A stretch of 32,000 nucleotides of DNA from Candidatus Altimarinota bacterium (GTDB taxonomy: Bacteria > Patescibacteriota > Gracilibacteria > UBA1369): assembly GCA_041659405.1 (NCBI GenBank), contig JBAZYK010000005.1, positions 31,796 through 63,795 on the forward strand, in the 5' to 3' direction. Below are positions 1 to 32,000 of the stretch, one piece after another. How positions within the stretch are numbered: position 1 is the first letter of the stretch; every line of letters starts with the position of its first letter. A program made the translations under genes and the position numbers. A model generated the notes under the pieces. The model did not search any database. It was not told the origin of the DNA and was given only the letters and a program-made list of their open reading frames with translations.

Positions 1-1545
1 TGTTACATTGGCCTGTTTTACAACCTGGTAATAAGCAATTGAAGTCTGATTATTTGGGTTGAAGATATCAGGATTGATTGTCAGGTTTTTGATGATAGTG
101 CCGGTTTGTGTGCCGGTGCTGCCGGTTGAATTAACCTGAACGTTTACCGTTTCTGTGTCTGTAACTACATTGTTGGTATTTCTAACCTGTACGGTTGCAA
201 CGTAAGTTCCATCACTAACACGGTTACCGTTTACATCACGGCCATCCCAGTTTTGAGTCTGAGTTCCTGTAGTCTTGTAAACGTTGTTAAGAAGTGTTTT
301 AGCGTATGGAGAAGCAATTTGAACTGTTACATAACCAGGATTATCCAGTGTGTAATAGATATTTGTGCTTTGAGTAGTTGGGTTGAATGGATTTGGACTT
401 ACGGAAAGGCTTGTAATACTTGGAGTTACAGAAGAAGTGTAATAGTTAACATTTACGCTTCCTGTTTTTAAATTGCCGGTTCCGTTAGCGTTGCTTGTAG
501 CAGAAACTACAACAGTGTAAGTACCGTTAACAATGCTTCCATTATCGTATTTACCGTTCCAGTTAACGCTATTTTGGTTTGCGCTTGTAGTAATTGTTTT
601 TCTTAAAACGCTGGCACTGTCGTAAATTCTTACGGTTGCGTAATCAAAAGACTTATCAACACCAAAAGAAATTGTAGCCTGTTCGCTATTGCTTGGATTG
701 AAAGTTGCCGGAGTAATGCTTAATGAATTCACATTAGGGGCAGTTACTATAGGAAGAGTGGCATATACAACATTCATTTGAGCAGTTGTACCTGTATCTG
801 CAGCGGTTGTTCCGACCGTGTAGATTTTTAATTCTCCAATATATGTTCCAGCTGGCGCATAATTACCATCGTTGTCTTTTCCGTTCCAAACTGTAAGATA
901 GTCGCCTTGTCCTACGTTCGCGGTGTCGAATGATTTAACAATATTTAGAAAGTCGTTTTTAGGATAAATCCTCAAAGTTGCGTAAACATTTTGATTACCG
1001 CTAATTCCCCAATGGATTGTAGTGTAGCTTGTTACCGGATTAAAAGTTTGAGTATCAGCATATACATAAGTAATGCGTGGAGTGTTGGCTGCATTTGTTA
1101 CATAAACATTGCCACTTGTATAATCCTGATAATCACTGGCATTCATGGTGTTTTGAACGTGGACCTTAAAATAGAATGTTCCAACAGTTGTAGGTTCGTT
1201 CCATTGAATTTCAGAAGCTCCGGCACTTAAAGGTGCGCTTGGGCTTACTTGAGTAAGTAAGTTCTTAACTAAAGATCCGCCAACCTGATAAACATCAACC
1301 TGGGCGTAAGAACCTGTATTCAATTCAAAGTGAATTGCTGGAAGAACCCCGTTGCTTCCAAGTACGTAATTAGAATTTACAACGTATGTGTTTGATAAAA
1401 CCGGAGAAGTACCAAGGGCAAGAAACACCGGTCTGAGTGGGCTAATACCGCTACCAACGACAGCTGAAGCTGATTGAATTAAGCTCATAGAGAGCATAAC
1501 CAGTACCGCCAATGCGGATGTTTTTTTGATTCCTGACGTTTTCAT
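1..1545 (-). CDS. Secreted surface protein with tandem FlgD-Ig-like (bacterial Ig-fold) repeats; its C-terminal part runs off the window start
   Basis: Absent from the supplied track because it has no in-window stop. The minus-strand ATG is the complement of 1543-1545. My translation begins MKTSGIKKTSALAVLVMLSMSLIQSASA/VVGSG (basic N-region, hydrophobic core, AxA site) and stays open for 515 codons to position 1. It has at least four ~80-90 aa repeats with the pattern FNP...V.IY...WNG.D.NG....GTY, e.g. YLTVWNGKDNDGNYAPAGTY (841-900) and VNWNGKYDNGSIVNGTYTVVV (~500-570). The + strand ORFs 253-471 and 991-1230 are shadows of it. The domain name is from motif memory. Confidence 0.8.
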   Translation of the reverse strand, partial: MKTSGIKKTSALAVLVMLSMSLIQSASAVVGSGISPLRPVFLALGTSPVLSNTYVVNSNYVLGSNGVLPAIHFELNTGSYAQVDVYQVGGSLVKNLLTQVSPSAPLSAGASEIQWNEPTTVGTFYFKVHVQNTMNASDYQDYTSGNVYVTNAANTPRITYVYADTQTFNPVTSYTTIHWGISGNQNVYATLRIYPKNDFLNIVKSFDTANVGQGDYLTVWNGKDNDGNYAPAGTYIGELKIYTVGTTAADTGTTAQMNVVYATLPIVTAPNVNSLSITPATFNPSNSEQATISFGVDKSFDYATVRIYDSASVLRKTITTSANQNSVNWNGKYDNGSIVNGTYTVVVSATSNANGTGNLKTGSVNVNYYTSSVTPSITSLSVSPNPFNPTTQSTNIYYTLDNPGYVTVQIASPYAKTLLNNVYKTTGTQTQNWDGRDVNGNRVSDGTYVATVQVRNTNNVVTDTETVNVQVNSTGSTGTQTGTIIKNLTINPDIFNPNNQTSIAYYQVVKQANVT

Positions 1546-1797
1546 AGGGAGATTGCTTAGGGATATAATAAATTAATTTTAGAAGGGATGTCCGGTGTAT
1601 AGAACCAAGTACGGTCTAATGTATTACAAAATTATTATCAATCGATTCTTGGGCAATTACACTTGCTTTTTCTTAATCTATGTAGAAAAAGGAGTGTATG
1701 ATAGTACCAATCCTGCGACTTGTCAAATTTATTTTTAGGGAAAGTGGTTAAATCGGGCGGAAAATTTTCTGTGCGGGATGATTTTCAGAGGTTTCCA

Positions 1798-1826
1798 TTG
1801 ACATGCGGCTCAACTTTTTTTATATT
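1798..1826 (+). promoter_or_regulatory. Sigma70-type promoter for rpsT (TTGACA-17 nt-TATATT)
   Basis: Consensus -35 TTGACA at 1798-1803, a 17-nt spacer, and -10 TATATT at 1821-1826, 30 nt upstream of the rpsT ATG. Confidence 0.5.
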
Positions 1827-1856
1827 AGACAAGCAATTTTTTAAATAATACCTCAC

Positions 1857-2141
1857 ATGCCAGTAATAAAGTCAGCAAAAAAGAAGGCTCGCCAAGCCCT
1901 ACGTCACTTGGAGCGCAACAAATCCACACGTTCAAAGGTTAAGACTTACATCAAGAAAGTTATAACTTTGAGCAAGACTAATATTGAAGAGGCTAAAAAA
2001 CTGTTGCCTGAAGCTTATTCCGCGATTGATACAGCCAAAAAGAAGAATGTTTTGCATAAGAACAATGCATCCCGCAAGAAGTCTTTGCTGGCAAGAGCTA
2101 TAGCCGCAGGAAGCACAAGCGGTAAAAAAGAGGTTAAATAA
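1857..2141 (+). CDS. rpsT: 30S ribosomal protein S20
   Basis: 94 aa and very basic. The N-terminus MPVIKSAKKKARQALRHLERNKSTRSKVKTYIKKV is the characteristic S20 pattern. Confidence 0.93.
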   Translation: MPVIKSAKKKARQALRHLERNKSTRSKVKTYIKKVITLSKTNIEEAKKLLPEAYSAIDTAKKKNVLHKNNASRKKSLLARAIAAGSTSGKKEVK

Positions 2142-2161
2142 ATAGGAATTAGAAATTTAAA

Positions 2162-2192
2162 AACGCCATTTGAAAAAAGTGGCGTTTTTTTG
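2162..2192 (+). terminator. Rho-independent terminator after rpsT
   Basis: Stem AACGCCATTT / AAGTGGCGTT (one G-U pair) around a GAAAA loop, followed by a run of 6-7 T, 20 nt after the rpsT stop. Confidence 0.7.
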
Positions 2193-2320
2193 TGCGATTG
2201 GTTTGTTAGATTGAGTCGCCTATATTACAATGTCGCTTGTGATCTTTTAGGTGCGCTGGTAAGTGGGTTCGCTTACGGATTGCGCACATTAAGATGGAAC
2301 ATGGTGGATCTTTCACAATT

Positions 2321-2708
2321 GGGCCTGTAGCTCAGTGGTTAGAGCAGTCGGCTTAACACGCACGGAGCTTAACGGAGTGCGGCGCTCGCCAAAAGCGGGC
2401 ATAGCAAAACTCCGAATGCTTTATGCGTTTAGGGCTGCATGGAGAGCGATTTCCATGTGAATTTCTGCCAAATTCGGGGAAGCCTTCTTGTGCACACGCA
2501 CAAATGGTAATCCCGAGCCAAGCCTCGTCAACGAGGAAGGTGTAGAGACTAGACGGTAGATTCCTAATTTGATAAAAATCCTCCCCGGGGAGGGATTACC
2601 AAGTTAGGAAAAGGGATAGTCCAGCTTACAAACCTGAAAAGGGTCGCGAAAGCGATAGTGAGATGCATAACCGATTGGTCGATGGTTCAATCCCATCCAG
2701 GCCCACCA
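2321..2708 (+). tRNA. Intron-containing tRNA with anticodon CAT; tRNA-Ile2 (lysidine type) favoured, elongator Met possible
   Basis: Exon 1 is 2321-2353 (GGGCCTGTAGCTCAGTGGTTAGAGCAGTCGGCT). Exon 2 is 2666-2708 (CATAACCGATTGGTCGATGGTTCAATCCCATCCAGGCCCACCA). Joined, they give a 76-nt cloverleaf: acceptor GGGCCTG/CAGGCCC, D stem GCTC/GAGC, anticodon stem GTCGG/CCGAT, loop CTCATAA, 5-nt variable loop, T arm GATGG-TTCAATC-CCATC, and encoded CCA. The G1-C72 pair argues against an initiator. From memory, the body closely resembles the E. coli ileX-type tRNA. Confidence 0.85.
2354..2665 (+). ncRNA. Group I intron (IC3-like) in the tRNA anticodon loop
   Basis: 312 nt lie between U33 and C34. The 5' exon ends in U and the intron ends in G (omega-G). 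Several stretches nearly match the Azoarcus tRNA-Ile intron core as I remember it: CCAAATTCGGGGAAGCC (2468-2484), CCGAGCCAAGCC (2513-2524), GAAGGTGTAGAGACTAGACGG (2536-2556), and the terminal ...GCGAAAGCGATAGTGAGATG. There is also a long peripheral hairpin at 2561-2610 (TTCCTAA..CCTCCCCGGGGAGGG..TTAGGAA). No ORF lies inside. Confidence 0.8.
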
Positions 2709-2752
2709 GAAAAAAACATGGATAAATAATGATGTTCATAATTTATTAAAAT

Positions 2753-3388
2753 ATGACTAAAGACCAAATCGATAATTTTGCTTCAAAAATAGCTGCCAGT
2801 ATATATAATGGAACTTCCGTGTTCACGACTGATAAATGGATTGTTGAGTTTGAAACTATTTCAAATTATAAAATTCAGCGAAGTGTAATTGATGGCGTAG
2901 TTTTGGTAAGCTTGTATTTCGGCATTTATTTTATTCAACGTAAAGCGCAAACTTTTTTTGATGATCAAAAATTGAAAGTTTTCAATGAAGAGTTGAAAAG
3001 AGTTATTATATTTTATTTATCAACTGTATATTTTGAATCTGTTGATAAAGAACAAAATCCTGAAAAACATTTAAAACGTGTAAAAGATACTTTTGAAGCA
3101 TTATTTTCCCAAAGCATGGATGCATATTCTTCGTATACAGGTGGTAACATCACAATACTTTTTAAAGCTTTTGTGCAAAATGAATTTAATAGCTCCATAG
3201 TTAGCCCTAAAATTAAATTCACGAAAAATTCTTTTAAGAATCGCTTTTTGATTAACCTTGCAATGGTTATGGGTGGACCTAATGCATCATTTGCTAATGA
3301 TACGGTCTTAGATGAAAAGATCTTAGATAATTATGTGCAAAATATCGTTTCCACGCTTACGGAAATTGATTTTCATCCTGAGCTGTAA
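2753..3388 (+). CDS. Hypothetical protein (211 aa), first gene of the AT-rich island
   Basis: Track ORF. I recognise no motif. There is one hydrophobic stretch (VIDGVVLVSLYFGIYFI) and the gene is very AT-rich. Confidence 0.6.
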   Translation: MTKDQIDNFASKIAASIYNGTSVFTTDKWIVEFETISNYKIQRSVIDGVVLVSLYFGIYFIQRKAQTFFDDQKLKVFNEELKRVIIFYLSTVYFESVDKEQNPEKHLKRVKDTFEALFSQSMDAYSSYTGGNITILFKAFVQNEFNSSIVSPKIKFTKNSFKNRFLINLAMVMGGPNASFANDTVLDEKILDNYVQNIVSTLTEIDFHPEL

Positions 3389-3436
3389 GGTTTTTGCAAA
3401 TTCATCTTCCAGGATTTATGATCAGCTAAATTCGAC

Positions 3437-3502
3437 CATTTGGTCGACGGTTCGAACCCTAACCTTTTGATTTCAGGGTCAACTCGTCCCAATGCCCCAC
3501 CA
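3437..3502 (+). other. tRNA 3'-half-like fragment (possible att or tRNA remnant)
   Basis: ATTTGGTCGACGGTTCGAACCCT matches 17 of 23 positions of GATTGGTCGATGGTTCAATCCCA, the variable-loop and T-arm segment of the upstream tRNA. The segment ends ...GCCCCACCA (tRNA: GGCCCACCA). No cloverleaf can be drawn. Confidence 0.25.
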
Positions 3503-3570
3503 TGTTTTGGCTTACTTAAGCATTTTTTTAAGTATCGGGCCAAAAATTATCTTAGTTTTGAGAATTATTT

Positions 3571-4512
3571 ATGAAAGAATTTAAAATGGGTTGGCTTTTC
3601 GGCCTTAGCAATGGTGATGTGGATGAAATCGAGGTTGGATTGTTTAAAATCAGACGGATGTCTGGTACTGAAAGAGAATTTGTCATACGAAATTCTTTGG
3701 TTTTTTTTGGTAGCTCAGAGAAAATTGAGAACACTTTGGCTCGTTTTCCATATGTATTTGAAAAAGAAATAATTAAGAATAATTCTGAGAGTTTAGGTTC
3801 ATTAGACTCAATTGTGTTACTTCTCAATATTTTATCTTCTGGAGAAGTTAAAGCTCCATTTCAGTGGTCTGAAAATGTTAATGGACAAGGCAGTTCATGG
3901 AGCACAGAAATTTATTTATTATTTTTTCGTTCAATCAACTCTCATTTTAAGGAAATACCCGTCGAAACGATCATTGAACCTCTTAAAAAAATTGGCCATA
4001 TTTTGAGCGATAAACTAAATGTAAATGATTTATCTGAAAATATAGACCCATGGTTGAAAAATCGATTACTTGTTTCAAAAAACTATCCATTAAACATTAA
4101 TTTTGGGAATGATTTTGGCATCCCTGTTTTCATTACTCGTACTGTCGAAATATCCTCGGCATTGGAATTTCTTTTTCAAGAAAACACCAATGCCGACATT
4201 AGTTTTAGGCTTCCATTAAATGTTGCATGGCTTTTGGGTAATTCTACAGATGAAAGAAAACAAATTTTTGATGCTGTTAGGGATACTTATAATGTTAGAA
4301 GTAAAAATGTTCATGGTGATCCTAAAAACAAACCAGGCCATAATGAAAAATCTTTTAAAAATGTAGAATTATCAGATTATTGTTTGCGCAGAAGTATACT
4401 TATAAAAGCTACTAACAAGTTTGATAAAAAAACATGGATAGAATATTTCTCAAATGCACGTTTTGGTGCTGACTTAAGTGGAATGGATAGATTTGAATGG
4501 ATTTCAAAGTAA
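3571..4512 (+). CDS. HEPN-domain protein (putative RNase, Apea/MAE_28990-like C-terminal HEPN)
   Basis: 313 aa. The C-terminal helical region is SSALEFLF...FRLPLNVAWLLGNSTDERKQIFDAVRDTYNVRSKNVHGD. It contains an Rx4H motif (R243-H248, nt 4297-4314) in the typical Y..RS..VHG context of HEPN families. The N-terminal ~190 aa are unrecognised. Confidence 0.6.
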   Translation: MKEFKMGWLFGLSNGDVDEIEVGLFKIRRMSGTEREFVIRNSLVFFGSSEKIENTLARFPYVFEKEIIKNNSESLGSLDSIVLLLNILSSGEVKAPFQWSENVNGQGSSWSTEIYLLFFRSINSHFKEIPVETIIEPLKKIGHILSDKLNVNDLSENIDPWLKNRLLVSKNYPLNINFGNDFGIPVFITRTVEISSALEFLFQENTNADISFRLPLNVAWLLGNSTDERKQIFDAVRDTYNVRSKNVHGDPKNKPGHNEKSFKNVELSDYCLRRSILIKATNKFDKKTWIEYFSNARFGADLSGMDRFEWISK

Positions 4513-4568
4513 TTTTTACGTTTATATCACTAAATAAGCGGAAGATGATAAAAAATATTGATGTGATT

Positions 4569-4803
4569 ATTAATATTTTAACAAATACCTATGGAAATTA
4601 AGGATAGTAATGGCGTGGTGCTGCAGACTGGGGACAGCGTTCAGATAATTAAGGACCTCAAAGTTGGCGGATCTTCGATGGTGCTGAAAAGAGGCGACGT
4701 GGTCAAAAACATCAAAATAGTTGAGGACGAAGAAGAGGTGGAATGCCGCATAGGCAAGGCCACAATCATGCTAAAGCCGGAATTCCTAAAGAAAAAGGGT
4801 TAG
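4569..4803 (+). repeat. Direct repeat copy 1 (235 bp; covers the whole PhnA-C-domain gene plus 22 nt of leader)
   Basis: Hand alignment to 9958-10192 (offset 5389) shows 6 mismatches in 235 nt. Identity starts at ATTAATATTTTAACAAATACCTATG and stops exactly at the stop codon. Confidence 0.9.
4591..4803 (+). CDS. PhnA/YjdM C-terminal-domain protein (70 aa), copy 1
   Basis: KDSNG..L..GDSV..IKDLKVGGSS..LKRG..VKNI..V.....ECRIGKA.IMLKPEFLKK matches the C-terminal domain of E. coli PhnA/YjdM from memory. The N-terminal zinc ribbon is absent. Confidence 0.75.
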   Translation: MEIKDSNGVVLQTGDSVQIIKDLKVGGSSMVLKRGDVVKNIKIVEDEEEVECRIGKATIMLKPEFLKKKG

Positions 4804-4804
4804 A

Positions 4805-4834
4805 TTTACAGGATTGAATTTGTCTCCTTATAAT
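4805..4834 (+). promoter_or_regulatory. Candidate promoter for the abiEi-abiEii operon (TTTACA-18 nt-TATAAT)
   Basis: Hexamers at 4805-4810 and 4829-4834. GTATA(C/T)-containing repeats downstream (4841-4850, ~4856-4866, ~4910-4918) could be AbiEi operators. This is speculative. Confidence 0.3.
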
Positions 4835-4929
4835 TTTCACTATACTTTTTTTCTAAAATAGTATATTCTAAATGTAGAAAACACCATAAAGATGATAATT
4901 ACCACACTTACAGTATACTACAATAACTT

Positions 4930-5718
4930 ATGGCAAAGTCAAAAGAACAATTAGGTAAAATAATCCGTAAGGCAGGTGAGATATTTAGGGTGGCAGATGC
5001 TGCAGCAATACTTGAGGTATCTAATATTGAGGCAGCAAAAAGGCTGGCAAGGTGGGCGACACAGGGATGGCTCACTAGAATCCAGCGTGGATTGTATGCT
5101 CTAGTGCCTATTGAGGCTTCAACTGATAGAGCTCTTGAAGATGCCTGGATACTTGTGCCAGAACTTTTTGCTCCCTGCTACATTGGTGGTTGGTCTGCAG
5201 CAGAATACTGGGATTTTACTGAGCAACTTTTTAGAGATGTTTGCGTTATAACTGAGCGAGCTATACCTAAGAAAACACAACAGTTTCATGGTGTTCCTTT
5301 TGCTCTCACAAGAATTAATAATGCCTTATCCTTTGGCACGAAAATTATTTGGCTGAAAGAAAAGAAAATTTTGATTTCAGATCCTCATAAAACTATTATT
5401 GATATGCTTTATGACCCACAATTAGGCGGGGGGATTCAGCACATAATGGATTGCTTTAAAGAATACCTAAAAAGCTCGCATTTTAACCCTGAACAACTTG
5501 GTAACTATGCCGAAAAACTCAATAATGGGGCTGTATTTAAACGATTGGGATTTCTATCTGAGCATGAACTTGGTAAGGAGCATTCAATAACCAAGTTATG
5601 TAAATCTCGTTTAACAACAGGAAATGCATATCTAGATCCAAAACTTAAGGGTGGTGCCCTGATTACGAACTGGCGTCTTTTTGTACCTATAAATATCAAG
5701 GAAAATTATGATACCTAA
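4930..5718 (+). CDS. abiEi: AbiEi-family antitoxin / transcriptional regulator (type IV TA)
   Basis: 262 aa. The N-terminal wHTH-like segment is FRVADAAAILEVSNIEAAKRLARWATQGWLTRIQRGLYALVP. It is followed by GGWSAAEYWDFTEQ and ILISDPHKTIIDML, typical of AbiEi/COG5340. It overlaps the downstream NTase gene by 11 nt. Confidence 0.8.
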   Translation: MAKSKEQLGKIIRKAGEIFRVADAAAILEVSNIEAAKRLARWATQGWLTRIQRGLYALVPIEASTDRALEDAWILVPELFAPCYIGGWSAAEYWDFTEQLFRDVCVITERAIPKKTQQFHGVPFALTRINNALSFGTKIIWLKEKKILISDPHKTIIDMLYDPQLGGGIQHIMDCFKEYLKSSHFNPEQLGNYAEKLNNGAVFKRLGFLSEHELGKEHSITKLCKSRLTTGNAYLDPKLKGGALITNWRLFVPINIKENYDT

Positions 5719-7195
5719 GCGAGAAATTCTAGAAAGTGCAACAAACAACAGCCTCACACCACATGTAATTGAAAAGGATTACGTTTTGGGGTGGATACTT
5801 GCTGGTATTAATAATCATGCAATAATTGCTAATTCATGGATATTTAAAGGAGGAACATGCTTAAAAAAATGTTACTTCGATACCTACAGATTTTCTGAAG
5901 ATTTAGATTTTACATTACGCGATGAAAGCCACATAAATGCTGATTTTTTATTGAAGACTTTTAGTGACATAAGCAAGTGGATTTATGAATTTTCTGGCAT
6001 TGAAATACCACCAGATCGAATGATATTTGATGTTTATGAAAACCCACGCGGGAAAATGTCATGTCAGGGGCGCTTATTTTATAAAGGGCCTGCCACATCT
6101 CAATCAAAAAATGCCATGCCGCGCATTAAGCTTGATCTCTCCGTTGATGAAATTGTAGTTGCACCAACAATCATCAACTCAATCAGCCATGCATATAGCG
6201 ACTTACCTCAGGACGGATTTCATATTCAATGTTATTCCTATGAAGAAGTATTTGCTGAGAAGATACGTGCACTTGCAGAACGCACACGTCCGCGCGATCT
6301 GTATGATGTTATCAATTTTTATCGCCGTCCGGAGTCTGAAAAAAGAGCGATGCAGATAAAAGGAATCTTGCGGAAGAAATGTGAATTTAAAGGCATTGAA
6401 ATGCCAACATATTCCGCTTTGCAAAAACATAAAGATGAATGCCAAGGAGGATGGGTTGATCAATTGAACCATCAATTGCAGGCGTTACCTCCATTTGAAT
6501 CTTTCTGGAATGAATTACCGGATTTTTTTAATTGGCTAGAAAGCCCAACATCTCCTCTCGTTAGAATACATACAACAATACCAGTACAAGCAGGCACTGT
6601 TATTGATCAATCAGATATTGGTTTAATAAATTCTAGTGCAGCCGCTCCACAGTTCAACTTATTGGATAGAATTCGTTTTGCTGCAGCAAATTATCTCTGT
6701 GTGGAAATAATTTATCATCGTGAAGATGGAGCACAAAATACATATTTGATTGAGCCATATTCTCTCAGGCGTACATCAGATAACCATTTATTGCTTTATT
6801 CGTTAAAGCATAATACAGCAGACATCCGAGCTTTTAGAACTGACCGTATTATTAATGCTATAGCCACAACCACAACTTTCACCCCTAAATATCGTATAGA
6901 ATTTTTGCCGTCAGCTCCTTTAAATCCTGGTGGAGTAGTTTTAAGCTATGATCGCGATATTCTGGGTGTCTCAAAACGGAAGAAAAGTAGTAATTACTCT
7001 TTTGCAAAGCTACTTAAACCAAGCCGCTCACGTTCGTCCAGCTTTGGGTCTACGATAAAATATATTTATCAATGTCCTTTCTGCAGGAAGACTTTCCATA
7101 GAAGTAGTATGGATAGTAAATTGAATCCTCATAAAAATAAACAAGGTTGGCAATGTTCTGGAAAGACAGGAGTTTATATTAAAACAAAGTATTAG
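5708..7195 (+). CDS. abiEii: AbiEii/DUF1814 nucleotidyltransferase toxin with a C-terminal WYL-like domain and a Cys/His cluster
   Basis: The N-terminal ~280 aa carry the DUF1814 hallmarks IEKDYVLGW, FKGGTCLKK, RFSEDLDFT and EEVFAEKIRALAERTRPRDLYDV. Residues ~318-399 (nt ~6659-6904) read LDRIRFAAANYLCVEIIYHREDGAQNTYLIEPYSL...LLLYSL...IRAFRTDRIINAIATTTTF, which is a WYL-domain pattern. Residues 456-483 (nt ~7073-7156) read CPFC-x4-H-x10-H-x7-C. At 495 aa it is far longer than a typical DUF1814 protein. Confidence 0.8.
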   Translation: MIPKREILESATNNSLTPHVIEKDYVLGWILAGINNHAIIANSWIFKGGTCLKKCYFDTYRFSEDLDFTLRDESHINADFLLKTFSDISKWIYEFSGIEIPPDRMIFDVYENPRGKMSCQGRLFYKGPATSQSKNAMPRIKLDLSVDEIVVAPTIINSISHAYSDLPQDGFHIQCYSYEEVFAEKIRALAERTRPRDLYDVINFYRRPESEKRAMQIKGILRKKCEFKGIEMPTYSALQKHKDECQGGWVDQLNHQLQALPPFESFWNELPDFFNWLESPTSPLVRIHTTIPVQAGTVIDQSDIGLINSSAAAPQFNLLDRIRFAAANYLCVEIIYHREDGAQNTYLIEPYSLRRTSDNHLLLYSLKHNTADIRAFRTDRIINAIATTTTFTPKYRIEFLPSAPLNPGGVVLSYDRDILGVSKRKKSSNYSFAKLLKPSRSRSSSFGSTIKYIYQCPFCRKTFHRSSMDSKLNPHKNKQGWQCSGKTGVYIKTKY

Positions 7196-7274
7196 AGGCT
7201 GAATTCATTGTTACGATTGCAAAAATCCTATAAAAAGTGCATATTTTTATTGTTGATTTTGTCTTAAATTTTTT

Positions 7275-7895
7275 ATGAAAATAAAAATAGTAGCATTAGT
7301 TTCATTGCTTTTATTCACTGGATGCTCGTTTTCTAAGCAACCTGAGGCGTTTTTGGGTACAAAATTTGGAATGTCATCTGCAGAAGTAGAAAATGTTGTT
7401 GGTAAAAAACTACTAACTGGTGATGAGTATTTAGCTGACGCATCAAATCCAAAGTTTTTTGATTGGCTTGCTAAAAAGTATGGAGCGATTGCAATAAATA
7501 ATGTCCCGCTAGACAAGGAATATGCTGATAGATCGAAGGATTTTTTTATGTCTAGGATAATGCTTTATGACTTTCCGGCAGGAACTGATTTTAATTTTTT
7601 GGACGATAAGTTGAATAATGTTTCTGTCAATTTTGACGTAATGTTTGGGAATGCAGATGACCTACTTGGTAAAATTAAAGAAAGTCTTGAGAAAAATTAT
7701 AAATTTATTGTAAAAGAGGACAGCAAAGATGTGCCTGGAGCTTACACTTTAAAATATCAAAAAGACGATGTTAATGTTGATTTATGGATTAATGCAGTCG
7801 GACAAAATAAATATGTCAATTTAGATATTCATTACCTGCCTTTTAATAAGGCTTATGATGAAGAACTTAAAAAACGAGAGCAGAAAGCTTTATAA
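7275..7895 (+). CDS. Hypothetical lipoprotein
   Basis: MKIKIVALVSLLLFTGCS is a signal peptide with lipobox LFTG|C. The rest is unrecognised. Confidence 0.65.
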   Translation: MKIKIVALVSLLLFTGCSFSKQPEAFLGTKFGMSSAEVENVVGKKLLTGDEYLADASNPKFFDWLAKKYGAIAINNVPLDKEYADRSKDFFMSRIMLYDFPAGTDFNFLDDKLNNVSVNFDVMFGNADDLLGKIKESLEKNYKFIVKEDSKDVPGAYTLKYQKDDVNVDLWINAVGQNKYVNLDIHYLPFNKAYDEELKKREQKAL

Positions 7896-7935
7896 TGAAA
7901 TTTGATTCAACGAAAAGTTCTACAATAGCAGTATC

Positions 7936-8964
7936 TTAGGATAGCTTATTTAACAAATCTTCGGCAAAAGTATTCAAATTTCCGTCATTTGTATCTTCAA
8001 AAATATCGACTAACTTTTTATCAAATTGCGCAACCCTAGCTTCCCATATTGCTTTAGTCTCTAATTCTTTTTTCACTCCGGAATCATCTTGTGAATAACA
8101 TAATTGATTTTTGATTTTCTTCATATTTCCAACTATAACCAAACGCAGATGATAATTTTTCACTGCATCCAAAATAACATCATTAATGTGCTTATCCCTA
8201 AAACTATATCCGATAACCACTAATGTTGCTCCATCTCTACATAATACCTCTCTAAATAGCCACAAATAGAAAGCGAGCAATGGTTCTTTTTCCAAATCTC
8301 TAGGCTTATTCTTTCCAAAAATCATTCCATCAGAACCGTCAGCAGATAACCAGCCGTATGAGCCATGCAATTTTATATAATTTAAGTCATTCAAATCACG
8401 ATAATCTCCAACGTGGCCTTCGGCAGCAGAAACGCGACCTTTAAGTTTCTCAATCTCTGATAAATTGGGAAGCTGTACAAAATCTTTTCTCTCTAAAACC
8501 TGCTTTTTATTTAACTTTGCTGCTTCAGCAATAGGTATACCATAGGCTTTCATCCCACTACGACTCTCGTGTAATAGATCCTGATTCAGTGTAAAGAAAA
8601 ACCCTTTTTGGCTCCCCCTGCCTATAATTCGTTGTATCAAAGTCCTTCCGACTTTACTGTATGTTCCACCTGCCTTATTAAAATCACTTTTTAATTCTTT
8701 ATCTAAAGCTTTATAAGCATCAATAACTAGCTCTCTTGCAATGGTTTTATCCTTCGGATTTATATCGTTTGATGCGTCTATTTCTGAATAGATGCCTTCA
8801 TAATCAAGATCGTCAGAGTTACTAATAATTCCTCGCGCAATATCTGACAAAGAATTTATCCTCGAATTATTAAAAATCTTTTCATACATGTCACTAGCCA
8901 AAAAGCCACCATAATTGGCAGTGTAACCAGCACCAGTAAGTAAGATATTTTTCGAATAATCCAT
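7936..8964 (-). CDS. Stand-alone SIR2-like (SIR2_2 family) protein, putative NADase-type defence effector
   Basis: 342 aa with ILLTGAGYTANYGG (GAG nucleotide-binding start), FFFTLNQDLLHE (the TTNYD.L.E equivalent), YIKLHGSYGW (catalytic His motif) and LVVIGYSFRDKHIN. I recognise no fused sensor domain. Confidence 0.7.
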   Translation of the reverse strand: MDYSKNILLTGAGYTANYGGFLASDMYEKIFNNSRINSLSDIARGIISNSDDLDYEGIYSEIDASNDINPKDKTIARELVIDAYKALDKELKSDFNKAGGTYSKVGRTLIQRIIGRGSQKGFFFTLNQDLLHESRSGMKAYGIPIAEAAKLNKKQVLERKDFVQLPNLSEIEKLKGRVSAAEGHVGDYRDLNDLNYIKLHGSYGWLSADGSDGMIFGKNKPRDLEKEPLLAFYLWLFREVLCRDGATLVVIGYSFRDKHINDVILDAVKNYHLRLVIVGNMKKIKNQLCYSQDDSGVKKELETKAIWEARVAQFDKKLVDIFEDTNDGNLNTFAEDLLNKLS

Positions 8965-9246
8965 GATCGTTTATATAAATGTGTGTATGTGGATAAGTTA
9001 TCATATTGCAAGGGTAGGGACAAATTGCCACCCTGTTGAGTTGTCCGCCTATTTCGGACGACTGAATCAGGCGGAGAAAAATGGCAGAAAGGTTTAAAAC
9101 TGAGGATATTCAGCTTTGCTATGTTAGTATTGATGATTTTATGAATTCAATGGAACGGCTGAACCAATGGTGATTTTGGATTAAATGTAATACTATAGGT
9201 GCTGTTCAGTTATTAACTATGTCTTATAAATTAATTAAAAGTATTT

Positions 9247-9912
9247 ATGCAATCACAGGCGTCTAAAATTCTTTTTTCCGTAATTCTTACTGCAGTTATC
9301 GTTGGGGGAGGTGTTTATTTTTGGCAGCATCAAGAAGCCGCTCAGATCACGACTCCAGTAGTAACTGTAAAAGATTCGGAACAACTTAATATAAAGCCAG
9401 TAACACAAGAATCCACTTCAACAGATCTTTTTGAATTAGCAAAAAACACAAAAGATGAGTTCACTTATCTTGTCTCAGCACCAAAATTAACTGGTGACTG
9501 GAAAATGACAATAAATAACAATTCTGGAGATTATGTCCTTCGTTTTTCTTTAAAATATAAATATTCTCCTTGGGGAGAGTTGCGCTATACTAAGGCCGAT
9601 TTAACTGCGACTGATGGAGCTCCTCCTGTAAATGGTCTCTCAGGTGTTGCTTCTTATAGTTTCTGTGCCGGTCAATACTATTGTGATGAAACTAATCATA
9701 AAGGAATGGGCTTTGATCTTACATTTTGGAATGCAAAATTTATTGGAAGAGCAGCAGATCCAAAATTTTATTTAAAAGATGGTGAAACTTTTCTTAAAGA
9801 AACGGACAAATATATAGTTACCTATAAGCCATTTACTGGCTCGCCTGCTAATCAACAGGTGAAAGTGAATCAAGAAGTCTCAGACCTTGTGAGTTCTTTC
9901 GAGATTTATTAG
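9247..9912 (+). CDS. Hypothetical membrane-anchored protein
   Basis: The N-terminal TM/signal anchor is ILFSVILTAVIVGGGVYFW. The rest is unrecognised. Confidence 0.6.
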   Translation: MQSQASKILFSVILTAVIVGGGVYFWQHQEAAQITTPVVTVKDSEQLNIKPVTQESTSTDLFELAKNTKDEFTYLVSAPKLTGDWKMTINNNSGDYVLRFSLKYKYSPWGELRYTKADLTATDGAPPVNGLSGVASYSFCAGQYYCDETNHKGMGFDLTFWNAKFIGRAADPKFYLKDGETFLKETDKYIVTYKPFTGSPANQQVKVNQEVSDLVSSFEIY

Positions 9913-9957
9913 CTTTTAATCCGGCCGCCAAGACCTCGCGAAAAAATCATAATTTAA

Positions 9958-10192
9958 ATTAATATTTTAACAAATACCTATGGAAATTAAGGATAGTAAT
10001 GGCGTGGTGCTGCAGACTGGGGACAGCGTTCAGGTAATTAAGGACCTCAAAGTTGGCGGATCTTCGATGGTGCTAAAAAGAGGCGACGTGGTCAAAAACA
10101 TCAAAATAGTTGAGGACGAAGAAGAGGTGGAATGCCGCATAGGCAAGGCCACAATCATGCTCAAACCAGAATTTCTAAAGAAAAAGGGTTAG
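9958..10192 (+). repeat. Direct repeat copy 2 (235 bp)
   Basis: See copy 1. The differences are one I/V codon change (A4637 vs G10026), one silent change, and four changes in the last 30 nt. Confidence 0.9.
9980..10192 (+). CDS. PhnA/YjdM C-terminal-domain protein (70 aa), copy 2
   Basis: 69 of 70 aa are identical to the 4591-4803 product. Confidence 0.75.
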   Translation: MEIKDSNGVVLQTGDSVQVIKDLKVGGSSMVLKRGDVVKNIKIVEDEEEVECRIGKATIMLKPEFLKKKG

Positions 10193-10353
10193 CCAGGATC
10201 AGATGGATGAGCGGCTGAAGCACCGAGAAGTGAAAAAACTTTTAATACAGTCAAAGAAAAAATAATTGGCAGTCGCCCCACCACCGATCTTGTAACACTT
10301 TTTTGGGAATCCTGTTATATTGTGATGTATCATTTCTTAATCCCCTTTTCCCT

Positions 10354-12192
10354 ATGAAAAAATTGTCATTGGCCATGCTGGGAGTGCTTGGCATCACGGT
10401 TGTTTTGGCTGGTTGTAGCGCCGAAACAGTTACAACCCCAAGTTCAACCACTCCGGTTACTGTTCTAACTCAGACGCAGGCCACTCAAACCGAGCAAACT
10501 ACTCAGACTCAACAATCTTTTCAGGTTACTCCGGTTGAAACAAACGAAGTTTCATTTACTAAGACGACAGCACTTACCCCTGAATCTGTGCTTTCACAGG
10601 CCAAAATAACCAAGCTTGTTGCTGCGTATAATGATAATCTGAAAATTACAGATCCAAAACAAAAAATTGACTGGGGAACAAATTATCCTGGAGGTATGGG
10701 CGGCGATTCATCACTCAAAGCTTCATTCCGTTTTTATAATGCGGGCAAATTGAAGGTTGCACCTTATAAAGATTGGGATCTGCTAGTGCTTTCACTTGGT
10801 TGTGATGGGCCTTGCGATCATAATCCGGTTTATCGTTTGGCGCAGAATCCTGCCAACCAGGACCTTACTATGCTCACAAAATATTCCGACGATTTAAGTG
10901 ATAGTCGTATAGTTGGCTTGTTGGCTGCAATAACTCAAGATAAAAAATTTACAATCCCTGCGCTTGATTTGCCGGCAACATTAGCGATTACGGGCTCCAC
11001 AGCTGTGCTGAAGCTAAAATTTGCTGACAGTGAATATATTCCCGACTTAATCAAGTTAGCACCTGCGTACAGAAATTTTTACACCAAGGTACTTTATAAT
11101 TCCACGATCGGGCCGGTTTATGCATACGACACCAATTTGAATTCGAATGGATCAGGTGTTGGCTGTGTCCAAGTCAAAAAGCCTGATGGTTCAGTCGCGA
11201 CCTACGCTTTTGAGACGGGATTCGACAATAATAAGTTAACCATGAAACCTGTGGGCGGAACGGAAATGCCCGTGGCTGGAAACTATGAACCCGGACAACG
11301 TGGCTGCGGTATCGGTAGCAATTGTTATTATACAACATCGGTCAACGAGAAAAATCTTCAAGAATATGTAACTCTTTCCAATGGGCTGAAACTTTATGCA
11401 CCGATAAAAACTGATGAAAAAGCTGATCCACTAAATGTGACAGACGATGTTGGACTGATGAATTCTACCTACAAGCAATATGCCAGCTCTTACCAATACG
11501 GTGATACTTCCAAACCAAAGCTGACTTTTGCCCAATATGTAACCAACCATCCGGTGTTATTTTGGCAGGATCCGTTCAAGCGCTGGAGCACGTTGGTTTC
11601 TTCAAAGTTTGCGTCGCCTGCGGAATGCGGCAAACCGGTCATTTATCTCTATCCTCAAAAAGATACTAAGGTAAGCGTAAAAGTTGGAATTGATAAAATC
11701 ACCAAGAGCGATCCAAATTATGGTACAAACGGCTGGACTGTTTTGGCGCATGTTGGAGGCTTATTGACCAACTTAGCCGACGGCAAAGACTATCCGTATC
11801 TGTTTTGGGAAGGCCAGAGCAGCAAAATGATTGGGGTAGAAAATGGCTTTAGCGTGGCCCGTGGCGATCTTGAAAATTTCTTAAATCGCACTTTAAAACA
11901 GGCCGGATTAAATGCGCAGGAAAGCAAAGATTTTATGGAATTCTGGTATCCAAGAATGATGGCGAACAAGCAGCCGTACTTCATAATCAGCTTTGTGGGA
12001 ACAACTGAGTTCAATAAAATTGCACCTCTTAATATTTCCCCAAAACCGGATACCTTGGCGAGAGTATTTATGTATTATCAGCCAAGTTATGCCAACATAA
12101 ATCTTAGACCGCAAGTAATAAATGGCTTTGCGCGCCGCGGATTTACAGTTGTTGAATGGGGCGGGACTTCCAATATCCCATGGGTATACTAA
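10354..12192 (+). CDS. Large hypothetical lipoprotein
   Basis: I moved the start from the track's 10303 to the internal ATG, giving MKKLSLAMLGVLGITVVLAGCS (lipobox LAG|C). A T/Q-rich linker follows (TQTQATQTEQTTQTQQ). The C-terminal region PVIYLYPQKDTKVSVKV...YLFWEG is unrecognised. Confidence 0.65.
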   Translation: MKKLSLAMLGVLGITVVLAGCSAETVTTPSSTTPVTVLTQTQATQTEQTTQTQQSFQVTPVETNEVSFTKTTALTPESVLSQAKITKLVAAYNDNLKITDPKQKIDWGTNYPGGMGGDSSLKASFRFYNAGKLKVAPYKDWDLLVLSLGCDGPCDHNPVYRLAQNPANQDLTMLTKYSDDLSDSRIVGLLAAITQDKKFTIPALDLPATLAITGSTAVLKLKFADSEYIPDLIKLAPAYRNFYTKVLYNSTIGPVYAYDTNLNSNGSGVGCVQVKKPDGSVATYAFETGFDNNKLTMKPVGGTEMPVAGNYEPGQRGCGIGSNCYYTTSVNEKNLQEYVTLSNGLKLYAPIKTDEKADPLNVTDDVGLMNSTYKQYASSYQYGDTSKPKLTFAQYVTNHPVLFWQDPFKRWSTLVSSKFASPAECGKPVIYLYPQKDTKVSVKVGIDKITKSDPNYGTNGWTVLAHVGGLLTNLADGKDYPYLFWEGQSSKMIGVENGFSVARGDLENFLNRTLKQAGLNAQESKDFMEFWYPRMMANKQPYFIISFVGTTEFNKIAPLNISPKPDTLARVFMYYQPSYANINLRPQVINGFARRGFTVVEWGGTSNIPWVY

Positions 12193-13175
12193 AAAAATTA
12201 CAATCCAAAGGAGTTCGCTGCGCTCGCGGAATATATGCGAACTTCGCGCGTAAGGGATGGGCCATACACGTGGCCCTCCTTTTGGTTGTGATGATTGGCG
12301 GAATTGGTCTGGGAGTTTTGTACCAGCCGGGGACGCGGACGGGATCCGTGCCAGTTCCGGGGCAAAAAACGCCGTCCAATGTTACGAGTAATGCTCGCTC
12401 TAATGCTACCGGGAAGATTGTGGGCGCGGTTCTCCCCCATCATTTATTAGTGGCGAATTTTATTGACGATTTTTATGCTGAACTGGCCAAACAAATCAAA
12501 CCTGCACGCATAATTTTGATCAGCCCGAATCATTTTGATAAAGGTGTGAAGTACATTCAAACCGCTACGGTAACGCCAAATGACCAGTATAATGATTTGC
12601 TGGATTTGCAGGCCATTAATTTTTTGGCTTCAAAGGCCGGCGCGTTTATCGAAAATAAATATTATTCGGTTGAGCATGGAATTTATGTTCATTATCCGTT
12701 TATAAAAAAATATTTTCCACAGGCACAAATTATTCCGATAACTTTAAAGCGAGGAACACCGCAGGCACAAATGGATAAACTGATTGCGGATTTGCAGGAT
12801 TTGCAAAAGATCGAAAATAAAACCACTTTAATTTTGGCGAGTGTGGATTTTACGCATTACGTTTCCGAGGATATTGCAGCCAAAAATGACCAACAGACGA
12901 TTGCCTACTTTACGCAGTGGGCATCAGTCGAAAGTTTAAGAAACAATCCCGCACAGGTTTTTGCCGATTTGGTGCGACTGTCAAAATCACCAAAAGAACA
13001 AAATCCCGATGCGGTTGCCATAGATAGCCCTGAAAGCATTTACGTTATGTTGAATTATCTAAACGACAACGGTGTTCACGGTTTTTCGCTCTGGAAACGC
13101 ACTTCCACGTTAAGTCTGACCACGCTTAAAGATCCAAACATGAACACGAGTCATATTTTTGGAAAGTTTTTATAG
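12180..13175 (+). CDS. Memo-like / AmmeMemoRadiSam system protein B family, membrane-anchored
   Basis: GAVLPHHLLV, ILISPNHF, YYSVEHGIYVHYPFIKKYF and ASVDFTHY fit the Memo/class-III extradiol-dioxygenase-like family. There is an N-terminal TM helix, WAIHVALLLVVMIGGIGLGVLY. The start is ambiguous (12156 or 12180). Confidence 0.6.
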   Translation: MGILKKLQSKGVRCARGIYANFARKGWAIHVALLLVVMIGGIGLGVLYQPGTRTGSVPVPGQKTPSNVTSNARSNATGKIVGAVLPHHLLVANFIDDFYAELAKQIKPARIILISPNHFDKGVKYIQTATVTPNDQYNDLLDLQAINFLASKAGAFIENKYYSVEHGIYVHYPFIKKYFPQAQIIPITLKRGTPQAQMDKLIADLQDLQKIENKTTLILASVDFTHYVSEDIAAKNDQQTIAYFTQWASVESLRNNPAQVFADLVRLSKSPKEQNPDAVAIDSPESIYVMLNYLNDNGVHGFSLWKRTSTLSLTTLKDPNMNTSHIFGKFL

Positions 13176-13178
13176 GCC

Positions 13179-15077
13179 TTATACCGGCCCCCTGCTCTTA
13201 AAATGCTGATACATGGACATAATTCTGGCTACGTAATTTTGTGTTTCTCTGTATGGTGGAACGCGATTGCCATATTTTGCCACTGCACCTTCTCCGGCGT
13301 TGTATCCGGCTAAAGTTAAAGACATATCTCCGTTGTATTTGTTCAACAATTTTGAAAGTAATTTTACTCCGGTCATGATTGATTTTTCCGGGTTGGCACG
13401 ATCATCTTCCGGATCCAGCGCATAATATTTTCGGCCTTTTGAACTTATTTTTTCAATACTTGGTAAGATTTTTGCGTTTGCATTTCCCAGTCCACGATAT
13501 GTGTCCGGCATGATCTGCATTAAGCCACCCGCGCCAACCGGCGAAGCAATATTTGGATTAAATCCCGACTCCTGATTCATTACGGCGACAACGAAATCTT
13601 TATCCACATTGGGATAAGTACGACAAGCCTGTTCTATTAGCGGCATGTACTTTTCGGCTTTGCGCAATGCTCTTTCCGATGCTGATTCCAAACCGGTTTG
13701 CGCGACTTCCCGCTCATCACGTTTTTCAGCTTTAATTTCCGAAGGAAGAACGGCTTGTGCATATTCTTTTGCTTTTTCGCTTTGCAAAAGGTCTCTGCAC
13801 TTGGATGGATCTTTATCAAATTCCAGGTGCATTTCATCTAAAGTATCCGGATTCCAATCTGCCCCGCAATTAAATCCAACACTTCTAAAAACGGCTAAAA
13901 CTTCCGCCGGCATGTTGCCGGATTTTTTATATCTTGGATTTTTTGATGGATCAATATCAAGCGCTACGCCCCAAGAATGAAGGTTTTTTTTGCCGGTATC
14001 TTTTCCCTGCGCATCTGCAATATTTCTTTTGTTGTAAGACTGAATAACTTCCGGATTAAATTTAATTCCGGCCTTGCGCAAACGCTCTTCAACTTCAACC
14101 AAATAAGGCATTATTAACCGATTCACCGCAAAATTTTTGCCTAAAAATGTAAAAGGTTTATTTTTTTCGACAGGATCTTTATTACTGATTAAAGTGGTGT
14201 TTTCGCCCACAACGGAAGTCCAAAATCTGCGATCAACCTTTTCGTAATCTTTGCCGTTAATGTTTACAACTTCCCTGGCGCGAGTTTTTTCCGGTTTTGC
14301 CTGTGGAGCTTTGGACATAGGGCCTTCAACCGTTATAACTGGAGGCGTTTGTGACTGATTTTCACGTGGCAAAGACTGATGAGCAGTCTCCGCATCCCGT
14401 GCGATTTTTTCAAAAAGAATTTTTTCCCCCAGCTGAACACGTTGTACATCAAAATCGTCTTTTGAGCCGGTACTTAAAATTTCCACGGACCAATCATTGT
14501 AAACGGGTACATACTTTAAAATGTGCTTTTCCAAATAAGTTTTTTTATCAAAATAACCAATTCTATGTGGATTTACTGTTTTATCAATCGCGCGGAAAGC
14601 TTCTTCGGAAACCACTGTCCCGGTATCATCCATAACTTTTACAGTTTTTATATTGTTGGCAAACATATCACCTAAACCGATGATGTCTTGAGCTGTTTTA
14701 TTTCCCGTAAAATCGACTTTAAAAGCCAACTTTGAAGGCTGCTTATTATCTCTTTCCAAAAAAGATGCAGACAACAGAATATGCTTTCGGTCAGGGTCTT
14801 TGCCATTTTCTTCCGGGGACATTCCACCGGACCGCATTGCTAGTTTTGCCTTATTGGCCATGTCAAAATCATTTTCGTTTTGGCCTTTTTGATATTGATT
14901 GTCCCACTCCAAACTACGTGCAAAAAAGTTGCGATGATCTTTTGGAGGAAGATTCTTAATACCATCCAAAAAAGGTTGAAGATTTTTTTCATTTTCACGC
15001 AAAGCTTTCAAAGCTTCCGGTGTTTTTGCTTCTATGTTGGGTAATTCTGGTTGTGAACGCTGCACAGGGTCGCCCAT
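13179..15077 (-). CDS. Bifunctional cell-wall hydrolase: LAS/M15-type peptidase domain plus C-terminal SLT lytic transglycosylase domain
   Basis: NLHSWGVALDID (HxxGxAxD) and LDEMHLEFD fit the VanY/M15 zinc peptidase pattern. AVMNQESGFNPNIASPVGAGGLMQIMPDTY is a classic SLT catalytic-Glu motif. There is no obvious signal peptide. Confidence 0.75.
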   Translation of the reverse strand: MGDPVQRSQPELPNIEAKTPEALKALRENEKNLQPFLDGIKNLPPKDHRNFFARSLEWDNQYQKGQNENDFDMANKAKLAMRSGGMSPEENGKDPDRKHILLSASFLERDNKQPSKLAFKVDFTGNKTAQDIIGLGDMFANNIKTVKVMDDTGTVVSEEAFRAIDKTVNPHRIGYFDKKTYLEKHILKYVPVYNDWSVEILSTGSKDDFDVQRVQLGEKILFEKIARDAETAHQSLPRENQSQTPPVITVEGPMSKAPQAKPEKTRAREVVNINGKDYEKVDRRFWTSVVGENTTLISNKDPVEKNKPFTFLGKNFAVNRLIMPYLVEVEERLRKAGIKFNPEVIQSYNKRNIADAQGKDTGKKNLHSWGVALDIDPSKNPRYKKSGNMPAEVLAVFRSVGFNCGADWNPDTLDEMHLEFDKDPSKCRDLLQSEKAKEYAQAVLPSEIKAEKRDEREVAQTGLESASERALRKAEKYMPLIEQACRTYPNVDKDFVVAVMNQESGFNPNIASPVGAGGLMQIMPDTYRGLGNANAKILPSIEKISSKGRKYYALDPEDDRANPEKSIMTGVKLLSKLLNKYNGDMSLTLAGYNAGEGAVAKYGNRVPPYRETQNYVARIMSMYQHFKSRGPV

Positions 15078-15162
15078 GGTTTTGAATATAATAATTCTTA
15101 TTATTTTATCATAAATTGTGATTTTTTGCCATTCCTGAAGCCATTATTACCACACTAACGGC

Positions 15163-15191
15163 TTGACAAATTTAAGCTTCTCACTTAAGTT
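15163..15191 (+). promoter_or_regulatory. Candidate promoter of the Rrf2-suf operon (TTGACA-17 nt-TAAGTT)
   Basis: Consensus -35 at 15163-15168 and a weak -10 at 15186-15191. A small inverted repeat, TTAAG-N7-CTTAA, overlaps the spacer and is a possible operator. Confidence 0.3.
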
Positions 15192-15219
15192 GTAATAGCT
15201 CAATTAAGACCAATTTGGT

Positions 15220-15774
15220 ATGATTTCAATTTCGAAGACAAATCGGCCGCAAACTCAAAGGATTCGCAAGGTGAAAAATGGCTTTTCTAAGGCATTAATT
15301 CCCCAAGGTTCGCCAAACAAGCACGGACTTTTTCAGCTTTCGCACAAGGTTGATTATGGACTGTTTTTAATGATGGAATTGGCGAAAAAGGGTGTTGGGT
15401 CGCAAAAGAGCACAAAAAGCCTCACAGAGCCCCTTTCTTTGCGTCAGGTTGCCGATGAGCATCAAATGTCTTTCTTCTTTTTGCAAAAAGTCGCGAATGA
15501 TTTACGAAATGCGGGACTGATCACGGCCAGTCGCGGCAAACTTGGAGGTTATATTTTGGCTCAAGAAACGTCTAAAATCACTTTAAAAAATATTCTGGAA
15601 GCTTTAGAAGGACCAATTGCGGTAATGCACTGCCTTACTTCCGCGGCGGAAAGCCCAAGCTGTGTGCGTGAAAATTCGTGTGAAGTTAGGCCGGGACTTA
15701 ATTCAATCAATCAAATTTTGTTAAAAGCTCTTTCAGAAACTACGTTAGCCAATATTCTTTCAAATCATTTATAA
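15220..15774 (+). CDS. Rrf2-family transcriptional regulator (IscR/SufR-like), probable suf regulator
   Basis: LSHKVDYGLFLMMELAKK...LSLRQVADEHQMSFFFLQKVANDLRNAGLITASRGKLGGYILA is the Rrf2 wHTH. The Cys residues C-x8-C-x5-C (MHCLTSAAESPSCVRENSC) could ligate a cluster. There is an unusual ~40-aa N-terminal extension, and the start could instead be GTG at 15271. Confidence 0.8.
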   Translation: MISISKTNRPQTQRIRKVKNGFSKALIPQGSPNKHGLFQLSHKVDYGLFLMMELAKKGVGSQKSTKSLTEPLSLRQVADEHQMSFFFLQKVANDLRNAGLITASRGKLGGYILAQETSKITLKNILEALEGPIAVMHCLTSAAESPSCVRENSCEVRPGLNSINQILLKALSETTLANILSNHL

Positions 15775-15782
15775 ACTTCGTC

Positions 15783-16547
15783 ATGGAAAAAAACAGTTTA
15801 AAAATCAGAAATTTGCATGTGGGGATTGATGGCCAAGAGATCATTAAAGGTTTGAATTTGGAAATCAATTCCGGTGAAATTCACATCATCATGGGCCCAA
15901 ATGGATCGGGCAAAAGTACGCTGTGCTATGCGCTGATGGGGCATCCTAAATATAAAATAACCGAAGGCGAGGCTTTGTTTAATGGCGTGAATATTCTTGA
16001 TTTAAGCCCGGACAAACGGGCTCAGCTTGGGCTTTTTCTGGCTTTTCAATATCCGCGAGAAGTTCCCGGTGTGACTCTTGGAAATTTTCTGCGTACGGCA
16101 AAAAACGCTATTACCAAGGCTCAAGATCCTAAGATAAAACCTTGTGGCCCGGCGCAATTTATTCCGGTTCTGCAAAAAGAATTGGAACTCACTAAAACTG
16201 ATCGCAAATTTGTAATCCGCGGCGTAAACGAAGGCCTTTCCGGTGGAGAAAAAAAACGCGCCGAAATTTTACAAATGGCCGTCCTCCAACCAAAAATGGC
16301 TCTTTTAGACGAGATTGATTCCGGATTGGACATTGACGCCCTAAAAGCAGTGGCAAATGGTATTCAAGCAGTATTTGAACGTAGCCAAATGGGCGTTTTG
16401 CTCATCACTCATTATCAAAGAATTTTAAACCATTTGAAACCACATTTTGTACACATCATGGTTGGCGGCAAGATTGTTAAATCCGGTGATCATGAACTGG
16501 CGATGGAATTGGAAAAAAATGGATATGAAAACTATCTGAAAACTTAA
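15783..16547 (+). CDS. sufC: Fe-S cluster assembly ATPase SufC
   Basis: Walker A GPNGSGKST, ABC signature LSGGEKKR, and Walker B LALLDEIDSGLD, at SufC length and in suf context. Confidence 0.93.
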   Translation: MEKNSLKIRNLHVGIDGQEIIKGLNLEINSGEIHIIMGPNGSGKSTLCYALMGHPKYKITEGEALFNGVNILDLSPDKRAQLGLFLAFQYPREVPGVTLGNFLRTAKNAITKAQDPKIKPCGPAQFIPVLQKELELTKTDRKFVIRGVNEGLSGGEKKRAEILQMAVLQPKMALLDEIDSGLDIDALKAVANGIQAVFERSQMGVLLITHYQRILNHLKPHFVHIMVGGKIVKSGDHELAMELEKNGYENYLKT

Positions 16548-16607
16548 AAACTTTCCCCTCGGCACGGGGGCCCCCCAAGACCCCCAAAGTGCCTCGGTGA
16601 AAGTTTT
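16547..16607 (+). other. GC-rich palindromic element in the sufC-sufB spacer
   Basis: AAAACTTTC...GGCAC [GGGGGCCCCCC AAGACCCCC AAA] GTGCC...GAAAGTTTT. The outer 9-bp and inner 5-bp arms are complementary, and the centre contains the self-complementary GGGGGCCCCC. Confidence 0.5.
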
Positions 16608-16648
16608 TGAGTTTTCAGATAAGGTGAATCAATTTTATTTAAATATTC

Positions 16649-18064
16649 ATGGCGATTAAGAATCAGGAGCAACAAAATTTGGCGCAAAATCATGATTATC
16701 AATATGGGTTTCATGTTGATAATAAAGCTGTGTTCAAAGCTGCAAAAGGTTTGACCGCCGATATTGTAAAAGCGATTTCTGCTCATAAGAAAGAGCCAAA
16801 ATGGATGCTGGATTTTAGGTTGAAGGCTTTTGAGATTTACAATTCAAAACCTATGCCAACTTGGGGCGGCGACCTTGCCAGTATCGATTTTGAAAATATT
16901 CATTACTACATTAAGCCTTCGGACAGGCCTACGCGCAGCTGGGAAGATGTTCCGGCGGAAATCAAAGAAACTTTTGACCGTTTAGGTGTTCCGGAAGCCG
17001 AAAGAAAATTTTTATCCGGCAGTGGCGCGCAATTTGAATCGGAAGTTATCTATCATAATTTGCAGGAAACTCTCCAAAAAAAAGGGGTGATTTTTGAAGG
17101 AACCGATGCGGCTTTGCAAAAATATCCGGAACTTTTTAAAGAATATTTCGCGACGGTTGTGCCACCCGGTGACAACAAATTTGCGGCTTTAAATTCAGCA
17201 GTCTGGTCTGGCGGATCTTTTATTTACATACCAAAAGGTGTGCATATTGAACTGCCTTTGCAGGCTTATTTCCGCATCAATGCCGAGAATATGGGTCAGT
17301 TTGAAAGAACTCTGATTATTGCCGATGAAGGCTCTTCCGTGCACTACGTTGAAGGCTGTACTGCGCCAACTTATTCCAGCGATTCTCTGCATTCAGCGGT
17401 TGTGGAAATTATTGTAAAAAAAGGTGCGCGTGTTCAATACACAACAATTCAAAACTGGTCGAATAACGTTTATAATCTTGTGACCAAACGCGCAAAAGCT
17501 TTTGCAGATGCCACTATGTTCTGGCTCGATTGTAACCTCGGATCAAAATTAACGATGAAATATCCGGCTGTTTTGTTGATGGAACCGGGCGCAAAGGCGG
17601 AGGTTTTGTCGATCGCGTTTGCAGGCAAAGGACAGCATCAGGATGCCGGTGCAAAGGTCATTCACTTGGCTCCAAATACTTCTTCAACCATCACTTCCAA
17701 ATCAATCAGCAAAGGCGGTGGAAGGACTTCTTATCGTGGGCTGGTGCGCGTTTATCCGGGTGCTAAAGGCGTAAAGTCACGCGTGGTTTGTGATGCGCTT
17801 TTACTTGATCCGGATTCACGTTCGGACACTTATCCCACAATGGATATTAATGAAGATGATGTTTCGATTGCGCATGAAGCAACAGTCAGCAAAATTGGTG
17901 AAGAGCAGTTATTTTATTTGATGTCGCGTGGTTTAAGTGAGCAGGAAGCGGCAACTATGATCGTGAATGGTTTTATTGATCCGATCGTGAAGGTTCTGCC
18001 AATGGAATATGCAATTGAAATGAACAGATTAATTGCGATGGAGATGACGGGATCTGTTGGATAG
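16649..18064 (+). CDS. sufB: Fe-S cluster assembly protein SufB
   Basis: 471 aa with [11 protein letters not shown]..., [23 protein letters not shown] and [21 protein letters not shown], which are typical SufB motifs. Confidence 0.93.
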
Positions 18065-18097
18065 AACGACACTGTACAAATAATTTACACAAGAATA

Positions 18098-18814
18098 ATG
18101 ACTCAGGTAAGCATAAAATCAGCAAATTGTAATATAAAGGAATTAGCTTTTCGAAAATTGACTGAAGAGCTAACGATTCCGCGTGGAGTAGAACAGACTA
18201 TCGTGGTGGATCATCTTGAAAATGCTCATATTTTGCTGGAAGAAGGCGCAAAACTTACGTTTATTTATTGCGGATTTGAAGGTTTTAAAGATCTTAAAAA
18301 GATAACTTTTGAATTTGGTGGACGTGAATCGGAACTTCACTTTTTGGGTTTTATTATTGGAACAAAAGATCAAACTTTTCCATTTGAAACTGTTTCTTTG
18401 CACAAAGTTCCTCAAACCAAAGCGCATTATAACGTGCGCGCAACCATGTTTGATCATTCCAAAGTCGACTACAAAGGTAATATCATCATCAAAAAATCGG
18501 CACCATTAACAGATGCTTATTTGGCTCACCATACTTTGCTTTTGTCTGATTTTGCCCGAGCCAGAACCATTCCGGCGTTAGAAATTGAAGCGGATGACGT
18601 TAAGGCAGGTCACGCAGCCACAATTGGCAAAGTTGATGAAGAGGTGATGTTTTATTTGCAAAGTCGTGGTCTGGATAAAATTCAGGCAGAACTCTTACAA
18701 ATTTCCGGATTTTTTGAACAGCAATTACAACAGGTGCCAGACGAGGAGCTTGCTTGTTCTTTACGAGAACTGATAAAATCACATTTGCCTCTTAATTTAA
18801 ATAATAATTTTTAA
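18098..18814 (+). CDS. sufD: Short SufD-like protein
   Basis: AHHTLLLSD.ARARTIPALEIEADDVKAGHAATIGKVDEEVMFYLQSRGL is the SufB/D C-terminal beta-helix signature. It sits after sufB. At 238 aa it is shorter than classical SufD. Confidence 0.8.
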   Translation: MTQVSIKSANCNIKELAFRKLTEELTIPRGVEQTIVVDHLENAHILLEEGAKLTFIYCGFEGFKDLKKITFEFGGRESELHFLGFIIGTKDQTFPFETVSLHKVPQTKAHYNVRATMFDHSKVDYKGNIIIKKSAPLTDAYLAHHTLLLSDFARARTIPALEIEADDVKAGHAATIGKVDEEVMFYLQSRGLDKIQAELLQISGFFEQQLQQVPDEELACSLRELIKSHLPLNLNNNF

Positions 18815-18831
18815 TTCCTAATTTTTTTTAT

Positions 18832-19002
18832 ATGGATCCAAAAAAAGCTCAACCAAAAAAACATGACGACGCAGACAAAACTAAGGAAACCGAAGAAGGA
18901 TGCTGCGGCCGTGGATGCGGCGACAAATGCGACGACGCAAAAGAAGTTACAAAAGATGAAGGCGGTTGTTGTGGCGGCGGATGCTGCAAAGACCAACAAT
19001 AA
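18832..19002 (+). CDS. Small cysteine-rich protein (56 aa, 8 Cys), not in the supplied track (below its size cutoff)
   Basis: My translation is MDPKKAQPKKHDDADKTKETEEGCCGRGCGDKCDDAKEVTKDEGGCCGGGCCKDQQ*. It is on the same strand as the suf operon and fills the sufD-sufS gap (17 nt after the sufD stop, 11 nt before the sufS ATG). The competing antisense ORF 18811-18999 is a hydrophobic shadow. Confidence 0.5.
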   Translation: MDPKKAQPKKHDDADKTKETEEGCCGRGCGDKCDDAKEVTKDEGGCCGGGCCKDQQ

Positions 19003-19013
19003 ATAATTTATTA

Positions 19014-20300
19014 ATGAATATTCAGGAGCTCAAAAAAGATTTCCCGATTTTGCAGCAAAAAATTAAAGGTAAAACCCTGGTCTATTTGGATAATGCCTCC
19101 ACAAGCCAAAAACCACTTGTTGTGATTAAGGCGCTGGAGGAATTTTATCTAACTTCCAACGCCAATATTCATCGGGGAATTCACACTCTTTCCGAAAGAG
19201 CCACCGAAGCTTACGAAAAAACACGCACGCATGTTGCCAAATTTATTAACGCTTCCGAAAGCGCGGAAATTATTTTTACCCGCAACGCCACGGAATCCAT
19301 AAATTTGGTGGCCTACACCTGGTGTGAACAAAATATTTATTCAGGAGATGATATTGTAGTAAGCGCTTTAGAGCACCATTCCAATCTTGTGCCATGGCAA
19401 CAGGTTTGCCTTAAAAAAAAGGCGAATTTAAAGGTAATTCCAATAAATAAAGATGGAACTTTGGATCTTAGCAATCTTGAATCTTTGATCACGGAAAAAA
19501 CTAAATTGGTGGCCGTGACTCAAATGTCCAATGCGCTTGGGACCGTGGTTCCGCTTGAAAAAATTATTGCGCGGGCACGCATGGTTGGAGCAAAAATTTT
19601 AGTGGATGGAGCGCAAGGTATTCCGCATCTGGGAATTGATGTGCGAAAATTGGATATTGATTTTTTGGCTTTCTCTGCGCATAAAATGCTTGGGCCAACC
19701 GGAGTTGGAATTTTGTATGGAAAGCGTGAATTATTGGAAAATATGCCGCCGTTTTTATTTGGAGGAGAAATGATTTTGGAGGTCGATCAATTTGAATCAC
19801 GATGGAATCAAATCCCATGGAAGTTTGAAGCGGGCACGCCCAATATTGCTGATGTGGTGGCCTTTGATGCCGCACTTAGTTATATCGAAAAAATTGGTTA
19901 CGATTTTATTAAAGAACAGGACCAAAAACTTTTGGCTTATGCTCGAGCAAAACTTTCAACTCTTCCGGGGATTGAAATTTACGGACCAGCTGACCAGGAA
20001 AATGAAGATGAAAAATCCCTGAGCGAAACGAGTTCCACTAGCGATAAAAACGCGCACTCTGCACGCAGTAGTGGAATTTTATCGTTCAATATTCCCGGCG
20101 TTCATCCACATGATGTTGGTTCAATTTTGAGTGAAGAAGGTGTCGCGATCAGAGCCGGACACCATTGCGCGCAGCCACTTCTTGCCAGTCTTGGGATTTT
20201 TGCAACTGCCCGAATGAGTTTTTATTTTTACAATACCGAAGAAGATATTGATGCCGCTTTTGATGCATTAAAAAAAGTTTACAAACTTTTTAAAATCTAA
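19014..20300 (+). CDS. sufS: Cysteine desulfurase SufS
   Basis: I moved the start to MNIQELKKDFPILQ. Motifs are YLDNASTSQKP, HHSNLVPWQ, FSAHKMLGPTGVGILYG (PLP Lys) and RAGHHCAQPL (catalytic Cys). There is a low-complexity insert, ADQENEDEKSLSETSSTSDKNAHSARSS. Confidence 0.92.
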   Translation: MNIQELKKDFPILQQKIKGKTLVYLDNASTSQKPLVVIKALEEFYLTSNANIHRGIHTLSERATEAYEKTRTHVAKFINASESAEIIFTRNATESINLVAYTWCEQNIYSGDDIVVSALEHHSNLVPWQQVCLKKKANLKVIPINKDGTLDLSNLESLITEKTKLVAVTQMSNALGTVVPLEKIIARARMVGAKILVDGAQGIPHLGIDVRKLDIDFLAFSAHKMLGPTGVGILYGKRELLENMPPFLFGGEMILEVDQFESRWNQIPWKFEAGTPNIADVVAFDAALSYIEKIGYDFIKEQDQKLLAYARAKLSTLPGIEIYGPADQENEDEKSLSETSSTSDKNAHSARSSGILSFNIPGVHPHDVGSILSEEGVAIRAGHHCAQPLLASLGIFATARMSFYFYNTEEDIDAAFDALKKVYKLFKI

Positions 20301-20683
20301 TGGAACTTTACGCAGAAATCATTTTGGATCACTATCAAAATCCACATCATTTTGGAACGCTTTCACATGCGACTTTTTGCGCTGAAGATGCTAATCCCCT
20401 CTGCGGAGATAAACTTAAAATGGATTTCGTGATTGATAAAAATGACAAAATTAGCGACGTGGCGTTTAGCGGAGAAGGATGCGCAATAAGCCGAGCGAGT
20501 GCTTCCATGCTCACGGACGAATTGATCGGCAAATCGCTCGAAGAAGCCGGAAAAATCACCAGTGAAAATATTTTCGAAATGATTCAGGTTCCGCTAACAC
20601 CCGCGCGTGTGAAGTGTGCACTTTTGGGATTGGCGGTTTTGAAAAAGGCTTTACTTGAACAGAAATTAAAAATTAATAATTAG
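20300..20683 (+). CDS. sufU: SufU/IscU-like Fe-S scaffold / sulfur acceptor
   Basis: LDHYQNPHHFG, NPLCGD, GEGCAIS and KCALL give three conserved Cys in SufU spacing. Its ATG overlaps the sufS stop (TAATG). Confidence 0.88.
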   Translation: MELYAEIILDHYQNPHHFGTLSHATFCAEDANPLCGDKLKMDFVIDKNDKISDVAFSGEGCAISRASASMLTDELIGKSLEEAGKITSENIFEMIQVPLTPARVKCALLGLAVLKKALLEQKLKINN

Positions 20684-20754
20684 TAATTAGAAATGCCTTT
20701 ATTGTAAAATTATGAATTATAAATTGGTTGAATCATATTTGTAAACTGAACACC

Positions 20755-21084
20755 ATGACAGACAAACCAACTCCAATTACATTTGACGATAAGCACCCAT
20801 ACTGGGAGGCGATTAATGAAGTCCTGGACCCGGAAACCGGCATTGGCATTGCCGACATGGGAATTATTTATGATGTTCAGCAAAAAAAAGGCGTGGTCGA
20901 TGTAAAAATGACACTGACTTCAATGGGCTGTCCCGCCGGCCCGGATATTGTCACAAGTCTGGATGGCGTTTTACGAATGCAGCACGGCGTAAAAGACGTG
21001 ATGATTGAAGTGGTCTGGGATCCAATGTGGACGCCTGATCGCATGAAACCGGAAATTCGTGAAATGCTGTTTATGGGCTTTTAG
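20755..21084 (+). CDS. sufT: DUF59 / SufT-like Fe-S assembly protein
   Basis: VLDPETGIGIADMGIIYDV...MTLTSMGCPAGP...V.W.P.WTPDRM is the MIP18/DUF59 family pattern. I moved the start to the internal ATG (MTDKPTP). Confidence 0.8.
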   Translation: MTDKPTPITFDDKHPYWEAINEVLDPETGIGIADMGIIYDVQQKKGVVDVKMTLTSMGCPAGPDIVTSLDGVLRMQHGVKDVMIEVVWDPMWTPDRMKPEIREMLFMGF

Positions 21085-21113
21085 CCAACGTTTGTGCTGT
21101 TGCCAAAATCTTT

Positions 21114-21656
21114 TTAGGCGTTTTTTTCGAAAATTTTGAAACTGAATTTTAGACCGTTTTCTTCGCTAACTTCCGAGGTGGATTTTAGAGAGAAATTTTT
21201 CTGAAGAGACTCTTTTGGGAAAAAAGTATCGCAATTAAAAGTCTGTTCAATTTGCGTAAGATAAATCGTTTGGCAATCCGGATGATCAATGGCTTGAGCA
21301 AAAATATTTGCGCCACCAATCACAAAAACATTTTCAATTTGAAAGTTTTGCTGAGAAGTTTCTTCCAAACTTTTTAGAGCTTCTTCAAGAGAGTGAAAAA
21401 GCAGAACGCCTTCCGGCAAAGTTAGTTCTCCCCTGCTAAGCACAATATTCACACGATTTTTGAGAGGTCTGTGTTTTTCCGGAAGAGAATCCCAAGTTTT
21501 TCTGCCCATAATCACTGCGTTTGTTTTTTGTTGATATTGAACTCCAGTGGTTACGTCTGAAAAATACTTTAAATCCGAAGGCAATCGCCAAGGCATAGTA
21601 TTATTTTTTCCGATTCCAAATTCCTGATCTACTGCTACAACTAGAGAAAATTTCAT
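21114..21656 (-). CDS. folA: Dihydrofolate reductase
   Basis: VAVDQEFGIGKNNTMPWRLPSDLKYF, VIMGRKTWDSLPEKHRPLKNRVNIVLSR and VIGGANIF are DHFR motifs. Confidence 0.9.
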   Translation of the reverse strand: MKFSLVVAVDQEFGIGKNNTMPWRLPSDLKYFSDVTTGVQYQQKTNAVIMGRKTWDSLPEKHRPLKNRVNIVLSRGELTLPEGVLLFHSLEEALKSLEETSQQNFQIENVFVIGGANIFAQAIDHPDCQTIYLTQIEQTFNCDTFFPKESLQKNFSLKSTSEVSEENGLKFSFKIFEKNA

Positions 21657-21683
21657 GGGTAAATTTTTAGTTCTTAAAGATTT

Positions 21684-21835
21684 TAGTTATATTTTTTTGT
21701 TCAACGCCACTTCTGGATATTTTTTTTATTCATTAACCGCTTTTGTATATAATTTTTATCCAGCTCCGCCCGTGAATACTTTTATTGTTCAACCGGTGCG
21801 CCTGGATACATTTCTTATTCAACGTGAATCCTCTT
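21684..21835. repeat. Five to six tandem degenerate ~30-bp repeats in the thyA-folA spacer
   Basis: On the + strand the units have the form T(G/A)(G/A/T)ATA(C/T)-T-rich-ATTnnTTCAAC. Starts are ~21684, 21714 (TGGATATTTTTTTTATTCATTAACC), 21745, 21773 (TGAATACTTTTATTGTTCAACC), 21803 (TGGATACATTTCTTATTCAAC) and 21825. Confidence 0.45.
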
Positions 21836-21844
21836 ATTAATCTG

Positions 21845-22741
21845 CTAAACTGCCACTTCAAACTTGATAAAATCGTGATGTTGATATCCTACTAATTCAA
21901 AATCTTCATACTGCAAATCCTGAAAAGGTTTTTTGGCAATTTTTAAAGTTGGTAATGGGAACTCTGTCCGTTCGAGCTGTTTTTTAAGTCCTTCAATGTG
22001 GTTTAAATAGATATGTGCATCACCTAAAGTGTGAGTGAAAATTCCCGGAATTAATCCGCATTCCTGAGCAACCATTTGCAGAAGCGCCGCGTAACTCGCA
22101 ATGTTAAAAGGCACACCCAGGGCAATGTCGGCACTGCGCTGATAAAGCTGTAAATCAAGCCGTCCGTTGATTACATAAAATTGGAAAAAAGCGTGACATG
22201 GCGGGAGTTTCATTCGATCAATATCAGCAACATTCCAGGCACTTACAATTATGCGACGAGAATCTGGATTTTTTTTGATGGTGTCGATTGCCTGCTGGAT
22301 CTGATCGATGTGCGATTTTTCATATTTAACCTCAAAGGTCGTTGCGTTTTGATCAGCGGTATCGCTTTGCGATGCTTCTTTGTTGTCCGGCGTAGTGGCC
22401 GGACTGGGCTTCGCTTCGCTCGCCCTGCTGAACTTCTCCCATTTGCGCCATTGATAGCCATAAATCGGGCCAAGGTCGCCGTTTTCATCGGCCCAGGCAT
22501 TCCAGATTGGCGTGTACTCTTTAAGGCCTTCATTGATGTTGGTGGAACCTTTTAAAAACCATAAAAGCTCACGCAGAATGCCGTCAAAACGGACTTTTTT
22601 AGTGGTAAGCAGCGGAAAACCATCACGTAAATCATATTTGCGCTGAACACCAAAAATGGAAATCGTTCCAACCCCTGTACGATCACGTTTTTCGGCTCCA
22701 GTTTCCAATACTTCGCGAACCAGACTGTGATATTGTTCCAT
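21845..22741 (-). CDS. thyA: Thymidylate synthase ThyA
   Basis: [61 protein letters not shown] and GDAHIY. A ~40-aa low-complexity insert sits at the variable small-domain position. Confidence 0.93.
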
Positions 22742-22857
22742 GAAAATTTTAATGAGGAAGCAAGGCCATTCTAGGGAAATTTTGGGGAAATGTTAAATTA
22801 ATGTGCTTAATTTGGGTTTTTAATTTGCATTAAGGGCTTCAGGGAAAGGCTTTTTTG

Positions 22858-22866
22858 TGGTATAAT
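22858..22866 (+). promoter_or_regulatory. Extended -10 promoter element (TGgTATAAT)
   Basis: TG at 22858-22859 and TATAAT at 22861-22866, 22 nt upstream of the 22889 ATG. Confidence 0.35.
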
Positions 22867-22888
22867 AAAAAGATTTTTATAAAAAATT

Positions 22889-23671
22889 ATGGGAGTATCT
22901 GCAGAAAATAAGGATAATTTGGAACCACAAAATGTGGGGCCGGTTGATGTGCGTGATTTTGTTGATGATACGGTGCGTGATTATGTGAGCGCAATGGGAC
23001 GTCTGGATCAAACTGCTTTGAAAAATTTGGAAGATGAATTTGTTTGCAAGGATGTTAATTGGGGAAAACCATGGCTAAAAGGCTTAAAAGAATATTTAGT
23101 TAATAAGGGCGAGCGCAACCCCAGTGATATAAAAAAAGCTTTGGAAATCTACAAAGAGGAACAATTACACAAAATAGATAAACATCATGTTGAATCCAAA
23201 TCTTCGAATGATCCGGAAAAATTGGCTTATCACACAAAATTGCACATGGTTGAGTCTTTGCTTGGAGGCCTGCCAAAAGCCGCCAATGACAATGCTAAAA
23301 AGAAAAATCCGGAAAAGAATAAAGGTATCCTTGTTTTAAAAGATAAGGAAGCTTATGGGAATTTTGTTCAAAATATAATCGATCAGGTTAAGTGGGGCGT
23401 GGGCAAAGTAATGACAGTTGTCGCCGGAAAAGAAAACAAATGGGCCAAGCAATTAATGGAACCGTGGGAACAATATCGCGCCAAAGAAAGAGAACGATTT
23501 GACGCACAAGATAAAGCTCAGGCAGAAAAAAGCGGACAAACTACCGCTCCTCCGGCAAGTGAGCAGGCTCATGAGCCACCGCCAAGCACGTTGCCCGTGG
23601 AAATGACTGAACCATTGTTGCCAAATCAAGCTGCAAATGATAATGCGGAAGCTGCGAATAAAGCGGCTTAA
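22889..23671 (+). CDS. Hypothetical protein (260 aa)
   Basis: Track ORF, charged and probably helical. It has a repeated AANDNA motif (internal and at the C-terminus) and no recognised domain. Confidence 0.6.
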   Translation: MGVSAENKDNLEPQNVGPVDVRDFVDDTVRDYVSAMGRLDQTALKNLEDEFVCKDVNWGKPWLKGLKEYLVNKGERNPSDIKKALEIYKEEQLHKIDKHHVESKSSNDPEKLAYHTKLHMVESLLGGLPKAANDNAKKKNPEKNKGILVLKDKEAYGNFVQNIIDQVKWGVGKVMTVVAGKENKWAKQLMEPWEQYRAKERERFDAQDKAQAEKSGQTTAPPASEQAHEPPPSTLPVEMTEPLLPNQAANDNAEAANKAA

Positions 23672-23757
23672 TTCAGCCAAAATCTGCTCTCATTCACTTT
23701 CGCATAAAGTTACCATGGAACTCGCTCCGCTCGCAGTAGCAATAGGCACTTTGTGCG

Positions 23758-23766
23758 TGGTAGAAT
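23758..23766 (+). promoter_or_regulatory. Extended -10 element (TGgTAGAAT) placed for a leaderless or near-leaderless transcript
   Basis: The -10 hexamer ends at 23766 and the ATG is at 23773. Confidence 0.3.
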
Positions 23767-23772
23767 GGGCAC

Positions 23773-24669
23773 ATGACTACTGACTTTTCACAACAACGCT
23801 TGGAAAAATATCAACAGACACTTAAGCAAAATTACACCGGCTGTCTTTTTGATATTGATGGGACTCTAACTGTACGAGGTGACGAATTCATGCCGGAATT
23901 TATGAATCAACCTTTGGCGGAAATGGCTTTACAGATACCCATGGGCGTGTGCACGGCAAGAAGACTTGCTCACGCTTACGAAAAACTTGCGCCGATGTTT
24001 ATGAAATCTTCCAATCCGTTAAAAAGTCAGGAAAATTGGGTTTTGATTTGTGAAAATGGTGGAATTGGTTATGTTTTTGATCCTGTGAAAAAGAAATATG
24101 AAGAATTTTTCAGAGTGGATTTTTTTTATGATGACGAGCAAAAAAACAATATCTATGAACAGATAAAAAATGCGCTTGGTGATAAAGTTGGCGTCTCTTT
24201 TCAAAACGAAGTTAGTATTGTTTTTCGGCCAATCAACGTTGACGATAATGACCGTGAAGAATTGGCCAAAAGAAGCCATGAGCTCGCCATGATGATTAAG
24301 GAGGTTTTACCAAAATATGATCCAAAAACTGTTTTAAGAATTGGCGATTCCGGAATTGGAGTGGTGGTTTTTCCATATACCGGAAATAAAGAAAACGGGA
24401 CCGCCATGTTCGCGAAATATCTAAGCAAAAAAAATGGATATAAATTTAGTCCAAATCTGCAGGAAATTGTGGTTGTAGGCGATCAACCGATTCCGGGCGG
24501 GAATGATGAATTTTTTCTGGATGGCAAATATGGCACGCCTTTCACAGTTGGCGAAGTTCATCCCCAGAATCTATTGCCCTTACCGGTCTATAAGAGCGAT
24601 AATGAAATTATAAAAGGCCCCGAGGGGACTTTAAGTTTATTACAACAATTACACTTTAATCATGATTGA
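23773..24669 (+). CDS. HAD-superfamily hydrolase (Cof/IIB-like)
   Basis: Motif I is LFDIDGTLT, with C-terminal GDQPIPGGNDEFF (motif IV-like) and a large cap region. Confidence 0.65.
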   Translation: MTTDFSQQRLEKYQQTLKQNYTGCLFDIDGTLTVRGDEFMPEFMNQPLAEMALQIPMGVCTARRLAHAYEKLAPMFMKSSNPLKSQENWVLICENGGIGYVFDPVKKKYEEFFRVDFFYDDEQKNNIYEQIKNALGDKVGVSFQNEVSIVFRPINVDDNDREELAKRSHELAMMIKEVLPKYDPKTVLRIGDSGIGVVVFPYTGNKENGTAMFAKYLSKKNGYKFSPNLQEIVVVGDQPIPGGNDEFFLDGKYGTPFTVGEVHPQNLLPLPVYKSDNEIIKGPEGTLSLLQQLHFNHD

Positions 24670-25327
24670 ATTTTCACAAGAAAACCAGCGCGTGGGGATA
24701 TTTATTGACACACAAAATTTGTATCACTCCGCCAGGTCTATATTTAATGCCCGCGTGAATTACGGAACATTGATCGAAACGGCCATTCAAGGACGTAAAT
24801 TTATGAGAGCTTTTGCTTATGTAATCAGATCCGAATCGGCGGATGAAATTAAATTTTTTGAAGCGCTGTCCGATTTGGGCATAGAGATGCGCGTAAAGGA
24901 TTTGCAAATTTTTTACAGCGGAGAAAAAAAGGCGGATTGGGATGTTGGTATTGCGATTGATATTGTGCGCATGACGGAAAAACTGGATGCGGTTGTTTTG
25001 GTTAGCGGTGATGGCGATTTTGTTGAGGTTTTGCGTTATGTGAAATCACGTGGTGTAAAAGCGGAAGTAATGGCTTTTAGAAAGACGACTTCCGCTAAAT
25101 TGCTGGAAGAAGTGGATGTTTTTTATGATTTGGGAGCCGATCCGGGCAGATTTTTGATTCCAAGTGGAAAGCCACAGCGACTTCCCGAAAAAGGGCTGAT
25201 GCCTGGCAAACCACAAGGCAATCCAGTGCCAGGAAGGCCTCAAGTACAAGGAAAACCACAAGACAGCGGAAAACCTATACAGCCTTCCAAACCTTTTCAA
25301 AAAGTTAGACGAAGGTTAGTGGCATAA
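24662..25327 (+). CDS. NYN-domain (LabA/DUF88-like) protein with a P/Q/K-rich C-terminal tail
   Basis: VGIFIDTQNLYHSAR, DWDVGIAIDIV and VVLVSGDGDFVEVLRYVKSRG are the NYN/LabA acidic motifs. The tail has GKPQ/GRPQ quasi-repeats. The gene overlaps the HAD gene by 8 nt (ATGATTGA). Confidence 0.8.
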   Translation: MIEFSQENQRVGIFIDTQNLYHSARSIFNARVNYGTLIETAIQGRKFMRAFAYVIRSESADEIKFFEALSDLGIEMRVKDLQIFYSGEKKADWDVGIAIDIVRMTEKLDAVVLVSGDGDFVEVLRYVKSRGVKAEVMAFRKTTSAKLLEEVDVFYDLGADPGRFLIPSGKPQRLPEKGLMPGKPQGNPVPGRPQVQGKPQDSGKPIQPSKPFQKVRRRLVA

Positions 25328-25388
25328 GCTGTAATGCAGGTTGCTAACGCAGAGGCTTTTGCTAAATTTATTTTTTTATTTATTTCTT

Positions 25389-25913
25389 ATGTTTGTACAA
25401 GTTGGAAAAACTGCACCGACTTTTGCTCTTGAAGCTCTGGTTGGTGACGATTTTAAAAAAGTTTCCTCGGAGGATTATAAGGGTAAAAAATGGATGGTTT
25501 TGTTTTTTTATCCATTGGATTTTACATTTGTGTGCCCAACTGAAATTCTGGAATTCAGTAATCGTGCAAAAGAATTTGAAGCACTGAATGCTTTTATCTT
25601 GGGAGTAAGCGTAGATAGTGTTTATTCACATAAAGCCTGGACTAAAGAGTTGGGACAACTCAATTATCCTTTAATGAGTGATAGCACTCGGATATTATCC
25701 AGTGAATATGGCATTCTGATTGAAGAAAAAGGTCATGCTTTGCGTGGACTTTATATAGTTGATCCTGAAGGAATTTTAAGATATCAGCTTGTTCACGACC
25801 TATCTGTTGGCCGCAGCGTTGATGAAACTTTGCGTGTTGTAAAGGCTCTGCAAAGCGGAGAGCTTTGTCCGGTAGGCTGGAAGCCCGGTCAAAAAACTTT
25901 GGGGAAAGCGTAA
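25389..25913 (+). CDS. Typical 2-Cys peroxiredoxin (AhpC/Prx1 family)
   Basis: I moved the start to MFVQVGKTAPTF. The peroxidatic Cys is in FTFVCPTEI and the resolving Cys in GELCPVGWKPG. Confidence 0.9.
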   Translation: MFVQVGKTAPTFALEALVGDDFKKVSSEDYKGKKWMVLFFYPLDFTFVCPTEILEFSNRAKEFEALNAFILGVSVDSVYSHKAWTKELGQLNYPLMSDSTRILSSEYGILIEEKGHALRGLYIVDPEGILRYQLVHDLSVGRSVDETLRVVKALQSGELCPVGWKPGQKTLGKA

Positions 25914-25962
25914 AACTTTCAAGCCTCTCATGAATGAGGCATATTACTTACTTTTACTTTCT

Positions 25963-26916
25963 ATGTCCGAAAATACTTCTGTAATTTACGACTTTCTGAT
26001 TATTGGAGCCGGCTGCGCGGGCGCAAGTGGAGGCATGTATGGCGCGCGCTTGAATTTAAAAACGGCGATGATCGGTGAACTTCCGGGTGGATTGATTACT
26101 ACAACCCATTTGGTCGAAAACTGGCCGGGAATCAAGCAAATCAGTGGCCCGGATTTGGCAGCGGCGCTGCTTGATCATGCGGCATCTTATAACGTGCCGC
26201 TAATTAATGAAAAAGTGTTGTCGGTTGGCCGCGCGGTACAAAATGTTCCTGCCGGAAAACAAAGTGGATTTTTGGTTAAAACAGGATCAAACAGCTATCT
26301 GGCAAAAACCGTTTTGTTTGCGACCGGAACTGAGCATAAAAAACTGGGAGTTCCAGGGGAAAAAGAATTAGCCAATAAAGGCGTATCTTACTGCGCTTTA
26401 TGCGATGCCGGATTTTTTAGAAATAAAGTTGTGGCGGTAGTTGGCAGTGGCGATTCCGCGGTGAAAGAGGCAATTTTATTGGCTGAACAATGCGCAAAAG
26501 TTTATCTTTTGATTCGTGGAGATGTGGTAAAAGCCGAAGGTCCAAATCAAACTCGGCTTCAAAATAATCCTAAAATTGAAGTGCGTTTTAAGGCGGAAAT
26601 TGCGGAGATTAAGGGCAGTACTAAAGTGGAAAAGGTTTTGCTTAAAAGTGGCGAGGAGCTTCCAATGCAGGGGGTTTTTGTGGCTGTTGGGCATTTGCCT
26701 TTGTCGGGGCTCGCAAAAGAGCTTGGGGTTGCGTTAAATAATCATGGTGAAATTATGGTTAATCGCCAATCACAAACTAATCTTCCTGGAATATTTGCAG
26801 CCGGAGACGTAACCGACAGCAGCTTTAAACAAGCCATAACCGGAGCTTCGGAGGCGGTTGTTGCTTCGTATTTTGCTTATGATTATGTCAGCAAAAGTGA
26901 AGTGGTGTTTGAGTAA
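25963..26916 (+). CDS. trxB: Thioredoxin reductase
   Basis: I moved the start to MSENTSVIYDFLIIGAGCAG. Motifs are the redox CALC in VSYCALCDAGFF, the second GxGxxA site (VVGSGDSAVKEA) and FAAGDV. Confidence 0.88.
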   Translation: MSENTSVIYDFLIIGAGCAGASGGMYGARLNLKTAMIGELPGGLITTTHLVENWPGIKQISGPDLAAALLDHAASYNVPLINEKVLSVGRAVQNVPAGKQSGFLVKTGSNSYLAKTVLFATGTEHKKLGVPGEKELANKGVSYCALCDAGFFRNKVVAVVGSGDSAVKEAILLAEQCAKVYLLIRGDVVKAEGPNQTRLQNNPKIEVRFKAEIAEIKGSTKVEKVLLKSGEELPMQGVFVAVGHLPLSGLAKELGVALNNHGEIMVNRQSQTNLPGIFAAGDVTDSSFKQAITGASEAVVASYFAYDYVSKSEVVFE

Positions 26917-26958
26917 AAACGAGCGCAAATGGTACGCGCTGTGCTGCTGGAAGATTTA

Positions 26959-27399
26959 CTATTGCGACTGAGAATTCTTCAGGAATTTTTCCGCTTTTTC
27001 GAGAATGTCTTTGGCGGTTTTGAAAGTTGTTTTCTCGTAAGCCTCTTTGTATGGAAGCCACAAATAGCCTTTGTGCTCAAAAGAAACCGTGATCTTTTTT
27101 TGAGTGGTTCGTGCCAGAAAGAAAGTTACATCTTTGGACATTTTCTGTGGTCCATGCATATAAATATAATTTATTTTTTCGCGAAAACCTTCGATCCAGA
27201 CGATTTTTTCTAAAGCTGTTTCTTCTTTTAGTTCACGATATGCGGCTTCGTGCTCGGTCTCGTCGCCTTCAATGTGTCCTTTGGCATAATCAAAATGGCC
27301 GCCCGGATAATGCAAAAGCAGATATTCCCTGCCCTCTTTAAGTTGGCGGAATATGATGATTCCGGCTGATCTTTCGTAGATGATGTTTGGATTTTCCAT
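26959..27399 (-). CDS. Nudix hydrolase (Ap4A-hydrolase-like)
   Basis: The Nudix box is GHIEGDETEHEAAYRELKEETAL. The protein is 146 aa. Confidence 0.85.
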   Translation of the reverse strand: MENPNIIYERSAGIIIFRQLKEGREYLLLHYPGGHFDYAKGHIEGDETEHEAAYRELKEETALEKIVWIEGFREKINYIYMHGPQKMSKDVTFFLARTTQKKITVSFEHKGYLWLPYKEAYEKTTFKTAKDILEKAEKFLKNSQSQ

Positions 27400-27469
27400 G
27401 AATTTCTTTTAGAATGCTCTTTGTTGGGCGAAAACACACGTATTGTAAAACTTTGCTTTTCATTTGACC

Positions 27470-28549
27470 ATGTTAACTGGACAAGAAAAAATTTCGGAGA
27501 TTATAAAGCGCTTTCCTAAGGCAAAAAAAACTTTGGCTCAATATGGTTTGACCATAGAGGCCGAGGAGCATTTTAAGTTTAAAAACCTGGTTTACGCGGC
27601 ACTCGTGCAAAAATTGCCTTTACGGAAGATTTTAACGGAATTGGGTGAAGTTACCGGTGAAAAAATCCGTGCATTAAACGTGCAGGGCTTGGAAAAGCCC
27701 ATGCAGCCGGGGTTTAGACATGGAACGCCAAAAGGAATTGGAAAAACTATTGTTGTGCATAGCGGCAAAGGTGGCGTTGGAAAAACGTTTGTGGCAGTAA
27801 ATTTGGCTGCGGCATTGGCTTGCAAGGGGTTTAAAGTGGGAATTTTGGACGGTGATGTGGATTGTCCGAATGTGATGGAAGTTTTAAAACTGAAGGGAAA
27901 AATGAAAGCGGATGCGGAGAAAAAAATTGTGCCGTTGGAGAAAATTTTTGCTCTAGCCAAAGGCAAGTCCCAACAGTTTGGCCTTAAAGTCGTTTCTATG
28001 GCACCTCTTTTGCAGCAGAATGATCAGCCGTTGATGTGGCGCGGTCCGGTGATTTCCCGTGTGATAGAGCAGTTTGTGCATGATGTGGCTTGGGGGGAGC
28101 TGGATTACCTTGTGGTTGATCTTCCTTCCGGAACCGGCGATGCGCCTTTAACTTTGCTGAATATTTTGGATCAGCCGAATTTTGTGGCCGTAACAACTTC
28201 GCAGGAGTTGGCGCAGTTGGATTGCAAAAAATCTCTTGGAATGGCTAAAAAATTAAACTTGAAGATTTTAGGCGTGATCGAAAATATGTCCGGGACGATT
28301 TTTGGCAAAGGTGGCGGTCTAAAAATCGCCAAAGAAATGAGTGGGACGGGCGCGGCGAGCAGGAGTGCGGAGGGATCAGAAAAATCGGTCAAAGGTAAGA
28401 CTGGTGTAAAAACGGTTGTGCCTTTTTTGGGAGCGATCGATTTAAAATCGGAATTTGCGAAATTGGATATCCATGGAAAACCGGCAGTGCTGCGGTCAAA
28501 AGCGCTTGCAGCAGTGTTTAATAAGATCATCGGAGCAATGAAACTTTAA
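27470..28549 (+). CDS. Mrp/NBP35/ParA-type P-loop ATPase with an extra N-terminal domain
   Basis: Deviant Walker A SGKGGVGKT, then VVDLPSGTGD and GVIENMS. I see no CxxC after ENMS, the position where ApbC/Mrp proteins normally carry it. The ATG at 27470 is preferred over the track's TTG at 27464. Confidence 0.75.
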   Translation: MLTGQEKISEIIKRFPKAKKTLAQYGLTIEAEEHFKFKNLVYAALVQKLPLRKILTELGEVTGEKIRALNVQGLEKPMQPGFRHGTPKGIGKTIVVHSGKGGVGKTFVAVNLAAALACKGFKVGILDGDVDCPNVMEVLKLKGKMKADAEKKIVPLEKIFALAKGKSQQFGLKVVSMAPLLQQNDQPLMWRGPVISRVIEQFVHDVAWGELDYLVVDLPSGTGDAPLTLLNILDQPNFVAVTTSQELAQLDCKKSLGMAKKLNLKILGVIENMSGTIFGKGGGLKIAKEMSGTGAASRSAEGSEKSVKGKTGVKTVVPFLGAIDLKSEFAKLDIHGKPAVLRSKALAAVFNKIIGAMKL

Positions 28550-28599
28550 ATCCTAGTTTCGACATGTTAAAATGGGCCGGCAGTTGGAAATTGGGGCAC

Positions 28600-28685
28600 G
28601 GGCGAGTGGCGAAATGGCAGACGCGCTACCTTCAGGAGGTAGTGATCGCAAGGTCATGGAGGTTCAAGTCCTCTCTCGCCCACCA
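28600..28685 (+). tRNA. tRNA-Leu (anticodon CAG)
   Basis: Acceptor GGGCGAG/CTCGCCC, anticodon stem CTACC/GGTAG with loop TTCAGGA, a 15-nt variable arm (class II), T arm GGAGG-TTCAAGT-CCTCT, discriminator A and encoded CCA. Track ORFs 28564-28779 and 28572-28757 are artefacts over it. Confidence 0.9.
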
Positions 28686-28736
28686 GATTTGCGCGGCAAA
28701 TCCGGCCCCGCCAAGGCGGGACCAAAAATCAACAAT

Positions 28737-29582
28737 CTACTCTTTTGGCTTTCTTAATTGCTTATTCACGTTACCTTGAAGGTAATTTCCCTTTGAAATA
28801 ACGCTTCTTCCGAGCTCTTTTTCTGTCTGCTTTCGTGCGCCACCTGCGACATTTCCACCCCGCTTGGCCACTTTTTTATGCTCTATCATTACTTTTGGCT
28901 TTTCCTTGTGGGAAATCTCCGTTGTTACTTTCTCCCCAAGCATTGTAAAAATCAGCTCCAGGTCGGTCATATTGTCCCTCAAATTTGCTTTGGATTTGTC
29001 AGGTATTTCTTTGTATTTTCTGTACTCATTCGGAGTCATGCCAAAAGTAGCCTTTGAAATTTCAGCGGTCAAAATTGCATAATCCTCCTCGTGCATAAGG
29101 CCCCGCTCTTTCCATTCATCCGTCAAATTCTGGCGGATCGCAATGCCACGCAAGCGTTTATCAATCCAGTCTTTGGAATAGCCCTTTTTCTCGTAAAGTT
29201 TCTTCATGCGCTCTTGTGCAAGTTCGGGATTTTCAATTTCATCCAGTCGCTCTTTTCCAACTTCGGCAAGCCACATTTTGAATGGTTCAGCTTTTTTACT
29301 CGGAATTGATTGTACCAGGCGAAATGCATTCTTGGTATTTACGCAGTCGGTAAGCCTTTCTTTCCCGTCAGTAGCTACAAGTTTCAACTGTCCCCAAATT
29401 GGGGACAGTTGAATTTCGATAAATTCCCTTTGTTTAACTTTTTCCCAATACTGCCTCGGCGTAGGGCTATCGGTAAGTGCTTCAATAATATCCACTACCG
29501 AATAAAACCACTCATCATTATGCCAAATTCGGCGGATCTTTTTTGATTGGAAGAGTACGAGCTTGTTTTGTCGATTGTCCAT
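28737..29582 (-). CDS. Bro-N domain protein (DinD / phage antirepressor-like)
   Basis: The N-terminus, FQSKKIRRIWHNDEWFYSVVDIIEALTDS...TKNAFRLVQSIPSKKAEPFKMWLAEVG, is a Bro-N pattern. The C-terminal half (NLRDNMTDLELIFTMLGE) resembles DinD-like proteins. Confidence 0.7.
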   Translation of the reverse strand: MDNRQNKLVLFQSKKIRRIWHNDEWFYSVVDIIEALTDSPTPRQYWEKVKQREFIEIQLSPIWGQLKLVATDGKERLTDCVNTKNAFRLVQSIPSKKAEPFKMWLAEVGKERLDEIENPELAQERMKKLYEKKGYSKDWIDKRLRGIAIRQNLTDEWKERGLMHEEDYAILTAEISKATFGMTPNEYRKYKEIPDKSKANLRDNMTDLELIFTMLGEKVTTEISHKEKPKVMIEHKKVAKRGGNVAGGARKQTEKELGRSVISKGNYLQGNVNKQLRKPKE

Positions 29583-29667
29583 AATTTTAGAAGTTAGAAA
29601 TAACTCATTTTATTTTTACCACACAAACATTAAAAAATTCTAAAATCTTTCTTAAATAAAAATGAAA

Positions 29668-29775
29668 ATAACCTGCACCGCGCCACGCCCCCGAAGAGCA
29701 TTATTCTGATTATCGGGATTGTTCCAATTGAAGTTGACCTGACGATTCTTCGGATTGAAATTACCGTAGGCGATT
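29668..29775 (-). repeat. DGR template repeat (TR)
   Basis: Hand alignment to the VR uses a constant offset of 524 nt with no gaps. In 29670-29775 there are 29 coding-strand adenines (T on +). Sixteen of them differ from the VR, and none of the 77 non-adenine positions differ. The sense strand reads GCC TAC GGT AAT TTC AAT CCG AAG AAT CGT CAG GTC AAC TTC AAT TGG AAC AAT CCC GAT AAT CAG AAT AAT GCT..., rich in AAY codons, which is the classical DGR design. Confidence 0.85.
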
Positions 29776-30140
29776 ATTGACCGGATGTGTCCGTAAACAT
29801 AAACGTTGTCGCAACAACGCCATGCGCATTGGTTTGCTTTTTCACCCTCTTTGTTGAGATGCATATCTCGGATTTACTTGAGAGTACAACCGGCTCAAAC
29901 GTGCAGGTTTATTTTCATGTAAAATGCTGGCACAAGCCCCTGCTTTTGCCCCGCCAGGGCGGGATGCTACGAAGCTTTTGAATGTGCCACCATTCAGCGG
30001 TAGCCTTAGACCACATTGCGACCATTCTATGGATTTTCAAGGATGACCACCGCTTGGCGGGGTCTTGGACAAGTCCAGGTTGCTATTCACCGACGTTGAA
30101 ATATTAATCCTTGATGTGAAAAAATTAAAGCTAAAATTAG

Positions 30141-30158
30141 GCCCCGCTGCGGCGGGGC
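30141..30158 (-). promoter_or_regulatory. GC hairpin 33 nt downstream of the VR (terminator of the target gene and/or DGR target-recognition hairpin)
   Basis: GCCCCGC-TGCG-GCGGGGC has a 7-bp stem and a 4-nt loop. On the coding strand it is followed by an A/T-rich tract. Confidence 0.55.
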
Positions 30159-30187
30159 TTAAGAAAAAGCAAAGATCAAATTTCAAT

Positions 30188-31654
30188 TTATAAAACCTGC
30201 ACCGCGCCACGCCCCCGAAGAGCAACATCCCGATTATCGGGATCGGCCCAATCGAAGGCGACCTGACGACGCTCCGGATCGAAATAACCGTAGGCGAATT
30301 TACTTATTTTAGAATTATGTTCTTGATTGAACATCGTCACTGTTTCTTGTGGCTGATCGTAAAAATCAATAATATGTTTTCCCGGATTTGACTCCCCATT
30401 CTTCTTTGCTTTCGCATAGGCACGCAGTGAGCGTTGCATGCCCATGGCATACTGATGGTCGTGTATAAGCTCCATTCCCTGTTCCTTGAAGTAGCTTTCA
30501 CAAACGCGTAGCTGTTCATCATTGCGCTGTTTTCTGGGTTGCTGCCCCGGAACAACCGCCGGACTTTGAACCATATCGACAATGCTGACGCCGACCTTTT
30601 TAGGACCTTCGGGCCATTCATAATCAGTTGCAAAATAAGCTCTATGCTGCTGCTCATAATGGCGATTTACATCCAAATCCATATCATCCTTCATTTCAGC
30701 AAAAGATTTATTGGCGGGTTCAATAATCAGTTCAGGTTTACCCATAATGGATGCTATCTTTTCAAGCTTTTTCGTACCCAGTTTTAAAATATTGGCAATA
30801 ACCTCTTCTTTGGAAGGCGCGACAATGTCCGGATCAAACTCTCTGGCCGTGGCAAGGGCTTCTTCATATCCACTGACAACACTAAGAAGTTTTTCTTTTT
30901 GTTCCGTGGTTAAACGGAGGCGATCAACGAATTGCTGATAATCTTTTTCTAATTTTGCTTCCACTGCTTTTTTAAAATATTCTCCATATGCGATTGGCCC
31001 GGTAGTTTCTATGCTTTTTGCGACACCATGACCAGCGCCTACCTCTGCTTTTGCACCCTGATTCGCCAATTCCAATACACGGGCAGATCTTTTAGCCACA
31101 AACTCACGAATATCAACAATTTTTCCTGTCTGATCAAGCTTTTCTTCCTGTTGCTGCAACGATCTGCGACCTTCAGCATCAAGCTTTGCCATTTTTTCAT
31201 CCCGCTCCGCTATGAGTTTCTCAAGCTGTTGCTGCACATGAAGAGTTTCGACGGCAATGTGCTTCTTCTCTGCTGTTGAAAGTACTGTGGGTTCGATTTT
31301 TTTAGATTTTGGCTCAGGTCGATCAACCAGCCATCGTGCGATTTTTAAAGGTGACTTGCTTAAGCTCAAAGCAACCCTTTTATGCCATGGAGATGCGGGT
31401 TTTTGCACCATGGGTATTTCCGGACTTTGAGGTTCATCTTCCAGACTTTCCATCAAATATTCATAATCATGGTGAAGGAGCTCAATCCTGGTTTCTAGAG
31501 CCATAATATCCTCCAATAGTTTTGATTGCTCGGCTTGAGTTAAAGAACCAGCAGTTTGATTTTTTTCGCCGGCTTGTGCGGTTTTCTGACCTTTTTCTCC
31601 TTCAGAATCTGAAACAGATAGATCGCCTGAATCCGCAGTATGTGGTTTTCCCAT
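30188..31654 (-). CDS. DGR target (variable) protein, 488 aa, otherwise uncharacterised
   Basis: Track ORF. The N-terminal half is charged and coiled-coil-like with no signal peptide. The C-terminus ...FAYGYFDPERRQVAFDWADPDNRDVALRGRGAVQVL carries the VR. Confidence 0.8.
   Translation of the reverse strand: MGKPHTADSGDLSVSDSEGEKGQKTAQAGEKNQTAGSLTQAEQSKLLEDIMALETRIELLHHDYEYLMESLEDEPQSPEIPMVQKPASPWHKRVALSLSKSPLKIARWLVDRPEPKSKKIEPTVLSTAEKKHIAVETLHVQQQLEKLIAERDEKMAKLDAEGRRSLQQQEEKLDQTGKIVDIREFVAKRSARVLELANQGAKAEVGAGHGVAKSIETTGPIAYGEYFKKAVEAKLEKDYQQFVDRLRLTTEQKEKLLSVVSGYEEALATAREFDPDIVAPSKEEVIANILKLGTKKLEKIASIMGKPELIIEPANKSFAEMKDDMDLDVNRHYEQQHRAYFATDYEWPEGPKKVGVSIVDMVQSPAVVPGQQPRKQRNDEQLRVCESYFKEQGMELIHDHQYAMGMQRSLRAYAKAKKNGESNPGKHIIDFYDQPQETVTMFNQEHNSKISKFAYGYFDPERRQVAFDWADPDNRDVALRGRGAVQVL
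30192..30299 (-). repeat. DGR variable repeat (VR), last ~35 codons of the target gene
   Basis: The VR sense strand reads GCC TAC GGT TAT TTC GAT CCG GAG CGT CGT CAG GTC GCC TTC GAT TGG GCC GAT CCC GAT AAT CGG GAT GTT GCT... Its 3' 31 nt (30194-30224, GC-rich: CTTCGGGGGCGTGGCGCGGTGCAGG) are identical to the TR, as expected for an IMH-like end. Confidence 0.85.
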
Positions 31655-31680
31655 AATTGTTTGTTTTAAGATTTCTGCTT

Positions 31681-31689
31681 ATTATAGCA
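31681..31689 (-). promoter_or_regulatory. Extended -10 element (TGCTATAAT) upstream of the DGR target gene
   Basis: The reverse complement of ATTATAGCA is TGCTATAAT. The -10 ends 26 nt upstream of the ATG at 31654. Confidence 0.35.
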
Positions 31690-31717
31690 TTTTTGGCTGT
31701 AATATGCCATGCAAAAT

Positions 31718-32000
31718 CTAAAAAATCATGATCAAATCCCCTAAATTAGTTCCGGTTGGGCCGGTTTTGATGAGGCCGTTTGTTTTTTTGAAAAAAGTGT
31801 AGGAGTCGTTGCGATTTAAAAAGTCGTCGATTTTTAAGTGTTGTTTTTGGGCTGACTGTAAAATGGCTTGATGGCCGATCGCTCCGGCGATTGGCTCGGG
31901 ACAGATGCCATCAACGCCGTCGGTGCCAATTGAAAGGATGCAGTAATTGGAAAGTGCAGAATCCGCAGAAGTGTTTTTTTTAAATTCGTTTTTGGCCTGC
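31718..32000 (-). CDS. MOFRL-domain protein (glycerate 2-kinase / hydroxypyruvate reductase-like), C-terminal fragment; the 5' part is beyond the window
   Basis: My minus-strand translation ends ...SIGTDGVDGICPEPIAGAIGHQAILQSAQ...NDSYTFFKKTNGLIKTGPTGTNLGDLIMIF* (stop is the complement of 31718-31720). GTDG.DG and TGPTGTN..D are MOFRL C-terminal motifs. Confidence 0.7.
   Translation of the reverse strand, partial: QAKNEFKKNTSADSALSNYCILSIGTDGVDGICPEPIAGAIGHQAILQSAQKQHLKIDDFLNRNDSYTFFKKTNGLIKTGPTGTNLGDLIMIF

Follow-up and report, generated by a model that had tools for sequence, protein, structure and literature searches.

Positions 2321–2708 of the 32,000-nt stretch of DNA analyzed here (hereafter, the window) very probably hold a single-copy tRNA-Ile2 gene that is split between U33 and C34 by an IC3-like group I intron of 312 nt, which would leave the transcript by the standard group I splicing pathway and whose HNH gene was either lost or never present. 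Joining 2321–2353 to 2666–2708, that is, taking out the 312 nt of 2354–2665, produced in ARAGORN a cloverleaf of 76 nt with the anticodon CAT and an encoded CCA, in agreement with the original prediction that removing these 312 nt completes the tRNA. The 5' exon (2321..2353, plus strand; ARAGORN and 17 intronless relatives) comprises tRNA-Ile2(CAU) positions 1–33 and has U33 as its last base, the intron (2354..2665, plus strand; RF00028 and homologues in 15 relatives) begins with UAA and has the omega-G at 2665 as its last base, and the 3' exon (2666..2708, plus strand; ARAGORN and intronless relatives) extends from C34, the lysidine site, to the encoded CCA. Both intron ends, a start after U33 (2353) and a final G (2665), coincide with those predicted.

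The original prediction had also proposed an Infernal search with the Rfam group I model and tRNA detection allowing for introns. In a targeted search of 2200–2820 alone, RF00028 (Intron_gpI) matched over its full length (model 1–253) at 2412–2646(+) with 56.2 bits (E 1.3e-13), above the gathering threshold of 50, and intron-mode ARAGORN on the genome called tRNA(cat) i(34,312) at this locus. In contrast, Rfam at the gathering threshold with default filters over the full 32,000-nt window reported nothing at 2321–2708, default-setting ARAGORN over the window detected no tRNA there, and a search of the whole genome with RF00028 listed the intron on contig C16 (see below) alone, and not the one at 2321–2708. 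That default-filter scans miss the intron indicates that its match to the RF00028 model is only moderate, and as Intron_gpI goes unreported on both window and genome, the gene would be overlooked in routine annotation. A sigma-70 and terminator scan around the split gene gave nothing above background.

To the base, the splice sites are fixed by relatives. Using the 388-nt precursor as BLAST query against 40 genomes from its own family and order, we found exon 1 (query 1–33) adjoining exon 2 (query 346–388) without insert in 17 of the 40, and a homologous insert between the two exons in 15; of the remaining relatives, seven were without match and one was ambiguous. The extracted sequences of the uninterrupted alleles read ...TCGGCT/CATAACCGATTG (the slash marks the junction), and in all 17 relatives the junction is exactly GGCT/CATAA. 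In the filled relatives, inserts of 239–651 nt lie precisely between T33 and C34; they begin with T[AG]A in the 11 copies with printed 5' ends, and the last base was G in all inserts checked. As the intronless alleles join exactly at GGCT/CATAA, both splice sites are known to the base, and the presence of empty and filled alleles at T33/C34 excludes any alternative split within the anticodon loop. A split after position 34, 35 or 36 would end the intron in C, A or T and create the anticodon UAU or UAA, and the remaining split combinations would create an 8-nt loop, all of which the intronless alleles contradict; the predicted exon boundary with its CAU anticodon is thereby upheld against alternative folds giving a non-CAU anticodon. 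With the intronless alleles of 17 relatives meeting at the proposed junction, the intron locus is confirmed as real, far beyond chance. Moreover, a copy in a relative of the same genus (G001) has identical exons and the same 312-nt layout at 75% identity over the entire 388-nt precursor, which indicates selection on the RNA fold.

The fold itself was evaluated in an alignment of ten precursors by RNAalifold, which found compensatory changes in 43 pairs, and by counting canonical cells pair by pair. P1 (2349–2353/2433–2437, plus strand) consists of the splice-site wobble U2353·G2433 followed by C2352-G2434, G2351-C2435, G2350·U2436 and C2349-G2437; 46 of its 50 cells are canonical and the helix is present in the MFE fold, the fourth pair being a G·A mismatch in 4 of the 10 homologues. 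Its exon side is unable to covary, since the exon is invariant. The internal guide sequence GGGCUG (2432..2437, plus strand) is unchanged as GGGCWG in all ten aligned homologues and lies exactly 31 nt upstream of the P3/J3-4 string CAAATTCGGGG in 14/14 homologues; beside it, U2354·G2432 forms the intron-side pair. Between the 5' splice site and the guide sequence, the P1 extension and L1 (2355..2431, plus strand) form a rod of stacked helices, among which those at 2358–2362/2424–2428 and 2364–2367/2419–2422 are conserved, with double changes in 9/9 pairs and further inner helices besides. The region 2347–2438 folds with –39.8 kcal/mol (z –3.55).

Downstream of the guide sequence, the P2 hairpin (2438–2445/2450–2457, plus strand; 79 of 80 cells canonical, double changes in 8/8 pairs) is capped by the tetraloop GCGA (2446–2449), which is GNRA in 10/10 aligned sequences. 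P3 (2464–2469/2555–2560, plus strand) is canonical in 60/60 cells and has double changes in two of six pairs. The P4–P5 domain (2473..2517, plus strand) is made up of the invariant P4 (2473–2479/2511–2517; 70/70 cells) and of P5 (2483–2484/2506–2507; 20/20 cells) with its distal hairpin, both on the plus strand and both in agreement with the Rfam consensus, and it is followed by the P6 hairpin (2523..2536, plus strand), with 64 of 70 cells canonical and double changes in all seven pairs. The guanosine-binding helix P7 pairs GACUA (2547–2551) with UAGUC (2617–2621) on the plus strand and is invariant (50/50 cells canonical); its strings GUAGAGACUAGACGG and AUAGUCC are common to Azoarcus and other IC3 tRNA introns, and its 3' strand (2617..2621, plus strand) is embedded in the conserved J8/7-P7 string AAGGGAUAGUCC. 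The long peripheral hairpin which the original prediction had placed at 2561–2610 turned out to be an extended P8 (2561..2610, plus strand), whose basal helix is canonical in 55 of 60 cells with double changes in five of six pairs. P9 is a three-way junction (2625..2662, plus strand) consisting of P9 (2625–2629/2658–2662; 48/50 cells canonical, double changes in 2/5 pairs), P9a (2633–2635/2640–2642; 30/30 cells, 2/3 pairs) and P9b (2643–2647/2652–2656; 50/50 cells, 3/5 pairs), the latter two each closed by a GAAA loop. P10 is weak in the window copy, where C2666-G2432 is the sole possible pair, while in several relatives the alignment permits 3 bp. The group I hallmarks are present, namely P1 with its U·G wobble, the omega-G and a P3–P8 core including the P3/P7 pseudoknot; together with the RF00028 match, this bears out the predicted class of intron.

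From this architecture, a splicing route can be proposed. The exon sequence CGGCU (tRNA positions 29–33) would pair with the guide GGCUG (2433–2437) at the far side of the P1 rod, so that U33 and G2433 form a wobble pair at the 5' splice site. P3–P9 would build the catalytic core, in which the GNRA loops of P2, P9a and P9b probably act as tertiary clamps. A free guanosine bound in P7 would then attack after U2353, whereupon the omega-G 2665 would enter the same site and the 5' exon would attack after G2665, leaving the anticodon loop CU/CAUAA. TilS converts C34 of the CAU tRNA-Ile2 to lysidine, so that the tRNA reads AUA. As the intron lies directly 5' of C34, lysidine formation would have to come after splicing, and TilS modification of C34 and subsequent charging by IleRS would thus be expected only on the spliced molecule. 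The analysis demonstrates the boundaries, the fold with its conservation and covariation, the identity of the tRNA and its single-copy status; catalysis, and the order of splicing, lysidine formation and charging, are what we infer.

A variant of this route, which we regard as rather unlikely, is that the intron, although a true group I ribozyme, depends in the cell on a protein helper (maturase-like or a host RNA chaperone) and would fail to splice by itself under mild conditions. Protein assistance is known for many natural group I introns, and folding could be slowed by the weak P10, the unusually long P1 and the peripheral insert of P8. However, the intron shares its core strings with that of Azoarcus, which self-splices robustly, the GNRA loops on P2 and P9a/b are conserved, and no candidate maturase is present in the intron.

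For the identity of the host tRNA, the genome as a whole (1.51 Mb in 21 contigs, 98.5% complete, 41 intronless tRNA genes by ARAGORN) provides the context. Two of the 41 intronless tRNAs have the anticodon CAU: the one on contig C14 has C1 and, in its anticodon stem, GGG/CCC, both typical of an initiator, and the one on C8 is of the elongator type. The spliced tRNA of the window is identical to an E. coli gene annotated as tRNA-Ile and carrying the CAT anticodon at 64 of 76 positions (84%), as compared to 53/76 for the C8 tRNA, which, when searched against E. coli, gave no tRNA-Ile match. Taken separately, the 5' exon shares 88% identity with E. coli tRNA-Ile(CAT) over 33 nt, with tRNA-Ile genes as its top E. 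coli tRNA matches, and a BLAST search of E. coli genomes with the 43-nt 3' exon gave weak tRNA-Asn matches only. TilS is encoded on contig C6 (178.6 bits versus a cut-off of 93.6). In the 602 ORFs that reach 300 codons or more (translation table 11), AUA has a frequency of 8.9 per 1000 codons; these long table-11 frames, along with the absence of a tRNA(UCA), indicate that the standard code is used in this genome. Besides the split gene, no AUA decoder, including tRNA-Ile(UAU), was found among the 41 intronless tRNAs of this 98.5%-complete genome. The resemblance to E. coli tRNA-Ile(CAT), the separate Met and fMet genes, the presence of TilS and the use of AUA agree with the host tRNA that had been proposed, and point to the split gene as the single-copy tRNA-Ile2 gene, the only one for an AUA-reading isoleucine tRNA. 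Given that this gene is single-copy, that TilS is kept and that AUA is used, splicing would have to work.

It is very unlikely that the roles are reversed, i.e. that the split gene encodes the elongator tRNA-Met (Met.2Ug) and the C8 CAU tRNA is the lysidine substrate. The anticodon CAU by itself cannot tell Met from Ile2, and a Met.2Ug intron described by Williams 2020 (bioRxiv 10.1101/2020.01.27.920355) has a guide, UGGGCU, close to the GGGCUG of the window, together with a similar P9 layout. Against this stand the 64/76 identity of the spliced tRNA to E. coli tRNA-Ile(CAT) and the preference of its 5' half for tRNA-Ile genes, while the C8 tRNA reaches only 53/76 and matches no E. coli tRNA-Ile. 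That the tRNA gene is dead, its intron decayed and non-splicing and AUA read in another way is likewise very improbable: the near absence of P10 in the window copy and the lack of an endonuclease ORF, as expected late in the homing cycle, would be in keeping with such decay, but the 98.5%-complete genome offers no other AUA decoder, TilS is retained and AUA commonly used, all core helices are intact and covarying, and the exons match those of G001 exactly and intronless alleles almost exactly.

Among 300 genomes sampled evenly across the phylum, BLAST detected intron-core relatives in only six others, so the intron clusters in this order. Further holders bear the labels Ca. Peregrinibacteria and Ca. 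Gracilibacteria, and OY782391.1 ('Candidatus Gracilibacteria bacterium') is a relative of the same family. A search of genome contigs with a 15-mer across the 5' junction returned mostly chance matches in unrelated phyla, the intron being present in 5 of 119 loci. One further copy lies at approximately 7327–7812 (–) of JANWYN010000120.1 (L089), a 90-kb contig labelled Chloroflexota with a local GC of 62%, from a 'Candidatus Roseilinea sp.' MAG, and combines a near-identical tRNA-Ile2 with an intron of ~410 nt at the same U33/C34 site. This intron type is thus present in more than one phylum, and the Chloroflexota copy suggests either spread across phyla or a very old association.

The window intron contains no endonuclease ORF, and a tblastn search of the whole genome with the HNH protein of the relatives found no homologue, in line with the predicted absence of a homing-endonuclease ORF. 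In contrast, five relatives with introns of 600–651 nt carry an antisense HNH ORF of 121–129 aa in the P1 loop (L1), for example at L012 1775–2140 (+) and L015 1769–2158 (+), and also in L014, L017 and L019. This ORF matches Pfam HNH with 22.2 bits (cut-off 21.4) and PHROG HNH families with E 1.4e-19; in four of the five copies its frame spans the 5' splice site and terminates at a stop codon supplied by exon 1 of the tRNA, read in antisense. The guide sequence lies 407–414 nt from the 5' splice site in the HNH-bearing copies, versus 46–106 nt in the ORF-less copies and 79 nt in the window intron. The window copy appears to have lost, or never to have had, the antisense HNH homing-endonuclease gene of these five relatives. 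Some cyanobacterial fMet introns possess a sense-strand endonuclease gene (I-Ssp6803I), from which the antisense HNH ORF of the relatives differs. Within the order, every stage of the homing cycle is represented at this single site, namely empty, intron with HNH and intron without HNH, which makes for a clean comparative set.

The tip of P8 contains a perfect 14-bp palindrome (2580–2593), and the segment 2579–2600 is identical in 22/22 positions to C1:101988–102009 and C1:103036–103057, both of which belong to a 135-nt repeat that separates tandem cassettes of PIN-domain genes. A third copy of the palindrome (C1:190228–190241) lies inside an F420-ligase-like ORF; none of the C1 copies found is beside an HNH gene. 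In G001, the relative of the same genus, P8 is short and lacks the palindrome. On the minus strand, the P8 palindrome is terminator-like in score. Perfect GC-centred palindromes of 14 and 16 bp, of other sequences, occur in L013 (G017) and L020 (G006), where P8 is much enlarged. Palindromes in enlarged P8 arms hint at palindromic inserts in L8 at the level of DNA. It is highly doubtful, though conceivable, that such P8 blocks would be DNA-level docking or recombination sites or small palindromic insertion elements instead of RNA features, and that the endonuclease-less introns of this family were moved or remodelled in trans.

At least two further tRNA genes of this genome are split in a comparable manner. 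The only tRNA-Asn(GUU) gene, at C16:8266–8572 (–) (L001 1453–1759 (–)), has a 232-nt intron after U35, which scores 43.9 bits with RF00028, below the gathering threshold of 50, and the gene is wrongly labelled Thr(tgt) by ARAGORN. The core of this intron is of the GAUAACGGUGAAAGC type, like that of Mba143.Tyr.4Ug in the seed alignment of Williams 2020, and the same insertion setting is represented by Pam37.Asn.4Ug (Williams 2020, bioRxiv 10.1101/2020.01.27.920355). In tRNA-Thr(GGU), at C11:53644–53918 (+) (L002 445–719), a 199-nt insert follows U36; Rfam Intron_gpI gave no match even at E <= 10 on 306 nt. Nevertheless, this insert has P1–P9-like helices that covary in five homologues, and in many relatives the gene is uninterrupted. 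The insert appears to be a group I intron that is compact, divergent and invisible to current models. Two other intron calls by ARAGORN, Gly tcc (388 nt) on C15 and Pro tgg (69 nt) on C2, were without group I support and were set aside.

Default ARAGORN and default-filter Rfam miss three tRNA genes (Ile2, Asn and Thr-GGU), and automated annotation of the genome would leave false gaps for tRNA-Ile2, tRNA-Asn and tRNA-Thr(GGU). Apparently missing tRNAs in CPR genomes may often be such intron-split genes. This 1.5-Mb genome would rely on ribozyme splicing for single-copy tRNAs, at least two of which are indispensable, tRNA-Ile2 and its only tRNA-Asn. The interest of the locus lies mainly in these consequences for annotation and in the comparative series of empty, HNH-bearing and ORF-less alleles.

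With respect to known systems, Williams 2020 (bioRxiv 10.1101/2020.01.27.920355) lists four classical settings, Leu.3Ug, Arg.5Ug, fMet.2Ug and Ile2.5Ug, all of which are marked IC3 in a curated database according to the same source. The index 2 denotes insertion after U33, the site of the cyanobacterial tRNA-fMet intron (fMet.2Ug), and the seed alignment of that study includes Gba28.Ile2.2Ug and Sba135.Met.2Ug (bioRxiv 10.1101/2020.01.27.920355). With Ile2 as host, index 2, U at –1 and G at omega, the window intron belongs to the class Ile2.2Ug. The original prediction had presented the U33/C34 insertion as a departure from the Azoarcus paradigm; this holds, as the Azoarcus intron follows U36, but the site as such is known from fMet.2Ug, Ile2.2Ug and Met.2Ug. 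A literature search found no paper on tRNA introns in Peregrinibacteria or Gracilibacteria. The setting, Ile2.2Ug at the classical fMet site, is already on record, and the current understanding of group I introns is unchanged.

As in the window intron, the tRNA-Ile(CAU) intron of Azoarcus sp. BH72/A. olearius (Ile2.5Ug) resides in the same host tRNA species, has near-identical J3/4-P4, P4'-P6 and J6/7-P7-P3' strings, bears GNRA on P2 and GAAA on P9, and lacks an ORF; the three core strings quoted in the original prediction are all present in the window intron, and also in the Azoarcus olearius row (Aol6.Ile2.5Ug) of the Williams 2020 seed alignment. The Azoarcus intron differs in its short P1, short P8 and single P9 hairpin and in a length of 205 nt (PMC13168695) as compared to 312 nt, matching the excess of about 100 nt that had been predicted. 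The extra 107 nt of the window intron are located mainly in P1 (a rod of ~90 nt) and P8 (50 nt). Since the Azoarcus insertion is after U36 and not after U33, the guide there pairs with CAU and not with GGCU.

Gba28.Ile2.2Ug shares with the window intron the Ile2 CAU host, the U33/C34 site, U at –1, the omega-G and a guide beginning with GGGC, but has UAUAUCGGUAAAA at J3/4-P4 and a simple P9 hairpin, whereas the window intron has strings of the Azoarcus/fMet type and a three-way P9. Judged by eye from the printed rows, these different cores indicate that two intron lineages seem to share the site.

The introns fMet.2Ug (Tpc1) and Met.2Ug (Sba135) are similar to the window intron in the site CU/CAUAA and the guide UGGGC(U), in the core string AAAYUCGGGGRA (AAAUUCGGGGAA in the window intron), in AAUCCCGA followed by GCC or ACC, in GGUGUAGAGACU and in the same P9 junction with its GCGAAAGC arm; Tpc1 also has an enlarged P1 loop, and the Leu.3Ug seed rows have the same P9 layout. 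Their host is an initiator or elongator Met tRNA, and that of the window intron is Ile2. By eye, the core strings and layout of the window intron resemble the Williams seed rows of IC3-marked classes, and on this similarity we call it IC3-like. As all CAU tRNAs have a CU/CAUAA loop and a GGCU-type 5' flank, it is plausible that a single intron lineage has moved from one of these tRNAs to another.

Follow-up and report, generated by a model that had tools for sequence, protein, structure and literature searches.

Directly 3′ of a tRNA(CAU) gene, in the 32,000-nucleotide window of a Candidatus Altimarinota genome that was analysed here, lies a 7.5-kb AT-rich stretch (2709–10192) with the genes and features collected in Table 1. 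The gene order and coordinates that an earlier note had set out for this stretch hold on recheck, as does the intron of the tRNA: a 312-nt insertion (2354–2665) was identified in tRNA-Met(CAT) by ARAGORN with introns allowed, the exons being contiguous in four relatives (G004, G016, G020 and G008) and the intron present in two (G001 and G010).

Table 1. Features of the variable slot 3′ of the tRNA(CAU) gene and of its distal flank
Feature	Position	Strand	Basis or remark
tRNA(CAU), Met/Ile2-type	2321–2708	+	ARAGORN, introns allowed; proximal boundary of variable slot
h211 insert	2709–3439	+	ORF 2753–3388; GC 0.30; GC3 1.5th percentile
tRNA 3′-half relic	3440–3502	+	Similarity to tRNA 3′ half
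h313, 313 aa	3571–4512	+	Rx4H motif; HEPN-like candidate RNase
phnA-C copy 1 with 22-nt leader	4569–4803	+	ORF 4591–4803; left repeat arm; Pfam YjdM
abiE promoter/putative operator region	4804–4929	+	Sigma-70-like site, AGTATA inverted repeats
AbiEi antitoxin/transcriptional regulator	4930–5718	+	PADLOC, Pfam AbiEi_4
AbiEii-WYL nucleotidyltransferase toxin	5708–7195	+	PADLOC, Pfam AbiEii, WYL
Probable lipoprotein	7275–7895	+	Signal peptide then Cys17
SIR2-like (SIR2_2 family), stand-alone	7936–8964	-	Motifs, PADLOC SIR2, Foldseek
Block common to sister strain L026	9161–10195	+	mem221 (9247–9912) and phnA-C copy 2; 96.5% nt identity
phnA-C copy 2	9958–10192	+	ORF 9980–10192; right repeat arm; distal edge of AT-rich stretch
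629-aa lipoprotein and Memo-like protein	10193–13178	+	Native composition; non-syntenic with relatives
First syntenic core gene	13179–15077	-	Synteny with relatives

The lower GC content previously claimed relative to core genes, on the basis of four 60-nt spot counts which we reproduced exactly, is confirmed by a computed profile: the stretch has a GC of 0.3495, the genome averages 0.4047 (sd 0.0176), and a value as low as that of the stretch occurs in 0.15% of 2729 same-size genome windows. The profile is thus not flat, and the proposed check of codon usage revealed that GC3 is shifted as well, to between the 1st and 9th percentile among 911 genome ORFs for the seven non-phnA genes, as are the tetranucleotides, whose distance is in the top 0.7% of the genome. 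Searches of Pfam, NCBIfam, PHROGs and PADLOC detected no integrase, transposase or recombinase domain in any island ORF, in agreement with what had been noted from the sequence, and the two tyrosine recombinases of the genome are both located on other contigs.

The identification of AbiE, made by sequence comparison, is solid, and this pair is the only complete known defence system in the stretch. AbiEi matches its PADLOC model (E 5e-108) and Pfam AbiEi_4 (E 1.6e-8), while AbiEii matches PADLOC AbiEii (E 7e-172), Pfam AbiEii (E 2.9e-35) and WYL (E 1e-6). AbiE is reportedly a type IV toxin-antitoxin system composed of AbiEi and the DUF1814 nucleotidyltransferase AbiEii, and the present pair resembles known AbiE in its adjoining genes (overlapping by 11 nt), in the strength of its PADLOC and Pfam matches and in the retention of the nucleotidyltransferase motifs (KGGTCL, SEDLDF and RDLYD); it differs in that AbiEii, at 495 aa, extends at its C-terminus into a WYL domain and a Cys/His cluster, a subtype for which one PADLOC AbiEii model spans the WYL part (residues 1–405). 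The nearest species-representative homologs of AbiEii-WYL belong to other phyla (Planctomycetota, Margulisiibacteriota and Gammaproteobacteria). Upstream of abiE, a sigma-70-like site (4805–4834) matches at 11 of 12 positions, and the region of reiterated AGTATA inverted repeats is inferred to be the abiE operator. The pair would function as a type IV toxin-antitoxin/abortive-infection module in which AbiEi restrains the nucleotidyltransferase toxin and the WYL domain may act as a sensor.

The SIR2-like protein carries GAG, TLNQD and KLHGS motifs that are invariant in a 40-sequence family alignment, matches PADLOC SIR2 (E 6e-15) and was modelled by AF2 with a pLDDT of 87. The best Foldseek match of the protein is the Sir2 of Sir2-HerA (E 7e-9, probability 1.0), sirtuins reaching approximately 1e-2, and the best PDB sequence match is the same protein (E 1.8e-7). 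By its predicted fold the protein is of defence type, and it is a putative NAD+-depleting effector. It has the catalytic Asn/His signature in common with the Sir2 effector of the Sir2-HerA (Nezha) antiphage system (PDB 8sub, 8j4u and 8yhx; PMC11514289), from which it differs in length (342 aa versus approximately 400 aa), with a TM-score of approximately 0.5 and 15–18% identity, and in the lack of known partner genes, HerA being absent from both the island and the contig; its score against NCBIfam SIR2_antiphage, 36 bits, is far below the cut-off of 500 bits. An 85% homolog is found in a recombinase-bearing defence island at a different locus. The lipoprotein (N-terminus MKIKIVALVSLLLFTGCS) has no family match in Pfam, NCBIfam, PHROGs or PADLOC, and neither of the two envelope proteins, the lipoprotein and the membrane protein mem221, matches a PADLOC defence model.

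The product of h313 has an alpha/beta domain at its N-terminus and a helical one at its C-terminus, the latter with an RSxxVHG motif (Rx4H, R243–H248) that is invariant in an alignment of 14 family members; approximately 380 proteins have this C-terminal domain alone in common. The AF2 model (pLDDT 87, pTM 0.89) yielded no significant fold match (top match Csm6, E 0.45), there was no significant profile match, HEPN profiles matched neither h313 nor 30 proteins with its C-terminal domain, and the single PHROG match is of unknown function. Because the fold and profile searches were negative, the HEPN label derives from the Rx4H motif alone, and h313 is regarded as a candidate HEPN-type RNase. 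HEPN proteins of the Rx4-6H superfamily are said to include abortive-infection and toxin RNases; h313 is like these in its invariant R-x4-H, all-helical C-terminal domain and defence-island context, and unlike them in matching no HEPN profile or significant fold, its N-terminal domain having no known relative. Of the three abortive-infection effectors previously proposed, AbiE stands, SIR2 stands by fold with its partner absent, and HEPN is reduced to a motif.

The tRNA-like fragment described earlier is present. It comprises a 17/20 match to tRNA positions 43–62, approximately 30 unrelated nucleotides and then GCCCCACCA, and its 20-mer, with up to three mismatches, occurs only three times genome-wide; scored on the island alone it reaches p ~0.04, the significance coming mainly from the positional match with the relative L029, where a 67% homolog of h313 lies immediately 3′ of the tRNA. 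The distance of 68 nt between the end of the relic and the ATG of h313 is the same as that between the tRNA and the h313 homolog in L029, and the two spacers are alignable. We read the fragment as the probable displaced 3′ half of the old tRNA, an att-type scar, and the ancestral tRNA-h313 junction as having apparently been split by a 795-bp insertion bearing h211, which would have restored an intact tRNA and pushed the old 3′ half away, as is characteristic of site-specific integration into tRNA genes. The h211 insert, with the intact tRNA on one side and the relic on the other, is the youngest layer; h313 is an older resident of the slot. The integrase behind the insertion would have acted in trans or have since been lost. 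Among 5.8 billion proteins the sole match of h211 is itself, and no family match was obtained in Pfam, NCBIfam, PHROGs or PADLOC. Among the events proposed here, the h211 insertion is the only one for which a physical scar was found.

Both small phnA-C genes (YjdM C-domain; Pfam YjdM E 1.9e-25) were likewise correctly reported. They form a 235-nt direct repeat that extends from 22 nt before the ATG through the stop codon, and bracket a 5.2-kb segment encoding AbiEi/AbiEii-WYL, the lipoprotein, the SIR2-like protein and mem221. The copies are 97% identical, with five synonymous differences and one I19V substitution, and have diverged yet are maintained by selection. On its contig of only 2.5 kb, sister strain L026 has mem221-phnA-C in common, but the SIR2_2-like gene that it carries upstream, on the opposite strand, is a different one; on this comparison position 9161 is the recombination breakpoint distal to the strain-specific cargo, and AbiE-lipoprotein-SIR2 is strain-specific. 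In L055 the same tRNA is followed by 2.9 kb of other cargo and then a phnA-C homolog, such that the order tRNA, cargo, phnA-C recurs. The bracketed segment would have entered by homologous recombination through phnA-C, either through Campbell-type insertion of a circle or through unequal exchange between strains; neither an excised form nor an empty site was encountered.

Among 40 relatives, rpsT was found in 35, phnA-C in four, mem221 in one and the SIR2-like gene in one (at another locus), and AbiEii, h313 and the full-length lipoprotein in none. The rpsT-tRNA arrangement is kept, while the cargo 3′ of the tRNA differs in every relative examined and includes R-M, PRTase (PsyrT-like), HD and TsiV-like genes; these relatives are distant, and the sole same-genus genome (G001), whose homology stops exactly at 2708, breaks 544 nt past the tRNA. 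The accessory status asserted in the earlier note is upheld, the gene set being non-syntenic in relatives and the composition not flat. By synteny the variable interval extends beyond the lipoprotein gene (10354) up to which the note had proposed a comparison of relatives: synteny with G020 and G004 restarts at the SLT/M15 protein and Rrf2-Suf genes and places the end at 13178; the intervening 10193–13178 is of native composition (GC 0.43, GC3 at the 70th–88th percentile). The stretch is accessory, though not one island, as it consists of at least three layers of different age.

Based on these findings, we consider that the 3′ flank of tRNA(CAU) is probably an additive chromosomal landing pad on which accessory, largely anti-phage genes were stacked by separate events. 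An origin of the whole stretch from one integrative element, whether prophage, satellite or integrative mobilisable element, that entered at the tRNA and then decayed, losing its integrase and the bulk of its other genes, is unlikely: the tRNA adjacency, the 3′-half relic, the AT-richness all along and the large serine recombinases and terminase adjoining close SIR2-like homologs in other genomes would fit, but the relic lies just 795 bp from the tRNA and not distally, no further tRNA-derived repeat is present at the distal end of the stretch, and neither similarity to any phage record nor phage-type genes were found. Furthermore, homologs of h313 (in L029) and of mem221 (in G040, beginning 30 nt after the orthologous tRNA) each directly follow the tRNA, so that these genes arrived or resided independently, and L026 has mem221-phnA-C at 96.5% identity without the adjacent SIR2 gene. 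It is quite unlikely that the phnA-C-bracketed segment is a discrete mobile cassette that recombines site-specifically at phnA-C under catalysis in trans and brings along a replacement copy of this target gene. A whole-gene repeat of 235 nt is atypical of att sites, no recombinase is nearby, the L026 breakpoint falls inside the segment (9161) and not at the repeat edges, and a single duplicated instance is known; phnA-C also occupies loci outside the rpsT regions of G019, G013, G028 and G040, with no similar cargo among its neighbours in G019, the only ones examined. These points outweigh the sharp repeat edges that coincide with the gene and bracket 5.2 kb of AT-rich cargo, the extreme GC3 of phnA-C and its patchy distribution, with 87% identity in another genus against 70% for rpsT.

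A stretch that is accessory without being mainly defensive, in which AbiE serves addiction or stabilisation and the SIR2-like protein, h313 and the envelope proteins have other roles, for example in epibiotic host interaction, is very doubtful. AbiE is the sole known defence system recognised as complete, half of the eight distinct products (h211, h313, the lipoprotein and mem221) are outside curated families (Pfam, NCBIfam and PADLOC), and the more than 770 matches of the stand-alone SIR2 family of approximately 330 aa in Patescibacteria-labelled genomes could mean lineage-specific housekeeping use; however, the SIR2 fold is far closer to antiphage effectors than to sirtuins, the closest homolog is surrounded by AIPR, R-M genes of the MmeI type and helicases, the same slot holds R-M and PsyrT-like PRTase genes in relatives, and AbiEii-WYL is distributed as defence genes typically are, patchily and across phyla. 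Finally, although the genome was assembled from a metagenome and public data contain a related strain's variant of this very locus, it is extremely improbable that the phnA-C duplication is an artefact in which two co-existing variants were stitched via the common gene: the copies differ at six sites with a longest identical run of at most 86 nt, the same arrangement occurs in a 106-kb ENA contig, and the name of the ENA contig (k141_...) points to assembly with a final k of 141, in which case every repeat-crossing k-mer would be copy-specific and the path unambiguous.

Under the preferred reading of a landing pad filled by separate events, later cargo exchange would occur by recombination through the conserved flanks (tRNA and phnA-C), so that a resident mobility gene would be unnecessary. 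As summarised in PMC10121019 (Williams 2002), tRNA-targeting integrative elements mark their distal att site with a partial copy of the tRNA; relative to that summary, the h211 insert is alike in its intact proximal tRNA and displaced partial 3′ half, and unlike in being only 795 bp long, with a single orphan gene and without an integrase, its relic being decayed and interrupted. For tRNA-flanked core defence hotspots and additive islands, homologous recombination via conserved flanks has been proposed (PMC10250203), and in E. coli 18 of 41 hotspots are in tRNA loci, and one hotspot has no detectable MGE in 68% of the cases where it is occupied (PMC10121019). The present locus is unlike cDHS1/cDHS2 of Pseudomonas aeruginosa and the E. 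coli hotspots in its far smaller size (7.5 kb, or 10.5 kb by synteny, in a 1.5-Mb genome) and in having just one complete known system, and neither the tRNA-half scar inside it, behind an insert of one gene, nor the duplication of the whole phnA-C gene around cargo is described in PMC10250203 and PMC10121019. It is like them in its fixed slot, which has conserved genes and a tRNA at its borders, in its variable, AT-shifted and defence-rich cargo of stacked acquisitions that differs between relatives, in the many occupied instances without an identifiable mobile element and in AbiE, which occurs there also (PMC10250203, PMC10121019). The locus belongs to the familiar class of tRNA-associated additive defence hotspots, and the scars that its growth left in it can still be read.

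The stretch at 2709-10192 proved atypical both in composition, by sliding windows, and in phyletic pattern among 40 relatives, 24 of them in the same family, which agrees with the accessory island proposed in the earlier note; the gene order from 2709 given there matches the ORF calls exactly, and its four 60-nt spot GC counts were reproduced exactly on recounting. The AT-richness suggested by those counts is borne out by a computed GC profile, which dips to 0.3495 over 2709-10192 against 0.4047 ± 0.0176 for the genome, i.e. 3.1 standard deviations under the genome mean, a value equalled in 0.15% of 2729 genome windows of the same size, while the tetranucleotide distance between island and genome falls in the top 0.7%. 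At the level of single genes, the GC3 of h211 (an orphan protein of 211 aa), h313 (313 aa), AbiEi, AbiEii, the lipoprotein, the SIR2-like protein and mem221 (a membrane protein of 221 aa) lies between the 1st and 9th percentile of 911 genome ORFs and becomes ordinary in genes from 10303 onward, the two phnA-C copies being outliers in the opposite direction (0.55-0.59, 99.6-99.7th percentile). The sole match to h211 among 5.8 billion proteins is h211 itself, and the remaining cargo is rare among the relatives (see table). Two further 7.5-kb stretches outside the window (C5:31796-63795), on the same contig near 87000 and on contig C13 near 14000, are equally AT-rich (GC 0.344 and 0.346) and are candidate further islands.

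Features of the tRNA-adjacent locus, with the number of the 40 surveyed relatives in which a match was found
Feature	Position	Relatives with a match	Description
rpsT	1857-2141	35 (control)	upstream of tRNA(CAU)
tRNA-Met(CAT)	2321-2708		312-nt intron after position 34; ARAGORN with introns allowed
tRNA relic	3440-3502		tRNA 3'-half copy: 17 of 20 positions match, about 30 unrelated nt, then GCCCCACCA
h313		0	
Direct repeat, 235 nt	4569-4803 and 9958-10192		complete phnA-C ORF with 22-nt leader; sharp end at the stop codon
phnA-C ORFs	4591-4803 and 9980-10192	4	YjdM C-domain only, 70 aa
Promoter-like site TTTACA-18-TATAAT	4805-4920 region		11 of 12 positions match; begins 2 nt past the stop of phnA-C copy 1
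AbiEii	5708-7195	0	495 aa; fused WYL domain and C-terminal CxxC...H...C cluster
Lipoprotein, full length		0	
SIR2-like protein		1	match on a different contig
mem221, full length		1	

Concerning the proximal boundary, homology to a genome of the same genus (G001) ends precisely at 2708, the 3' end of the tRNA. This tRNA, in a genome of 1.5 Mb in 21 contigs, was missed by ARAGORN in its default mode and by Rfam. Its intron is genuine, because the exons are contiguous in four members of the same family (G004, G016, G020 and G008) and both G001 and G010 carry the insert. Comparison of the intron itself (2354-2665) to Rfam, with the group I intron model included, gave no match even at E <= 1, and a metagenome contig, L053, carries an intron of 605 nt at the identical position in the anticodon loop. 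When introns were allowed genome-wide, a mode of ARAGORN prone to false positives, long-insert tRNA predictions were also returned for Thr(tgt) c[8266,8572], Gly(tcc) c[12421,12900] and Thr(ggt) [53645,53919].

The rpsT-tRNA pair is kept across the family and the cargo 3' of the tRNA varies (genomes G001, G004, G008, G010, G016, G020 and G040; loci L029, L053 and L055). Unrelated genes occupy about 2 kb past the tRNA in G020, where they encode a hexapeptide transferase and unknowns, and about 4.7 kb in G004, where they encode an HD-domain protein, one unknown and Thy1; beyond them lie an ortholog of the window gene at 13179-15077 (an SLT/M15 protein) and then colinear Rrf2-SufCB genes. By synteny, the variable interval of the window is 2709-13178, of which 10193-13178 is native in composition. 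Elsewhere the same position holds two more tRNAs, a hydrolase and an AT-rich type II restriction-modification pair (N6_N4 methylase and EcoO109I; G016), unknowns with a TsiV-like immunity protein (L053), or an Xre-type HTH protein with four unknowns (L055). In G010 (L018 6362-9639) three genes in one orientation encode an HTH-SDH/ClpP-like protease, a deaminase-like protein and a MarR-PRTase that matches PsyrT/ShosT defence models (PADLOC PsyrT, E 2e-14), and this trio may constitute an uncharacterised defence system. Defence content, in the form of the type II restriction-modification pair and the PsyrT-like PRTase, occurs in relatives' slots as well, and the differing cargo marks the 3' flank of the tRNA as a recurrent landing site, often with defence or immunity content.

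The relic bounds just the first 795 bp of the stretch, and its match to the tRNA is marginal when judged on the island alone (p about 0.04). In L029, from a relative with 53-76% identity in core proteins, the contig starts with the orthologous tRNA 3' half, followed by a 68-nt spacer and the ATG of an h313 homolog with 67% identity; the relic of the window likewise precedes a 68-nt spacer, alignable to that of L029, with h313 next. The shared spacer and its alignment identify tRNA-h313 as the older junction. A 795-bp segment (2709-3502), with h211 as its one gene, has in all probability inserted into the 3' half of the tRNA, restoring an intact tRNA and displacing the old 3' half. From its sequence, this first layer appears to bear the classical mark of site-specific integration at a tRNA, with no integrase present. 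A tRNA-derived att repeat at the distal end was not found by a search for exact 25-mers with 3 mismatches, by blastn-short or by local alignment of the tRNAs of the window and of G040 (a genome of the same order) to every intergenic region, the relic being the sole find. A 15-nt exact repeat, AAAAAAACATGGATA, is present at 2710-2724, 2 nt past the CCA end of the tRNA, and at 4426-4440, within the 3' end of h313; as a recombination footprint it was rejected, since 11% of Markov shuffles yield such a repeat, which is thus probably due to chance.

The 235-nt direct repeat, which defines a second layer, encloses AbiE, the lipoprotein, the SIR2-like gene and mem221. Its two phnA-C copies differ at six sites, five synonymous and one I19V, and a third allele, from a sister strain, differs from them at 7 and 9 sites and is thus about equidistant; the mostly synonymous differences and the near-equidistant third allele argue that both copies are under purifying selection. 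In the metagenome contig L055, 2.9 kb of other cargo separates the tRNA from a 63% phnA-C homolog on the same strand, so that phnA-C appears to recur at the distal side of the slot. This gene, highly conserved yet patchy in its distribution, may itself be mobile; its copy in G019, of a different genus, is 87% identical, as compared to 70% for rpsT. A third layer is seen in the sister-strain contig L026, which matches window 9161-10195 (mem221 and phnA-C) at 96.5% identity, and its large downstream lipoprotein gene is 77% identical to that of the window. At the position of the window SIR2 gene it carries, on the other strand (L026 1-804), a SIR2_2-like gene with FNYD and KPHGS motifs (Pfam E 0.002), which could not be aligned to the window SIR2 gene. 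In G040 a 58% homolog of mem221 begins 30 nt past the orthologous tRNA. Cargo of the slot has therefore been both replaced and stacked. The 629-aa lipoprotein at 10303-12192 shares 66% (aa) and 77% (nt) identity with the sister strain and 31-34% with the same-genus genome, a divergence explained either by rapid evolution of a surface protein or by recombination with a second boundary at about 10195.

The phnA-C duplication could have arisen by Campbell-type homologous insertion, by unequal exchange between strains or by a site-specific event. A look-up of the exact proteins for population variants yielded just this contig and a sister-strain contig of 2.5 kb. An assembly chimera at the repeat is unlikely, on what we infer of the assembler's behaviour, because the longest run of identity between the two copies is at most 86 nt. 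As the earlier note had stated, no mobility gene is recognisable in the island, its ORFs showing no recombinase or transposase domain in Pfam, NCBIfam, PHROGs or PADLOC; both tyrosine recombinases of the genome lie elsewhere, on contigs C4 and C11, and none of its proteins passes the family cut-off for a serine recombinase.

A phage origin was rejected, as blastn of the island DNA against 50,697 phage records gave no match. Regarding phage structural, replication and packaging genes, PHROGs returned just weak matches of unknown function; relatives of h313 were not found on viral contigs, and SIR2 has one 34% homolog there, on a single IMG/VR contig. An integron-like cassette array was also discarded, there being neither an integrase nor a recurring intergenic repeat family.

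The earlier note had described three abortive-infection-type effectors within 6 kb, and this stands for a complete AbiE and a defence-type SIR2, while the HEPN protein (h313) is to be regarded as a candidate only. AbiEi and AbiEii match PADLOC models at E 5e-108 and E 7e-172, respectively, and Pfam AbiEi_4 and AbiEii past the cut-offs; the genes are adjacent with an 11-nt overlap, and the nucleotidyltransferase motifs of AbiEii (DUF1814) are intact. The pair is accordingly predicted to form a complete system of the type IV toxin-antitoxin/abortive-infection class, with AbiEi as the wHTH antitoxin and AbiEii as the toxin. Reiterated AGTATA inverted repeats flank the promoter-like site upstream of abiEi in an operator-like layout. 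The full-length AbiEii-WYL architecture also occurs in a planctomycete (L030, 57% identity), and the nearest relatives among species representatives belong to Planctomycetota (57%, full length), Margulisiibacteriota and Gammaproteobacteria, a cross-phylum pattern that fits horizontal spread. A distant AbiEii-like paralog is present in the same genome at C4:125353-125898 (34% identity over residues 17-225).

The SIR2-like protein, of 342 aa and with a SIR2 domain only, has more than 770 stand-alone family members, about 330 aa in length, many of the matches being labelled Uhrbacteria, Nomurabacteria or 'Patescibacteria group'; these labels, together with genome size, suggest the placement of the host genome as probably Patescibacteria-like. 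The family shows no variation in its GAG, TLNQD and KLHGS motifs, nor do 40 homologs in the catalytic N127 and H200. A confident structural model of the protein (pLDDT 87) finds by Foldseek the Sir2 of Sir2-HerA as best match (8sub, E 7e-9), followed by KomBC, SPARSA and ThsA, with sirtuins at about 1e-2, which points to a defence-type SIR2 and putative effector. Sir2-HerA (Nezha) has, like the window protein, a SIR2-fold effector with catalytic Asn and His; however, it has an adjacent HerA (DUF87) ATPase, whereas the neighbours here are a lipoprotein and a membrane protein, and DUF87 has no match on contig C5, those of the genome being on C2, C4, C6, C8 and C10. In Thoeris ThsA, DSR and SPARSA the SIR2 domain is fused to or paired with SLOG, a large C-terminal sensor or a short Argonaute, none of which accompanies the window protein, and TIR, Argonaute and SLOG gave no matches among its neighbours in Pfam or PADLOC. 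A conserved partner gene was sought and discounted, as the genes next to the closest homologs show no relationship among themselves or with any gene of the window. An 85% homolog in one relative lies at a different chromosomal locus, also AT-rich, beside AIPR, MmeI-type restriction-modification genes, helicases and a large serine recombinase. A structured RNA upstream of the SIR2 gene was likewise discarded (z = -1.3; the Rfam match is spurious).

With respect to h313, 13 full-length homologs were found, and about 380 more proteins share its C-terminal helical domain only. The Rx4-6H motif conserved throughout the HEPN superfamily has its counterpart in this family, in which RSxxVHG is invariant (R243, S244, H248 and G249 in 14 sequences); 30 distant sharers of the domain have the consensus RSKxVHG, S198 and H202 being invariant in their alignment. 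The model, a confident one (pLDDT 87), has an all-helical C-terminal domain; the best Foldseek match, Csm6, is not significant (E 0.45, TM 0.23). No HEPN profile in Pfam, NCBIfam, PADLOC or PHROGs matches h313, which has one PHROG match of unknown function, and the 30 proteins sharing its domain have no HEPN match in Pfam or PADLOC; comparison to PDB sequences (single-sequence and profile) and Foldseek against PDB and BFVD were negative or non-significant. Since structural comparison gave no significant neighbour and the domain is not covered by any of the profile libraries, 'HEPN-like' is a hypothesis at the level of the motif. On a reading of low probability, h313 could be the founder of a new Rx4H nuclease family whose sensor domain is novel. 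The lipoprotein and mem221 carry signal or anchor sequences and no further assignable features.

E. coli, Pseudomonas, Vibrio and Acinetobacter provide well-documented examples of defence hotspots adjacent to tRNA genes. A literature search on defence in Patescibacteria returned no such description for these ultra-small, probably episymbiotic Patescibacteria-like bacteria. The locus is consistent with the concept of an 'additive' defence hotspot flanked by core genes or a tRNA, and homologous recombination via their conserved flanks has been put forward as the means of exchange at such sites (PMC10250203). In many occupied hotspots a mobile element could not be detected, and the systems known from them include AbiEii (PMC10121019); an integrase or mobility gene is often absent at published hotspots (PMC10121019, PMC10250203). 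Less ordinary here are the host lineage, the 795-bp single-gene scar of insertion at the tRNA, the whole-gene phnA-C duplication bracketing the cargo and the two effector candidates, both poorly understood.

As a speculative extension, to which we give little credence, small conserved genes adjacent to tRNAs might serve as portable homology arms, phnA-C being a gene-sized 'handle' that travels with its cargo. Ordinary homologous recombination would then allow whole defence cassettes to loop out and to re-enter any strain bearing the handle, and an integrase working in trans would deliver single-gene mini-inserts such as h211 to the tRNA. If true, this would represent a distinct, mobility-gene-free exchange of defence cassettes in small, recombinase-poor Patescibacteria-like bacteria. 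Based on the findings of this study, the hotspot architecture known from other bacteria appears to operate also in a 1.5-Mb genome, with legible scars of two probable acquisition routes, i.e. tRNA integration and recombination via a duplicated small gene, and with compact candidates in the AbiEii-WYL toxin, the partner-less SIR2 and an Rx4H protein of uncharacterised fold; current views of such hotspots are thereby extended and none is overturned.

Follow-up and report, generated by a model that had tools for sequence, protein, structure and literature searches.

An AbiEii nucleotidyltransferase toxin extended by a WYL domain and a predicted zinc-binding CCHC tail

The window, that is, the whole 32,000-nucleotide stretch of DNA analyzed here, carries two co-oriented genes on the forward (+) strand. 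The abiEi antitoxin gene (4930..5718) encodes a 262-residue protein with an N-terminal wHTH and a COG5340-type C-terminal domain, and is followed by the abiEii toxin gene (5708..7195; 495 codons and a stop). The ORF coordinates gave an overlap of exactly 11 nt, as the sequence-only reading had claimed for a cognate AbiEi gene. AbiEi itself was matched by Pfam AbiEi_4 (residues 12-59, E 1.6e-8) and by the PADLOC AbiEi model PDLC02271 (residues 1-256, E 5.3e-108). An AbiEi homologue was found directly upstream of the toxin gene in 79 of the best 80 related genome loci. We found no third conserved gene at these 80 loci, where every other gene cluster, antisense shadow ORFs excepted, occurred at 8 loci at most. 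From identity and architecture taken jointly, we are highly confident that the locus holds an intact two-gene AbiEi-AbiEii toxin-antitoxin, or abortive-infection (phage-defence), system. Not every AbiE need serve in defence, since the Streptococcus agalactiae system failed to protect E. coli from 32 coliphages (bioRxiv 10.64898/2026.01.19.700257).

The module lies in a 5.2-kb cassette bordered by 235-nt direct repeats on the + strand. The left copy (4569..4803) encloses a complete 70-aa yjdM/PhnA-domain gene, and the right copy (9958..10192) is 97% identical to it. Just past the yjdM/PhnA-like gene, with abiEi following 96 nt later, lies a promoter-like site (4805..4834, +; TTTACA-18-TATAAT), which matches the consensus at 11 of 12 positions; this is a consensus match only, and such sites were as numerous in the region as shuffling predicts. 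Between this site and the start codon we observed two imperfect inverted repeats (4833..4920) of 19 nt at 79% and 29 nt at 72% identity. Because S. agalactiae AbiEi is described, in a passage of PMC7319586, as binding inverted repeats of its own promoter, these repeats are a candidate AbiEi operator, although they may have arisen by chance in so AT-rich a region.

The first 290 residues of the toxin (5708..6577, +) form a DUF1814/AbiEii nucleotidyltransferase (NTase) domain, in agreement with the earlier assignment. Pfam PF08843 (AbiEii) matched residues 30-268 with an E-value of 2.9e-35 and 122.7 bits (cut-off 22.5), and at least 22 PADLOC AbiEii models matched the protein, for which NCBIfam has no model. 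All four motifs of the AbiE scheme (GG[ST]; [DE]x[DE]; hDh; K...R..RD..D) were intact, as K47-G48-G49-T50, S63-E64-D65-L66-D67, K141/D143 and K185...R194.R196-D197..D200. The motif residues, together with S63 immediately before the acidic motif, were invariant across 120 homologues, the best 120 of several thousand family members. The domain was modeled with pLDDT values mostly above 90, and a Foldseek search revealed MenT4 of Mycobacterium tuberculosis (PDB 6Y56) to be the best match among solved structures (E 6.6e-6). A profile alignment of the two (E 8.4e-5) spanned the GG and S-x-D-x-D motifs and placed S63 on the Ser of the latter. MenT4 is only 16% identical to the toxin, comprises 292-293 residues and has no C-terminal extension. 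Nucleotidylation of tRNA 3' ends has been demonstrated for MenT toxins, which differ in tRNA specificity (bioRxiv 10.64898/2026.01.19.700257).

The closest characterized counterpart of the whole module that we compared is the AbiEi-AbiEii pair of S. agalactiae (Dy et al. 2014; Arrowsmith et al., bioRxiv 10.64898/2026.01.19.700257). The two systems have in common the overlapping antitoxin-then-toxin genes, a wHTH/COG5340 antitoxin, a DUF1814 NTase with the four motifs, and a Ser or Thr that immediately precedes the DxD motif, although the similarity between the toxins is limited to the level of the NTase family. In S. agalactiae AbiEii, antitoxin-induced auto-phosphorylation of T65 switches the toxin off (same preprint). 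In MenT3 the phospho-acceptor is S78. We infer from the sequence, rather than from a superposition, that S63 is the probable equivalent of T65. The toxins differ in length: S. agalactiae AbiEii is an NTase alone (33.3 kDa with a His tag; same preprint), whereas the toxin described here is about 200 residues longer and continues into a WYL domain, a basic linker and a CCHC module.

Residues 314-401 (6647..6910, +) form the WYL domain, which was predicted to consist of one helix and a five-stranded Sm-like barrel, with pLDDT above 90 for residues 320-400. The WYL pattern previously noticed at about residues 318-399 was borne out by PF13280, which matched residues 318-383 (E 1e-6; 29.0 bits, gathering cut-off 21.8) over profile positions 2-67 of 70 and scored 31.0 bits on the isolated C-terminal half, so that both Pfam families proposed for checking, PF08843 and PF13280, exceeded their gathering cut-offs. 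The PADLOC WYL model PDLC01457 agreed (E 1.3e-8). Foldseek matched the domain to DriD, PafBC, BrxR and CapW, with a probability of 1.0 for the first three and rmsd values of 2.0-2.5 Å over 74-77 columns (for example, 7tzv_A, 2.0 Å over 75 columns, probability 1.0). The WYL domain is thus genuine, both by sequence and by predicted fold. It was found in all of the best 120 homologues and is nearly as conserved as the enzyme, with a mean pairwise identity of 63% compared with 68% for the NTase.

The WYL domains of DriD, PafBC and CapW bind ssDNA as an allosteric signal (PMC9186387, PMC11662680 and a passage of PMC11804915), and that of DriD also binds ssRNA, more weakly than ssDNA (PMC9186387). 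Y336, R374, F376 and R377 of the toxin fell in register with the ssDNA-contacting Y168, R204, W206 and R207 of DriD; the equivalence rests on register and fold, the sequence alignment being weak (E 0.7). Among the best 120 homologues, Y336 was present in 120, R374 in 114, F376 in 118 and R377 in 117. That the DriD contact residues are, by this alignment, kept in a toxin's WYL domain is new from this locus. The fold is common to all of these proteins, but the contexts are different. DriD, PafBC, CapW and BrxR are wHTH-WYL-WCX transcription factors in which ssDNA alters DNA binding or RNA polymerase recruitment, whereas in the toxin the WYL domain follows the enzyme and no WCX or dimer domain was identified; any output of the domain would have to reach catalysis or neutralisation. 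Residues of the linker, dimer domain or WCX domain complete the ssDNA pocket of DriD and CapW (PMC9186387, PMC11662680), and no counterpart of these parts was identified in the toxin.

A linker at residues 402-449 (6911..7054, +) follows, predicted to be disordered (pLDDT below 50 for residues 402-447). It is S/R/K-rich with a net charge of +7, and the basic linker of the sequence-only reading was thereby recovered. In 95 tailed homologues the linker varied from 24 to 49 residues and had only 31% pairwise identity, while its charge was always positive (+3 to +14, mean +6.7). The protein ends in a 46-residue module (residues 450-495; 7055..7192, +) that was predicted to bind zinc. The earlier description of the Cys/His cluster as C..C..H..H..C, and as zinc-ribbon or C2HC-like, was about right in character, but one of its two histidines proved not to be conserved. 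C456 (codon 7073-7075), C459 (7082-7084), H475 (7130-7132) and C483 (7154-7156), all on the + strand, were invariant in 95 of 95 tailed homologues and in 55 of 55 sequences, whereas H464 was replaced by Thr in 83 of the 95; the predicted ligand set is therefore C-x2-C-x15-H-x7-C (CCHC). The invariant residues were kept across sequences with only about 58% identity, and the tail was positively charged in all 95 homologues (mean +8.1).

In both the full-length and the isolated models, the tail was predicted to be all-beta, a three-stranded structure lacking any helix. Strands 451-455 and 462-465 flank the first knuckle, and the third strand spans residues 489-494. A zinc ribbon is defined by two knuckles on beta-hairpins in a three-stranded sheet; here the second ligand pair (H...C) is not a knuckle. 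The tail resembles C2H2 fingers in its C-x2-C-G-K-x-F knuckle followed by L-x2-H and in sub-threshold profile matches (zf-C2H2, 14.2 bits, cut-off 25.2). We nevertheless rejected a classical C2H2 finger, which is defined in the PF00096 clan by C-x2-4-C-x12-H-x3-5-H spacing and a beta-beta-alpha fold, because the spacing is C-x2-C-x15-H-x7-C, the second-His position is Gln or variable, and no helix was predicted. Profile matches to Aart and ZBTB20 owed their scores to the CxxCGKxF knuckle, added up over tandem fingers. In the PDB, the isolated tail had no significant fold match; the best, to zinc-ribbon modules of MCM, SIRT6 and ribosomal proteins, reached no better than E 0.5, and the predicted structure is at most zinc-ribbon-like. 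No Pfam family scored above its cut-off on the tail, and the phage collection held no match for the extension.

The toxin has thousands of relatives, and many phyla are represented among the best 80 genome loci alone. About three quarters of the family members carry the tail, which was lost or gained at least 17 times among 120 proteins on a family tree (FastTree only, midpoint root). This scatter was no better than that of shuffled labels, and the tail was rejected as a clade marker. Since the tail is scattered on the tree and the closest relative (78% identity) has none, it cannot, judging from these sequences, be essential for the core mechanism. A tblastn search in all frames found no split zinc module at tail-less loci. 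Among the 150 best representatives in a search with the tail, 93 were plain fragments or full copies of the toxin family and 7 were long multi-finger proteins with no toxin similarity, presumably C2H2 arrays; the remainder, in which P0238 and P0249 were oddities, consisted largely of fragments in which the linker had drifted or the N-terminus was junk or frameshifted. Outside the toxin family, this set yielded no solid case of the tail in an independent architecture.

The sequence-only reading had suggested that the architecture might be uncharacterized, and had named a common, already annotated extension as what would refute its reading. As regards experiments, the suggestion stands, as we found no paper reporting any on a WYL-bearing AbiEii. 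As regards annotation, it largely fails for the WYL part: a passage of Makarova et al. 2014 (PMC4012209) lists WYL fused to an AbiGII-like nucleotidyltransferase (DUF1814), and the PADLOC AbiEii model PDLC02317 (396 positions) aligned end to end with residues 1-405 (E 7e-172). The toxin is thus a member of the AbiEii-WYL subfamily, whose homologues carry PF08843 and PF13280, the latter precomputed on nearly all of the best 120. The NTase-WYL fusion is widespread and has been catalogued since 2014, which makes the locus largely ordinary. PDLC02317, however, ends before the linker and zinc module, and for the tail we found neither a family nor a published description, the passage of Makarova et al. 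2014 making no mention of it. Also new from the locus is the definition of a conserved CCHC tail and its predicted ligands.

If the toxin behaves like MenT1/3/4 and S. agalactiae AbiEii, it would in its free form add nucleotides to tRNA 3' ends and halt translation, and AbiEi would bind the toxin and induce an inhibitory auto-phosphorylation, probably at the invariant S63. Single-stranded nucleic acid is the most likely ligand of the extension, and would serve as a trigger or be bound to recruit substrate. The case for ssDNA sensing is that the WYL domain is conserved like the NTase, is in register with the DriD contacts and belongs to a fold whose solved members bind ssDNA. A short single-stranded stretch would be bound by the extension, and the strongly basic linker and zinc module may add affinity, since both are positive in all 95 tailed homologues while the linker sequence drifts. 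Such binding would report infection or DNA damage and shift the toxin from neutralised to active, making it its own sensor. We regard this gating, in which nucleic-acid binding switches the toxin on, as a tentative proposal with somewhat less than an even chance of being correct. The fuller version is more doubtful still: that AbiEii-WYL-zinc toxins are single-polypeptide sensor-effectors in which ssDNA or RNA from phage replication binds the WYL domain and basic tail and releases or activates a tRNA-modifying NTase, the CCHC module being a zinc domain, not described before, that binds nucleic acid and seems restricted to this family.

The gating proposal has to be weighed against substrate recruitment, a less probable though serious competitor, in which the WYL barrel, linker and zinc module would bind the RNA substrate (the tRNA body or its single-stranded 3' end) and determine affinity or choice of target, leaving the acidic NTase only to catalyze. 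The charges in the 95 tailed homologues suit this, with a mean of -10.6 for the NTase core against +6.7 for the linker and +8.1 for the tail, as do the ssRNA binding by DriD (PMC9186387), the differing tRNA specificities of MenT toxins and the substrate targeting envisaged by the sequence-only reading. However, MenT1/3/4 and S. agalactiae AbiEii need no extension at all to modify tRNA (bioRxiv 10.64898/2026.01.19.700257), tail-less forms of this family persist in many lineages, and the core charge of tailed and tail-less forms was not significantly different (p = 0.09), which gives no sign of charge compensation.

The opposite charges of NTase and tail would also suit control at the protein level, which we consider unlikely: the extension would be auto-inhibitory or bind a partner, through the basic tail on the acidic NTase or AbiEi or through WYL oligomerisation, and tune neutralisation or stability with no nucleic acid involved. 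The tail reached a pLDDT of about 95 in the full-length model compared with 87-89 alone, and the full-length pTM was 0.76 despite the 46-residue disordered linker, which may indicate docking or merely a deeper alignment. Against such control, AbiEi had the same length and alignment coverage beside tailed and tail-less toxins, and the residues conserved on the WYL surface are the ones that contact nucleic acid in solved WYL proteins. That the extension survives in the toxin gene only as a functionless evolutionary relic is very improbable; the repeated loss of the tail and the stops in the zinc-module region at 2 of 80 loci (L057 and L077) are outweighed by a WYL domain in 120 of 120 best homologues, four invariant tail residues and an intact toxin reading frame at the locus.

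If the sensor-effector reading is true, it would supply the long-sought trigger for a large class of AbiE systems, given that the mechanism described by Arrowsmith et al. (bioRxiv 10.64898/2026.01.19.700257) explains the off-switch of AbiEii and not the on-switch. A very large natural subfamily with WYL joined to the toxin offers a direct handle on the activation of AbiE/MenT-type toxins, although it is the subfamily as a whole, on record since 2014, that offers this handle and not this locus. The island that holds the module has a low GC content and direct repeats on both flanks, the toxin gene was not found in 30 related genomes, and at some loci an integrase or an HsdM methylase adjoins the homologous module (8 of 80 each), all of which argue for horizontal acquisition. 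The best explanation as a whole, a horizontally acquired AbiEi-AbiEii module whose extension serves as a sensor, has in our estimate an even chance of being right. The host genome is 1.5 Mb in size, and the locus is a clean example of the AbiEii-WYL subfamily.

The Pfam search revealed that residues 30-268 of the 495-aa toxin, encoded at 5708-7195 (+), matched PF08843 (AbiEii; E 2.9e-35) and that residues 318-383 matched PF13280 (WYL; E 1e-6) with 29.0 bits, above the gathering cut-off of 21.8 bits. The upstream ORF (4930-5718, +; 262 aa), which overlaps the toxin ORF by 11 nt, showed an AbiEi_4 match and an E-value of 5.3e-108 to the PADLOC AbiEi model PDLC02271. These results confirmed the AbiEii nucleotidyltransferase (NTase), its overlapping cognate AbiEi and the WYL-like domain proposed in the sequence-only reading. 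The toxin kept all catalytic motifs of the NTase, and an invariant serine, S63, preceded the DxD motif. All 396 positions of the PADLOC AbiEii model PDLC02317 covered toxin residues 1-405 (E 7e-172); thus, the NTase and WYL domains already form a single PADLOC subfamily model. No model specific for the toxin was found in NCBIfam.

The AlphaFold2 model from 120 homologues had a mean pLDDT of 85 and a pTM of 0.76. The pLDDT was mostly >90 for the NTase (1-290) and the WYL domain (314-400), <50 at residues 402-447 and approximately 95 in the final 46 residues, which were predicted to be all-beta with strands at 451-455, 462-465 and 489-494. Foldseek matched the enzyme part to MenT4 (PDB 6y56; E 6.6e-6), and the remaining PDB matches were solely WYL proteins, namely PafBC, DriD (with and without ssDNA), BrxR and CapW. 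Superposition of the WYL domain onto solved WYL proteins gave an rmsd of 2.0-2.5 Å over 74-77 columns. The WYL-region profile was in register with DriD, although the alignment was weak (E 0.7); in this alignment, toxin residues Y336, R374, F376 and R377 corresponded to Y168, R204, W206 and R207 of DriD, and the four toxin residues were conserved at 95-100% among homologues. The DriD residues touch ssDNA and are kept in PafB/PafC (PMC9186387), and ssDNA binding by CapW uses the same pocket (PMC11662680).

Of 8,000 candidates scored from 5.8 billion protein clusters, 7,932 were relatives. Precomputed PF08843 and PF13280 assignments were present in nearly all of the top 120, under names including 'nucleotidyl transferase AbiEii/AbiGii toxin family protein' and 'predicted nucleotidyltransferase component of viral defense system'. 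These proteins fell into two length classes of ~400 aa and ~480 aa, the latter with the same tail as the toxin. At least 583 homologous loci were found by scanning one genome per species, and the best 80 of these came from Proteobacteria, Acidobacteriota, Nitrospirota, Bacteroidota, Planctomycetota, Gemmatimonadota, WOR-3, Latescibacteria and Elusimicrobia. Among these 80 loci, an AbiEi homologue lay directly upstream of the toxin in 79 and the tail was found in 63; the tail-less loci had no tail remnant in any frame, and no third conserved gene was found beside the pair. Only tyrosine integrases and HsdM methylases of type I R-M systems recurred as neighbours in this set (8/80 loci each), which fits modules borne by integrative elements and located in defence islands. 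Examples beside homologous AbiE modules lie at L005:6995-8146 and L016:7673-9292, with seven further loci for each neighbour type. Four plasmids (Rhizobium, Thiodictyon) bear the AbiEii-WYL module, which was not found in phage records. The novelty once suggested for the WYL fusion was not borne out, since a WYL domain fused to an 'AbiGII-like nucleotidyltransferase (DUF1814)' is among the entries catalogued by Makarova et al. 2014 (PMC4012209) and the fusion is modelled in PADLOC and widespread; we regard it as a known kind with little that is new. Our literature search found no paper testing a WYL-bearing AbiEii and no mention of its zinc tail.

The domain observation stood, its interpretation was supported in part, and the proposed C-terminal Cys/His cluster required one correction to its ligand set. 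The only invariant potential zinc ligands among 95 tailed homologues and 55 genome loci were C456, C459, H475 and C483 (C-x2-C-x15-H-x7-C). H464, included in the cluster by the sequence-only reading, was not conserved, this position being Thr in 83 of the 95 homologues. In the same two sets, F463 was likewise invariant, and K461, L472, K476, G480 and G485 were invariant or almost so. Pfam gave only sub-threshold matches to the tail (zf-C2H2 types, BED, Zn_ribbon_8 and PHD). The tail profile matched C2H2 fingers in the PDB via the CxxCGKxF knuckle (best single-domain E 0.0011, ZBTB20), and the finger helix was absent from both tail models (full-length and tail alone). When the tail alone was compared by fold, no match was significant (best E 0.54); the weak matches were to MCM, SIRT6 and ribosomal proteins, in their zinc-ribbon modules.

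Against 1.84 billion representatives, the tail profile gave 1,251 matches at E<=1e-3, 295 of them at E<=1e-10. Among the best 150, 93 were fragments or full copies of the AbiEii-WYL toxin family, seven were long multi-finger proteins without resemblance to the toxin, presumably C2H2 arrays, and the others were mostly fragments whose linkers had drifted or whose N-termini were aberrant; therefore, the best 150 of the 1,251 matches held no solid case of the tail outside AbiEii-WYL proteins. The tail is conserved and, within the literature and databases searched, undescribed, a modest degree of newness. Two short proteins, P0238 (140 aa; a wHTH-like N-terminus, the last WYL-region strand, linker and CCHC tail) and P0249 (157 aa; two tandem divergent tail-like C-x2-C...H...C units without an NTase), may have arisen by deletion or may represent rare cases in which the module is used independently.

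In a tree built from the NTase and WYL region with FastTree only, tail presence required 21 changes, with at least 17 forced by supported branches, and clustered no more than shuffled labels. The nearest relative of the toxin, P0004 (78% identity), has no tail. In two homologous loci (L057:5232-5402 and L077:5275-5445), in-frame stops or frame breaks interrupted the zinc module or the sequence immediately preceding it, and these tails are apparently decaying.

MenT toxins add nucleotides onto tRNA 3' ends, and S. agalactiae AbiEii is a tRNA NTase preferring UTP/CTP that is neutralised by T65 auto-phosphorylation upon AbiEi binding (bioRxiv 10.64898/2026.01.19.700257). From the intact catalytic motifs and the invariant S63, we infer that the toxin would follow the same core cycle of tRNA nucleotidylation and AbiEi-induced auto-phosphorylation. 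As for the extension C-terminal of the NTase, we tentatively favour, at somewhat short of an even chance, that it would bind single-stranded nucleic acid as a trigger, because of the WYL precedent and the kept contact residues. Substrate recruitment by the extension, ranked second, seems rather unlikely. The linker (24-49 aa, 31% identity among homologues) was positively charged in every case (mean +6.7), and the mean net charges were +8.1 for the tail, +3.1 for the WYL domain and -10.6 for the NTase core; core charge did not differ significantly between tail-less and tailed proteins (p = 0.09). Protein-level auto-inhibition or partner binding by the extension, ranked third, is improbable.

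The module lay in a stretch of low GC content (3001-10000; 0.32-0.39, compared with 0.41-0.44 on the right flank), which fits a more extensive accessory island also containing ORFs 2753-3388 and 3571-4512, neither with a Pfam match. Two direct repeats of 235 nt (4569-4803 and 9958-10192; 97% identical), each containing one whole 70-aa yjdM/PhnA-domain gene, enclosed a 5.2-kb cassette with AbiEi, AbiEii, three further ORFs and no integrase. The repeat pair may be the scar of an integration event, or recombination between the copies could lead to loss of the cassette. Within the cassette, a SIR2_2-like ORF (7936-8964, -; 342 aa), which scored 21.7 bits and so fell below the cut-off of 24.5, is possibly a stand-alone SIR2-type defence gene and is convergent with an unannotated ORF (7275-7895; 206 aa). 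By consensus matching alone, abiEi is preceded by a good promoter-like -35/-10 match at 4805-4834 and, at 4833-4920, by imperfect inverted repeats. None of 30 related genomes (0.9-1.6 Mb) yielded the toxin gene, which is consistent with horizontal acquisition. The genome itself (1.51 Mb, 21 contigs, 98.5% complete) contained three further, shorter PF08843 paralogues, at C4:125341-125856 (-), C1:19573-20235 (-) and C1:214229-214690 (+), giving four AbiE-type toxins in 1.5 Mb; the open frames of these paralogues (246-288 aa) leave no room for a WYL domain.

Follow-up and report, generated by a model that had tools for sequence, protein, structure and literature searches.

A diversity-generating cassette, probably recently orphaned of its enzyme genes, in a Peribacteria-type bacterium

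We have analyzed a DGR cassette that consists of a target gene with its VR, a conserved structured RNA element and a TR, and that is accompanied by neither a reverse transcriptase (RT) gene nor an Avd gene. It lies in a stretch of 32,000 nucleotides (the window) from a Peribacteria-type bacterium within the candidate phyla radiation (CPR), which has a small genome; the assembly is a MAG of 1.51 Mb in 21 contigs and is 98.5% complete. Comparison with related cassettes indicates that this one was probably orphaned recently, through loss of its enzyme genes, and is now frozen. The features of the region are as follows.

28600-28685, plus strand: tRNA-Leu(CAG), which forms the conserved left edge of a slot with variable content (ARAGORN; Rfam tRNA, 53 bits)
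28700-28724, minus strand: GC-rich hairpin GGTCCCGCC-TTGG-CGGGGCC, with which the Bro-N gene ends (read from the sequence)
28737-29582, minus strand: Bro-N family gene, 281 aa (Pfam PF02498, E 7e-10; phrog_15286, E 3e-93)
29583-29662, minus strand: upstream part of the Bro-N gene, promoter or leader (blastn homology)
29670-29773, minus strand: TR core, 104 nt with 27 adenines
29774-30099, minus strand: conserved structured non-coding element directly 5' of the TR (11-locus alignment A6)
30141-30158, minus strand: hairpin GCCCCGC-CGCA-GCGGGGC with a 7-bp GC stem and a T-rich tail (terminator scan)
30188-31654, minus strand: DGR target gene, an open ORF of 488 aa with the VR at its C-terminus
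30194-30297, minus strand: VR, at the 3' end of the target ORF, coding for the last ~35 target residues
31681-31710, minus strand: promoter-like site upstream of the target, with the extended -10 TGcTATAAT (consensus scan, 10/12; a pattern match only)
31718-32000, minus strand: 3' end of a MOFRL gene of glycerate-kinase type, which forms the conserved edge on the right (Pfam PF05161, E 9e-21; syntenic with genome G001)

The VR and TR form a genuine DGR pair. They differ at 15 positions over 104 nt and all 15 fall at TR adenines, with a chance probability of about 1.6e-9; 15 of the 27 TR adenines are changed in the VR, and the 77 non-adenine positions are identical (77/77). Every change lies in codon position 1 or 2 of a TR AAY codon. 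L017, L065 and G045 have closely related TRs. VR and TR share a GC-rich 3' end, CTTCGGGGGCGTGGCGCGGTGCAGGTT, and their ends are identical as far as the homology reaches, so that no distinction between IMH and IMH* can be read from them. The 3' end of the TR, CTTCGGGGNCGTGGCGCGGTGCAGG, searched for as an exact string, had 0 matches in each of the genome, metagenome and viral collections.

The target protein combines a long helical N-terminal half with a conserved C-terminal domain of ~250 aa that ends in the VR. Fourteen homologues were found, several of them adjoining Avd and RT genes, and the variable columns of 15 target homologues coincide exactly with the VR. A Pfam search with the protein gave no match, a fold search with the full-length model returned nothing useful, no record of the exact protein was found across other assemblies, and a search of metagenome contigs for the family yielded two short contigs only. 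The model of the C-terminal domain has a pLDDT of 89.5, and its top Foldseek hits in the PDB are C-type lectin CRDs, although these matches are weak (E 0.19-0.8, TM 0.3-0.4). The hairpin at 30141-30158 lies ~35 nt past the VR, in a position like that of the DGR post-IMH stem-loop, and on its sequence is the predicted terminator of the target gene; hairpins with varied stems are found at the same position in L017, L065, G045, G016, G024 and G021. Service of remote targets in trans was also considered as the norm of this family and finds no support in the example of G016. This genome has seven target paralogs, yet its sole TR (contig C23) fits only the VR next to it and, weakly, a single paralog, for which 21 of 31 differences fall at A.

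No RT or Avd, fragments included, was found in the window or in the whole 21-contig assembly, and three methods agreed on this. Pfam RVT_1 gave 0 matches in the genome at E<=1; seven DGR RTs and two Avds from relatives, used as tblastn queries, gave no match in window or genome; and the best scores of lineage-specific HMMs against 25,980 six-frame ORFs were E 0.71 for RT and 0.31 for Avd. As a positive control, the same HMMs pick up RT fragments of ~55-75 aa in control loci. Genetic code 25 is expected from a Gracilibacteria affiliation. An alternative code was rejected here: ORFs of at least 200 aa under table 11 span ~82% of the genome and TGA is the stop codon of 139 of them, so the standard code applies and the RT search is unaffected by TGA. 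The MOFRL gene and the next genes past the window edge are syntenic housekeeping genes, with no RT among them. These results corroborate the original prediction, made from the window alone, that it contains no RT ORF and that the cassette has no adjacent RT or Avd, with a Bro-N gene and then tRNA-Leu after its TR. The genome-wide search for DGR-clade RTs that it had called for found none in the 21 contigs, and its suggestion that an RT elsewhere acts on the locus in trans therefore receives no support from the assembly. The assembly is a MAG in 21 contigs, and binning often misses mobile DNA.

The 370-nt spacer between VR and TR had been described as free of any credible ORF for an Avd. That is correct, but the spacer is not empty, as it holds the structured element of ~330 nt. 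RNAalifold on the 11-locus alignment predicts 49 pairs, 30 of which bear compensatory changes, compared with 8-13 covarying pairs in slid controls. Paired cells make up 92.5% in the element and 77.4% in shuffles, and none of 500 shuffles reached the observed value. The copy in the window matches 49 of the 50 positions that are invariant in the other ten loci and forms 48 of the 49 pairs. Its parts include the 15-nt signature AAWGCAAACCAATGC, a second invariant block GGTGAATAG, helix 4 (TTGAGCCGG::CCGGTCAA) and the block GCAAACCAATGC; the invariant blocks are common to several families of the order. An Rfam search with the element gave no match, and its motifs have no second copy elsewhere in the genome. 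We propose that the element is a scaffold of the DGR template RNA. Carriage of the element by phages was examined and rejected. The 15-nt signature occurs in at least 116 viral contigs, and the block GGTGAATAG is in none of the matches listed, in keeping with chance occurrence given the great size of the collection. A single viral contig, L164, has two weaker short motifs only.

In relatives the cassette has the order target-VR, terminator or hairpin, structured RNA of ~330 nt, TR, avd on the opposite strand, and RT; these homologous cassettes carry bAvd (PF22296) and RVT_1. The avd and RT genes directly follow the TR in L017-L019, G016:C23, G041:C39, G003:C56, G122 and G120. Across the order the cassettes form a series of decay states, from intact loci through frameshifted RTs, RT or avd fragments (G058, G062:C58, G124 and G123) and clean loss of avd-RT to bare RNA remnants. 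In G045 the RT is shredded to fragments and the avd next to it is intact. In L015, L068 and G050, which are 95-98% identical to the intact L017, a 680-nt deletion has taken the 3' part of the TR, avd and RT residues 1-64. Clean loss of avd-RT with VR, TR and RNA intact is seen at four loci: the one described here, G062:C1, G121:C69 and G174:C5. RVT_1 is entirely absent from 6 of 40 genomes that have the RNA signature, and many more have broken RTs. At loci of the order with dead RTs, 75-100% of the VR/TR differences are still at adenines, and such a pattern is thus no sign of current activity.

The point at which the present cassette departs from its relatives can be placed closely. Directly after the TR come the 7 nt ATTTTCA (29663-29669), which also stand in the tails of the L017 and L065 TRs; in those two loci the antisense avd stop codon is next. 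The cassette homology here ends ~8 nt after the TR. From the other side, blastn homology of the Bro-N upstream part reaches 29659 with G041:C33 and 29656 with a paralog on contig C10 of the same genome. The breakpoint between DGR and Bro-N module is therefore at about 29662/29663. The TR and the Bro-N ATG are 87 nt apart, in agreement with the predicted order of ~85 nt, Bro-N gene and tRNA-Leu, every element of which is where it had been placed. One explanation offered for this order, replacement of the RT by a phage-like gene, is supported, since avd-RT follow the TR in relatives and the Bro-N module starts ~8 nt past it.

The assignment of the Bro-N gene is secure (PF02498 score of 39.8 bits vs a gathering cut-off of 25.6). 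Its homologues in other genera (G024, G041) share 85-87% amino acid and 80% nucleotide identity with it, compared with only ~45-58% for the core gene Mrp in the same genomes, and the paralog on contig C10 (52%) adjoins HTH and PemK-like genes. On these sequence comparisons the Bro-N gene is a horizontally mobile passenger of phage type, which occupies the place of the relatives' avd-RT. It resembles the Bro-N or anti-repressor-like 'moron' genes of phages in its N-terminal Bro-N domain, in being a single-gene module with its own upstream region, in its patchy distribution and horizontal transfer, and in the location of its paralog in an HTH/PemK-like island. Unlike phage morons, it has no prophage context at this locus. 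No functional link between Bro-N and the DGR was found, and the Bro-N homologues in other genomes are not beside DGR parts.

The order NUDIX-Mrp-tRNA-Leu is kept in the same-genus genome G001 and in G007, G008, G006 and G013, and what follows the tRNA varies. As had been predicted, a MOFRL gene is found upstream of the target, starting at 31718. The synteny comparison proposed at the same time shows that in G001 the slot holds tRNA-Leu, a ZnuA-like gene and MOFRL and that the whole island is absent, which means that the region is under remodelling. On a 106-kb contig, the sequence on either side of the island is collinear with G001. The island has only two ORFs, Bro-N and the target, and no integrase, and the tRNA 3' end (25 nt, up to 3 mismatches) does not recur in the window. 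An island integrated at tRNA-Leu was rejected for want of both an integrase and an att repeat, although a presence/absence polymorphism beside tRNA-Leu is seen, as G001 and the other genera differ downstream of the tRNA. Of the earlier idea of a decaying remnant of a tRNA-Leu-integrated element, the decay fits the order-wide series and the integrated element does not hold.

A probable history, that of a cassette that has lost its enzyme genes, can be outlined as follows. The relatives show that the ancestral order was target-VR, hairpin, structured RNA, TR, opposite-strand avd and RT. Illegitimate recombination or an insertion-deletion in the T-rich stretch ~8 nt past the TR may have removed avd and RT, and the same event would have fused the TR to the mobile single-gene Bro-N module that abuts tRNA-Leu. 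The TR RNA is perhaps still made, but reverse transcription would no longer be possible; the VR would be frozen at the last variant written, and the target would now be evolving as an ordinary gene. The loss was presumably recent on an evolutionary scale, because drift is so far absent from the TR and the RNA scaffold as well as from the non-adenine VR positions.

The same preservation is the main counterpoint to this history. The TR, the scaffold and the non-A positions of the VR (0/77 differ) are no less intact than at loci with an RT, exactly what continued use by an RT in trans would predict. The cassette might accordingly still be active, its scaffold-TR RNA being used by an RT-Avd encoded on DNA outside the bin (for instance on a mobile element that escaped binning, in a co-resident strain or in a phage). 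The scaffold's invariant blocks span families, so a related RT-Avd could plausibly recognise it; a plasmid-borne avd-TR-brt works in trans and co-transcription of TR and RT is not needed (PMC5758913); and G121 has both a solo cassette and a complete DGR on a separate contig. We nevertheless consider continued activity unlikely. The 98.5%-complete assembly has no RT or Avd, every intact RT examined in the lineage sits by its own TR, with no case in the family of one serving a distant TR, and loci whose RT is demonstrably dead keep both the adenine bias and an intact scaffold, so that intactness is not diagnostic. Moreover, the viral contigs with the 15-nt signature (116 listed) all lack the block GGTGAATAG, and the DGR clade of Patescibacteria is almost entirely cellular (Roux et al., PMC8144416).

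The TR/Bro-N junction could also have arisen in assembly, or be confined to a minority strain, with avd-RT kept between TR and Bro-N in the dominant genome. It does lie in a T-rich, low-complexity stretch, and L017 on one side and L015, L068 and G050 on the other show that intact and deleted versions of a cassette, 95-98% identical, occur in public assemblies; RT-bearing and RT-less strains may coexist in the population, as with L017 and L015. We find this explanation quite improbable, since avd-RT would then be expected to turn up somewhere in the bin or where a contig ends and no fragment was found, both island flanks are collinear with G001 on the 106-kb contig, and three other genomes show comparable clean losses. 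It is more improbable still that the cassette was without its own RT from the start, as a solo satellite (target, scaffold and TR) copied from a complete DGR and serviced from elsewhere. Solo cassettes do recur in the order (G062:C1, G121:C69, G174:C5). However, the 7 nt past the TR still match the relatives' TR-avd junction region, and the host genome has no RT for the servicing. The solo TR of G174 adjoins a CCA-adding-enzyme-like gene and the RT of L017 is followed by a CCA-adding-enzyme gene, which points to deletion and not to the birth of a satellite.

The DGRs of Patescibacteria have been described as the 'CPR set' (Wu et al. 2018, PMC5758913) and as DGR clade 2 (Roux et al. 2021, PMC8144416). 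The present cassette agrees with them in host group (its relatives are labelled Candidatus Peribacteria, Peregrinibacteria or Gracilibacteria MAGs), in having one adjacent target with a C-terminal VR and AAY codons, in its chromosomal (cellular) location, and in the homology of target, TR and scaffold to cassettes with bAvd and RVT_1. It differs from them in that both the locus and the genome are without RT and Avd. Like the remote, trans-complemented targets of Treponema or Legionella type, which have no TR of their own and need a TR-RT located at another place in their genome (PMC5758913), it has a VR-bearing gene without a nearby RT; unlike them, it has its own TR and scaffold, in a genome without any RT. 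With the Bordetella phage BPP-1 (order mtd-VR, avd, TR, Sp, brt) it shares the adenine-specific flow from TR to VR, the GC-rich common 3' end and a GC hairpin shortly after the VR, and its relatives also have the Avd and RT partners. In BPP-1 avd is 5' of the TR, and 3' of it is a structured spacer RNA, by which bRT-Avd is recruited and cDNA is primed (summarised in PMC12875486). In this lineage, by contrast, the structured RNA is 5' of the TR, a convergent avd is 3' of it, and after avd comes the RT, with a start of its own. Past the TR, relatives carry avd in antisense, and in the window the RNA-TR part alone survives. The original prediction's mechanistic point about a missing RNA 3' of the TR presumed the Bordetella layout, and the structured RNA, here on the 5' side, is fully kept.

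The locus itself is an ordinary product of decay. A broader idea, which we offer tentatively and regard as rather doubtful, is that the ~330-nt element recruits RT-Avd and sets up priming. Scaffold and TR would then be a self-contained 'template RNA gene' that outlives the enzyme genes and could be reused by any incoming RT-Avd of the lineage; RT-less cassettes would be dormant, not dead, and it is avd-RT that would come and go. Published DGR surveys start at the RT, and RT-less cassettes have consequently gone uncatalogued and uncounted. For the CPR bacteria, the finding implies a fast turnover of DGRs, in which 'variable' proteins are often frozen variants and an adenine-only VR/TR pattern is no proof of activity. 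The covarying RNA 5' of the TR provides a testable handle on RNP assembly in non-Bordetella DGRs.

The locus is described below in transcription order, as window positions.

Elements of the cassette and its flanks
to 31718, minus strand: end of the MOFRL gene, first in transcription order
between the MOFRL gene and the target ORF, minus: promoter-like site
31654-30188, minus: target ORF, 488 aa
30158-30141, minus: GC hairpin 3' of the target ORF
between the GC hairpin and the TR, minus: non-coding stretch
29773-29670, minus: TR, a 104-nt repeat of the 3' end of the target ORF
between the TR and the Bro-N gene, minus: 87 nt of AT-rich DNA
29582-28737, minus: Bro-N gene
between the Bro-N gene and tRNA-Leu(CAG), minus: hairpin
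28600-28685, plus: tRNA-Leu(CAG)

The VR and TR differ at 15 positions, all 15 of them adenines in the downstream copy (the TR) and all in the first or second position of an AAY codon. Adenines make up 27 of the 104 nt of the TR. Because every difference falls on a TR adenine, a pattern with a chance probability of ~1.6e-9, the repeats are a genuine DGR VR/TR pair. The elements and differences re-derived here agree with the original prediction in coordinates and description.

That prediction saw no RT or Avd near the DGR, which holds for the whole assembly (G000; 1.51 Mb, 21 contigs, 98.5% complete; the window is G000:C5:31796-63795). Pfam RVT_1 had no match at E<=1 across the genome with stops read through, and tblastn with seven relatives' DGR RTs and with relatives' Avds had none in the genome or in 27000-32000. 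HMMs built from relatives' RTs and Avds, run against 25,980 six-frame ORFs of the assembly, gave best E values of 0.71 and 0.31, respectively; as a positive control, the same HMMs detected RT fragments of ~55-75 aa in decayed control loci (E 1e-9 to 1e-26). The genetic code is standard, so TGA hid no gene from the RT search. The RNA motifs of the cassette have no further copy elsewhere in the genome. Nor does an RT lie just past the window, where the genes are housekeeping ones collinear with the same-genus genome G001.

Fourteen homologues of the target protein were found. In the relatives L017-L019 (the L017 cassette is intact) the order is target-VR, ~430 nt of non-coding DNA, TR, bAvd on the opposite strand, RT and a CCA-adding-enzyme gene, with the end of bAvd 12 nt past the TR. 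The same target-VR/TR/avd/RT order is found on contigs G016:C23, G041:C39, G003:C56 (two targets), G122:C17 and G120:C33 of other genomes of the order. Synteny with homologous cassettes, a comparison that the original prediction had proposed for placing the RT, puts avd and then RT after the TR. The window TR closely resembles the TRs of L017, L065 and G045, and the 7 nt on its 3' side, ATTTTCA, are shared with L017 and L065. Past this motif the antisense stop codon of avd comes next in the relatives; in the window a different sequence begins, the Bro-N upstream region. Because blastn homology of the Bro-N module extends to 29659 (against G041:C33) and to 29656 (against a paralog on contig C10 of the same assembly), the DGR/Bro-N breakpoint lies at about 29662/29663, within T-rich sequence roughly 8 nt past the TR. 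In two different families a CCA-adding-enzyme(-like) gene comes directly downstream of the cassette: in L084 (G174:C5, 2476-3950) the TR abuts this gene and avd-RT is missing, and in L017 (8038-9348) the gene is 3' of the RT. This shared neighbour hints that the DGR site is old and has been kept by vertical descent.

The Bro-N module recurs in two other genera with 85-87% protein and 80% nucleotide identity, against only about 45-58% identity across genera for the core gene Mrp. The paralog (52% identical), in the region G000:C10:10371-15279, is flanked by a 210-aa ORF and an HTH (XRE-like) gene. A 556-aa protein is encoded further upstream, and the HTH gene is followed by one for a PemK/MazF-like toxin; this small region resembles a defence or mobile island. 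Since its identity is far above that of Mrp and its paralog stands beside HTH/PemK-like genes, Bro-N is a horizontally moving passenger gene and no component of the DGR. The G001 neighbourhood is collinear with the window on both flanks, and a ZnuA-like solute-binding gene (L053, G001:C15, 7919-8830; best G000 match on C13, 58% identity) replaces Bro-N/TR/target between tRNA-Leu and MOFRL. In other genera NUDIX-Mrp-tRNA-Leu is kept and the downstream content varies; the tRNA-Leu/MOFRL site is a variable slot. The proposal of a classical tRNA-Leu-integrated element found no support: the island has no integrase, and the tRNA 3' end has no second copy in the window.

As predicted, the VR-TR interval contains no Avd ORF, but it is more than a spacer, since it holds a conserved structured RNA. 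Its 3' two-thirds (30099-29774, minus strand; ~330 nt), here called the scaffold, show high conservation across 11 loci that belong to several families. Invariant are the blocks CGGTGAATAG, GGCTACCG, ACGTTTGAG and GCAAACCAATGC, a hairpin 5' of the TR, and a block abutting the TR, CCGGTCAA.

Scaffold copies (window and extracted loci; minus strand where marked)
window 29774-30099, minus
L017:6160-6504
L065:913-1258
L044:8160-8469, minus
L045:3292-3576
L025:3326-3589
L011:2728-3000, minus
L007:594-879
L012:642-875
L013:2810-3065, minus
L014:381-653

RNAalifold predicted 49 pairs, with compensatory changes in 30. Paired cells reached 92.5% (77.4 +/- 1.1% in shuffles) and covarying pairs 30 (18.4 +/- 2.3); none of 500 shuffles reached any observed measure, and a slid-partner control gave only 8-13 covarying pairs. 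The fold is specific to the TR-bearing strand because of its many conserved G-U pairs, and the scaffold has no match in Rfam. Of the 50 positions that do not vary among the other ten loci, the window copy retains 49, and it forms 48 of the 49 pairs; the likely cis-RNA is fully present. The Bordetella system has its structured RNA, which recruits bRT-Avd and primes cDNA synthesis, on the 3' side of the TR (PMC12875486). Here a structured RNA lies 5' of the TR, and the 3' side is occupied in relatives by antisense avd. The concern that priming RNA is missing is therefore not directly transferable. P0007, a homologue of the target in L016 (1843-2269), has only the first scaffold block (GGTGAATAGCAAC) after it and then an aspartokinase gene; this is another truncated remnant.

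A 15-nt signature of the scaffold, AAWGCAAACCAATGC, has 46 sites, spread over 40 of the 205 genomes of the order (reversed control, one match); RVT_1 is present in 84 of the 205. At about 27 of the 46 sites an RT lies no more than 1.5 kb away, and several of these RTs are split or truncated; six signature genomes have no RVT_1 at all (G000, G045, G058, G062 with two sites, G074 and G174). Sixteen sites at which Pfam detected no cis RT, taken with the other loci compared, form a graded decay series.

States of the cassette among genomes of the order
Intact, cut by contig end: G122, G120
RT split into two frames: G119:C65, G040, G021, G102, G202
RT and/or avd reduced to fragments: G045, G058, G062:C58, G124:C7, G124:C114, G123
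Deletion fusing scaffold or TR to a truncated RT: L015, L068, G050, G119:C64
avd and RT cleanly absent; VR, TR and scaffold intact: G000, G062:C1, G121:C69, G174:C5
Scaffold remnants alone: G074, G015:C8, G143:C5

The split RTs, in two overlapping frames (L013, G040:C6, 1330-2366; L014, G021:C45, 1065-2091; G102:C10; G202:C92; L088, G119:C65), could be frameshift pseudogenes, assembly errors or programmed frameshifts. Three assemblies (L015:7600-8400; L068:9100-10020; L022, G050:C19) share one 680-nt deletion (against L017:6490-8004), which takes out the 3' part of the TR, avd and residues 1-64 of the RT. These are 95-98% identical to the intact L017 cassette, so that intact and dead versions occur among near-identical assemblies. 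L044 (G045:C2, 7300-8055) keeps an intact avd, whose 115-aa product is 73% identical to the L017 Avd, while three fragments are left of its RT. Loci with a demonstrably dead RT remain adenine-biased, at 19 of 20 VR/TR differences in G045 (a genome without RVT_1), 16/16 in G124:C7, 16/17 in G058 and 16/21 in G174:C5. The window's adenine-only pattern thus shows that a DGR wrote the VR, and is silent on present activity.

In the predicted model of the target, the N-terminal half forms long helices at low confidence, and the C-terminal 259 residues form an alpha/beta domain ending in the VR strands (pLDDT 89.5). The best PDB matches of this domain are C-type lectin domains, with non-significant scores; a divergent C-type-lectin-like variable domain is plausible. 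G016 encodes seven paralogs of the target, only one adjoining a TR; the others include L046-L050 (contigs C27, C30, C32, C18, C15). These TR-less paralogs look like further frozen former targets, because the C23 TR fails to match most of them. A 445-aa ORF at G000:C6:92650-93159 (minus), 35% identical to target residues 165-333 and with no DNA match to the TR, is a non-variable paralog of the N-terminal/middle region.

Of the explanations first proposed, replacement of the RT by a phage-like gene is best supported, as TR homology to avd-RT cassettes breaks at the Bro-N module. The window probably holds a recently orphaned cassette: avd and RT would have been removed with the mobile Bro-N module in their place, and the VR would since have been frozen, with target gene, scaffold and TR so far without drift. 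That intactness also fits service in trans by an RT-Avd encoded on unassembled DNA, an explanation we regard as unlikely; no positive evidence speaks for it, and it is weakened by the almost entirely cellular nature of this DGR clade (PMC8144416) and by a scan of viral contigs. Of the 116 signature matches in that scan none has the second invariant block, GGTGAATAG, and one, L164, has only two weaker short motifs. An assembly error or a deletion carried by a minority of strains is improbable, and a cassette born as a solo satellite very improbable; the little probability left belongs to other explanations.

Published DGR surveys are anchored on the RT and list only putatively functional DGRs (PMC5758913). 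RT-less remnants are an expected class, of which the orphaned cassette of the window is one more member. Of most interest to DGR specialists are the order-wide decay series and the covarying scaffold RNA 5' of the TR.

Follow-up and report, generated by a model that had tools for sequence, protein, structure and literature searches.

Evidence for a DGR target gene and its template RNA

The locus described here is, on balance, best read as a chromosomal diversity-generating retroelement (DGR) target with its template RNA, of the CPR 'B3' type, which has lost avd and the reverse transcriptase (RT) gene and was recently orphaned, its VR most likely being frozen. Either the locus is a recently frozen remnant of this kind or it is served in trans. 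Twelve tip residues of a 488-aa protein have been rewritten by copying of TR with adenine-only errors, and TR forms the 3' part of a non-coding RNA of ~430 nt. Covariation demonstrates that one strand of this RNA pairs with the 3' end of TR and then, 2 nt further on, with the 8 nt just upstream of TR; the functions suggested for these duplexes are read from analogy. The features are collected in Table 1, in which positions refer to the window, i.e., the whole 32-kb stretch of DNA analysed.

Adenine-specific differences between VR and TR

A computed ungapped comparison matched VR to TR over 106 nt without gaps, both on the minus strand, at an offset of 524 nt and with 16 mismatches, the same numbers as in the first-pass annotation. 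At all 16 mismatches (VR positions 30298, 30286, 30280, 30274, 30271, 30270, 30259, 30258, 30253, 30247, 30246, 30244, 30231, 30229, 30226 and 30225) the coding-strand (minus-strand) base of TR is A. Accordingly, 16 of the 29 TR adenines were altered in VR (10 to G, 3 to C and 3 to T), as against none of the 77 other bases, exactly as had been claimed; a mismatch at a non-adenine position, named at the time as the contrary outcome, did not occur. The probability of all 16 mismatches falling at adenines by chance is 1.8e-11 (hypergeometric). Similarity has sharp edges, at 30299/30300 (5') and after 30194 (3'), and the pair was also returned by an independent repeat search (family D1).

Within codons, 11 changes fell at position 1, five at position 2 and none at position 3. 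In TR, 28 of the 29 adenines occupy codon positions 1 or 2, and 10 of 37 codons are AAT or AAC (AAY). The residues that differ between VR and TR are 453, 457, 459, 461, 462, 466, 468, 470, 471, 475, 476 and 477, and the variable positions of VR are also hypervariable across 15 homologs of the target protein. The final 31 nt of VR and TR are GC-rich and identical, as reported before. No IMH/IMH* difference was detected in the window, such a difference being present in L015 and L007, and no third VR/TR copy was found within the 32 kb.

The GC hairpin that follows VR consists of a 7-bp all-GC stem and a 4-nt loop, CGCA, and its position is conserved in L014, L007, L008 and L069. It resembles a terminator for the target gene, and it may also be a DGR-target hairpin or cruciform. 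Post-VR hairpins/cruciforms of DGRs were described at distances of 4-34 bp and with the loop consensus GRNA (PMC3240598), from which the loop in the window departs.

With adenine-only mismatches, an AAY-rich TR and a VR at the 3' end of an ORF, the original assignment of the two repeats to a DGR held up. Additional support came from the identical GC-rich 3' segment followed by a GC hairpin, and from the RT and Avd encoded beside the equivalent RNA and TR in orthologous loci. By the sequence criteria tested, the pair is supported as a genuine DGR footprint. Because no non-adenine position differs between VR and TR, the last rewriting of VR was a recent one.

A structured RNA between VR and TR

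The 412-nt spacer between VR and TR had previously been treated as empty. It was found to contain a structured RNA with covariation and is the most informative part of the locus. In the fold, 90% of cells were paired, compared with 37-47% when the partners were slid; 13 pairs showed compensatory changes, and none of 500 shuffles reached the observed values. Both duplexes that flank TR (a1/a2 and b1/b2) covary in six lineages, and the strand shared by them lies upstream of TR. Specifically, 86% of cells were paired in a1/a2, with three covarying pairs (6 lineages), and this helix was also recovered by the repeat search (I13) and by a single-sequence MFE fold of the window. In b1/b2, 100% of cells were paired, and two pairs changed from G-C to A-U in L070. 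The GU linker region, CACGTTTGAGCC, is invariant in 6 lineages. Since one strand pairs both with the 3' end of TR and with the segment preceding TR, it holds TR in a loop. If the Bordetella phage RNA is a guide, a 2'-OH for priming would be presented across from the first templated G by the first duplex, and the second would stop RT at the 5' edge of TR.

The 5' part of the RNA contains an invariant closing helix (CGGUGAAUAGC...GGCUACCG) and, as internal elements, hairpins at 30064-30045 and ~29966-29948; its long stem, UGAAUGG...CCAUUUUA, is located directly 5' of the primer-like strand a1. By position, SL2 would correspond to the RT-binding stem-loop of the phage RNA, and the A-rich strand, judged from element order, may be the counterpart of its A-minor adenosines plus 'Thumb Ring'. 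All conserved RNA elements are intact in the window, including a2 at the edge of the breakpoint.

We infer that the template RNA is transcribed from a promoter of its own. The candidate was read from the alignment, in which the relatives carry TTGAAA, a 16-nt spacing and TAGTAT at this site; it was not called by a promoter consensus scan of the window.

An Avd or other ORF in the spacer was considered and rejected, as only implausible short ORFs are present and conservation tracks RNA pairing rather than codons. No Rfam family reached its gathering score for the spacer RNA (best E-value 0.15 over 24 nt). Of 51 viral DGR loci with RTs of 23-40% identity, none was matched by the covariance model R1, and motif scans of viral contigs were negative as well. 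A generic energy-based scan for 'two adjacent duplexes' in other DGRs failed its BPP-1 positive control and was dropped.

Table 1. Features of the locus and its flanks, with positions in the window.
Feature	Position	Strand	Remarks
MOFRL (glycerate-kinase-type) gene, 3' end	31724..32000	-	directly upstream of the target gene
Target gene, 488 aa	30188..31654	-	identical to 'hypothetical protein WC843_03240, Candidatus Gracilibacteria bacterium' (NCBI MAG)
VR	30194..30299	-	last 35 codons of the target gene; 12 residues rewritten by adenine-specific substitutions
GC hairpin GCCCCGC-CGCA-GCGGGGC, then CTAATTTT	30141..30158	-	35 nt 3' of VR
Candidate template-RNA promoter, TTTAAT, 17 nt, TAATAT	30101..30129	-	read from the alignment
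Template RNA, 5' part	29917..30094	-	7 pairs with compensatory changes among 4 sequences
a1, GAAAAUAAACCUGCAC, primer-like strand	29901..29916	-	complementary to a2, at the 3' end of TR and its flank
GU linker between the two duplex-forming strands	29899..29900	-	invariant dinucleotide
b1, UUGAGCCGG, one bulged G, stop-like strand	29890..29898	-	pairs with b2 just upstream of TR
SL1, variable stem-loop UACUCUC...GAGGGUG	29843..29886	-	73% of cells paired in an alignment that is imperfect here
A-rich single strand AAAAAGCAAACCAAUGC	29826..29842	-	sequence conservation
SL2, stem-loop with conserved loop UUGCGA	29797..29825	-	98% of cells paired; compensatory changes in 6/10 pairs
b2, CCGGUCAA	29777..29784	-	ends 1 nt before TR; partner of b1
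TR	29670..29775	-	29 adenines, 10 AAY codons, non-coding
a2, GUGCAGGUUAUUUUC	29664..29678	-	last 9 nt of TR plus 6 nt of flank; partner of a1
Bro-N domain gene	28737..29582	-	in place of the relatives' avd and RT; not a DGR part
tRNA-Leu(CAG)	28600..28685	+	next feature after the Bro-N gene; flank only

Absence of avd and RT from the window

In Peregrinibacteria/Gracilibacteria relatives, the full cassette runs from the target gene with VR through a non-coding RNA stretch of ~330 nt to TR, followed by avd, which is encoded on the opposite strand, and then RT. A bAvd (PF22296; NF033474, E = 1.5e-15) comes right after the equivalent RNA and TR in L014-L017, L069 and L070, all of which also carry the DGR-type RT motif IGNL(S/T)SQ; avd lies on the opposite strand directly after TR in these loci and in L007 and L008. 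The adenine bias between VR and TR was likewise observed in four related lineages. Moreover, L070, an intact DGR, has the same MOFRL-then-target synteny as the window, the MOFRL neighbour being 43% identical.

Domain searches of all ORFs of 100 aa or longer revealed neither an RT (RVT_1) nor an Avd in the window, which represents 32 kb of a 106-kb contig that is itself part of a larger genome. A tblastn search of the window with the Avd and RT of L014 gave a best E of 0.3 and no remnants after TR. Similarity to the intact relatives stops ~10 nt past TR, near 29660. The intact relatives, the MOFRL synteny shared with L070 and the end of similarity so close to TR therefore support a loss of avd and RT. 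Contigs from two further samples carry the junction between TR and the Bro-N gene with 100% identity. That the Bro-N gene lies in a tRNA-linked island bounded by att repeats was considered and rejected, since neither a tRNA 3'-end repeat nor a composition shift was seen.

Decay recurs within this family. A deletion extends from mid-TR into RT in L003, L004 and L006, with RT further broken in L003, and the target gene alone remains in L005, L013 and L009-L012. As for the activity that the first-pass annotation had envisaged, the footprint is genuine, but RT and Avd are absent from the window, a possibility flagged at the time, and DGR activity at this locus is unproven for that reason.

Some Gracilibacteria read UGA as Gly. 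In the window, the long ORFs are intact under table 11, which was kept in preference to an alternative genetic code; one stretch alone, 1-1572, seemed empty, and it proved to be an ORF that continues past the edge of the window, with no in-frame TGA.

The target protein

The locus belongs to the MAG that contains protein MFA5829483.1. The N-terminal half of the target protein appears disordered or coiled-coil, and its conserved C-terminal domain (~250 aa) had no Pfam or NCBIfam match; neither a recognisable domain nor a transmembrane segment was found in the protein. The structure prediction proposed earlier as a check for a C-type-lectin-like fold yielded a confident AF2 model of the last 248 aa (pLDDT 90, pTM 0.90), but its lectin-like matches were weak, and the search gave no confident structural match for the fold of the C-terminal domain. 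The 90%-identity cluster of the protein consists of 1 sequence, present in two MAG records, and no VR variants are on record among database entries.

Frozen remnant or service in trans

We consider the VR most likely frozen because avd and RT are missing from 30 kb or more to one side, while the other side is bordered by a conserved housekeeping neighbour. This reading has to accommodate a -35 element of the candidate promoter that is weaker in the window than in the relatives, which counts against it, as do the identity of VR and TR at 77/77 non-adenine positions and the intact RNA elements, both of which would also be expected of an active system served in trans. Such service is possible, though we think it the less probable alternative: an RT-Avd encoded elsewhere, such as that of another DGR from this clade, would bind the template RNA in trans, and VR would still be diversified. 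The rearrangement stops just outside the RNA, leaving its conserved blocks and both TR-flanking helices intact, and throughout the RT clade the core of the RNA shows high conservation, which makes recognition by a paralogous RT-Avd plausible. Also in favour is a related genome, GCA_041738505.1, in which one contig has an intact DGR and another has a member of the target family that lacks TR. In experiments with BPP-1, plasmid-borne TR and brt act in trans on the phage VR, which also favours service in trans, as does the report that co-transcription of TR and RT is not required (Wu et al. 2018, PMC5758913). The opposite is suggested by the immediate adjacency of avd and RT in every intact relative and by the lack of recorded VR variants; in addition, two RT searches produced, within their best 120 hits, no RT attributable to this MAG by name or accession, which is a weak test.

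The missing genes might also reflect an assembly artefact, the contig having been mis-joined at the 31-nt segment common to VR and TR. Assemblers do break there, since contigs L001 and L002 start exactly inside the shared 31-mer. However, the true post-TR flank of L014 and L008 has its homologue here in ATTTTCAT, the sequence after TR, which places the Bro-N junction in unique sequence beyond the repeat, and the junction recurs in three independent data sets; a mis-join is thus very improbable. That VR and TR are the remnant of an ordinary duplication or gene conversion with a coincidental adenine bias is favoured by nothing except the absence of RT from the window, and it is already refuted by the strict confinement of changes to adenines, by the repetition of this bias in the four related lineages and by the DGR RT and Avd of the orthologous loci. 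A recently orphaned module with a frozen VR is the interpretation that we prefer.

Implications

DGRs are the only systems in nature known to hypermutate proteins in a targeted way, and what is understood of their mechanism comes from one phage system. CPR bacteria have the highest DGR density. We tentatively propose, as a possibility that we hold to be somewhat short of probable, that the DGR RNA of the large CPR TR-(avd)-RT clade is a circularly permuted form of the Bordetella phage RNA and that target-plus-RNA modules could persist and be diversified by an RT-Avd encoded elsewhere. In such a permuted form, primer strand, 2-nt linker, stop strand, A-rich single strand and RT-binding-like stem-loop would all precede the template on its 5' side instead of following it, and the RNA would end right after TR. 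As a self-contained gene with its own promoter, such a template RNA could persist together with its target and be served by RT-Avd from another place. A published survey of conserved DGR RNA elements covered only 40 nt upstream and 100 nt downstream of TR, a range in which an upstream element of this kind would be missed.

If the permuted RNA is real, the way in which the phage system primes and stops (two adjacent duplexes formed by one strand, 2 nt apart) would be conserved and the connectivity of the RNA would be flexible. It would also offer a compact natural design in which the RNA has the template at its 3' end, an arrangement of interest to those who engineer DGRs for mutagenesis, and a specific covariance model with which the template RNA could be annotated in CPR DGRs. 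Furthermore, the window illustrates a route of decay in which RT and Avd are lost while target, TR and RNA stay perfect; such loci will therefore be missed by RT-anchored DGR finders and called active by VR/TR-anchored ones.

Comparison with known systems

Incomplete or degenerate cassettes and targets away from the RT were reported in DGR surveys (DGRscan/MyDGR; Wu et al. 2018), and the locus resembles them in having components without the full set. In those cases, it is usually a second VR/target that leaves, TR staying with RT, whereas here TR and the RNA stay with the target and RT/Avd are gone.

The CPR/DPANN DGR architecture B3 is TR-(avd)-RT (Wu et al. 2018, PMC5758913), assigned to 'DGR clade 2' (Roux et al. 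2021, PMC8144416). The relatives of the locus share this gene order, the avd on the opposite strand and the CPR hosts (Peregrinibacteria/Gracilibacteria), and the target lacks a recognisable domain and a transmembrane segment, as reported for CPR targets. The window itself differs in lacking avd and RT. No mention of a structured RNA upstream of TR was found in the CPR B3 DGR literature searched.

In retrons, a 2'-OH next to an inverted-repeat duplex primes cDNA synthesis. The msr-msd RNA is similar to the RNA described here in that inverted repeats (here a1/a2) bracket the template and a primer-like strand lies 5' of it. The likeness is one of RNA topology only: the RTs of the related loci are DGR-type (IGNLxSQ motif, paired with Avd), the product of a DGR takes the place of a gene segment instead of building up as msDNA, and no retron effector is present.

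The closest parallels are to Bordetella phage BPP-1 (mtd-avd-TR-Spacer-brt), for which donor-plasmid assays (PMC3240598) and the DGR RNA (Handa et al., bioRxiv 10.1101/2023.10.23.563531) have been described. In both systems, VR and TR differ in an adenine-specific manner and share a GC-rich 3' end, and VR is followed by a GC hairpin, which here also looks like a terminator. In both RNAs, one strand forms two adjacent duplexes 2 nt apart, the first nucleotide of the linker being G; the phage counterpart of the linker is Sp57-58, in which G57 is required (Handa et al., bioRxiv 10.1101/2023.10.23.563531). One duplex is formed with the 3' end of TR, the next templated base being G, and the other, with one unpaired base, is formed with the segment just upstream of TR; next, in the same order in both, come one stem-loop, a single strand rich in A and another stem-loop. 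The two systems differ in that no sequence similarity exists between them, the avd of the relatives is on the opposite strand, and the functions of the elements here are putative. Above all, the Spacer strand of BPP-1 lies downstream of TR, whereas its apparent equivalent here lies upstream, as would be expected of a circular permutation.

VR/TR pair and target protein

The first-pass annotation had described a gapless 106-nt repeat with copies 524 nt apart and 16 mismatches, and a computed ungapped comparison of the variable repeat (VR) with the template repeat (TR) on the coding (-) strand reproduced it exactly. The TR base was A at all 16 mismatches (10 changed to G, 3 to C and 3 to T), which confirmed the adenine-only substitution: 16 of the 29 TR adenines were changed in VR, and non-adenine mismatches, named earlier as evidence against the claim, were looked for and found at 0 of 77 positions. 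The probability that all 16 mismatches hit adenines by chance was 1.8e-11, and the pair, correctly recognized at first reading, is a genuine footprint of a diversity-generating retroelement (DGR). Both edges of the repeat were sharp, with sequence likeness stopping abruptly, and no third copy was found within the window. The footprint belongs to a well-known type, and the host group is already known as DGR-rich.

The VR changes were confined to codon positions 1 or 2, which hold 28 of the 29 TR adenines; AAT or AAC accounts for 10 of the 37 TR codons. The translations of VR and TR differed at 12 amino acids (residues 453-477).

The target protein matched nothing in Pfam or NCBIfam, and neither a signal peptide nor a transmembrane segment was seen on inspection by eye. 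Only 15 relatives were found among 5.8 billion clustered proteins. The region common to them is the C-terminal ~250 aa, ending in a 35-residue stretch of the form Y.G.F.P..R..V.F.W..P......LRGRGAVQVM, in which dots mark TR-adenine codons whose residues vary among proteins. The C-terminal 248 aa were modelled confidently with AlphaFold from the 15-sequence alignment (pLDDT 90, pTM 0.90), with VR forming the last three strands; a shorter construct folded poorly in modelling. Foldseek searches with this model returned no match among viral models and only weak matches in the PDB, the best being C-type lectin domains and EgtB/SenA (E 0.3-0.8). Because these matches are weak, a lectin-like fold is only possible rather than established. 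This agrees with the published statement that DGR targets in CPR usually lack recognisable domains and may include new lectin-fold variants.

Gene neighbourhood

No RT or Avd (DGR accessory protein) domain was present in any window ORF of at least 100 aa, and tblastn of a close relative's Avd and RT against the window gave a best E of 0.3. Besides the genes flanking the DGR elements, the window contains housekeeping genes (Suf operon, thyA, folA, thioredoxin reductase and peroxiredoxin) and an AbiEi/AbiEii pair. An alternative genetic code, considered given the Candidatus Gracilibacteria label, was rejected, as ORFs are intact under table 11. The seemingly empty left end of the window is in fact an ORF running out of it, and its product is probably a surface protein. 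The weak SIR2_2 match, together with its flanking unannotated ORFs, may be a piece of a defence island.

Features of the DGR locus and other observations in the window
Feature	Position	Strand	Remarks
MOFRL (glycerate-kinase-type) gene end		-	upstream of target; leaves window
Target gene	30188-31654	-	488 aa; VR is its end
VR	30194-30299	-
GC hairpin with T-run	30158-30141		after target gene
GCCCCGCC..GGCGGGG hairpin	30134-30156		after target gene
GCCCCGCC..GGCGGGG hairpin	29941-29963		within template RNA
GCCCCGCC..GGCGGGG hairpin	28698-28720		after tRNA-Leu/Bro-N
CGGTGAATAGC	30092		start of invariant blocks
Key strand (a1-GU-b1)	29916-29890		GAAAAUAAACCUGCAC-GU-UUGAGCCGG
b2	29784-29777		CCGGUCAA
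TR	29670-29775	-
a2	29678-29664		GUGCAGGUUAUUUUC; TR 3' end and flank
Bro-N domain gene	28737-29582	-	downstream of TR
Inverted repeat	29383-29413		in Bro-N gene; perfect, 15 nt, TTCAACTGTCCCCAA/TTGGGGACAGTTGAA, 1 nt apart
tRNA-Leu(CAG)	28600-28685	+	downstream of TR, with Bro-N gene
Mrp/ParA ATPase gene			downstream of TR, with Bro-N gene and tRNA-Leu(CAG)
NYN-domain (RNase-like) protein	24662-25327	+	repetitive Pro/Gly/Gln/Lys-rich tail
342-aa protein	7936-8964	-	SIR2_2, E = 2e-4, under Pfam cut-off
Unannotated ORFs	7275-7895, 9247-9912, 10303-12192
AbiEi antitoxin, then AbiEii nucleotidyltransferase fused to WYL domain	4930-7195	+	type IV toxin-antitoxin or abortive infection
Large ORF exiting window	1-1572	-	N-terminus resembles signal peptide; numerous Ig-like repeats rich in Thr/Asn/Val, with 'NPFNP' motifs

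Related loci

For comparison, DNA was fetched for target relatives, loci with a 22-nt spacer motif and loci with related RTs. Intact cassettes were found in L014-L017 (four samples), L069 and L070, in the order target/VR, GC hairpin, ~200-330 nt of non-coding sequence, TR, avd and RT. Their avd, on the strand opposite to the target, encodes a 114-aa bAvd (PF22296 above threshold; NF033474 at E = 1.5e-15), and their RT (~320-360 aa), on the target's strand, carries the DGR-type IGNL(S/T)SQ motif. VR/TR mismatches were biased to adenines, with 20 of 22 (L015), 19 of 19 (L008) and 21 of 22 (L007) falling there. The gene order TR-(avd)-RT is architecture B3, which accounts for 90% of CPR DGRs (Wu et al., PMC5758913). 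At L014 6925-6966, avd and the RT frame meet head to head, either overlapping or abutting: avd, on the - strand, starts at 6953, and the RT frame, on the + strand, is open from 6925 on and has ATG codons near 6934. The promoter of each must therefore sit within the coding sequence of the other.

Other loci were partial or decayed. L007 and L008 contain VR, spacer, TR and the avd C-terminus before the contig ends; L006, L003 and L004 have lost the stretch between mid-TR and about residue 65 of RT, with RT broken further in the latter two; L005 retains just 35 nt at the start of the spacer; and L013 and L009-L012 retain the target gene alone. The deletion junction, CAAGGTCAA joined to TGACAAAACG, is common to L003/L004 (11600-12400) and L006 (5500-6400). 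Despite this, many TR-adenine positions differ between their VRs, and L006 has the same VR as the intact L014 (5964-6069); recombination, recurrent deletion or in-trans diversification after the deletion are possible explanations. Additionally, assembly GCA_041738505.1 holds an intact B3 DGR (L069 2300-4999) and, on another contig, a TR-less target-family member (L009 6001-6975). The latter adjoins three tandem DUF4256 genes, and the homolog at L010 3104-4847 likewise lies beside DUF4256.

Structured template RNA

The 412-nt VR-TR spacer is a structured RNA rather than empty sequence. In relatives, the GC hairpin after the target gene is followed by a promoter-like TTGAAA, 16 nt and TAGTAT; the putative window counterpart is TTTAAT, 17 nt and TAATAT, which would be weaker. 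From CGGTGAATAGC on, invariant blocks are interleaved with hairpins whose stems show compensatory substitutions. No Rfam family matched the spacer RNA. The three GCCCCGCC..GGCGGGG hairpins resemble one another and may represent a terminator-type motif that is common in this genome.

The first part of the key strand, a1, is the reverse complement of a2; this pair was recovered independently by a repeat search of the window and also formed when the window sequence by itself was folded to minimum free energy. The second part, b1, pairs with b2 with one G bulged, and b2 ends 1 nt ahead of TR. Pairs were counted in a six-lineage alignment (window, L014, L007, L008, L069 and L070) for a structure that we specified, comprising a1/a2, b1/b2 and two stem-loops (SL1 and SL2). 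In this structure 90% of cells were paired, versus 37-47% with partners slid by 1-3 columns; 13 pairs were changed on both sides, and 0 of 500 shuffles reached the observed values. Specifically, b1/b2 was paired in all six sequences, with two pairs changed from G-C to A-U in L070, and for a1/a2, 86% of cells were paired and three pairs covaried. All six lineages share CACGUUUGAGCC (12 nt) without change. Past TR, conservation ends after UUUAUUUUC, save what avd coding accounts for. A search with R1, a covariance model of the RNA core, matched only these lineages; it gave no hit in 51 viral DGR loci, whose RTs are distant. A generic duplex scan was discarded, having missed the BPP-1 (Bordetella phage DGR) control.

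Probable loss of avd and RT

The window retains complete VR, spacer and TR. Its likeness to L014 and L008 runs through ...GGTT(T)ATTTTCAT and ends ~10 nt past TR, at the position of the relatives' avd stop region. The intact cassette L070, carried by a Gracilibacteria contig of 331 kb, has a MOFRL gene (43% identity to the window's fragment) directly upstream of its target. As MOFRL precedes the target in both, this suggests the same chromosomal site, now without avd and RT. Mis-assembly at the TR-to-Bro-N junction is unlikely, because the junction lies in unique sequence past the 31-mer shared by VR and TR; it also recurs at 100% identity in L001 and L002, which stem from two further sequencing runs. 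A search for an att-like repeat or a shift in composition that might account for the arrival of the Bro-N gene found neither.

We lean slightly towards the locus being a recently orphaned module that would now be static. The frozen state is favoured by the presence of avd and RT beside TR in every intact relative and their absence here, by recurrent decay in the target family, and by the record of the target, which holds no VR variants and an identical protein in two MAG records. The best 120 matches of RT searches included no RT attributable to the window's MAG, a weak test that was counted on the same side. Recent or continuing activity is favoured by the identity of VR and TR at every non-adenine position and by the intact RNA elements, which the rearrangement misses by a few nucleotides. 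Service of the module in trans by an RT-Avd pair encoded elsewhere is conceivable but less likely.

Comparison with the BPP-1 RNA

In BPP-1, TR is followed by the Spacer (Sp) RNA. Sp47-56 pairs with TR117-129, A56 primes and G117 is templated first; Sp57-58 follow, of which G57 is required, and Sp59-70 then pairs with 11 nt upstream of TR, one base unpaired (cPRT Stop). A short stem-loop, unpaired adenosines and the single-stranded 'Thumb Ring' come next, followed by a long stem-loop that binds RT; a stem-loop that binds Avd lies ahead of the primer strand (Handa et al., bioRxiv 10.1101/2023.10.23.563531). The elements of the window RNA follow the BPP-1 order along a single strand: a long stem-loop precedes a1, GU and the singly bulged b1, after which come SL1, an A-rich single strand (AAAAAGCAAACCAAUGC) and SL2, with a conserved UUGCGA loop. 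Within TR, the base just 5' of a2, which would be templated next, is G, as is G117. Unlike in BPP-1, the key strand lies 5' of TR and SL2 continues into b2 and TR, and the two RNAs have no sequence similarity. Since the order is the same but the strand is 5' of TR in the window, each RNA looks like a circular permutation of the other, judging from topology and covariation.

A published survey of DGR RNA elements covered just the 40 nt before TR and the 100 nt after it and was therefore blind to an upstream arrangement, of which no description was found in the searchable literature. Two aspects lift the locus above routine: template and target are in perfect condition without enzyme genes, and the template lies within a covariation-supported RNA of permuted-like layout. 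The BPP-1 RNA is the only mechanistically understood DGR RNA, and the window layout suggests a permuted version of it.
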